Assembly: GCF_003334405.1 (NCBI RefSeq) | Contig: NZ_QOWM01000025.1 | Reading direction: 5' to 3' (one strand) | DNA from: Escherichia coli | Lineage (GTDB): Bacteria > Pseudomonadota > Gammaproteobacteria > Enterobacterales > Enterobacteriaceae | Length of the DNA: 39,980 nt | Shown: positions 1-39,980 of the stretch, piece by piece | How positions within the stretch are numbered: the first letter of the stretch is position 1 | Layout of the letters: every line of letters starts with the position of its first letter | Notes under the pieces: generated by a model | The model's input: the letters and a program-made list of their open reading frames with translations, nothing else | Database searches by the model: none | Told to the model about the DNA's origin: nothing | Translations under genes and position numbers: made by a program

Positions 1-10379: not shown

Positions 10380-11027
10380 ATGACAGCAGAATTTATTATA
10401 CGTCTTATACTCGCGGCAATTGCCTGTGGCGCTATTGGCATGGAAAGGCAAATGCGCGGCAAAGGAGCAGGGTTACGCACACATGTATTAATTGGCATGG
10501 GAAGCGCCCTGTTTATGATTGTTTCGAAATATGGTTTTGCTGACGTGCTGTCTTTAGATCACGTCGGACTCGACCCCAGCCGTATTGCTGCTCAGGTGGT
10601 GACGGGCGTCGGGTTTATCGGTGCAGGTAACATTCTCGTTCGTAACCAAAATATTGTAGGTCTGACGACGGCAGCGGATATCTGGGTGACCGCCGCCATA
10701 GGTATGGTTATTGGCAGCGGTATGTACGAACTGGGTATTTATGGTTCAGTGATGACCTTGTTGGTGCTGGAAGTCTTCCATCAATTAACCTTCCGCCTGA
10801 TGAACAAAAATTACCATTTACAGCTGACATTAGTGAACGGTAATACGGTATCAATGCTCGACTGGTTTAAGCAGCAAAAAATAAAAACTGATTTAGTTTC
10901 GTTGCAGGAAAATGAAGATCATGAAGTGGTCGCCATTGATATCCAGCTTCATGCCACAACGTCGATAGAAGACCTGTTGCGATTATTAAAAGGTATGGCA
11001 GGGGTGAAAGGCGTTTCAATTAGCTAA
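10380..11027 (+). CDS. yhiD: MgtC/SapB-family inner membrane protein (215 aa)
   Basis: Start trimmed to MTAEFIIRLILAAIACGAIGMERQ…; hydrophobic N-terminal domain typical of the MgtC family. Confidence 0.85.
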   Translation: MTAEFIIRLILAAIACGAIGMERQMRGKGAGLRTHVLIGMGSALFMIVSKYGFADVLSLDHVGLDPSRIAAQVVTGVGFIGAGNILVRNQNIVGLTTAADIWVTAAIGMVIGSGMYELGIYGSVMTLLVLEVFHQLTFRLMNKNYHLQLTLVNGNTVSMLDWFKQQKIKTDLVSLQENEDHEVVAIDIQLHATTSIEDLLRLLKGMAGVKGVSIS

Positions 11028-11068
11028 TCTGTGTGGCAGCGTAGCCAGACTCACCGTAAGCCTGAAAT

Positions 11069-11599
11069 TCACACCAGATAATCAATATGCTGATGGCGTA
11101 CCAGCTCATTGATCCGCTTAAGATTGAGGATCATCATGATATTGTGTTTATGGCAGTAGAACGTTTTTAGCGATATTTTCAGTTTCTCCAGAATATCTTC
11201 CGTTGTCATTTGATTCGCAATGCAGCTCAGAACCTGATGTTGCTTGCGCGAAAGTGACACAGCCGCTTCAGGCACAGAGCAGTAACTGCCATTGATGAGT
11301 GCGACAAAATCAATGATAGTGATAGTCCGCGGAACAAAGGTCACCGGCACTTTCCCCAGGCAGCGTTTAATATTAAAGGGGGAGAAAATAATGACATGGA
11401 CAGGTTTTAATCGTTCAATTTGAGTGAGAAAATTAGAATGAAATACATTATTCATTAATGTATCAATAATGACGAAGGCATTCTGATGCAACATTACGTC
11501 GATCTCTTCTTCGTTCTGTATATGAACGACATTACCTTTACTCAGAATGTTTTTCATCGCGGTGAAGAACATCGTATCCCTGGTAATTATAAGAAACAT
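11069..11599 (-). CDS. dctR: LuxR-family transcriptional regulator DctR/YhiF (176 aa)
   Basis: 176-aa ORF with C-terminal LuxR-type HTH; position between yhiD and slp. Confidence 0.85.
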   Translation of the reverse strand: MFLIITRDTMFFTAMKNILSKGNVVHIQNEEEIDVMLHQNAFVIIDTLMNNVFHSNFLTQIERLKPVHVIIFSPFNIKRCLGKVPVTFVPRTITIIDFVALINGSYCSVPEAAVSLSRKQHQVLSCIANQMTTEDILEKLKISLKTFYCHKHNIMMILNLKRINELVRHQHIDYLV

Positions 11600-11754
11600 A
11601 ACCGACTCCTGGTGCGGACATTAACTTTATAATCAGTTTGCCAAAGGTAATTAACAGGACAGGGCTTATAATAATAATAGTTAGCTTACTGTGTATTAAT
11701 TTGATGTAATGCATGATGCAGATGCTGAGAAAGCATCTGCATCTTTCGGTGGTG

Positions 11755-12321
11755 TTATTTGACCAGCTCAGGTGTTACCTGACTCACCGCATTGGTGTAG
11801 TAAGGCGCACCCCAGCCCGGTTCCGGCCAGAATGCACCATAGCCGTAATCCCACAGGTTATAGGTGGTATTAACCACTTCTCTCAAATGCCACACCTGGA
11901 TGCCCTGCATATTCACTTCCAGGAAGTTATACGGGACTTTATTGATAAAGCCAGGTTGTTCACCCTGAATGGTGCCGAGGATGGTAACAAAGTGATTACG
12001 ATAGTTCACTGGATCAAGGAAGCCGCTTTGTCTGGCGAGCAGTCGGCCCTGATAGTTGGCTTCAATATCAGGCTTCGCATAGCTATCCAACGGTAATACA
12101 GCGATTTCTAACAACGTATCCGTTTTGCCATTGATAACGTTGATAACCTTCCCACCAAAGCGCGCTTGTTGACCAACATATAACCCCGGCTGGTTATGAA
12201 CAGCAACAAAACTTTTTTGAATATCAGGTTGGTTATTGCCTTTGATATTTTGCGGAATTGAACTACATGCGGCAAGCAAAAATGAAAGGCTGAGGATGAG
12301 TGCACCTTTTGTCATGTTCAT
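11755..12321 (-). CDS. slp: Starvation-inducible outer membrane lipoprotein Slp (188 aa)
   Basis: ORF track start trimmed to MNMTKGALILSLSFLLAACSS… (lipobox LAAC); length 188 aa. Confidence 0.88.
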   Translation of the reverse strand: MNMTKGALILSLSFLLAACSSIPQNIKGNNQPDIQKSFVAVHNQPGLYVGQQARFGGKVINVINGKTDTLLEIAVLPLDSYAKPDIEANYQGRLLARQSGFLDPVNYRNHFVTILGTIQGEQPGFINKVPYNFLEVNMQGIQVWHLREVVNTTYNLWDYGYGAFWPEPGWGAPYYTNAVSQVTPELVK

Positions 12322-12568
12322 GTTACTATCCTTATCAACAAATATTAAAACCATAATAGATATTTCTTTATAGTTTTCATCTGATTCTGAGGTGATATGC
12401 CTGATAGTAACGTAAACCTGTCTGATGTTTATATCCTTTCTGTTTAGGTGAACTCAGTTAATTTTGGGGCGTGACATGAATATCCATCACCCCATAATAT
12501 AGTGCATTGTTTTAAAAGTACATAAAATCTATTTTTATTCAATGATTATAAAGTGCTAATAATCAATA

Positions 12569-13792
12569 TTATGGTATTATATTCTGGTAATGATTTGATA
12601 AGCGAATTCTTTTACCAGATGGTATTTCTATTTCCACCCCATAATTTATATCTTTTTCATTAGGCAGTGGCCTCTTTAAATAAGGCGTGTGTGACATTTT
12701 TTTTGGGTTAAGCGTCTCGTATTGAAATACTTCGAATTGATATTCAGACATTTCTGCCCATGTTTGAATTTTATTGTATCGGGAGAGTGTCGTAAAGGCT
12801 TTAACTTGCTTATAACATTGTTTTTGGAATTCTTGCTGATATTTTAATATGTCATTGTATGAAAGATTGGTTATCCTGGCCTCTAAAAATTTAATTATTG
12901 CCGAAGCAATTTCCGCTTTTGCTCGTAAAAGGTTGTCATTAATGGTTAATAATGTTGAAAATAAACCTTCGATTTGTTTGTCAAGATATTGTCCATCTTT
13001 ATATAATTTGGGGGTAGGGTGTTCTTTATGTAAAAAAATAGTGTCACCTAAATTTGCGTCAGTGAAATTTATATTAAGTAGATCTTCGAAATAAAACCTT
13101 GACAAGGTTAGAACGAACCCGGACAGGTTCTGTCCTGTCATATTGAAATCAATAAAGTTGGTTCCGGCAAAGACTTTCATCCTGTTTTTATTTTCACTGT
13201 GCTCAATATATAACTTCGTCATTTTTTGATACAGGCTTTGAATATCTTTTATATTAGTTGGTAAGTCAGCTCGTTGTTCAGCAATAAAATTAGTATCTGA
13301 AAACATGGTTTGGACACTGAATGTTATGGGTATTCCCTCTTCTACGCTAATTTTAGTTATGATTGCCTTGTCGGGTTTAGGATTAGCGATAACAATGATT
13401 CGACATTCAGCACTTTTGTTTTTTTCATATCTAATGTTATTAATCTGATTAAGTATTGATTGTGTCTGTTGCGTAAGTTGTGTCGAACTTATCGTTTCAA
13501 TGTTAGTAATAAGACTTACAAGTTGAGCCACAACTTTTGAGTAGTCTGCATTTGTATATGTAGTGTTCGTGTGGCACGCATTAATTTGTTGAAGTTGGTG
13601 TTGCGCTAAATCATATTGATCAGAGATATATCCTTCTCCAGAGAATGTGGAATTAATGGGTTGTTGTTCTTCCCAATTATCGCAAGGCCACTTCGGTGTG
13701 TCTGGCGTTTTAGCATTATCGGTATTTGTTGTGCAGTTATAAATATCGCCGTGATATGTATTTATTATACCTGGGGTAAAGTCAATTGACAT
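12569..13792 (-). CDS. yhiS: Uncharacterised AT-rich protein YhiS, intact 407-aa ORF
   Basis: Single uninterrupted 407-aa ORF between slp and arsC; very AT-rich; no IS5 sequence present. Function unknown. Confidence 0.75.
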
Positions 13793-14271
13793 AAAATTCC
13801 TTATTCATCATTTGTTTTATGCTAAGATGTTTAAATTGGATAATTAGAACAGGAATGGATTTTCTTCTACACACAATAAATGTAATGCGTTATATCTTCC
13901 TGATATAATTACCTTTGATTTCCCTTTTATCTCCACCCGGTAATATTTGTGTGTAAAAAAAGGGTAGTGATAGTATCGTAAAGGAAATCGTTAACAACTA
14001 TCAAAATGCGCTCATTTTAAAAAGTTATTATGTTCTCTGATAGTGTGTGAAGTGATTTTTTTTGTGATGTTTTAGATGTGTAATAATAAAATGGGTTAAG
14101 GTATCTTATAATTATTTAATAATTTGTTGTGTAAACCACTGATAAATCATAATCCAGTACGTCTTTAAACTACTGCGCTGTATCGCTGATAACTAAGCAG
14201 CTCACTGATACACCATGCTGGACGCGATAATTGGAATCTCACGCAGGGAGTACTGTGTAAATAGCAAAATC

Positions 14272-14373
14272 GCCTGATGCGCTACGCCTGTCAGGCCTAC
14301 AAATAACATACTATTCATCGAATTTTCATAACTTTGTAGGTCGGATAAGACGCGCCAGCGTCGCATCCGACAT
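14272..14373. repeat. REP/BIME palindromic unit pair (gcctgatgcgctacgcctgtcaggcctac … gtaggtcggataagacgcgccagcgtcgcatccgac)
   Basis: Canonical enterobacterial REP consensus in head-to-head arrangement in the yhiS-arsC gap. Confidence 0.7.
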
Positions 14374-14420
14374 AAATAAAGCGCACTTTTCTAACAACCT
14401 GTGGGGGGGATATCGCCGCT

Positions 14421-14846
14421 TTATTTCAGGCGCTTACCCGCTTCATCAACCACTTTCTCGCCATCTTCCTTGGAGAATGCGCCTTTTTGCGCATCTGGCA
14501 GAATTTCCAGCACCACTTCTGAAGGGCGGCACAGGCGAGTTCCCAGCGGCGTCACCACAATCGGGCGATTAATCAGAATCGGGTGCTGAAGCATAAAGTC
14601 GATTAACCGATCGTCAGTAAATTTATCTTCCGCAAGGCCCAGCTCCTCATACGGTTCGACGTTTTTACGCAGCAGCGCGCGTACGGAAATCCCCATATCG
14701 GCAATGAGTTTGACCAGTTCATCGCGCGTTGGCGGAGTTTCCAGATAATGGATAATGGTCGGTTCTGTGCCGCTGTTGCGGATCATCTCCAGCGTATTAC
14801 GCGACGTGCCGCAGGCCGGGTTGTGATAAATGGTAATGTTGCTCAT
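14421..14846 (-). CDS. arsC: Arsenate reductase, glutaredoxin-coupled (141 aa)
   Basis: 141-aa ORF MSNITIYHNPACGTSRNTLEMIRN… with the catalytic Cys in the HNPACGTSR motif. Confidence 0.92.
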   Translation of the reverse strand: MSNITIYHNPACGTSRNTLEMIRNSGTEPTIIHYLETPPTRDELVKLIADMGISVRALLRKNVEPYEELGLAEDKFTDDRLIDFMLQHPILINRPIVVTPLGTRLCRPSEVVLEILPDAQKGAFSKEDGEKVVDEAGKRLK

Positions 14847-14858
14847 ATCAGTATCTCA

Positions 14859-16148
14859 TTACAAAGTGAAAGAGAGACGTAGCGCCAGCGCAGCCAGCGT
14901 CACAAACAGCACAGGCAGGGTCATGATAATCCCTGTACGGAAGTAATATCCCCAGCTGATAGTCATATTCTTCTGCGAAAGTACGTGCAGCCAGAGTAGC
15001 GTAGCCAGGCTACCAATTGGGGTAATTTTCGGTCCCAAATCGCAGCCAATCACATTGGCATAAACCATCGCTTCTTTGATAACGCCAGATGCCGTGCTGC
15101 CATCAATGGACAACGCGCCAACCAGTACCGTCGGCATATTGTTCATAATAGAAGAGAGGAAGGCGGTGAGGAATCCGGTGCCGAGCGTCGCGGCCCACAG
15201 GCCGTTATCCGCCAGCACGTTGAGTACGCCAGAAAGATATTCCGTTAATCCGGCATTGCGCAGGCCATAAACCACCAGATACATGCCGAGCGAGAAGATG
15301 ACAATCTGCCAGGGGGCACCGCGCAGGACTTTACCCGTATTAATCGCATGACCGCGTTTAGCGACGACAAATAATATCAGCGCGCCCACAGCTGCAATGG
15401 CGCTCACCGGAATGCCGAGCGGTTCCAGGACGAAAAATCCCACCAGCAGAAGCAGTAAAACAACCCAGCCAGTTTTGAACGTAGCAGGATCTTTGATCGC
15501 TTCTGCGGGAGATTTCAGCAGCGCCATATCGTAGTTCTGCGGAATATCTTTGCGAAAATAGAGATGTAACATCACCAGCGTGGCAACAATCGCGGCGATA
15601 TCCACCGGCACCATCACCGAGGCGTATTCGCGAAAGCCGAGGCCAAAGAAATCAGCGGAAACGATATTCACCAGGTTGGAGACAATAAGCGGCAGGCTGG
15701 CGGTATCGGCAATGAATCCGGCCGCCATCACGAACGCCAGCGTAGTGCCTTTACTGAACCCTAAAGCCAGCAGCATGGCGATGACAATCGGTGTCAAAAT
15801 AAGCGCCGCGCCATCATTGGCAAACAGGGCGGCAACGGCAGCACCGAGCAGGACAATCCAGGTAAACAGCAAGCGACCACGACCATTACCCCAGCGTGAG
15901 ACGTGCAGCGCCGCCCATTCAAAAAAGCCGGACTCATCCAGCAGCAGGCTGATGATAATGACGGCGATAAACGCAGCCGTCGCGTTCCAGACGATATTCC
16001 ACACCACCGGAATATCACCCGGATGGACCACGCCCGTAACTAACGCCAGTACTGCGCCGAGCGTTGCACTCCAGCCGATGCCTAAACCTTTCGGCTGCTA
16101 GATAACCAATACGATGGTCAGGACAAAGATAGCGCCTGCCAGTAACAT
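14859..16148 (-). pseudogene. arsB: Arsenite efflux pump ArsB interrupted by an in-frame amber codon at codon 17 (TAG at 16098-16100); remaining frame intact for 412 codons
   Basis: Minus strand from ATG (16148-16146) reads [51 protein letters not shown]… and continues in frame to the stop at 14859; total 429 codons as for full-length ArsB. The ORF track reports only the 390-aa remainder from GTG at 16031. Confidence 0.7.
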
Positions 16149-16201
16149 AATGCCTCCCGGATAAAACACATCTGAAAATTCATATGTGTTTAGCTAAATT
16201 T

Positions 16202-16555
16202 TTAACTGCAAATGTTCTTACTGTCCCCGGAACAGTTTTGTCGAGCCAGGTTGCGGACAATCGCCTGAACCTTTTCCTGTTCACATCGCCAGGCCTCATC
16301 AATAATTTTCGCCGCCCATGCTGGAATATGCGGTGATAAGCGGTAATGAACCCACTTACCTTGCTTGCGGTCCAGCAATAGCCCGCTTTCACGCAGCAAT
16401 GCCAGGTGGCGGGAGATCTTGGGCTGCGACTGGTCGAGAGCAGTGCAGAGATCGCAGACGCATAACTCTCCCAGTTCGCTGAGCAGTAAAACGATGCCCA
16501 GACGGGTTTCATCAGCAAGAATTTTGAACAATTGGATGGGTAACAGAAATGACAT
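16202..16555 (-). CDS. arsR: Arsenic-responsive ArsR/SmtB-family repressor (117 aa)
   Basis: 117-aa ORF with the metalloid-binding ELCVCDLC motif and winged HTH. Confidence 0.92.
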   Translation of the reverse strand: MSFLLPIQLFKILADETRLGIVLLLSELGELCVCDLCTALDQSQPKISRHLALLRESGLLLDRKQGKWVHYRLSPHIPAWAAKIIDEAWRCEQEKVQAIVRNLARQNCSGDSKNICS

Positions 16556-16569
16556 ATTGCGCTCCTGAT

Positions 16570-16625
16570 TGTTGCAGGTAGTGTCTCTCTTCGAAGCGGA
16601 TAAGTCAAAAACATATATGACTTAA
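16570..16625 (-). promoter_or_regulatory. ars promoter/operator (ArsR binding region)
   Basis: Minus-strand sequence …TTAAGTCATATATGTTTTTGACTTATCCGCTTCGAAGAGAGACACTACCTGCAACAATC… closely resembles the ArsR operator/promoter as I recall it from ars operons; contains a TTGACT -35-like hexamer. Confidence 0.55.
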
Positions 16626-16707
16626 CGAATGTGTAAGTGCAGAGGAAGGTAATAGGTGTGAATTTTGAGTTGGCTATTCATTTGAAAGGAGGTCTGAATC
16701 AGGACGT

Positions 16708-16789
16708 AAAAAAACCGACTTTGCGTCGGTTTTTTACTTTCCAGCCCTGAGTTGGTGGCTCTGGCTGGAGTGAGAGAGTTCTTATCTAA
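16708..16789 (-). ncRNA. agrB: AgrB antisense sRNA (repeat copy 1; ends in hairpin ccgacgcaaagtcgg + U-run on the minus strand)
   Basis: About 85-nt unit directly repeated at 16936-17020 (about 90% identity); contains a segment complementary to the dinQ 5' region (copy at 17188-17220); intrinsic terminator at the low-coordinate end. Confidence 0.55.
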
Positions 16790-16935
16790 CAGCTCAATAC
16801 TATTAGCCAGTGGCTAACATTGCAAGAATTAGCGATTTCTTCAGCTGGCGGAGGGAGCACTTCGGTATATATCGCAGTGACGATTTATATACTTTCACTG
16901 GGTCATCGTCATATTAAGCCTTGTCCGAATCCGGA

Positions 16936-17020
16936 TGTAAAAAAACCGACTTTGCGTCGGTTTTTTACTTTCCAGCCCTGAGTTGGTGGCTCTGACTGGA
17001 GTGAGATAGCCATCATCTAA
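16936..17020 (-). ncRNA. agrA: AgrA antisense sRNA (repeat copy 2)
   Basis: Second copy of the about 85-nt unit with the same terminator hairpin (16942-16966); the dinQ-complementary segment is diverged from copy 1 (ctctgactggagtgagatagccatcatctaac). Confidence 0.55.
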
Positions 17021-17083
17021 CGCATCAATGCTAATACCATACTGAAACTATTGCAAGGACGTGCTGGTTTTATAACCTGCATG

Positions 17084-17103
17084 TACTGTATGATTATCCA
17101 GTT
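17084..17103 (+). promoter_or_regulatory. LexA (SOS) box-like site taCTGTatgattatCCAGtt upstream of dinQ
   Basis: CTGT-N8-CCAG spacing close to the LexA consensus CTGT-N8-ACAG; lies about 190 bp upstream of the dinQ start codon. Confidence 0.5.
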
Positions 17104-17294
17104 AGCTCTGAGGCATTTTCACTCTGGCAATGCGCATAAACGCTTTCAAAGTCCTGGTCAGAAGTACGGGTGGTGCCGTTAACTGATGCTCTGGCCGGAG
17201 TGAGAGAGTTCTTATCTAACAATGAGACATGCGCCGTGACAGGCAGTGGATGAGTAAGCGGATGCATTCTCACTCCATCGCATGGAGAAAACGG

Positions 17295-17378
17295 GTGATT
17301 GATAAAGCAATCATCGTTCTAGGGGCGTTAATTGCGCTGCTGGAACTGATCCGCTTTCTGCTTCAGCTTCTGAACTGA
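17295..17378 (+). CDS. dinQ: DinQ small hydrophobic toxin peptide (27 aa, GTG start): MIDKAIIVLGALIALLELIRFLLQLLN
   Basis: Short ORF encoding a single-TM peptide in the arsR-gor gap, preceded by the agr-complementary segment at 17188-17220; the peptide matches my memory of DinQ. Confidence 0.6.
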   Translation: MIDKAIIVLGALIALLELIRFLLQLLN

Positions 17379-17394
17379 TAGCGGAAACGTAATT

Positions 17395-17425
17395 AAGGGC
17401 TAAGAGCACACTACTCTTAGCCCTT
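17395..17425. terminator. Hairpin between convergent dinQ and gor (aagggctaagag / ctcttagccctt)
   Basis: 12-bp perfect stem with 7-nt loop between the dinQ stop (17378) and gor stop (17432); U-tracts are weak. Confidence 0.4.
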
Positions 17426-17431
17426 TAACAT

Positions 17432-18784
17432 TTAACGCATTGTCACGAACTCTTCTGCCGCCGTTGGGTGAATGGCGACGGTATTGTCGAAGTCTTTTTT
17501 GGTTGCCCCCATCTTCAGCGCCACCGCGAAGCCCTGCAACATTTCGTCCATACCAAAGCCAATGCCGTGAATACCGACAATCTTCTCTTCCGATCCAACG
17601 CACACCAGCTTCATGCGGCACGGCTGGCGGTGAGTGGTGACGGCGGTATACATCGCGGTGAAAGAGGATTTATACACTTTCACCTGATCGTCGCCATACT
17701 GCTCGCGCGCCTGCGGTTCCGTTAAACCAACAGTACCAATCGGCGGATGGCTGAAGACCACGGTCGGAATGTTGCTGTAATCCAGATGCTCATCCGGCTT
17801 GTTATTAAACAGGCGTTCAGAGAGACGGCGACCCGCTGCAACTGCCACCGGTGTCAGCTCCACTGCACCCGTGTTATCGCCCACCGCGTAAATACCTTCA
17901 ATATTGGTGTTTTGATATTTATCGACGACGATATAGCCTTTTTCGTTAGTTTTAACGCCAGCGGCTTCCAGGTTGATGTTGTCATTGGCAGGCTCGCGAC
18001 CAATCGCCCAAATCAGGCAATCCACCGTTTCACTGCGACCATCTTCCAGCTCCAGCGTCAGGCTACCATCGGCATTTTTCACTACCGCTTTCGGGATGGC
18101 GTTGGTGTGCAGCTGCGGGCCTTCGGCGTTCATCACTTCGACCAGCGTTTCGGAAATCATCGGGTCGAAGCTGCGCAGCGGCGCATGTTTACGCACAAAC
18201 AGATGCGTTTTCGCGCCGAGGCCGTTAATCACGCCCGCCAGCTCAACGGCGATGTAACCCGCGCCAACAACCGCCACGCGCTCTGGCAAAGCAGGAAGGG
18301 CGAAGAAGCCATCAGAATCAATACCGTATTCCACGCCCGGAATATCCGGGTGGCTCGGACGACCGCCTGTGGCGATCAGAATATGATCGGCCGTGATGGT
18401 TTCGCCGTTTACCTCCAGCGTTTTGGCATCAACGAAGCGGGCAAAGCCTTTGATTACATCAACGTTATTTTTACCGAGCACGTTTTCATAGGAAGTATGA
18501 ATACGGTCGATATAGGCGGTACGGCTGGCGATCAACGTTTCCCAGTTGAATTTATTGATAGTGGTATCAAAACCATAATCCGGGCCGTACATATGGATCG
18601 CTTCACGGATTTGCGCCGCGTGCCACATCACTTTTTTCGGCACACAGCCAACATTTACGCAGGTGCCGCCCAGCTCTTTGGCTTCAATCAGCGCACATTT
18701 CTGGCCGTACATAGCCGCGCGGTTGATGGAGGCGATACCGCCGCTGCCGCCGCCGATGGCGATGTAATCATAGTGTTTAGTCAT
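17432..18784 (-). CDS. gor: Glutathione reductase (450 aa)
   Basis: 450-aa ORF with FAD-binding GxGxxG (IGGGSGG) and redox-active disulfide motif [13 protein letters not shown]. Confidence 0.93.
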
Positions 18785-18855
18785 GACAAAGTGTCCTTAT
18801 CGTTGATTACCGCGATTGTAGCGCGAGACGTAATAGGTGCCAGCAATGGCTGCAA

Positions 18856-19698
18856 TTACTCCGGCACGATCCAGCTTACGGTGGCGTGCCCGGTGCCTGC
18901 CGGAACCAGTTTGCTGTGCAGCCACGGCAGCACGTTATTCATCTGTTGTTCCAGTTTCCACGGCGGGTTAATCACAATCATGCCGGAAGCGGTCATGCCA
19001 CGGCGATCGCTGTCTGGCAGTACCGCCAGTTCAATTTGCAGAATTTTGCGAATACCGGTCGCTTCCAGATCGTGGATCATGCGCTTAATTTGCTGACGCA
19101 GCACCACCGGATACCACAGTGCGTAAATACCAGTGGCGAAACGTTTGTAACCTTCTGCTATCCCGCTGACCACCGCTTGATAGTCAGTTTTCATTTCATA
19201 CGGCGGGTCGATAAGGATTAAACCACGGCGGGAAACCGGCGGCAGTTTGGCCTTAAGCTGCTGGAAACCGTCGGCTTTTTCGACACGCGCACGGCTATCT
19301 TTCTGAAATTCAGAACGCAACAACGGGTAATCGCTCGGGTGCAGTTCGGTCAGTTGCAGGCTGTCCTGTTCACGCAGTAGCAGGCGAGCAATCAACGGCG
19401 AACCGGGGTAGTAACGCAACTGACCGCTACGGTTGAAGTGTTTTACCACATTGATGTACGCCTCCAGTTCTGCGGGCAAATCGTCCTGCTGCCAGATACG
19501 GGCGATGCCTTCGAGATATTCGCCGGTACGCTCGGCATGTTCGCTGCCTAACTGATAACGCCCGGCCCCTGCGTGGGTGTCGAGATAGAGAAACGGTTTA
19601 TCTTTCTCTTTCAGCGACTCGATGATCAGGCTCTGAACGGTATGTTTAAGGACGTCGGCGTGGTTGCCAGCGTGAAAGCTGTGGCGATAACTGAGCAT
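18856..19698 (-). CDS. rlmJ: 23S rRNA (adenine2030-N6)-methyltransferase RlmJ (280 aa)
   Basis: ORF track start trimmed to MLSYRHSFHAGNHADVLKH…; contains the DPPY methyltransferase motif (LILIDPPYE). Confidence 0.85.
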   Translation of the reverse strand: MLSYRHSFHAGNHADVLKHTVQSLIIESLKEKDKPFLYLDTHAGAGRYQLGSEHAERTGEYLEGIARIWQQDDLPAELEAYINVVKHFNRSGQLRYYPGSPLIARLLLREQDSLQLTELHPSDYPLLRSEFQKDSRARVEKADGFQQLKAKLPPVSRRGLILIDPPYEMKTDYQAVVSGIAEGYKRFATGIYALWYPVVLRQQIKRMIHDLEATGIRKILQIELAVLPDSDRRGMTASGMIVINPPWKLEQQMNNVLPWLHSKLVPAGTGHATVSWIVPE

Positions 19699-19900
19699 GG
19701 GTAAAGGTGTTCCGGTAAGTAAAAATCGGCCCGTATTCGGGGCGCACAAAAGCGTATCAGGACAGTATACCGAAAAGAGGCCGCCGCCGCGAAAGCGTAA
19801 CGTTTCTCATTGAAATTCACTACACTTAACCCCATGCTACACACATTATGTAAAGCGCCTGTTGAGCGCTTCCTTAACCTCTTTAACCAGGACTGCGCGA

Positions 19901-21943
19901 ATGACGAATCCGTTACTGACTCCCTTTGAATTGCCTCCGTTTTCTAAAATTCTCCCGGAACATGTCGTTCCAGCCGTGACTAAGGCATTGAACGACTGCC
20001 GCGAAAACGTGGAGCGCGTAGTAGCGCAAGGGGCACCGTACACCTGGGAAAATCTCTGCCAGCCGCTGGCGGAAGTGGACGATGTGTTGGGGCGTATCTT
20101 CTCCCCGGTCAGCCACCTGAACTCGGTGAAAAATAGCCCGGAACTGCGTGAAGCCTACGAACAAACCCTGCCGCTGCTGTCGGAATACAGCACCTGGGTA
20201 GGGCAACATGAAGGGCTGTATAAAGCGTATCGCGACCTGCGCGATGGCGATCATTACGCCACGCTGAACACGGCGCAGAAGAAAGCGGTTGATAACGCAC
20301 TGCGCGACTTTGAACTCTCTGGCATAGGTCTGCCGAAAGAGAAACAGCAGCGTTACGGCGAAATTGCGACCCGTCTTTCTGAACTGGGCAACCAGTACAG
20401 CAACAACGTCCTCGATGCGACAATGGGCTGGACCAAACTCGTTACCGACGAAGCGGAGCTGGCGGGGATGCCAGAAAGCGCGCTGGCTGCGGCAAAAGCC
20501 CAGGCCGAAGCGAAAGAGCTGGAAGGTTATTTGCTGACGCTGGATATCCCAAGCTACTTGCCGGTAATGACCTACTGCGACAACCAGGCTCTGCGTGAAG
20601 AGATGTATCGCGCTTACAGCACCCGCGCCTCCGATCAAGGCCCAAACGCCGGTAAATGGGATAACAGCAAGGTGATGGAAGAGATCCTCGCGCTGCGTCA
20701 CGAACTGGCGCAACTGCTGGGCTTTGAAAACTACGCCTTTAAATCCCTTGCCACTAAAATGGCAGAAAACCCGCAGCAGGTGCTGGATTTCTTAACCGAT
20801 CTGGCAAAACGCGCGCGTCCACAAGGCGAAAAAGAGCTGGCGCAATTGCGTGCCTTTGCCAAAGCCGAATTTGGCGTCGATGAGTTGCAGCCGTGGGATA
20901 TCGCTTACTACAGCGAAAAACAAAAACAGCACCTCTACAGCATCAGTGACGAACAGCTGCGTCCGTACTTCCCGGAAAACAAAGCGGTTAACGGCCTGTT
21001 TGAAGTGGTTAAGCGTATTTACGGCATCACCGCTAAAGAGCGTAAAGATGTTGATGTCTGGCATCCGGATGTACGTTTCTTCGAACTGTATGACGAAAAT
21101 AACGAACTGCGCGGTAGCTTCTACCTCGATCTGTATGCCCGTGAAAACAAGCGCGGCGGGGCGTGGATGGATGACTGCGTAGGCCAGATGCGTAAAGCTG
21201 ATGGTTCTTTGCAAAAACCGGTCGCGTATTTGACTTGTAACTTCAACCGCCCGGTAAATGGTAAACCGGCGCTGTTCACTCACGACGAAGTGATCACCCT
21301 CTTCCACGAGTTCGGTCACGGCCTGCACCATATGCTGACCCGCATCGAAACCGCTGGTGTTTCCGGTATCAGCGGTGTGCCGTGGGATGCGGTCGAACTG
21401 CCGAGTCAGTTTATGGAAAACTGGTGCTGGGAGCCGGAGGCGCTGGCGTTTATCTCTGGTCACTATGAAACCGGCGAACCGCTGCCGAAAGAGTTGCTGG
21501 ATAAAATGCTGGCGGCGAAGAACTACCAGGCGGCGCTGTTTATTCTGCGTCAGCTGGAGTTCGGCCTGTTTGATTTCCGCCTTCATGCCGAGTTCCGCCC
21601 GGATCAGGGGGCAAAAATCCTCGAAACTCTGGCAGAAATCAAGAAACTGGTTGCCGTGGTGCCATCTCCGTCCTGGGGCCGTTTCCCGCACGCTTTCAGC
21701 CATATTTTCGCCGGTGGTTATGCCGCAGGTTACTACAGCTACCTGTGGGCTGACGTACTGGCGGCAGATGCTTTCTCGCGCTTTGAGGAAGAGGGCATTT
21801 TCAACCGTGAAACCGGGCAGTCGTTCCTCGACAACATTCTGAGCCGTGGCGGTTCAGAAGAGCCGATGGATCTGTTCAAACGCTTCCGTGGTCGTGAACC
21901 GCAGCTGGATGCGATGCTGGAGCATTACGGCATTAAGGGCTGA
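19901..21943 (+). CDS. prlC: Oligopeptidase A, M3-family zinc metallopeptidase (680 aa)
   Basis: Start trimmed to [17 protein letters not shown]…; HEXXH zinc-binding motif ([10 protein letters not shown]). Confidence 0.92.
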
Positions 21944-21950
21944 TCATTCA

Positions 21951-22703
21951 GTGAAAATCTGCTTAATTGATGAAACAGGCACCGGAGACGGTGCCTTATC
22001 TGTTCTGGCGGCCCGCTGGGGGCTGGAGCACGATGAAGACAACCTGATGGCGCTGGTGTTAACGCCGGAACATCTGGAATTGCGCAAGCGTGATGAGCCA
22101 AAACTTGGCGGCATCTTTGTTGATTTTGTTGGCGGAGCGATGGCGCACCGACGCAAATTCGGCGGTGGTCGCGGTGAGGCGGTGGCGAAAGCGGTGGGCA
22201 TTAAAGGCGATTATTTGCCGGATGTGGTGGATGCCACTGCAGGACTTGGGCGCGATGCCTTTGTACTGGCTTCAGTCGGCTGCCGCGTGCGGATGCTGGA
22301 GCGTAATCCAGTGGTTGCCGCGCTACTCGACGACGGCCTGGCGCGTGGTTATGCGGATGCGGAAATCGGCGGCTGGTTGCAGGAGCGGTTGCAGTTAATT
22401 CACGCCTCCAGCCTGACGGCGCTGACTGATATTACCCCGCGCCCGCAGGTGGTTTATCTCGACCCGATGTTCCCGCATAAGCAGAAAAGCGCGCTAGTGA
22501 AAAAAGAGATGCGTGTCTTTCAGTCGCTGGTGGGACCGGATCTTGATGCCGATGGATTACTGGAGCCTGCACGCTTGCTGGCGACCAAACGCGTGGTGGT
22601 AAAGCGCCCGGACTACGCGCCACCGCTGGCGAATGTCGCCACGCCAAACGCGGTAGTCACTAAAGGGCATCGCTTTGATATCTATGCAGGTACGCCAGTG
22701 TAA
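21951..22703 (+). CDS. rsmJ: 16S rRNA (guanine1516-N2)-methyltransferase RsmJ (250 aa, GTG start)
   Basis: GTG start 8 nt after the prlC stop; [27 protein letters not shown]…; SAM-dependent methyltransferase fold. Confidence 0.82.
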
Positions 22704-22711
22704 AACTAAAA

Positions 22712-22742
22712 CAGGGTAGCGATAACGCTACCCTGCTTTCTG
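22712..22742. terminator. Bidirectional terminator between rsmJ and dtpB (cagggtagcg-ataa-cgctaccctg)
   Basis: 10-bp perfect stem flanked by A/T-rich runs on both sides; sits between convergent genes. Confidence 0.55.
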
Positions 22743-22751
22743 CAAGAATAA

Positions 22752-24221
22752 TTAATGGCTTTCCGGCGTCGCAATCATGCGTTTCAGCCACGGCACCATC
22801 AACAGCATCACTACTGCAACGCCCAGCGTGACCAGACCAATCTTACCAAACACGTTGGTATAGACGGGCAACGTCTCAAGCGGATCGGTAATGTTGTCCG
22901 GCACCGCGGTAAATGTTGCCACATAGCCGCCCAGCAAGAACGCGGCAGCCTGCGTCAGGAACCACATCCCGAGAATAAAGCCCATCAAATGCTGCGGCAC
23001 CAGGGCAGCAATCATCGCCAGGCCAAGGGCGCTAATAAACAGTTCACCTAAGCTCTGGAATAAGTACACCAGCACGATAAACCATGGCGATGTCAGCCCT
23101 TGTGCATCCGCAAACCACATTCCCGCAGCTGCCGCCGTCAAAAAGCCCAGTGAGCACATAAACATGCCGAGAGTAAATTTCATCGGCATCGAGAGGTCTT
23201 TGCCTTTGTTACCCAGATGCGTGTAAATGCCTGCCAGTATTGGGCTGGCGAGTACCACCCAGAACGGGTTAAGCGCCTGGAAGCTGACCGGGTTGATGGA
23301 AAAACCGAGAATTTCATGATGCACGTTGTTGATGGCAAAGAAGTTCAGCGATGTTGGCATCTGGGCGTAGAGAATGTAAAACACCACCGCTTCGAGCATC
23401 AGGACAAAGGCGACAAACATTTTATTGCGCCCGGTTTTATCCAGCTTGAATGCCTGACGAAAGAAGATGATGGTGACGACGATGGAGAGAACAATCAGCA
23501 CCAGATTGGCGACTTCTACGTTGTGCATCAGCCATGCGCATACGAAGATCATCACCACGCTGCCAAGTAACACGTACAACAGTTTGCTGAAGCTCATTGG
23601 CCGGAAGTCGGGTTCAGAACCAATGTCTTTCACCATTCCACGACAGGCGATGTAAACCAGTAATGCGATAATTAACCCCGCCCCGCACAGGTTGTAGGTG
23701 ACTGAATAACCGAATCTATCAGCGATCACAGGGGCCAGCGATAACGCTATCAACGAGCCGATGTTGATCGACATATAGAACAGGGTGAATGCGCCATCAA
23801 GCCGCGGATCTTTCGGCGGATAGCACTTCGAAAGCAAGCTGGCTGGGTTAGCTTTAAACAGGCCGTTACCGACAGCGATAGTCCCCAGGGCGATGAAAAT
23901 CAGGTCAGGCTTAAGTAGCGACATGCCGGTCATGAAGTAGCCAATCGCCAGCACAAGTGCTCCAAGAACAATGGTGCGTTTGGTCCCCAGCAGGTGGTCG
24001 CCGACATAGCCGCCAATGGAAATGAGGCCATAGACCAGCGCAGCAAAAGCACCAAAAGTGACAAAAGCCTGCTCTTGCGAGAATCCAAGCTGTTTAACGA
24101 AGAAAACCGCCAGTACGCCCTGCACGCCGTAGTAGCCGAATCGCTCCCATAACTCGACAAAAAAGATCATGAAAAATGGGCGAGGTTGCTGCAGCATCCC
24201 CATGGGTGTTGTTGTATTCAT
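22752..24221 (-). CDS. dtpB: Proton-dependent di-/tripeptide permease, POT/PTR2 family (489 aa)
   Basis: 489-aa polytopic membrane ORF with POT-family N-terminal region (…[27 protein letters not shown]…). Confidence 0.9.
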
Positions 24222-24477
24222 ATTTATTAACCTTCCAATACCATCCTGAAAAGTATGAACGCGTAAGGGATAACGCGCGAAAAAGTTTACATCTGTCAGA
24301 GATTCTTAATATTGATGCGGTGAATAGATTAATACACTATTACAACAGAAAATAACCAGATGATCACACTAATGATGGAAAATATGATGGTGTTAAATGT
24401 TGTATTGGCTGGGGATTTTGATTGCGTACGCAGACCGTAGGCCAGATAAGGTGTTTACGCTGATCAGGTAACAAGGC

Positions 24478-24512
24478 GCGCCAAAAAGCAAAACGCCCGC
24501 ATATGCGGGCGT
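24478..24512 (-). terminator. uspA intrinsic terminator (aacgcccgcatatgcgggcgtt + U-run on the minus strand)
   Basis: Perfect palindromic GC-rich stem followed on the minus strand by ttgcttttt; 26 nt downstream of the uspA stop. Confidence 0.7.
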
Positions 24513-24537
24513 TCAGGAACACGTCGTAGAGGGAAGA

Positions 24538-24972
24538 TTATTCTTCTTCGTCGCGCAGCGGAACAATCAGCATATCAACGTGAACGGTGTTGATCAGCTG
24601 ACGTGCGGAAGACATCAGTTTGCTCCAGAAGTCCTGGTGGTGACCACAAACCACCAAATCCATATCGTATTTCTTGATTGCATCGACCAGAACCTGGCCC
24701 AGGTCGCCGCTGCCGCTCAGGGTTTCAGTGATTGGGTAGCCTGCATTAGTGGAAAGCTCGGTCAGTGCATGATGTGTCTCTTCAGAGATGCGTTTCTGCA
24801 TATCACCCAGATTCACATCAATAAGCCCGGTGTATAGGTCAGAGTAGTTTACATCTACGTGGATCAGAGAAACTTTCGCATTGTAGGGGCGAGCCATAGA
24901 GACTGCTTTCTCTACCAGAACTTTGCTTTCCGGGGAGAGGTCGACCGCGATGAGAATGTGTTTATAAGCCAT
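24538..24972 (-). CDS. uspA: Universal stress protein A (144 aa)
   Basis: 144-aa [43 protein letters not shown]…. Confidence 0.93.
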
Positions 24973-25362
24973 AGTGTTACTCCTTCCATAAAGTTGTCGA
25001 TGACTGGCCAGCTAGCGTTTCTTGTGCCGTTACGTCACCCGCGTCCTGCGAACTACGTGCGCGGGGCTAACCCAGCCGTAAAGATTCAGTGTTAAGACCA
25101 TCCTTACCTTATAGCGACCCGGATGATCCGTCAATCCGCCTTGCTTACTCGTTAGATAAACAAATTTTCGACATGAATATATTGATAGTGGTTAACCTTC
25201 TGGAAAAAAAACAACCTGATCTCCTACACTATCTATAGAGCCGCTCGTATGTTGGTCACCACAAAAGCGGTTTCTCCAGGACCTGGTGTTAACTGATTGG
25301 CAGCGTATCGGGAGCGGTAGCCCCGGGGTGGAACTCCGCGGGCAGGTCGCCGGGGAGGAGGT

Positions 25363-25698
25363 ATGATAAGCACCGTCGCATTATTTTGGGCTTTATGTGT
25401 CGTTTGCATTGTTAACATGGCGCGCTATTTCTCATCACTACGCGCGTTGTTAGTGGTACTGCGTAACTGCGATCCATTGCTCTATCAATATGTTGATGGA
25501 GGGGGCTTTTTTACCTCACATGGCCAACCCAACAAACAGGTGCGTCTCGTTTGGTATATCTATGCCCAACGTTATCGCGATCATCACGATGATGAATTTA
25601 TTCGCCGCTGTGAGCGGGTGCGTCGGCAGTTTATTCTGACCAGCGCATTGTGTGGTCTGGTGGTGGTCAGCCTGATTGCATTGATGATTTGGCATTAA
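25363..25698 (+). CDS. uspB: Universal stress protein B, small inner membrane protein (111 aa)
   Basis: 111-aa ORF with two hydrophobic segments, divergent from uspA. Confidence 0.9.
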
Positions 25699-25776
25699 GC
25701 ACTTCAGCAATAATAACGCATAAAAAAAGCGGGCCAGTAAACTGACCCGCTCGAGACTGATTACAAACGCAAAATT

Positions 25777-25877
25777 GCCTGATGCGCTACGCTTATCAGG
25801 CCTACATAATCTCTGCAATCTATTGAATTTGCATGTTTTTGTAGGCCGGATAAGGCGTTCACGCCGCATCCGGCATG
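25777..25877. repeat. REP/BIME element pair between uspB and pitA (gcctgatgcgctacgcttatcaggcctac … gtaggccggataaggcgttcacgccgcatccggc)
   Basis: Canonical REP consensus; flanked by two related hairpins (25729-25757 and 25903-25930) that can act as terminators for uspB and pitA. Confidence 0.7.
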
Positions 25878-25941
25878 AACAAAGCGCACTATGTCACAAT
25901 CTGAAGCGGGCCAGCTGACCCGCTCGTTTTGGTGCGTACGA

Positions 25942-27441
25942 TTACAGGAACTGCAAGGAGAGCCAGTACAGCCCGCCGGAAAGCAGTACCGCAGCCGGAA
26001 GGGTAAACACCCAGGCCATCAGAATGCTGGTCACGGTTTTACGCTGTAAGCCGCCACCATCTACCACCATCGTCCCCGCGACAGAAGAGGAGAGTACGTG
26101 AGTAGTGGAAACCGGCATCCCGGTATAACTCGCCAGGCCGATAGACACTGCCGCCGTCATCTGGGCAGACATCCCCTGAGCGTAGGTCATGCCTTTCTTA
26201 CCGATTTTCTCACCGATAGTCGTTGCCACACGGCGCCAGCCAATCATCGTACCGATACCTAACGCCAGCGCGACCGCCATGATGATCCACACCGGTGCAT
26301 ACTCGATGGTGCTAAGCATGTCGGACTTCAGTTTCTTCAACAGGCGCTGATCGTCAGCACTCACGCCAGGCATCTTCACCACTTTGTCGATAGTGTCAGA
26401 AACGCACAGCATAATGCGGCGCATCTGGCTACGTTGATCAAGCGACAGCTTGTCGTAGCTTTCCACATCGGTGGTCAACATACCTTTCAGGCGGTTGAGC
26501 GCGTTAATGGTATTCGACGGATGGCAGTGGAACTCCGCAGGTTGCGTTGCGCCAGCTTCCGGAGCCGGTACTAACTGATCAGCACCGGTAGCCTGTTTGA
26601 GCAGCGCAGGATGCTGCTCAAAGTAAGCTTCGACGTTGTTGATGGCATCACGGGTACGGGTGATTTCGTAGCCAGTGGCATTCATGTTCACCACGAAGCC
26701 TGCTGGCGCGACGCCAATCAATACCAACATAACCAGACCAATGCCTTTCTGACCATCGTTCGCGCCGTGCGAAAACGCCACGCCGATAGCGGAAAGGATC
26801 AGCGCAATACGCGTCCAGAACGGCGGCTTTTTCTTGCCGTCTTTCTTTTCACGCTCCGCTGGGGTCAGGTGGATACGGGCGCGTTTCTTGGTGCCGCTCC
26901 AGTAGCGACGCAGCAAGAAAATCAGACCGCCAGCAAACACCAGGCCGACAATAGGGGAAACGATCAGAGAACCGAAAATACTTAATACTTTCGGGATATT
27001 GAGTGCATCCACCACTGACGTCCCGGTCATCAACGCATTGGTTAAACCAATCCCGATGATCGCGCCAATCAGCGTATGAGAGCTGGATGCAGGTAAACCA
27101 AAGTACCAGGTACCCAGGTTCCAGATAATCGCCGCCAGCAACATAGAGAACACCATGGCAAGGCCATGAGACGATCCCATATTAAGCAGCAGATCCGTCG
27201 GCAGCATATGCACAATGGCATAGGCAACACTCAGACCACCCAGCAAAACACCCAAAAAGTTGAATACCGCCGCCATAACCACGGCGAGCTGAGAACGCAT
27301 CGCGCGGGTATAGATAACGGTTGCCACGGCGTTGGCTGTGTCATGGAAACCATTGATGGCTTCGTAGAACAGCACAAAAGCCAGTGCAAGCAATAATAAC
27401 AGCCCGGTATGCAAATCCAGGCCAGCAAACAAATGTAGCAT
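25942..27441 (-). CDS. pitA: Low-affinity inorganic phosphate / metal-phosphate transporter PitA (499 aa)
   Basis: 499-aa polytopic [48 protein letters not shown]… (PHO4/Pit family GFHD/GANDG motifs). Confidence 0.92.
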
Positions 27442-27672
27442 AGGACGTTACGCCATTTTGAGGACATGAACGCGGCGCATTATCAGTGACTTTCGCGGCG
27501 CGGGCAAAGTGAAATATAGACTTTTTTTGATTTGCCCCCTGTATGGATTTCACTCAAAAAATAATTATCTTATATAATTCAGGCAAATACTTCCTTTTAG
27601 TAATATTGATGCTGGTGCGACCACTGAGGAATCTTTACAATTCACGCCCGTTTTTTCTAAGAGGAGCGCAAC

Positions 27673-28875
27673 GTGGAAAGGTTTGATGCCATTATTATAG
27701 GCGCTGGTGCGGCGGGTATGTTCTGTTCTGCGCTGGCAGGTCAGGCAGGACGCCGGGTTCTGCTGATCGATAATGGTAAAAAACCAGGGCGCAAAATCCT
27801 TATGTCTGGCGGTGGGCGCTGCAACTTTACCAACCTTTATGTCGAACCAGGCGCTTATCTGAGCCAGAATCCGCATTTTTGTAAGTCTGCACTCGCACGT
27901 TTTACCCAGTGGGATTTCATTGATCTGGTCAATAAACACGGCATCGCCTGGCACGAGAAAACGTTAGGGCAACTCTTCTGCGATGACTCCGCGCAGCAGA
28001 TTGTCGACATGCTGGTGGATGAGTGCGAGAAGGGCAATGTGACCTTCAGATTGCGTAGCGAAGTGCTGAGTGTGGCGAAGGATGAAACAGGCTTCACGCT
28101 TGATCTGAACGGCATGACTGTCGGTTGCGAAAAGCTGGTCATCGCGACTGGTGGGCTGTCAATGCCGGGGCTGGGCGCGTCGCCGTTTGGTTATAAGATT
28201 GCCGAACAATTTGGCCTCAACGTGCTGCCGACCCGCGCGGGTCTGGTGCCATTCACTCTGCATAAACCGTTGCTCGAAGAGTTACAGGTGCTGGCGGGCG
28301 TGGCGGTGCCTTCCGTGATTACCGCTGAAAACGGCACCGTTTTCCGTGAGAACTTACTCTTCACCCACCGCGGCTTGTCTGGACCGGCGGTGTTGCAGAT
28401 TTCAAGCTACTGGCAACCGGGGGAATTTGTCAGCATCAATCTGCTACCGGATGTGGACCTCGAAACCTTCCTGAATGAGCAGCGTAACGCACATCCGAAT
28501 CAAAGCCTGAAAAACACACTGGCGGTTCATCTACCGAAGCGGTTGGTTGAACGCTTACAGCAACTCGGGCAAATCCCGGATGTTTCGCTAAAACAGCTCA
28601 ACGTGCGTGACCAACAGGCACTGATTAGCACATTGACCGACTGGCGCGTACAACCCAACGGCACTGAAGGCTATCGCACTGCCGAAGTGACGCTCGGCGG
28701 CGTGGACACCAACGAACTCTCTTCACGGACGATGGAAGCGCGCAAAGTGCCTGGGCTGTACTTCATCGGCGAAGTGATGGACGTCACCGGCTGGCTGGGG
28801 GGCTATAACTTCCAGTGGGCGTGGTCGAGTGCGTGGGCTTGTGCGCAGGATTTGATTGCAGCAAAGTCGTCCTGA
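27673..28875 (+). CDS. yhiN: FAD-dependent oxidoreductase, HI0933-like flavoprotein (400 aa, GTG start)
   Basis: N-terminal Rossmann dinucleotide-binding motif DAIIIGAGAAGMFCSA; preceded by SD aagaggag. Confidence 0.85.
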   Translation: MERFDAIIIGAGAAGMFCSALAGQAGRRVLLIDNGKKPGRKILMSGGGRCNFTNLYVEPGAYLSQNPHFCKSALARFTQWDFIDLVNKHGIAWHEKTLGQLFCDDSAQQIVDMLVDECEKGNVTFRLRSEVLSVAKDETGFTLDLNGMTVGCEKLVIATGGLSMPGLGASPFGYKIAEQFGLNVLPTRAGLVPFTLHKPLLEELQVLAGVAVPSVITAENGTVFRENLLFTHRGLSGPAVLQISSYWQPGEFVSINLLPDVDLETFLNEQRNAHPNQSLKNTLAVHLPKRLVERLQQLGQIPDVSLKQLNVRDQQALISTLTDWRVQPNGTEGYRTAEVTLGGVDTNELSSRTMEARKVPGLYFIGEVMDVTGWLGGYNFQWAWSSAWACAQDLIAAKSS

Positions 28876-29134
28876 CCTATTTCCTAAAGATGAAAATTAT
28901 TAGAGTCGCATTAAAAATGAGCTAATTTTGATAGTGGTTATCTTGTGATTATTTTCTAATGAGCCCGTGAACTGAAACCCTCCATGCTTAATATAAGGTG
29001 GATGGAAAGGTGATTGAAAACTCACCCAGTGGCCAGATCTTTATGAAATATGAACAGGTTGAAAAAAACAGTAACTTTGCTGTTTTTTATACTTAACCAC
29101 TATGCATTAATGCTGCGTTATTTCATGATGCCTA

Positions 29135-29175
29135 AGAAAAACCAGCGTTACGCAAATGGTCAACGCTGGTTTTAT
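29135..29175. terminator. Bidirectional intrinsic terminator (aaccagcgtt … aacgctggtt flanked by A- and T-runs), 15 nt past the yhiM stop
   Basis: 10-bp perfect stem; on the minus strand it is followed by tttttctt. Confidence 0.65.
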
Positions 29176-29189
29176 CCGGTACGTTGCAA

Positions 29190-30242
29190 TTATTTTTTAG
29201 CAGAACCCGCTTCTAATATTGAAACGATTGAGAACAACGTAAAGCATACCGCTCCCAAACCGACCAGAACTCGCGAAGGAATAAAATATCCCATGTCGGT
29301 CTGCGCCATTTCCGCAAGAAACGATGCCAGGAAAAGGCAAAACAGGCAGGTGAAGACGGGAATCATCGGTATTCTGTTGGCTAACGAACAGGTACGTCTC
29401 CATACCAGTGCCAGTAGCCAGACTTTTGAGAATATGCTGTAACAGATCATTCCGAGGCAAATAAGAATAATGCCGGGAGCCAGTCGGGCGCTTGCATCGG
29501 AACTGACTAAGACGTATATCCCCTGCAGTACCGTGATTGAGCCGAGAAAAATAACCCAATAACACCACAGCCAGTGTTCTTTAGTTGAAAACGTATTACG
29601 TGTTTGATGGACAATTGTGGCAACAAGGCCAATTAGACAGGCACAGATTGCGGTTAACCCAAGCAATACGTGACCCGCGACATAATGCGGAGTTATGTCA
29701 GCACTACGTAACAGCGTAATAGACCAAATGAAACCGAGCAGGGTGAGTAAAACGGGAACGGCAATGAGGCAGTTACCGATTAATGAAGAATAAGCCTGTA
29801 CCGGTGTTCCGTCGCTCTTGCTCCCCGCTGCATTTTTGGGAATGAGCAGAAAGTGACCGGATGACGCTGCCACCGTCGATACACAGGCGGCAATCATACC
29901 AACGCCGAAAATAACATGGCCGGCGACAAACTCGTCTGCCATCACATCATTGCCTGCTAACAGTGCCCAACCCCATATCATGGTGATAATTGACCCCGCA
30001 TAGCCAATAATGGGGAACAATGTATTGTAAAACGTATTAACGCCGCGCGTGAGCTGCGAAATGATAATAAATGCGGTAGTGAATAATGCCAGGCATATGG
30101 CCGCCAGAGAAATCAGCACATGACCCGCGACGAAATACTCGCTTTGCCCTGAACTTTCCAGCACAAAGCCACCTAACGCGATACAAATTAAGCCCATAAT
30201 CAAAGGGATTAATTTGAAAAGCCACCCGATATATATGTTCAC
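29190..30242 (-). CDS. yhiM: Inner membrane protein YhiM (350 aa, GTG start)
   Basis: ORF track 383 aa trimmed to the GTG giving MNIYIGWLFKLIPLIMGLICIALGG…; internally repeated motif YFVAGHVL / EFVAGHVIFG / HYVAGHVLLG across TM segments. Confidence 0.82.
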   Translation of the reverse strand: MNIYIGWLFKLIPLIMGLICIALGGFVLESSGQSEYFVAGHVLISLAAICLALFTTAFIIISQLTRGVNTFYNTLFPIIGYAGSIITMIWGWALLAGNDVMADEFVAGHVIFGVGMIAACVSTVAASSGHFLLIPKNAAGSKSDGTPVQAYSSLIGNCLIAVPVLLTLLGFIWSITLLRSADITPHYVAGHVLLGLTAICACLIGLVATIVHQTRNTFSTKEHWLWCYWVIFLGSITVLQGIYVLVSSDASARLAPGIILICLGMICYSIFSKVWLLALVWRRTCSLANRIPMIPVFTCLFCLFLASFLAEMAQTDMGYFIPSRVLVGLGAVCFTLFSIVSILEAGSAKK

Positions 30243-30624
30243 TTTAAACTCCTCAGGTATCCCTGCTAATATTGAAATATGCATTAATGATAATTTCATC
30301 CTGTTAATATAATGACGAGATATCATTAAAGACAAATGCATAGCATAACTATAGCGGGGTTTACTTTGCAGAGCGCTACTTTTCAGCGTTCAAAAGGCCA
30401 TGATAAATAAAAATTTATCCTAAGATTAATTCTTATGCTGTTGTTTTTTACAATTATCTTCCAGGGAGGGATTATTCTTCATTATTTGGTAAAAGACCGG
30501 ATAGTCTCGGTGCTTAAAATCAGCGAACATATAAGTATTATTATTTTATATCGTCGTAAATCTGTTTTTCAGACAAGTATCATTTATTTTGTTACAAACA
30601 ATTCAAAAATATCACAGGTTATTT

Positions 30625-32232
30625 ATGAAAGCAATTGACAATCAGATTAGAAACATCTCTTCAAGCCATCAAGATAAGCATTCAGATAAAGTTAACAGTC
30701 ATCAACACCATGGCAAGGTTGATAAAACACATCGTGCAAAGATAGTTGAATTTGATAAACTGGATAATGATTCGCAAATAGATAACGATTTTGGCCTGCA
30801 TATCATCTATTTCCTGCAACATGGTCACTGGAAGGTAAATGATCGTAGTCACCAGATGGAGAAAGTATGGTTTTATAATAGTGAACCTTCTATAGATATT
30901 CAAGAATATAATAGATTCGCCGACAATACTACTGATACGTTTATCTTTACAATTATACCAGACAATAACCATGTGTTAAAATTATCGTCTCCCATTACCG
31001 TTACTGTTGAGTGTAAGGGCGGTTATTATTTTATTAATTCCTCTGGAGATAAATCAGATATAATTTATAAAGTTGATGGGCTTTCTATCATAGCGAGAAA
31101 TTTCTTTACTCTTCTTAGTGGTAATTTCAAACCTGACTGGCGTTGGGATGTCTCTAAAGAGACGTTTACTAAGGAAAAGTTTGATAGCTATGTTAAATCT
31201 GTGTTTTCAAAAATAGACTTCTATAAACAGTGTGGTGTGATTAACCCACAAAATGCCAACACGGCTTATTTTGGCGATACAGATGGAAGAGTAGGCGCTG
31301 TACTTTATGCATTGCTCGTTTCAGGGCATATAGGCATCAGGGAAAAGGGTTGGAGTTTATTATGTGAATTATTAAAACACGAAGAGATGGCTTCATCTGC
31401 ATACAAACATAAAAATAATAAAGTGCTCTACGATTTATTAAATACGAGAGACATGATCTTGAATGAGTTGCATCAACATGTTTTTTTAAAGGACGATGCG
31501 ATAACCCCTTGTATCTTCCTTGGGGATCATACAGGCGATAGATTTAGTACTATTTTTGGTGATAAATATATCCTTACTTTGCTAAATTCTATGCGAAATA
31601 TGGAGGGTAATAAAGATAGCCGTATTAATAAAAATGTCGTCGTTCTGGCTGGAAATCATGAAATCAATTTTAATGGTAACTATACTGCACGACTAGCAAA
31701 TCATAAACTCTCTGCCGGTGATACGTATAACTTAATTAAAACGCTCGATGTTTGTAATTATGACTCAGAAAGGCAAGTTTTAACCAGTCATCACGGAATA
31801 ATAAGAGATGAAGAAAAAAAATGTTATTGTCTCGGTGCTTTGCAGGTTCCATTTAATCAGATGAAAAATCCTACTGATCCTGAGGAATTAGCCAATATTT
31901 TTAATAAAAAACATAAAGAACACATGGATGATCCTCTATTCCATCTAATCCGAAGCAATACTTTGAAACCCACACCTGTATATGCTAATTATTTTGATAA
32001 CACTACTGATTTCAGACCAGCACGTGAACGTATCTTCATATGTGGGGAGACACTCAAAGGTGAAGACCCCAGCAAATACATTAGACAAAAATATGGGCAT
32101 CATGGGCCCGGGGTAGATCATAATCAACAATTTGATAATGGTATTATGGGGCTAAATTCCCTGAAGGAAGCACGTGATAAAAATAATAAAATAATTTATT
32201 CCTCAGGGCTTAGTTGTTTTCAACCACATTAA
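30625..32232 (+). CDS. yhiL: Uncharacterised protein YhiL, apparently intact (535 aa from ATG at 30625); paralog of YhiJ
   Basis: ORF track starts at a TTG (30589); the ATG at 30625 (MKAIDNQIRNISS…) is preferred. Shares with YhiJ the blocks YFGDTDGxVGAVL…GHxGI, FLGDxTGDRFS and VLAGNHExNxNGNY. Confidence 0.75.
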   Translation: MKAIDNQIRNISSSHQDKHSDKVNSHQHHGKVDKTHRAKIVEFDKLDNDSQIDNDFGLHIIYFLQHGHWKVNDRSHQMEKVWFYNSEPSIDIQEYNRFADNTTDTFIFTIIPDNNHVLKLSSPITVTVECKGGYYFINSSGDKSDIIYKVDGLSIIARNFFTLLSGNFKPDWRWDVSKETFTKEKFDSYVKSVFSKIDFYKQCGVINPQNANTAYFGDTDGRVGAVLYALLVSGHIGIREKGWSLLCELLKHEEMASSAYKHKNNKVLYDLLNTRDMILNELHQHVFLKDDAITPCIFLGDHTGDRFSTIFGDKYILTLLNSMRNMEGNKDSRINKNVVVLAGNHEINFNGNYTARLANHKLSAGDTYNLIKTLDVCNYDSERQVLTSHHGIIRDEEKKCYCLGALQVPFNQMKNPTDPEELANIFNKKHKEHMDDPLFHLIRSNTLKPTPVYANYFDNTTDFRPARERIFICGETLKGEDPSKYIRQKYGHHGPGVDHNQQFDNGIMGLNSLKEARDKNNKIIYSSGLSCFQPH

Positions 32233-32493
32233 AACTCCATGAATACGGTGGTATGTCTTTTTAATCCTGCCAGTATTTCATAGGTTTTCTTAATCGATTG
32301 TAGAGGCATGTTCTGATGACGCCTCTACAATCTTTAGGGACTTTCTCTGCTATGAGATAAGAAATTTCATATTATGCTTTGAGGCTGAATGATTTGTGCA
32401 AAATATAATTATTTTCCCATCGAACATGAGGTGTATGTCATAAGATAAAATGTTAACTATGTATTCCTCGCGGTAAATAATATGAGGTAAAAT

Positions 32494-39980: not shown

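Follow-up and report, generated by a model that had tools for sequence, protein, structure and literature searches.

In Escherichia coli K-12, yhiS (b3504, UniProt P37635) is a pseudogene interrupted by IS5 (PMC11677980, PMC8170033, PMC1174868), recorded as yhiS_1 and yhiS_2 with the IS5 copy insH11. Two deletions ending at this IS copy are known from K-12 laboratory evolution: the gad acid-fitness island is lost in one (bioRxiv 10.1101/063271), and the pitA side in the other, 18 genes given as "yhiN, pitA... yhiS" (PMC11903035). The locus is also known from chromatin studies in K-12. The arsC/yhiS region is a "promoter island" bound by H-NS in all ChIP studies compared (PMC3661553, Table 1), insH_11/slp is a second H-NS-bound island, and both are associated with predicted foreign genes (PMC3661553). 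yhiS is among the sites where StpA keeps hairpin-like chromatin without H-NS (bioRxiv 10.64898/2026.02.10.705075). A YdeO site lies upstream of slp, and over-expression of YdeO induced slp-dctR and not yhiS (PMC4222967). The E. coli papers found to mention yhiS all deal with K-12, where the gene figures as a pseudogene or as a bystander, and they contain no expression, protein or phenotype data on intact alleles. Because K-12, the source of nearly all E. coli gene functions, has a broken copy, intact YhiS has never been studied.

We describe here yhiS in the window, the whole 39,980-nt stretch of E. coli DNA that was analysed. The locus and the flanking arsC and slp genes are as in K-12, and the gene itself is uninterrupted. 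Like the xenogeneic genes silenced by H-NS and the genes of "promoter islands" (PMC3661553), yhiS is AT-rich, taxonomically restricted and close to low-GC island genes; unlike typical members of that class, it has no identifiable donor or vehicle and is old enough for cryptic-clade Escherichia to have it as well. Our main reading, to which we give a probability of about 85%, is that the window carries the intact, pre-insertion form of an Escherichia-restricted, dispensable accessory gene that has a pentapeptide-repeat-like core, is covered by H-NS and StpA in K-12, is mosaic among strains and is recurrently lost.

The yhiS locus and its empty IS5 site

The features of the locus are as follows (window coordinates).

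11755..12321, minus strand: slp
12322..12568, no strand given: intergenic region between yhiS and slp, 29% GC, holding the slp-dctR control region
12569..13792, minus strand: yhiS coding sequence, intact, 407 codons plus stop, ATG start (list of open reading frames)
13028..13177, minus strand: codons 206–255 of yhiS, ten successive pentads, each centred on F, L or M, pentapeptide-repeat-like (period-5 run and profile searches)
13048..13051: CTAA, unoccupied IS5 target in codon 248, in the pentad region (BLAST against the MG1655p locus and junction sequences)
13793..14200: AT-rich region 5' of yhiS, 29% GC, the counterpart of an H-NS-bound "promoter island" in K-12 (composition and PMC3661553)
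13798..13802, minus strand: Shine-Dalgarno sequence AAGGA, 5 nt 5' of the yhiS ATG (tcctt on the plus strand, read directly from the sequence)
14421..14846, minus strand: arsC

The order arsC-yhiS-slp-dctR, with all four genes on the minus strand, matches that of MG1655p and Ec-050-T0. Both its position between the ars genes and slp and its near-identity to the K-12 fragments identify the gene as the orthologue of b3504. The first-pass annotation had described yhiS as a single intact frame of 407 codons, AT-rich like the region upstream of it, with no IS5 between slp and arsC. All of this holds: the list of open reading frames contains one minus-strand frame at 12569–13792, BLAST with the MG1655 IS5 found no similarity anywhere in the 39,980 bases, and the GC content is 34% in the frame (GC3 30%) and 29% in both adjoining intergenic regions, compared with 47.6% in the whole window. 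The span given for the finding, 12322–13792, begins at the first base after slp; its first part, 12322–12568, is the intergenic region between slp and yhiS and lies outside the frame. Calling the protein Asn/Thr/Gln-rich was fair, yet its commonest residue is Ile (10.3%), with Thr (9.1%), Asn (8.6%), Leu (7.6%), Gln (7.1%) and Lys (7.1%) next. A terminator scan found none, and a promoter scan returned 14 promoter-like sites with 10.7 expected; both results are uninformative in AT-rich DNA.

BLAST against the MG1655p locus and inspection of the junction sequences located the IS5 insertion point at the CTAA in codon 248 (13048–13051), within the ninth pentad of YhiS. CTAA is present there once in the window and is duplicated in MG1655 (a 4-bp target duplication), where the junctions read ...CACCTAA/GGAAGGTGCG... 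and ...CACCTTCC/CTAAATTTGC, which is IS5 with the duplicated CTAA. In the extracted MG1655p locus the element occupies locus positions 3253–4451, and the annotation gives two yhiS pseudogene fragments ("missing N-terminus" and "missing C-terminus") around an "IS5-like element IS5 family transposase." The K-12 gene thus carries a 1195-bp IS5 and a second CTAA in codon 248, as well as T298 and R324, in contrast to the uninterrupted gene of the window, which does not have the K-12-type yhiS::IS5 allele. The K-12 halves are otherwise 100% (nt 1–746) and 99.6% (nt 742–1224) identical to the window sequence. When IS5 and one CTAA were deleted from the MG1655 sequence in silico, a 407-aa frame was restored that differs from that of the window only by A298T and K324R. 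Flanking sequence is 99.9% identical to MG1655, and positions 13047–14400 are identical to it.

The interval 12300–14400 was matched by megablast across 5,426 complete E. coli genomes. One genome is without the interval altogether, and MG1655-type records match in two pieces spanning an extra 1.2 kb. Of the 5,426 genomes, 352 match a 200-bp probe for the yhiS/IS5 junction over its whole length. The 40 matches listed of these 352 are all laboratory strains, nearly all of them named K-12 derivatives (MG1655, C600, DH5alpha, J53 and similar), together with the laboratory B strain C3029. Positions 1–25000 of the window are ~100% identical to wild isolates from humans, pigs and seawater.

The window carries the pre-insertion, empty-site allele of yhiS from a wild E. 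coli that is a close relative of K-12. IS5 inserted at the CTAA in codon 248 in the K-12 lineage, splitting the gene. The first-pass annotation had given the MG1655 gene as split by IS5, which it is; an uninterrupted 407-codon yhiS in MG1655 was looked for as the contrary case and excluded. Its two deductions, that the window is not MG1655-like at this locus and that its allele is ancestral, agree respectively with the junction counts and matches to wild isolates, and with the restored frame and an orthologue that has the same neighbours in cryptic-clade Escherichia. An intact yhiS is nonetheless an ordinary strain polymorphism, already documented and expected in a wild strain. The exact protein of the window is already encoded by 42 public contigs, under the name "hypothetical protein [Escherichia coli]," and the intact YhiS usual in wild strains related to K-12 (RefSeq WP_000020596.1, also 407 aa with the same neighbours and also a "hypothetical protein") differs from it only by A298T.

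It is extremely unlikely that the intact frame is an assembly or sequencing artefact, such as an IS copy collapsed in a K-12 derivative. The 99.9% flanking identity to MG1655 is all that speaks for this; the same uninterrupted 2.1-kb interval occurs at 99.9%–100% identity in many independent complete genomes, two substitutions separate the window from MG1655 within yhiS, and CTAA is single-copy, as expected of a site that was never occupied. The empty CTAA site tells the window apart from K-12 laboratory derivatives and assigns it to a wild strain, one that matches K-12 almost exactly at this locus (99.9%). Such a strain is also without the IS copy that serves K-12 as an end point of laboratory-evolution deletions.

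REP/BIME-like palindromic units lie at 14250–14390, between the arsC stop codon and the AT-rich region upstream of yhiS. The one Rfam match in 11000–15000 was a naRNA4 fragment below threshold, overlying a REP element (14340–14372, minus strand, 31 bits against a gathering threshold of 59.5). In strain S163-2, from a pangolin, an IS1 lies in the intergenic region upstream of yhiS (window ~14197–14204) and the yhiS frame is intact.

A pentad segment in YhiS

Searches of Pfam, NCBIfam, PADLOC and PHROGs returned no significant match to YhiS (in PADLOC, 0 families at E <= 1), and the Pfam pentapeptide models did not match at E <= 10. Three marginal candidates were rejected. AIPR_N, the sole Pfam line at E <= 10 (E = 0.42), and a tape-measure match (E = 0.057) were dismissed as chance, and isochorismatases, which led a single-sequence search of the PDB at E = 0.08, were gone when a profile was used.

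Residues 206–255 form ten consecutive pentads (kvFag tnFid fnMtg qnLsg fvLtl srFyf edLln inFtd anLgd tiFlh). A period-5 run of ten pentads was reached by 7 of 20,000 shuffles of YhiS. N or D directly precedes the centre in six of the ten pentads, and the residues two before the centre (K, T, F, Q, F, S, E, I, A, T) are partly canonical, a small residue being the canonical one. In a profile search of 1.84 billion representative proteins, 14 longer proteins (212–1569 aa) matched profile positions ~204–260 only, mostly several times each; the seven that were retrieved all show A(D/N)LXX repeats, and the two that were scanned (P0165 and P0174) are Pfam Pentapeptide proteins. Alignment of YhiS with these two by hhalign gave a probability of 91%–93% over 53–54 columns. 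With the YhiS profile against the PDB, all five matches were pentapeptide-repeat proteins and all fell on residues 203–256, among them Rfr32 (2f3l, E = 0.0056), TL15 (3n90) and QnrB1 (2xtw). Taken one stretch at a time, matches to pentapeptide proteins fall short of significance for the whole library (best E-value 0.59); only the scores summed over repeats reach it.

YhiS 206–255 resembles the pentapeptide-repeat proteins (PF00805 clan) in its period of five, its F, L or M centres and the frequent N or D before them. It differs from them in having no Pfam match and an irregular residue two before the centre, and its segment amounts to ~2.5 coils compared with 4–10 or more in characterised pentapeptide-repeat proteins. 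We regard a short pentapeptide-repeat beta-helix of ~2.5 coils as likely but unproven for this segment, on the strength of its sequence pattern and profile matches. Structure prediction lends the fold no support: AlphaFold2 models of full-length YhiS (18 alleles, mean pLDDT 34) and of residues 176–407 (11 alleles, mean pLDDT 47.5) are too poor to interpret, and in part of the pentad region these low-confidence models show helices in place of a beta-helix. For the other ~350 of the 407 residues, no relative could be detected.

No signal peptide was found in YhiS, and its highest 19-residue hydropathy average is 0.9, so that no membrane helix is expected; from these two properties the protein is probably cytoplasmic. 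Its first 25 residues are polar, with Ser, Thr, Asn and Ile abundant. YhiS would consist of a polar N-terminus and a central ~2.5-turn beta-helix made of the ten pentads, with flanking regions that are predicted helical at low confidence. The pentad segment may act as a protein-binding surface and not as a catalytic site.

Distribution, loss and divergence of yhiS alleles

A search of 5.8 billion proteins found only YhiS of Escherichia and Shigella, almost all 407 aa long and with 64%–92% identity to cluster representatives. The profile search of the 1.84 billion representatives found one full-length YhiS cluster and many fragments of it, with named members all from Escherichia or Shigella; a full-length homologue from outside Escherichia (Shigella being included among the sources) was absent from these representatives. 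Judged by these searches, YhiS is an orphan confined to Escherichia. A scan of GTDB species genomes with N-terminal patterns alone confirmed no copy and carries no weight for the distribution. Cryptic-clade Escherichia have an orthologue of 410 aa, with 64% protein identity and the same neighbours (arsC-yhiS-slp-dctR), so any acquisition of the gene predates the split of that clade from E. coli.

Searches of plasmids, phages and proteins identified no donor or mobile vehicle for yhiS. There was no phage copy and no true plasmid copy; three "plasmid" records in PLSDB that carry the gene (NZ_CP141089.1, NZ_CP134663.1 and NZ_OL790696.1) are 4.8–4.9 Mb long and are chromosomes filed as plasmids. 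The gene combines a low GC content with a narrow range (Escherichia and Shigella), as H-NS-silenced acquired genes do. The earlier suggestion that yhiS is horizontally acquired and silenced by H-NS thus fits the 34% GC, the restriction to Escherichia and the ChIP data from K-12, and is left without a donor. Because the upstream region of yhiS is identical to that of K-12, the same binding of H-NS and StpA is expected in the window strain. Since the two proteins coat the locus in K-12, yhiS is probably little expressed under laboratory conditions, and its expression in the window strain may likewise be low.

E. coli strains that have the ars genes share the order arsC-yhiS-slp-dctR with cryptic-clade Escherichia, and other strains have a permease and ArsR-SmtB pair in place of arsRBC upstream of yhiS. 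The place of yhiS is fixed: it lies between the ars genes and slp-dctR, where the acid-fitness island ends. Homology to the window ends near 14111 in many E. coli, and beyond this point arsRBC gives way to a "permease" gene with a divergent ArsR/SmtB regulator, which makes the ars side of yhiS a variable junction. On the other side, the chu haem-uptake cluster (chuS) adjoins dctR in EDL933, 3CM, 1444, UID2309220009, 19KM1831 and the cryptic-clade contig; the window and K-12 have yhiD-hdeBA after dctR (11069–11599), not chuS.

Five independent lesions of yhiS were identified in 11 sampled genomes.

K-12: IS5 insertion
Strain 1444: 0.93-kb deletion (window 12488..13421) that removes codons ~125–407 and 81 bp past the stop
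O157:H7 EDL933: 1-nt deletion giving a 371-aa product without the conserved C-terminus
TBU0218_10-1CC and PSJ-42: separate frameshifts, one in each strain

The 0.93-kb deletion allele was present in 7 of 40 evenly spaced megablast rows, and 1,102 of the 5,426 complete genomes do not reach 80% coverage of 12300–14400. yhiS is dispensable and often lost, and where it survives it is in frame.

For the study of sequence divergence, the locus was taken from ten other genomes and one cryptic-clade Escherichia contig, and dN/dS was obtained from comparisons of divergent alleles.

yhiS: dN 0.05–0.19, dS 0.10–0.54, dN/dS 0.35–0.55
slp (adjacent): dN 0, dS at most 0.033, ratio not meaningful because dN is 0
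dctR and arsC: dN at most 0.025, dS up to 0.26, dN/dS 0.07–0.15 where both are measurable

yhiS is a fast-evolving gene with almost invariant neighbours. It nevertheless has significantly fewer nonsynonymous changes than expected (Fisher p = 2e-7). A random single-base change in this frame gives a stop codon in 5.35% of cases, and the 171 differences between the window and 3CM, among which ~9 stops are expected under neutrality, include none. Constraint is strongest at residues 176–300 (ratio ~0.3) and weakest at residues 126–175 (~0.95); no 50-codon window of yhiS has a pN/pS above 0.95, so positive selection was not detected at this scale. Weak purifying selection is the best-supported reading of these patterns, and the first-pass description of the gene as possibly functional gains support from them short of proof.

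Along the gene, the identity of one allele to another jumps from block to block between 77% and 100%, a mosaic which indicates that recombination has shuffled segments among divergent yhiS alleles. Allele type is not tied to strain background: of two chu-lacking strains, one is 1% and the other 15% different from the window, and O157:H7 is 5% different.

Readings of function and annotation of yhiS alleles

Frequent loss invites the view that yhiS is a non-functional relic, a silenced foreign frame in neutral decay that has simply not yet been hit in the window strain. The five lesions in 11 genomes point that way, as do the 0.93-kb deletion in about one fifth of complete genomes, a dN/dS several-fold above that of the neighbouring genes, the H-NS cover in K-12 (PMC3661553) and the fact that K-12 and O157:H7 live without a full YhiS. 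Against neutral decay stand a dN/dS significantly below 1 and a complete lack of stops and indels between alleles that differ at 136–171 of 1,224 positions, for which 7–9 stops are expected. It would also not predict a frame of 407–410 aa that persists into cryptic-clade Escherichia at a dS of 0.54, nor a centre more constrained (~0.3) than residues 126–175 (~0.95). We consider a relic unlikely, and note that a dN/dS of 0.4–0.5 together with frequent knock-outs would also fit a gene drifting towards loss.

The same divergence could be read in the opposite sense, with YhiS as a conflict protein (a single-gene anti-phage defence or a type III secreted host-interaction effector) whose mosaic alleles are under diversifying or balancing selection. 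Some type III effectors, such as PipB2 and the EspX family, carry pentapeptide repeats, which counts for this reading. Divergence between yhiS alleles is ~ten-fold above that of flanking genes, and allele types ignore strain background (15% between two chu-lacking strains, and only 5% between O157 and the window). Frequent loss of an AT-rich, silenced gene and a polar N-terminus of 25 residues rich in Ser, Thr, Asn and Ile are in keeping with it as well. Yet PADLOC gave no match and PHROGs, Pfam and NCBIfam no significant one; type III effector homologues were absent from the Pfam, NCBIfam and PDB searches with YhiS, and the PDB searches gave no similarity to any solved effector. No part of yhiS scanned by windows has a dN/dS above 1, genes that are AT-rich and weakly expressed should show a raised dS in any case, and there are no secretion or defence neighbours. 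A role in conflict is, on this balance, improbable. It is just as doubtful that YhiS founded an Escherichia-specific, fast-evolving and recombining conflict family built around a very short pentapeptide-repeat core; were it so, the deep allele classes would persist through balancing or diversifying selection, and absence of the antagonist would favour loss.

We favour a conditionally useful, dispensable accessory gene as the description of how yhiS behaves. In this account weak purifying selection keeps the frame open, recombination shuffles very divergent alleles, and loss recurs. Constraint, mosaic alleles and repeated loss make the gene a reasonable, low-priority candidate for a niche-specific function, and the practical value of an intact copy is small but real.

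The pentad core, the mosaic divergence and the repeated inactivation had been overlooked in the first-pass annotation. In EDL933, the 371-aa YhiS is annotated as a normal CDS (WP_001303709.1), although it is missing the strongly conserved C-terminal 36 residues, including INYGVEIE; this 371-aa form also occurs in Shigella dysenteriae (P0053). The yhiS of 19KM1831 is given as "frameshifted" in RefSeq, but its aligned 1,224 nt are an uninterrupted frame of 407 codons with no gaps relative to the window, and a possible source of the pseudogene flag is the protein that the annotation pipeline took as its reference.

Follow-up and report, generated by a model that had tools for sequence, protein, structure and literature searches.

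A recent amber codon at position 17 very probably makes chromosomal arsB a pseudogene in a small Escherichia coli clone

The window, by which we mean the whole 39,980-nt stretch of DNA that was analysed, carries the gene order gadX-gadW-mdtFE-gadE-hdeDAB-yhiD-dctR-slp-yhiS-arsCBR-dinQ-gorA ... rbbA-yhhJ of the E. coli chromosome. The window sequence and its list of open reading frames (ORFs) place arsB on the minus strand, with an ATG at 16148 and a TAA stop at 14859-14861. Codons 1-16 encode MLLAGAIFVLTIVLVI, codon 17 is TAG (plus-strand CTA, 16098-16100), and the frame then continues unchanged for 412 codons that begin QPKGLGIGW... and end at the TAA. The in-frame amber codon that an earlier note on this DNA had described is thus read directly from the sequence. 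The base that follows the TAG is C, giving the context UAG-C. The longest unbroken arsB ORF encodes 390 aa from a GTG at 16031 (codon 40) and is the sole arsB entry in the ORF list. The features of the arsRBC stretch are the following.

16202..16555, minus strand: arsR, intact As(III)-responsive repressor, 117 aa (NF007528), upstream of the lesion
16153..16158, minus strand: native arsB Shine-Dalgarno (SD) sequence GGGAGG, anti-SD duplex -10.3 kcal/mol
14859..16148, minus strand: arsB, very probably a pseudogene, 429 sense-codon positions with a stop at codon 17
16101..16148, minus strand: leftover 16-codon ORF encoding MLLAGAIFVLTIVLVI, which covers most of TM1
16098..16100, minus strand: amber codon TAG at arsB codon 17, from TGG (Trp17) via plus-strand 16099 C>T
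14859..16031, minus strand: 390-aa ORF whose GTG (codon 40) is the first canonical in-frame start past the stop
14421..14846, minus strand: arsC, intact glutaredoxin-dependent arsenate reductase, 141 aa (NF007456)

The arsRBC operon of E. coli K-12 (ArsB, ARSB_ECOLI, WP_000922639.1) has the same arsR-arsB-arsC order and the same neighbours, with dinQ/agrAB and gorA on one side and the yhiS-slp-gad island on the other. The 429 sense-codon positions of the arsB frame match ARSB_ECOLI residue for residue (428/429 positions identical) except at codon 17, which is TAG instead of TGG in the window; because the remaining frame agrees throughout, the TAG cannot be put down to chance in some random ORF. 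The flanking genes, which the earlier note had judged intact, both score above curated NCBIfam cut-offs, ArsR with 233 bits on NF007528 (cut-off 97) and ArsC with 305 bits on NF007456 (cut-off 242). The window is identical to contig QOWM01000025.1 of assembly GCA_003334405.1, whose annotation (locus L020) records no protein between arsR and arsC, as would fit if the annotators took arsB for a pseudogene. On the opposite strand, 16099 C>T makes the palindrome CTAG (16098-16101), and the plus strand thereby gains a TAG at 16099-16101 that terminates a spurious antisense ORF at 15580-16101.

When codon 17 is repaired, the 429-aa ArsB scores 730 bits on NF011980 (cut-off 457) with a match over profile positions 2-428 of 430; its TIGR00935 score is 729 bits (cut-off 415). 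By score, the locus belongs to the ArsB arsenite/antimonite:H+ antiporter family (NF011980 / TIGR00935; PF02040), and the ars operon context is present, with arsR upstream and arsC downstream of arsB. The 390-aa ORF retains 665 bits on NF011980 and 664 bits on TIGR00935 and begins at profile position 42 of 430. With the stop at codon 17, no unbroken ORF spans the whole ArsB profile including TM1-TM2, and we therefore regard the locus as an arsB pseudogene rather than a functional family member. The residues N111, D112, D148, N337, D370, K374 and S380, which are involved in metalloid binding or proton coupling (PMC13381914), are all retained in frame downstream of the stop.

Tryptophan at position 17, which the earlier note had given for full-length ArsB, is present in the common E. 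coli allele, in 120/120 close homologs (>=88% identity), none of which starts later than residue 1, and in the L. ferriphilum ArsB structure 10tp, whose N-terminus aligns from residue 1. Of 69 distant full-length representatives (30-60% identity), 24 have W at position 17 and the others another hydrophobic residue, so strict family-wide conservation of W17 is only partly true, the residue being invariant in the close ArsBs. P19 is found in 63 of these 69 and a TM1-(R/Q/K)-P-TM2 block throughout; this block is the element that is conserved. The earlier note had named orthologs that naturally start downstream of this position as evidence that would speak against its reading. Such orthologs are ruled out by the profile match from position 2, by the 120 homologs and by the diverse representatives, of which 64/69 start within the first 5 residues, a single one begins beyond residue 17 and none begins as late as residue 40. 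From hydropathy, TM1 spans about residues 1-17 and TM2 about residues 24-41. In the 2026 cryo-EM work, ArsB is an elevator-type protein with 10 TMs and two hairpins in an inverted repeat, and TM1-3 and TM6-8 form the scaffold domain (PMC13381914). The L. ferriphilum ArsB structures (PDB 10tp/10tq/10tu/10ua) come from a protein with 75% identity to EcArsB (PMC13381914) and serve here as a structural reference only; residues 1-39 (TM1, TM2) lie in the scaffold domain, and a truncated product would lack them.

IAL7250, the complete genome nearest to the window, has 4 mismatches to it across 39,980 bases, 16099 C>T among them. The three coding differences are all non-synonymous. Each line gives the base in IAL7250 followed by the base in the window.

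1421 G>T: GadY sRNA, nucleotide +1
4280 C>A: MdtF R530L
12901 T>C: YhiS-like T298A
16099 C>T: ArsB W17*

Across the 2-kb arsRBC stretch, position 16099 is the sole difference from relatives, T in the window and C elsewhere, which changes TGG to TAG and bears out the single G-to-A nonsense change that had been proposed. A 61-nt probe centred on the site found the T allele in 0 of 5,426 complete RefSeq E. coli genomes; 4,310 of the genomes matched the probe, all in the 95-99% identity band and none exactly. A wide spread of the amber allele was suggested by at least 40 genomes listed at '100.0%', but these really match at 2000/2001 positions, with the mismatch at 16099. Exact-sequence look-ups found the variants to be nested, with YhiS A298 on 42 contigs and MdtF L530 on about 9. 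The YhiS A298 (12901C) relatives examined (L016-L018) have an intact arsB of 429 aa, and the amber is present in at least two deposited assemblies of the MdtF L530 sub-clone, GCA_003334405.1 and GCA_024592625.1 (L010/L019). The amber codon is a derived state nested inside a lineage with intact arsB, and it is a real and very recent mutation in a small clone. A Dcm/VSP hotspot was considered as the source of the mutation and discarded, since the ancestral CCAGA, as we read it, falls short of the full CCWGG.

GTG40 is the only canonical restart codon, with no better canonical start nearby. It sits 66 nt past the stop and has no Shine-Dalgarno sequence, its anti-SD duplex energy being -2.5 kcal/mol versus -10.3 kcal/mol for the native ATG1. 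ATC is a rare start codon and a poor initiator. Efficient restart was rejected for GTG40 and also for the SD-like ATC24 (-5.5 kcal/mol) and ATC52 (-6.4 kcal/mol), which are only modest. The restart at GTG 16031 suggested in the earlier note is therefore correct in its coordinate but not in its consequence, which was put as the loss of TM1 only: given the hydropathy boundaries, the GTG40 product would lack both TM1 and TM2. UAG followed by C is a comparatively weak, leaky termination context in E. coli, and near-cognate read-through at UAG-C could leave a trace of full-length ArsB. The earlier note had also raised an amber suppressor such as supE; the source here is the draft assembly of a natural isolate. 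No tRNA gene and no Rfam recoding element was found in the 39,980-nt window, and the stop lacks the conservation looked for as a sign of programmed read-through, being present in 0/5,426 complete genomes, with W in every close homolog. The 412-codon frame after the stop has not decayed further; a very recent event would explain this, and so would residual selection acting on the frame.

The arsC gene starts 12 nt downstream of the arsB stop and its own SD is weak (-2.7 kcal/mol). Nonsense polarity and translational coupling are both established behaviours. With arsC so close and so weakly provided with an SD of its own, ArsC output may be lowered through nonsense polarity or lost translational coupling. 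The earlier expectation that the cell keeps arsenate reduction and regulation therefore stands in so far as arsC and arsR are intact, but reduction itself is less certain given the weak arsC SD and the possible polarity. At the arsB-arsC junction, no special RNA structure that would sequester the arsC start was found beyond shuffled controls (z = 0.51). A terminator-like hairpin inside arsB (15942-15927) was rejected as a polarity site, 1 such site being present versus 2.4 expected by chance. A crude composition scan, run with no control and only suggestive, pointed to C-rich rut-like stretches in the untranslated arsB mRNA.

Alleles of this kind are found elsewhere in E. coli. The 390-aa product that gene callers emit for them (P0016) is present on at least 25 contigs, and at least nine distinct lesions in codons 15-39 lie behind this call in public assemblies.

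W17 TAG: the window clone (L010) and L007
W17 TGA: L009
1-bp deletion in codon 17: L008
W26 TGA: L004
W26 TAG: L006
L22 TAA: L011
1-bp insertion: L012
13-bp deletion: L005
13-bp duplication: L013

The same TAG in L007 lies on a haplotype that is ~3% diverged in the flanks, has a second ArsR gene plus an additional arsP-like permease next to arsC, and bears the two arsB SNPs typical of it. Because its TAG sits on a diverged haplotype with its own arsB SNPs, the W17 TAG most likely arose twice, as judged from these sequences. There are 13 possible single-base routes to a stop in arsB codons 2-39, and 4 of the 5 distinct nonsense lesions seen are G-to-A transitions at two Trp codons, a dominance that fits what mutation pressure predicts. 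As a neutrality control, the equivalent shortened products of nine neighbouring genes were counted, a comparison in which alternative start calls and clonal sampling are confounders.

gorA, prlC, rlmJ, yhiI: shortened product on 1-3 contigs
arsB: shortened product on 25 contigs
yhiN, yhiS, dtpB, rsmJ, yhiM: shortened product on 43-175 contigs

In this confounded control arsB is mid-range, and it provides no evidence for selection. Intact ArsB is found on at least 1,000 contigs. Among the 5,426 complete E. coli genomes arsB is detectable in 4,378 and has no match in 1,048 (19%). In Nissle 1917 it is reduced to a 49-nt remnant, in strain ST18 it is interrupted by IS1 (IS1A), and in strain 2014C-3051 it is partially deleted. 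In E. coli, arsB is thus a dispensable accessory gene whose repeated loss has taken many routes.

Three alternatives to the inactivation of arsB by a tolerated recent mutation were weighed against these data. The earlier note had itself raised the doubt that the T at 16099 is a base-call error, in which case the true base would be C and arsB intact. The source is a draft assembly contig, the difference is one base only and the allele is missing from all 5,426 complete RefSeq genomes, which are points in favour of a sequencing or assembly error. However, GCA_024592625.1, an independent assembly of the same clone that differs elsewhere (one agr repeat copy versus two), also has T, and the amber is therefore not a base-call error. 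An unrelated read set, SRR8385432 (L007), has the TAG too, position 16099 lies outside any homopolymer, and the remaining three private SNPs of the clone are likewise found in several assemblies. We consider an error extremely unlikely. A working pump might still be made from a genuine amber allele, either by read-through or suppression of the UAG (by an amber suppressor or a near-cognate tRNA) or by re-initiation at GTG40 to give a 390-aa transporter. The wholly undecayed frame after the stop, with all known metalloid-binding and proton-coupling residues, speaks for this, as does the 665-bit score of the 390-aa ORF on the ArsB model, and the joint loss of TM1 and TM2 would preserve the orientation of the other helices in the membrane. 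Against read-through, the stop is conserved nowhere (0/5,426 complete genomes; W in 120/120 homologs) and the window holds no tRNA gene. Against re-initiation, GTG40, 66 nt beyond the stop, lacks an SD (-2.5 kcal/mol), TM1-3 are components of the scaffold domain as well as the inverted repeat (PMC13381914), and among the 69 diverse representatives a single one starts after residue 17 and none as late as residue 40. Moreover, an undecayed frame is expected for so recent a mutation (4 SNPs per 40 kb versus the nearest genome). A pump that still works is, on this evidence, very improbable.

The remaining alternative takes the loss as real and asks about its cause: E. coli could be losing arsB through adaptive, convergent selection and not through neutral decay. 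This would account for at least nine distinct lesions in codons 15-39 on at least 25 contigs, for W17 TAG on two haplotypes, for the 19% of complete genomes that lack arsB and for the greater rarity of shortened gorA, prlC, rlmJ and yhiI products (1-3 contigs). But the nonsense lesions are mostly (4/5) the most mutable of the 13 routes, in line with mutation pressure; shortened yhiN, yhiS, dtpB, rsmJ and yhiM products equal or exceed those of arsB (43-175 contigs); and intact ArsB remains on at least 1,000 contigs. By a rough estimate of our own, the number of hits is also about the neutral expectation given the hundreds of thousands of E. coli sequenced. Adaptive loss is likewise very improbable. 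If true, it could mean that ArsB is costly in arsenic-free host niches and that its loss is selected and not merely tolerated.

We conclude that a recent, clone-specific nonsense mutation has, with high probability, made the chromosomal arsB of this clone a pseudogene. The stop replaces a codon that is a sense codon in intact orthologs, it is derived, and it is real in the DNA, which together are the marks of a nonsense pseudogene. The claim that the arsenite pump is probably inactivated is supported by direct comparison, in the form of an amber codon at W17 in an otherwise intact frame; ArsB function is probably lost, to judge by where the stop lies, how weak the restart site is and what TM1-2 contribute to the structure. 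The proposed course of events begins with the G:C-to-A:T transition that converted TGG to TAG at Trp17 of the arsenite/antimonite:H+ antiporter gene. Ribosomes that load at the strong native start would terminate after 16 residues and make little or no full-length ArsB, and the only product expected from the native SD-driven start is the 16-residue peptide MLLAGAIFVLTIVLVI. A GTG40 product, deprived of the scaffold helices TM1 and TM2, would probably be neither efficiently made nor functional. The upstream arsR is unaffected, while arsC, itself intact, is perhaps under-expressed owing to Rho-dependent polarity or to the loss of translational coupling. The clone would be expected to show heightened sensitivity to arsenite, antimonite and arsenate.

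AW3110 is a laboratory ars deletion strain from which the whole operon is gone (Carlin et al., cited in PMC13381914). With EcArsB alone the strain regains As(III) resistance, which makes ArsB the key resistance determinant (PMC13381914), and because of this, sensitisation to arsenite is expected on ArsB loss. Like AW3110, the window clone would be devoid of ArsB function; unlike AW3110, it retains arsR and arsC, so that arsenate could become the more toxic arsenite with no dedicated exit. Other natural arsB-null states of E. coli (the N-terminal lesions, ST18, 2014C-3051 and Nissle 1917) likewise yield no full-length ArsB. Compared with these, the window lesion is one base substitution in an otherwise pristine operon, and it is confined to a small clone that is also marked by MdtF R530L and GadY +1 C>A. 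A literature search for an arsB W17 amber or an E. coli arsB pseudogene found no relevant description. The case is an ordinary strain-specific pseudogenisation of the well-known arsRBC operon, a familiar process, and its significance is mainly for strain annotation. Compared with typical arsRBC-positive E. coli, isolates of the clone are predicted to show greater sensitivity to arsenite, antimonite and arsenate, and gene-presence screens for metal resistance would wrongly score the clone as arsB-positive.

Several minor observations concern the surroundings of the locus and the clone. In many E. coli haplotypes the stretch between arsC and the yhiS-like gene holds a pair of genes, an ArsR/SmtB regulator and an ArsP_1 permease, that the window lacks; in L001, L004, L006-L009 and L011-L013, an extra divergent ArsR/SmtB regulator and an ArsP_1-type permease (PF03773) lie directly downstream of arsC. 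Rfam matches on the minus strand include the ES205 sRNA (105 bits, 7200-7271) and ES036/CssrF (42 bits, 25798-25838), both unrelated to arsB. Between arsR and dinQ there are two antisense RNA genes of the AgrB family (16706-16789 and 16937-17020, minus strand), and the agrA/agrB repeats of 117 nt are about 88% identical. GCA_024592625.1 has a single agr copy, with overlapping alignment blocks and a locus ~230 nt shorter, which reflects either a genuine deletion through recombination between the repeats or a collapsed assembly. The change at 4280 in mdtF (2755-5868, minus strand) gives R530L in an RND efflux permease and is common to the about 9 public contigs mentioned above. In the GadY sRNA (1308-1421, minus strand), the private SNP 1421 G>T (C>A on the RNA strand) falls on model position 1, the first nucleotide, and might affect the transcription start or the stability of the 5' end, and hence acid-resistance regulation.

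What the first reader, a model, noticed from the sequence alone, without database searches (positions are those of the whole stretch)
16570..16625. Intact ArsR operator/promoter upstream of a defective arsB
The ars control region closely matches the ArsR operator as I recall it, and arsR itself is intact with its CVCDLC sensor motif. The regulatory circuit is therefore preserved even though the pump gene carries a nonsense codon. That pattern fits a recent loss of arsB function rather than long-term decay of the operon.
Basis: partly seen in the sequence, partly recalled or inferred. Interest (0 to 1): 0.25.

Follow-up and report, generated by a model that had tools for sequence, protein, structure and literature searches.

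The report
Known ArsR operator; arsB amber mutation
This is the ordinary, well-studied arsenic-sensing switch of the E. coli chromosome, unchanged, sitting in front of an arsenite pump gene that a small clone of isolates has recently lost through a single stop-codon mutation.

Summary
Window 16634..16601 (- strand) matches the footprinted E. coli chromosomal ArsR binding sequence 34/34. It is an imperfect 12-2-12 dyad overlapping the -35 TTGACT of the arsRBC promoter. Window 14400-17433 differs from K-12 MG1655 at two bases only, neither in the control region or arsR. ArsR (117 aa, CVCDLC at 32-37) is identical to the K-12 protein.

arsB carries TGG->TAG at codon 17 (window 16100-16098) and no other change from the common intact allele. 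That allele is absent from the 4310 complete E. coli genomes that match this stretch of arsB. It is not a sequencing error. The draft assembly GCA_024592625.1 has the same TAG and three linked SNPs, and GCA_012802165.1 shares those three SNPs but could not be checked for the TAG. One marker, MdtF R530L, occurs on only nine contigs of the large public collection.

Public assemblies also hold at least eight other independent lesions in arsB codons 1-39, all with an identical control region. A strain lacking arsR-arsB has an orphan operator with five substitutions, which shows what long-term decay looks like.

This is known biology and of low interest.

The parts
16601..16634 (-). ArsR operator: the footprinted ArsR binding sequence ACACATTCGTTAAGTCATATATGTTTTTGACTTA.
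   Evidence: 34/34 match to the sequence quoted from Xu et al. 1996 in PMC6555750. The 29-nt short version is unique in the window.
16600..16625 (-). Imperfect 12-2-12 inverted repeat TTAAGTCATATA-TG-TTTTTGACTTAT, the presumed seat of one ArsR dimer.
   Evidence: 9 of 12 positions are symmetric, the best dyad in the intergenic region. The perfect 7-nt arms are at 16618-16624 and 16601-16607.
16603..16608 (-). -35 hexamer TTGACT of the arsRBC promoter, inside the right arm of the dyad.
   Evidence: Read from the sequence. The assignment is inferred from the consensus (5 of 6) and its position.
16580..16585 (-). Candidate -10 hexamer GACACT, 17 nt after the -35.
   Evidence: Read from the sequence. 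It matches only 3 of 6 positions, so the consensus scan did not report it. This is an inference.
16562..16566 (-). Shine-Dalgarno AGGAG of arsR.
   Evidence: Read from the sequence. This is an inference.
16202..16555 (-). arsR, intact: 117 aa with the As(III) site Cys32-Val-Cys34-Asp-Leu-Cys37.
   Evidence: ORF listed. No nucleotide difference from K-12 or IAL7250. NCBIfam PRK10141 scores 233 bits against a cut-off of 97.
14859..16148 (-). arsB, 429 codons with a premature stop at codon 17; otherwise identical to the intact allele WP_000922639.1.
   Evidence: Residues 40-429 match the NCBIfam ArsB model at profile positions 42-428, 665 bits.
16098..16100 (-). Amber codon TAG replacing Trp17 TGG; the changed base is window 16099.
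   Evidence: Absent from 4310 complete genomes. Present in GCA_024592625.1.
14421..14846 (-). arsC, intact glutaredoxin-dependent arsenate reductase (141 aa).
   Evidence: Identical to WP_000065769.1. NCBIfam PRK10026 scores 305 bits against a cut-off of 242.
16706..16789 (-). agrB small RNA, the upstream neighbour on the same strand. Its terminator ends about 70 nt before the operator.
   Evidence: Rfam RF02891, 108 bits. K-12 annotates it at the matching position.

Best explanation
The region is the canonical control region of the E. coli chromosomal arsRBC operon, unchanged.

**Mechanism, from established knowledge of this system (not measured here).**
- An ArsR homodimer binds the imperfect 12-2-12 dyad at 16625..16600. 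The dyad overlaps the -35 hexamer, so bound ArsR keeps RNA polymerase off the promoter.
- As(III) or Sb(III) binds Cys32, Cys34 and Cys37 of ArsR. The repressor then leaves the DNA and arsR-arsB-arsC are transcribed as one autoregulated unit.

**What is different in this clone.** Translation of arsB stops at codon 17 because of a single G->A transition (TGG->TAG), so no ArsB antiporter is made.

**Predicted consequences (inferred).**
- Sensing and induction still work, and should respond at lower external arsenite because As(III) is no longer exported.
- ArsC still reduces arsenate to arsenite, so the cell should be hypersensitive to both.
- arsC expression may be lowered by polarity, because about 1.2 kb of arsB message is left untranslated.

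**Status of the mutation.** It is real, recent and confined to a small clone. It is neither a sequencing error nor part of a decaying operon.
For: - **Operator.** 34/34 identity with the footprinted site, and the dyad geometry fits.
- **Identity with K-12.** Window 14400-17433 differs from K-12 MG1655 at only 16099 and 14757. Experimental work on the K-12 promoter and ArsR therefore applies directly (PMC5116461; PMC3918153; PMC4287715).
- **Genes.** ArsR and ArsC are identical to the common intact proteins and pass the NCBIfam cut-offs.
- **The lesion.** arsB has a single lesion, W17*.
- **Distribution.** 0 of 4310 complete genomes carry the TAG 59-mer, and metagenome contigs hold no exact match.
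- **Clone.** The draft assemblies GCA_012802165.1 and GCA_024592625.1 are 100% identical to window 1-15868, including the three other rare SNPs. GCA_024592625.1 also carries the TAG. MdtF R530L is on only 9 contigs of the collection.
Against: - No expression or resistance data exist for this clone.
- The -10 hexamer and the transcription start are inferred.
- The TAG was verified directly in only one other assembly of the clone. For GCA_012802165.1 the fetched DNA stops 231 nt short of the codon.
- An amber suppressor elsewhere in the genome cannot be excluded from this window.
Confidence: 0.88

Rival explanations
1. The TAG is a sequencing or assembly error, and arsB is really intact.
For: The allele is absent from all 4310 complete genomes that match this stretch and from metagenome contigs.
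Against: The same TAG lies on contig JANJGP010000029.1 of GCA_024592625.1, a contig seen in two samples. That assembly shares the window's three other rare SNPs. A random error would not recur on the same rare haplotype.
Confidence: 0.03
2. arsB still yields an active pump, either by amber suppression or readthrough, or by re-initiation downstream of the stop.
For: The remaining 412 codons are undamaged. Gene callers report a 390-aa product starting at GTG codon 40.
Against: - The first in-frame start after the stop is GTG at codon 40, with no clear Shine-Dalgarno in the 20 nt before it.
- Such a product would lack the first 39 residues, which NCBIfam aligns to profile positions 1-41. By established ArsB topology these hold the first membrane helix.
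- Natural isolates do not normally carry amber suppressors.
Confidence: 0.05
3. The operon is in long-term decay, and the nonsense codon is one of several old lesions.
For: E. coli does lose this operon. About 24% of complete genomes cover less than 80% of it. In N17 arsB and arsR are deleted.
Against: - The operon has no second lesion, and arsR, arsC and the control region are identical to intact alleles.
- The mutation is confined to a rare clone.
- The decayed comparator N17 has 5 of 34 operator changes, and this window has none.
Confidence: 0.02
4. Loss of arsB is favoured by selection in some niches, so the lesion recurs while the sensor and arsC are kept. This adds to the main explanation rather than replacing it.
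For: - Ten places read in public assemblies hold at least eight other distinct lesions in arsB codons 1-39.
- The identical TGG->TAG occurs on a haplotype 12-13 nt different across the operon.
- All of them keep the control region identical.
Against: - The collection holds a vast number of E. coli assemblies, so a few dozen carriers fit ordinary mutation-selection balance.
- Trp codons are the expected targets for one-step nonsense transitions.
- No baseline rate for comparable genes was computed.
Confidence: 0.08

Closest known systems
Operator/promoter of the chromosomal arsRBC operon of E. coli K-12 (Xu, Shi & Rosen 1996; Carlin et al. 1995).
   Same: The sequence is identical across the whole control region and arsR. 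Gene order and neighbours are the same: agrB, then arsR-arsB-arsC.
   Different: arsB has an amber codon at position 17. Downstream, yhiS is intact here, whereas K-12 has an IS5 inserted in it.
ars operator of plasmid R773/R46-type arsRDABC operons (Wu & Rosen 1993).
   Same: The repressor is of the same kind, about 74-75% identical and with the same Cys site. The site lies at or overlapping the -35. An IncN plasmid copy shows ACACATATGATTTTGACTT aligned with the chromosomal GTCATATATGTTTTTGACTT.
   Different: The operator sequence differs, and the exact 34-mer is not found within 6 mismatches. The plasmid operons add arsD and arsA.
Engineered arsenic-hypersensitive E. coli such as AW3110 (deletion of the ars operon), used as a biosensor host.
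   Same: Both lack arsenite efflux through ArsB. Such hosts are arsenic-hypersensitive (PMC4287715).
   Different: AW3110 lacks arsR and arsC as well. Here the sensor, the promoter and the reductase remain in place, and the lesion is a natural point mutation.
E. coli lineages with arsR-arsB deleted (example: strain N17, which carries the chu genes).
   Same: Both have lost the pump at the same chromosomal locus.
   Different: N17 lacks window 14908-16593, so the regulator is gone too. Its operator remnant is fused next to the last ~50 nt of arsB followed by arsC and has 5 of 34 changes. This is an older loss of a different kind.

Membership tests
E. coli chromosomal ArsR operator (ArsR binding site) | Sequence of the footprinted ArsR site ACACATTCGTTAAGTCATATATGTTTTTGACTTA. 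| tested here: met
   34/34 at window 16634..16601.
E. coli chromosomal ArsR operator (ArsR binding site) | Imperfect 12-2-12 inverted repeat typical of ArsR/SmtB operators. | tested here: met
   9 of 12 positions symmetric at 16625..16600, the top dyad in the intergenic region; 4% of shuffles do as well.
E. coli chromosomal ArsR operator (ArsR binding site) | Lies at the -35 of the promoter that drives arsR as the first gene of arsRBC. | tested here: met
   TTGACT at 16608-16603 lies within the right arm, 46 nt upstream of the arsR ATG. The gene order arsR-arsB-arsC is shown.
E. coli chromosomal ArsR operator (ArsR binding site) | ArsR binds the site and is released by As(III)/Sb(III). | not testable with these tools
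   Inferred from 100% identity with the K-12 region used in binding and reporter studies (PMC6555750, PMC5116461).
ArsR with the type 1 As(III) site (ArsR/SmtB family) | Winged-helix ArsR/SmtB fold above the curated family threshold. | tested here: met
   NCBIfam NF007528 scores 233 bits against a cut-off of 97; NF033788 scores 96 bits against 55.
ArsR with the type 1 As(III) site (ArsR/SmtB family) | Cys32-Val-Cys34-Asp-Leu-Cys37 at the start of the DNA-binding helix. | tested here: met
   ELCVCDLCTAL is present in the translation. The motif is defined in PMC6555750.
Functional ArsB arsenite/antimonite:H+ antiporter | Uninterrupted reading frame of about 429 codons. | tested here: not met
   Stop at codon 17. 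Only residues 40-429 align to the ArsB model, at profile positions 42-428.
Glutaredoxin-dependent arsenate reductase ArsC | Full-length match above the curated threshold. | tested here: met
   NF007456 scores 305 bits against a cut-off of 242, and the protein is identical to WP_000065769.1.

The most novel reading that the evidence does not exclude
arsB inactivation, with ArsR, its operator and arsC all retained, may be a recurrent and selected state in some E. coli niches rather than neutral noise. Two observations leave this open. At least nine independent lesions hit codons 1-39. The identical W17 amber arose on two different haplotypes.
Probability: 0.08. Interest if true: 0.35.

Novelty: already known. 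Interest (0 to 1): 0.08.

Why it matters
It matters little beyond annotation.

- **Annotation.** arsB in this clone should be marked as a pseudogene caused by one amber codon.
- **Phenotype.** The isolates are predicted to be hypersensitive to arsenite and arsenate, while still switching on the ars promoter.
- **Practical use.** Such a strain would behave as a natural high-sensitivity arsenic reporter host.
- **Typing.** The four linked SNPs are arsB W17*, MdtF R530L, the first base of GadY and YhiS-like T298A. Together they mark a small clone.

Tried and rejected
- **Motif recalled from memory.** TCAT-N7-TTTG matches the site but occurs as often as chance predicts (3 found, 2.6 expected). I did not use it as evidence.
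- **Literature searches.** Searches for that motif and for the operator sequence found no usable text. The primary papers were not held. The site sequence came instead from PMC6555750, which quotes Xu et al. 1996.
- **Promoter scan.** The consensus scan did not report the ars promoter, because the -10 matches only 3 of 6 positions. The -10 remains an inference.
- **Concatenated query.** One query joining three 59-mers gave muddled alignments across the joins. Separate queries were needed.
- **First impression that the TAG was unique.** Searches suggested the TAG was unique, and so possibly an error. Exact-protein look-ups in draft and read-level assemblies overturned this.
- **Plasmid upstream regions.** The IncN copy shares a CATATG core next to the -35 and two others hold CATATG-containing dyads, but they are too divergent for a clean footprint.
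- **Codon 17 as a hotspot.** I considered this and did not claim it. Trp codons are simply the one-step targets for nonsense transitions.

Full report
**Context.** The window is a stretch of E. coli chromosome running from gadA/gadX to yhhI. It is collinear with strain IAL7250 and differs from it at 4 of 39,980 bases. The ars operon lies on the - strand:

| Gene | Window coordinates |
|---|---|
| arsR | 16555..16202 |
| arsB | 16148..14859 |
| arsC | 14846..14421 |

Upstream on the same strand are the small RNAs agrB (16789..16706) and agrA (17020..16937), followed by dinQ and gor.

**The observation.** PMC6555750, quoting Xu, Shi & Rosen 1996, gives the chromosomal ArsR binding sequence as ACACATTCGTTAAGTCATATATGTTTTTGACTTA.

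- The sequence is present once, at 16634..16601 on the - strand, with no mismatch.
- It contains the imperfect 12-2-12 dyad TTAAGTCATATA-TG-TTTTTGACTTAT at 16625..16600, with 9 of 12 symmetric positions. This is the best dyad in the intergenic region, and 4% of shuffles match it.
- Its perfect 7-nt arms were found independently.
- The right arm holds a -35 hexamer, TTGACT. Seventeen bases further on is a weak -10 candidate, GACACT. An AGGAG ribosome-binding site follows, then the arsR ATG. The hexamers are my inference, and the consensus scan did not flag them.

**Intactness.** Window 14400-17433 differs from K-12 MG1655 at only two bases, 16099 in arsB and 14757 in arsC.

- The control region and arsR are the K-12 sequence, so published work on that promoter and repressor applies directly (PMC5116461, PMC3918153, PMC4287715).
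- ArsR has CVCDLC at residues 32-37 and passes the NCBIfam cut-off. ArsC does as well.
- In all 20 arsR-bearing E. coli loci I fetched, the 155 nt from the end of agrB to the arsR ATG are identical. Some of these loci are 2-3% divergent in the flanking DNA.

**The arsB lesion.** Codon 17 is TAG instead of TGG, and this is the only difference from the intact protein WP_000922639.1.

- A 59-mer centred on the codon matched 4310 complete genomes, none of them exactly. No metagenome contig held it. The best full-operon hits, including E. coli C and ML35, are one mismatch away and are annotated with an intact arsB.
- At that point an error looked possible, especially as the window had three other rare SNPs, all within the first 16.1 kb.
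- Exact-protein look-ups in draft and read-level assemblies settled it:
  - The MdtF R530L variant is on nine contigs, all 10-50 kb long.
  - GCA_012802165.1 and GCA_024592625.1 are 100% identical to window 1-15868, including those SNPs.
  - A contig of GCA_024592625.1, seen in two samples, carries the same TAG.

The mutation is therefore real and marks a small clone. The window is probably a whole short-read contig of a member of that clone, because it begins in gadA and ends in an ISEc1 copy.

**Recent loss or decay.** There is one lesion only, on a haplotype whose intact form is widespread, and it is confined to a rare clone. That is the signature of a recent event.

Strain N17 gives the contrast. 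It lacks window 14908-16593, which covers arsB and arsR. It keeps only arsC next to an orphan operator that has 5 of 34 substitutions. About 24% of complete genomes cover less than 80% of the operon.

**Mechanism.** The following is established for this system (PMC4287715, PMC3918153, PMC6555750):

- An ArsR dimer binds the dyad and blocks the promoter.
- As(III) or Sb(III) binds the three cysteines and releases the repressor.
- The operon, including arsR itself, is then transcribed.

The following is inferred for this clone:

- Sensing and autoregulation are unchanged.
- No ArsB is made, so cytoplasmic As(III) stays high. Induction should need less external arsenite, and the cell should be hypersensitive to arsenite and arsenate.
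- arsC may suffer polarity.
- Rescue by re-initiation is unlikely. The first in-frame start after the stop is GTG at codon 40, without a clear ribosome-binding site, and the product would lack the N-terminal segment.

**A side result.** The 390-aa truncated product is on record in 46 blocks of the public collection. The ten places read show at least eight other lesions in codons 1-39:

| Lesion | Locus |
|---|---|
| W17* TAG, on a haplotype 12-13 nt different across the operon | L014, L020 |
| W17* TGA | L017 |
| 1-nt deletion in codon 17 | L015 (contig seen in five samples) |
| L22* | L021 |
| W26* TGA | L012 |
| 13-nt deletion | L013 |
| 1-nt insertion | L018 |
| 15-nt duplication | L019 |
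| Several deletions | L016 |

All of these keep the control region identical. Given the size of the collection this fits ordinary mutation-selection balance. I did not test for selection.

**Verdict.** This is the known operator, with the known repressor, and the pump gene has a genuine, recent, clone-restricted amber mutation. The finding is ordinary and of low interest.

Noticed in passing
window 1421 (GadY at 1421..1308, - strand): One of the clone's marker SNPs (G->T on the + strand) falls on the first base of the GadY small RNA as placed by Rfam. The same base is found in only one complete genome, the distant strain N17.
   Followed up: partly
window 4280 (mdtF, - strand, codon 530): MdtF carries R530L (CGC->CTC). 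This is absent from all 5047 complete genomes that match the site and present on nine draft contigs of the same clone.
   Followed up: partly
window 12901 (yhiS-like gene 12569..13792, - strand): T298A in the 407-aa YhiS-like protein. The exact protein is widespread (88 blocks of the collection) and mostly occurs with an intact arsB, on a different haplotype background. yhiS is intact here, whereas K-12 has an IS5 in it.
   Followed up: partly
L011 (strain N17) 23019-23022, equivalent to window 14908-16593: In this chu-positive strain arsB and arsR are deleted. The ars operator and -35 remnant (5 of 34 changes) are left directly upstream of the last ~50 nt of arsB followed by arsC. One agr copy is also missing. 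About 24% of complete E. coli genomes cover less than 80% of the operon.
   Followed up: partly
L012-L021 (public draft and read-level assemblies): At least eight further independent disabling mutations occur in arsB codons 1-39. They include the identical W17 amber on another haplotype and three different lesions at codon 17. All have an intact arsR and operator.
   Followed up: partly
L012, L014, L015, L017-L020, downstream of arsC: In these lineages arsC is followed by a second small ArsR-like HTH protein (98 aa) and an ArsP-type permease (333 aa) instead of the yhiS-like gene.
   Followed up: no
window 16706-16789 and 16937-17020 (- strand); 17295-17378 (+ strand): The agrB and agrA small RNAs form a direct repeat, next to the dinQ toxin gene. 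A LexA-box-like CTG-N10-CAG lies at 17086-17101. The draft contig L027 appears to hold a single agr copy, perhaps through assembly collapse.
   Followed up: no
window 1-102 and 39570-39980: The window starts inside gadA, which has a near-identical paralogue gadB, and ends inside an ISEc1 transposase gene (yhhI). Related draft contigs are 40.1-40.8 kb long. The window therefore looks like a complete short-read contig bounded by repeats.
   Followed up: no
window 16180-16614 (- strand): A 144-aa ORF starts at an ATG inside the operator and overlaps arsR in another frame. A primer in PMC5116461 labelled as the arsR forward primer anneals at the start of this ORF rather than at the true arsR ATG (16555). 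The ORF is probably spurious.
   Followed up: no

Follow-up and report, generated by a model that had tools for sequence, protein, structure and literature searches.

The 39,980-nt stretch of Escherichia coli DNA analysed here (the window) almost certainly carries, in the gap between arsR and gor, dinQ-agrAB, a chromosomal type I toxin-antitoxin locus of E. coli, here of the K-12 type. In this window the small RNA agrB is the cognate antitoxin of the membrane peptide DinQ, and sequence comparison suggests that its neighbour agrA is an antitoxin paralogue of another specificity class and not a decayed copy. The locus, its regulation and its mechanism are already known from work published in 2013-2016 (Weel-Sneve 2013, PMC3567139; Kristiansen 2016, PMC5066626).

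Genomic context of the locus

The arsR-gor intergenic region (16556-17431) lies between arsR (16202-16555) and gor (17432-18784), both on the minus strand, and shows 100% identity to genomes of the K-12 lineage. The genes are ordered arsR-agrB-agrA-dinQ-gor, as in K-12. The DinQ/AgrB family is recognised in part by a position with gor on one side and arsR (or arsC) on the other, which is the position found here. RefSeq concurs in its annotation of the identical region, naming the ORF between arsR and gorA 'damage-inducible type I toxin DinQ' (WP_001295215.1). Comparison with the dinQ-agrAB locus of E. coli K-12 MG1655 (PMC3567139, PMC5066626, RF02891, NF041472) revealed no difference in the window: the LexA box, leader elements 1-4, the GUG start codon and the terminator are all alike, and the two are one and the same locus. 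The gap measures 876 bp from the annotated arsR start to the gor stop versus 823 bp in the published description, which is probably a difference of annotation. The locus was found in 5,423 of 5,426 complete E. coli genomes.

The preliminary description of this DNA, made from its letters alone, had named the locus dinQ/agrA/agrB and recognised it as the known DNA-damage-inducible membrane toxin under the control of antisense sRNA. The name agrees with RefSeq, the NCBIfam model NF041472 and the Rfam AgrB model, and the identification with the published module (PMC3567139, PMC5066626); all of the elements listed there are present, with coordinates off by 1-2 nt at most. In the RefSeq/PGAP records dinQ is the only one of the three genes to be annotated, and agrA and agrB are therefore easily overlooked. 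For the window itself the outcome is a sound annotation and no more; Rfam and NCBIfam models already exist.

The dinQ gene and its promoter

The 27-codon, GTG-initiated ORF for a hydrophobic peptide noticed in the preliminary description is dinQ (17295-17378, plus strand, including the stop codon at 17376-17378), which encodes a single-pass membrane peptide of 27 aa, V/MIDKAIIVLGALIALLELIRFLLQLLN. The peptide scores 54 bits (E = 1.4e-14) with the NCBIfam equivalog model NF041472 (toxin_DinQ), the cut-off of which is 30, and is identical to WP_001295215.1. Toxicity of dinQ overproduction has been published, together with northern blots, primer extension and toxicity assays (PMC3567139).

The primary transcript extends from 17101 to 17431 on the plus strand (about 330 nt), with the +44 processing site at 17144. 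Position 17101 was taken as +1 because the published numbering sets the GUG start at G195 and the Shine-Dalgarno (SD) sequence at G184-G187; with this origin, sequences 1-4, the SD, the GUG and the agrB target all fit the published numbering exactly. The -10 element is TATGAT (17089-17094), and no convincing -35 hexamer is visible in the sequence of the promoter. At the 3' end, a repeat search and a minus-strand terminator scan located a 14-bp hairpin (17395-17425) that serves as the common terminator of dinQ on the plus strand and gor on the minus strand; the dinQ terminator has been reported just 3' of the gor stop codon (PMC3567139).

The LexA operator, TACTGTATGATTATCCAGTT (17084-17103, plus strand), which the preliminary description had placed at these positions as a LexA-box-like site, overlaps both the -10 element and +1. 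Of the 23 sampled Escherichia loci that retain the promoter, 21, E. albertii among them, have exactly this sequence, and two (E. coli E69 and Escherichia sp. E1V33) each differ from it by a single substitution. The published heterology index (HI) of this box is 4.83, and UV induction has been shown (PMC3567139). The bare pattern CTGT-N9-CAG is no rarer than expected by chance (six occurrences versus 3.15 expected, a number reached by 9 of 100 shuffles) and is uninformative; hence the assignment is based on the overlap with the -10 element and +1, the conservation and the published HI. A candidate second, weak operator of the form CTG-N10-CTG, TGCTGGTTTTATAACCTGCA, was read from the sequence at 17062-17081, and may tentatively be equated with the second operator that PMC3567139 places near the first, with an HI of 13.82.

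The agrA and agrB genes

Upstream of dinQ, on the opposite strand, the preliminary description had noted two tandem units of about 85 nt. The Rfam covariance model RF02891 (the AgrB model, gathering score 40) places them at 16706-16789 and 16937-17020, both on the minus strand, and matches both copies over their full length (agrB 1-84) with scores of 108.4 and 106.2 bits, respectively. The two copies are thus present as described; the duplicated unit, however, is larger than the proposed size, since the duplication has a period of 231 bp and a 114-nt stretch is 88% identical between the copies (16692-16805 versus 16923-17036), with the -35 boxes in register. Copy 1, which adjoins arsR, is agrB, and copy 2, which adjoins dinQ, is agrA, because T1TAdb puts agrA between dinQ and agrB. 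The two genes are identical at 78 of 84 positions, and every one of the six differences falls inside the antisense region, which in agrB covers about 16758-16789.

The agrB promoter (16797-16825, minus strand), as read from the sequence, consists of a -35 element TTGCAA (16820-16825), a 17-nt spacer and a -10 element TAGTAT (16797-16802), followed by 7 nt to the transcription start site (TSS) at 16789. The agrA promoter (17028-17056, minus strand), read in the same way, has the same -35 element (TTGCAA, 17051-17056) and spacer length and a -10 element TAGCAT (17028-17033); it lies 231 bp from that of agrB, in register, and the dinQ promoter adjoins it in the opposite orientation. For agrB, -10 and -35 elements close to the consensus and a mapped TSS have been published (PMC3567139). 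RNAfold leaves the 5' 20 nt of agrB unpaired, followed by two hairpins. Both RNAs end, as had been noted, in one common hairpin, AAAAAACCGAC-GCAAA-GUCGGUUUUUU, followed by U residues; in agrB, a repeat search and RNAfold delimit this intrinsic terminator and its U tract to 16709-16735 (minus strand), a palindrome set between an A tract and a T tract. A generic promoter and terminator scan missed all of these agr elements: the promoters match 8 of 12 consensus positions, against a threshold of 9, and in the terminators the A/U-extended stem uses up the U tail. Both agr genes are transcribed away from dinQ without overlapping it, at distances of 311 nt (agrB) and 80 nt (agrA) from the dinQ +1 on the opposite strand; therefore, the antisense RNAs act in trans.

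Antisense pairing and the leader switch

The third copy of the repeat (17188-17219, plus strand), recognised in the preliminary description as a segment at 17188-17220 within the dinQ leader, is the published agrB target; it corresponds to G88-A119 of the dinQ mRNA and contains leader sequence 2 (17194-17206). A search of both strands of the entire window with the 34-mer at 17188-17221, accepting matches at 22 or more of the 34 positions, returned only these three positions, and the absence of a fourth near-match argues that the triplication is not a chance match. The 34-mer agrees with copy 1 at 33 of 34 positions and with copy 2 at 26 of 34. In the duplex with the target (17188-17219), agrB forms 31 Watson-Crick pairs out of 32, with a predicted energy of -58.2 kcal/mol, while agrA forms 25 Watson-Crick and four G-U pairs with three mismatches, at -42.7 kcal/mol. 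Both energies were calculated for the antisense region only, as the values for whole-RNA duplexes (-87 and -71.5 kcal/mol) are inflated by threading through long internal loops. The earlier proposal that copy 1 matches the leader far better, and that only one antisense RNA pairs efficiently, is borne out by these comparisons and by the published experiments, in which only agrB, of the two RNAs, shuts the SD region and keeps the +44 form of dinQ from being translated (PMC5066626).

The leader contains the four elements of the published switch. Sequence 1 (U16-C28, UUUUCACUCUGGC, 17116-17128, plus strand) keeps the +1 mRNA inactive by pairing with sequence 2. Sequence 3 (17267-17278) and sequence 4 with the SD (17282-17287), together spanning 17267-17287 on the plus strand, form the closed SD hairpin CUCCAU-CGC-AUGGAG, and the SD itself, GGAG, is located at 17284-17287. 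Thermodynamic folding gives a probability of 0.77-0.98 for the 1:2 pairing in the +1 RNA and of 0.62 for the 2:3 pairing in the +44 RNA truncated at +210. The probability of the SD hairpin (3:4) in the free +44 RNA is predicted to be 0.66 at full length and 0.21 after truncation at +210, and it climbs to 0.93-0.94 when positions 88-119 are masked in the +44 RNA. Opening of the SD in the folded full-length +44 RNA is modest, its unpaired probability rising from 0.08 to 0.22. The predicted folds thus reproduce the direction of the structural switch, in which the pairings 1:2, 2:3 and 3:4 are mutually exclusive; SHAPE, in vitro translation and RNase III assays on dinQ have been published (PMC5066626).

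The following course of events has been demonstrated in the literature on this very sequence (PMC3567139, PMC5066626). LexA, bound to the operator over the dinQ -10 element and +1, holds transcription at a low level until the SOS response is induced. The 331-nt primary mRNA is translationally inert, as pairing of sequence 1 with sequence 2 leaves the SD to be sequestered by sequences 3 and 4. Loss of the first 43 nt yields the +44 form, in which sequence 2 is released to pair with sequence 3 and the SD opens; the 27-aa DinQ is then made from the GUG of this form and enters the inner membrane, and its overproduction is toxic. The agrB RNA, constitutively transcribed from the opposite strand upstream of dinQ, pairs through its first ~32 nt with G88-A119 of the +44 mRNA, taking sequence 2 away so that the SD hairpin recloses, and the resulting duplex is cut by RNase III. 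The agrB RNA does not mask the SD directly, but acts ~65 nt upstream of it via the structural switch.

Comparison with other type I systems

The SOS-induced tisB-istR-1 system of E. coli resembles dinQ-agrAB in having a LexA-repressed toxin gene with a divergent, non-overlapping antisense RNA, an inert primary mRNA activated by 5' processing (+42 in tisB, +44 in dinQ), cleavage of the duplex by RNase III, and a toxin that is a small inner-membrane peptide. However, the sequences of the two systems are unrelated, tisB has one antitoxin rather than two paralogues, and agrB, by redirecting a four-element switch that closes the SD hairpin, works differently from IstR-1, which blocks a ribosome standby site. 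The zorO-orzO and shoB-ohsC systems of E. coli share with dinQ-agrAB the position of the antisense RNA 5' of the toxin gene without overlap, and a long structured 5' UTR of the toxin mRNA with translation activated by processing, but they are unrelated in sequence and not under SOS regulation. Moreover, zor-orz is duplicated as whole toxin-antitoxin pairs, while at the dinQ locus the antitoxin gene alone is duplicated.

The dqlB-agrB module of IncL/M and other plasmids, such as pOXA-48, is homologous to dinQ-agrAB in its toxin peptide, leader and AgrB-type RNA (PMC12365149), and the plasmid agr scores 70 bits on RF02891. Its antitoxin acts in trans, and the specificity of pairing has been demonstrated with mismatch and compensatory mutants (PMC12365149). 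Unlike the chromosomal locus, it is a plasmid-borne addiction module with a single agr gene and a different antisense core. A LexA box was not found in the one plasmid copy of dqlB-agrB examined.

Specificity classes among Escherichia strains

The antisense core of the repeat, about 10 nt long, falls into four classes across 24 intact Escherichia loci: GAGAG[T/C]TCTT (class I), GATAG[C/T]C[A/G]TC (class II), GAATGCCCAC (class III) and GAAT[G/A]CCAT[T/C] (class IV). With one exception, the slot on the arsR side is occupied by class I or III and that on the dinQ side by class II or IV. The dinQ target may belong to any of the four classes, yet in these 24 loci it is always of the class of one resident agr copy; depending on the strain, this copy stands at the agrB or at the agrA position. 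The gene at the agrA position is the predicted cognate antitoxin of E. albertii and of roughly half of the intact E. coli loci; in O157:H7 this role is predicted for the other copy than in K-12. A literature search on strain or phylogroup variation at dinQ/agr returned nothing relevant, and the class variation of agr and target appears to be undescribed so far.

The role of agrA

From its duplex with the target, we infer that agrA pairs too poorly to be an antitoxin in this strain; to call it non-cognate is not, however, to call it inert. It is very improbable that agrA and agrB are redundant antitoxins that both repress DinQ synthesis here, even though both genes have intact promoters and terminators and equally good Rfam scores, agrA still forms 29 of 32 pairs when G-U pairs are counted, and deletion of agrA raises full-length dinQ mRNA 3-fold (PMC3567139). 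The three mismatches and four G-U pairs of agrA are clustered in the core and weaken the duplex by about 15 kcal/mol, SHAPE and S30 translation indicate that agrA neither closes the SD nor inhibits translation of the +44 form (PMC5066626), toxicity is counteracted by agrB only (PMC3567139, PMC5066626), and a mismatch of 4 nt is enough to abolish protection in the plasmid homologue (PMC12365149). Less probable still, to the point of being practically out of the question, is that the repeats are structural or recombinational DNA (REP-like elements or duplication scars) next to a spurious ORF. Short ORFs and repeats are indeed common in intergenic DNA, and this ORF has a GTG start and 27 codons only, but the peptide passes a curated equivalog model and is conserved in E. 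albertii and on plasmids, the covariance model matches the RNAs, the locus occurs in 5,423 of 5,426 complete genomes, and expression and toxicity have been shown experimentally (PMC3567139).

A more serious alternative, although we consider it unlikely, is that agrA is a decaying duplicate of agrB without function, as its failure to protect K-12 from DinQ (PMC3567139, PMC5066626) and the lack of one agr copy in some strains would allow. Against this, the promoter, stem-loops and terminator of agrA are intact, and the differences from agrB are confined to the antisense region. Furthermore, the class II core is that of the sole, well-matched antitoxin, at the same agrA position, in E. albertii, NU14, MS15236 and 23CRST031, and the predicted duplex of K-12 agrA with that class II target has an energy of -58.8 kcal/mol; the differences of agrA therefore look allelic rather than the product of random decay. 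Our tentative proposal, to which we would give slightly less than an even chance, is that the two agr genes are slots for alternative specificity alleles rather than one antitoxin and one degenerate copy. If so, the K-12 rule that agrB is the antitoxin and agrA inactive would be strain-specific, and K-12 agrA would be an antitoxin left without its target, with the class II specificity that is probably ancestral. Through gene conversion or imported DNA, the toxin target could also change class and yet be protected at every stage, since a spare antitoxin of a second specificity would be at hand. Should this proposal be upheld, antitoxin specificity in a chromosomal type I system would be polymorphic and combinatorial within a species, K-12 results would not be transferable to clinical lineages, and the toxin-antitoxin field would gain something of modest value, a testable answer to the purpose of agrA.

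Promoter deletion at the repeats

In about 15% of complete E. coli genomes, ST131 included, a repeat-mediated deletion of 199 bp has removed both promoters, and in ST131 dinQ appears promoterless. On the proposal of alternative specificity slots, this state would be a safe exit reached in one step, as the dinQ target recombines with the agrA antisense region and both promoters are lost together. The 'hybrid' geometry of ST131 and plasmids, with agr lying over the toxin leader, was also considered as an ancestral cis-antisense layout. This was rejected because no promoter is evident on either strand and the leader is without +1 to +87, and because the junction falls exactly inside the repeat, copies 2 and 3 being spaced by the same 199 bp that make up the difference.

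Locus organisation

The 876-bp gap (window 16556-17431) between arsR (16202-16555, minus strand) on its left and gor (17432-18784, minus strand) on its right holds the dinQ/agrA/agrB locus, which is already known. The 27-codon GTG-initiated ORF that the preliminary description had placed there is found on the plus strand at 17295-17378 (product V/MIDKAIIVLGALIALLELIRFLLQLLN), with a GGAG motif 5' of it (17284-17287). The earlier recognition of a DNA-damage-inducible toxin with antisense sRNA control is supported by the RefSeq name of the ORF between arsR and gorA, ‘damage-inducible type I toxin DinQ’, by the match of the peptide to the NCBIfam equivalog NF041472 (54 bits, cut-off 30), by full-length matches of both antisense units to Rfam RF02891 (AgrB; 108.4 and 106.2 bits, gathering score 40), and by the 100% identity of an 871-nt region to K-12-lineage E. 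coli genomes. The region is present in some form in 5,423 of 5,426 complete E. coli genomes. An arsR-gor distance of 823 bp was reported by Weel-Sneve in 2013 (PMC3567139); its difference from 876 bp probably lies in the annotated arsR start. A shared 14-bp terminator hairpin (17395-17425, both strands) ends the dinQ and gor transcripts.

RefSeq/PGAP records that annotate dinQ lack agrA and agrB (L001 3001-3871, and other loci fetched from further genomes and numbered in their own coordinates). Minus-strand ‘hypothetical protein’ CDSs lying antisense to the dinQ leader or over the agr region (L005 836-1009, L007 544-759, L012 803-976, L019 572-745) are probably spurious calls.

The two tandem minus-strand copies, earlier described as units of about 85 nt, are present at 16706-16789 (copy 1) and 16937-17020 (copy 2), but the duplicated unit is larger, having a period of 231 bp and a 114-nt stretch that is 88% identical between the duplicates. 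According to T1TAdb, agrA is positioned between dinQ and agrB, so copy 1, on the arsR side, is agrB and copy 2, on the dinQ side, is agrA. The units agree at 78 of 84 positions, and the six differences are all confined to RNA positions 1-26. Their minus-strand promoters (TTGCAA-17 nt-TAGTAT for agrB, TTGCAA-17 nt-TAGCAT for agrA) have -35 boxes in register at 16820-16825 and 17051-17056, respectively, and a gap of 7 nt separates each promoter from the mapped 5' end. As had been noticed before, the 5' segment recurs inside the dinQ leader (17188-17221, same DNA strand) and is closer there to copy 1 (33/34) than to copy 2 (26/34). Both strands of the 39,980-nt window contain no further match to the 34-mer of at least 22/34, and thus the triplication is not a chance event.

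The agr terminators (16709-16735 and 16940-16966) are perfect palindromes bordered by an A tract and, at the opposite end, by a T tract, and weak plus-strand AgrB matches are reported there by Rfam; by their form, these terminators could end transcription in both directions.

dinQ promoter and leader

In the numbering of Kristiansen et al. 2016 (PMC5066626) the GUG begins at G195 and the SD is G184-G187, which places dinQ +1 at window 17101, and with this origin all published dinQ elements fall on the correct bases. On the plus strand these are sequence 1 (U16-C28, 17116-17128), the processing site (+44, 17144), the agrB target (G88-A119, 17188-17219), sequence 2 (G94-G106, 17194-17206), sequence 3 (U167-U178, 17267-17278) and sequence 4 (A182-G187, 17282-17287). 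The LexA-box-like site pointed out earlier, TACTGTATGATTATCCAGTT (17084-17103, plus strand), overlaps both the dinQ -10 element TATGAT (17089-17094, plus strand) and +1; among 23 Escherichia loci with a retained promoter, it is identical in 21 and differs by a single substitution in the remaining two. The minimal CTGT-N9-CAG pattern is no rarer in the window than expected by chance, so the LexA assignment rests on position, conservation and published data, which comprise a heterology index of 4.83, UV induction of dinQ and LexA repression of its transcription (PMC3567139).

As published for this very sequence, the primary (+1) dinQ mRNA is inert because pairing of sequences 1 and 2 permits the 3:4 SD hairpin to form, while processing to the +44 RNA leads to 2:3 pairing and an open SD; agrB binding takes sequence 2 away, closing the SD again and also creating an RNase III substrate (PMC5066626). 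The direction of each switch step was reproduced by thermodynamic folding, which is a prediction and not a measurement. The predicted probability of 1:2 pairing was 0.77-0.98 in the +1 RNA, and that of 2:3 pairing was 0.62 in the +44 RNA cut at +210. For the SD hairpin in the free +44 RNA it was 0.66 at full length and 0.21 after the cut at +210, rising to 0.93-0.94 when positions 88-119 were masked; the predicted SD opening in the full-length +44 RNA is modest only.

Pairing of agrB and agrA with the dinQ target

Duplex energies were predicted for the 5' 40 nt of each agr RNA against the dinQ target of the window. AgrB forms 31 Watson-Crick pairs out of 32 with no G-U pair and one mismatch (C·A at dinQ C96), at -58.2 kcal/mol, whereas agrA forms 25 out of 32 with four G-U pairs and three mismatches, at -42.7 kcal/mol. 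The suggestion that just one antisense RNA pairs efficiently is thereby borne out. Published pair counts (30/31 for agrB, 25/31 for agrA) agree with this, as does the experimental result that SD closure, the block on +44 dinQ translation and protection from toxicity are brought about by agrB and not by agrA (PMC3567139, PMC5066626). In the predicted structure of agrB, its 5'-terminal 20 nt are single-stranded.

The C·A mismatch (window 17196; agr position 24 opposite dinQ C96) is conserved across nearly all loci and classes, apart from Escherichia sp. E1V33 and, on the arsR side, the copies of strain 144, F8111-1SC3 and E. whittamii. Each of its two bases has an intramolecular partner: dinQ C96 pairs with G26 as part of the 1:2 duplex, and the A of agr is paired within agr stem-loop 1.

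Core classes and the cognate agr copy

Beyond the window, 22 chromosomal loci of E. coli and other Escherichia species were sampled across identity classes, together with one plasmid and three fragments. The core of the repeat (about 10 nt; window 16758-16789, 16989-17020 and 17188-17220) falls into four allelic classes across Escherichia, as surveyed in the window and in L003-L020, L024, L027 and L029-L031. In 23 of 23 intact E. coli, E. albertii and clade loci, which were chosen by identity class and are not phylogenetically independent, the dinQ target shares its class with one resident agr copy. This class-matched copy has at most two mismatches to the target (-55 to -70 kcal/mol), and the second copy, where present, has three to six (-44 to -55.5 kcal/mol). 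Of the possible class triples, the eight matched ones all occurred among the sampled intact loci, and the eight unmatched ones were all absent.

The position of the matched copy, which would be the cognate one judging from pairing, differs between strains. It lies on the arsR side in K-12, ML35, WCHEC000837, WCHEC040047, NA3664, APEC O78:H4 and strain 144, and on the dinQ side in O157:H7, CEC03102, N96, STEC1575, RM10466, O178:H19, E67, KFu014 and E69. E. albertii has the dinQ-side copy only, of class II, which matches its own target. AgrA of K-12, also of class II, has a predicted duplex energy of -58.8 kcal/mol with the class II target of NU14 and N96; differences between agr and target within this class are transitions only, so that pairing is kept as G-U. 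In the 24th intact locus, from E. whittamii, the class II target is matched by the dinQ-side copy and the arsR-side copy is class IV-like; it is a partial exception, since both copies pair well (-61.7 and -61.9 kcal/mol). The pairing-based assignment gains support from a plasmid homologue, in which protection is lost through a 4-nt mismatch and regained with a compensatory change (PMC12365149).

Both primary papers treat dinQ of E. coli and Shigella as nearly identical (PMC3567139, PMC5066626), and T1TAdb chooses the best-pairing asRNA per locus with no remark on the pattern. A search of the literature outside subscription journals found nothing on strain variation of dinQ/agr. Extrapolating roughly from a 60-row spread sample, with each identity class given the triple of its fetched representative, about one third of genomes would have an arsR-side cognate copy and another third a dinQ-side one in a two-copy locus, with a single copy in about 14% and the repeat-mediated deletion described below in about 15%.

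Deletions, insertions and plasmid-borne modules

The agr copy number is variable, and the inter-agr spacer is held by 3,842 of 5,426 genomes. Single-copy loci have two origins: O111:H8 and 23CRST031 (L008, L019) retain arsR and have lost one 231-bp agr unit, and B2-type strains, NU14 and MS15236 (L003, L020) among them, keep one agr copy without arsR, arsB and agrB, the larger deletion bringing arsC next to the locus.

A 163-bp segment with the agrA promoter, the dinQ promoter and LexA box, and the leader start is missing from 815 of 5,426 complete genomes, ST131 being one of these. In strain 4750 (L002 1612-1772) and ST131 (L022 about 600-767) a repeat-mediated 199-bp deletion, corresponding to window 17021-17219, runs from copy 2 (the antisense region of agrA) to copy 3 (the dinQ target) with its junction within the repeat. 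It places the distal part of the dinQ leader directly against the agr body and eliminates both the agrA and the dinQ promoter, together with the LexA box and dinQ +1 to +87. The dinQ ORF is intact and still annotated as dinQ, with no evident promoter for it after the deletion; DinQ of ST131 has an L15Q change in the transmembrane helix. The hybrid repeat core GATAGCCCAC (L022 660-692, L002 1665-1697) looks like a crossover of class II (left) and class III (right). The downstream flank of this repeat is of the NU14 (class II) type, against a simple parental assignment.

The dinQ leader of strain F8111-1SC3 (L021 about 1040-1639) is split by an IS200/IS605-type element with a TnpB/InsQ gene, and both agr genes and the LexA box are still there.

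The ETEC1748 plasmid (L023 192-440) encodes a dinQ-like (dql) toxin, MIDKAIIVLGALISLLELIRYLLQLMG, and an AgrB-type gene (70 bits on RF02891) whose 5' end lies 78 nt from the toxin start codon. This module is fused in the same way as the locus with the ST131 deletion, and it has neither a separate target copy nor a promoter region. Matches to the agr body on E. coli plasmids number 127.

Other RNA matches

No tRNA genes were found in the window. Three further Rfam matches scored above the gathering score, all on the minus strand: GadY (1308-1421, 148 bits), ES205 (7200-7271, 105 bits) and ES036/CssrF (25798-25838, 42 bits).
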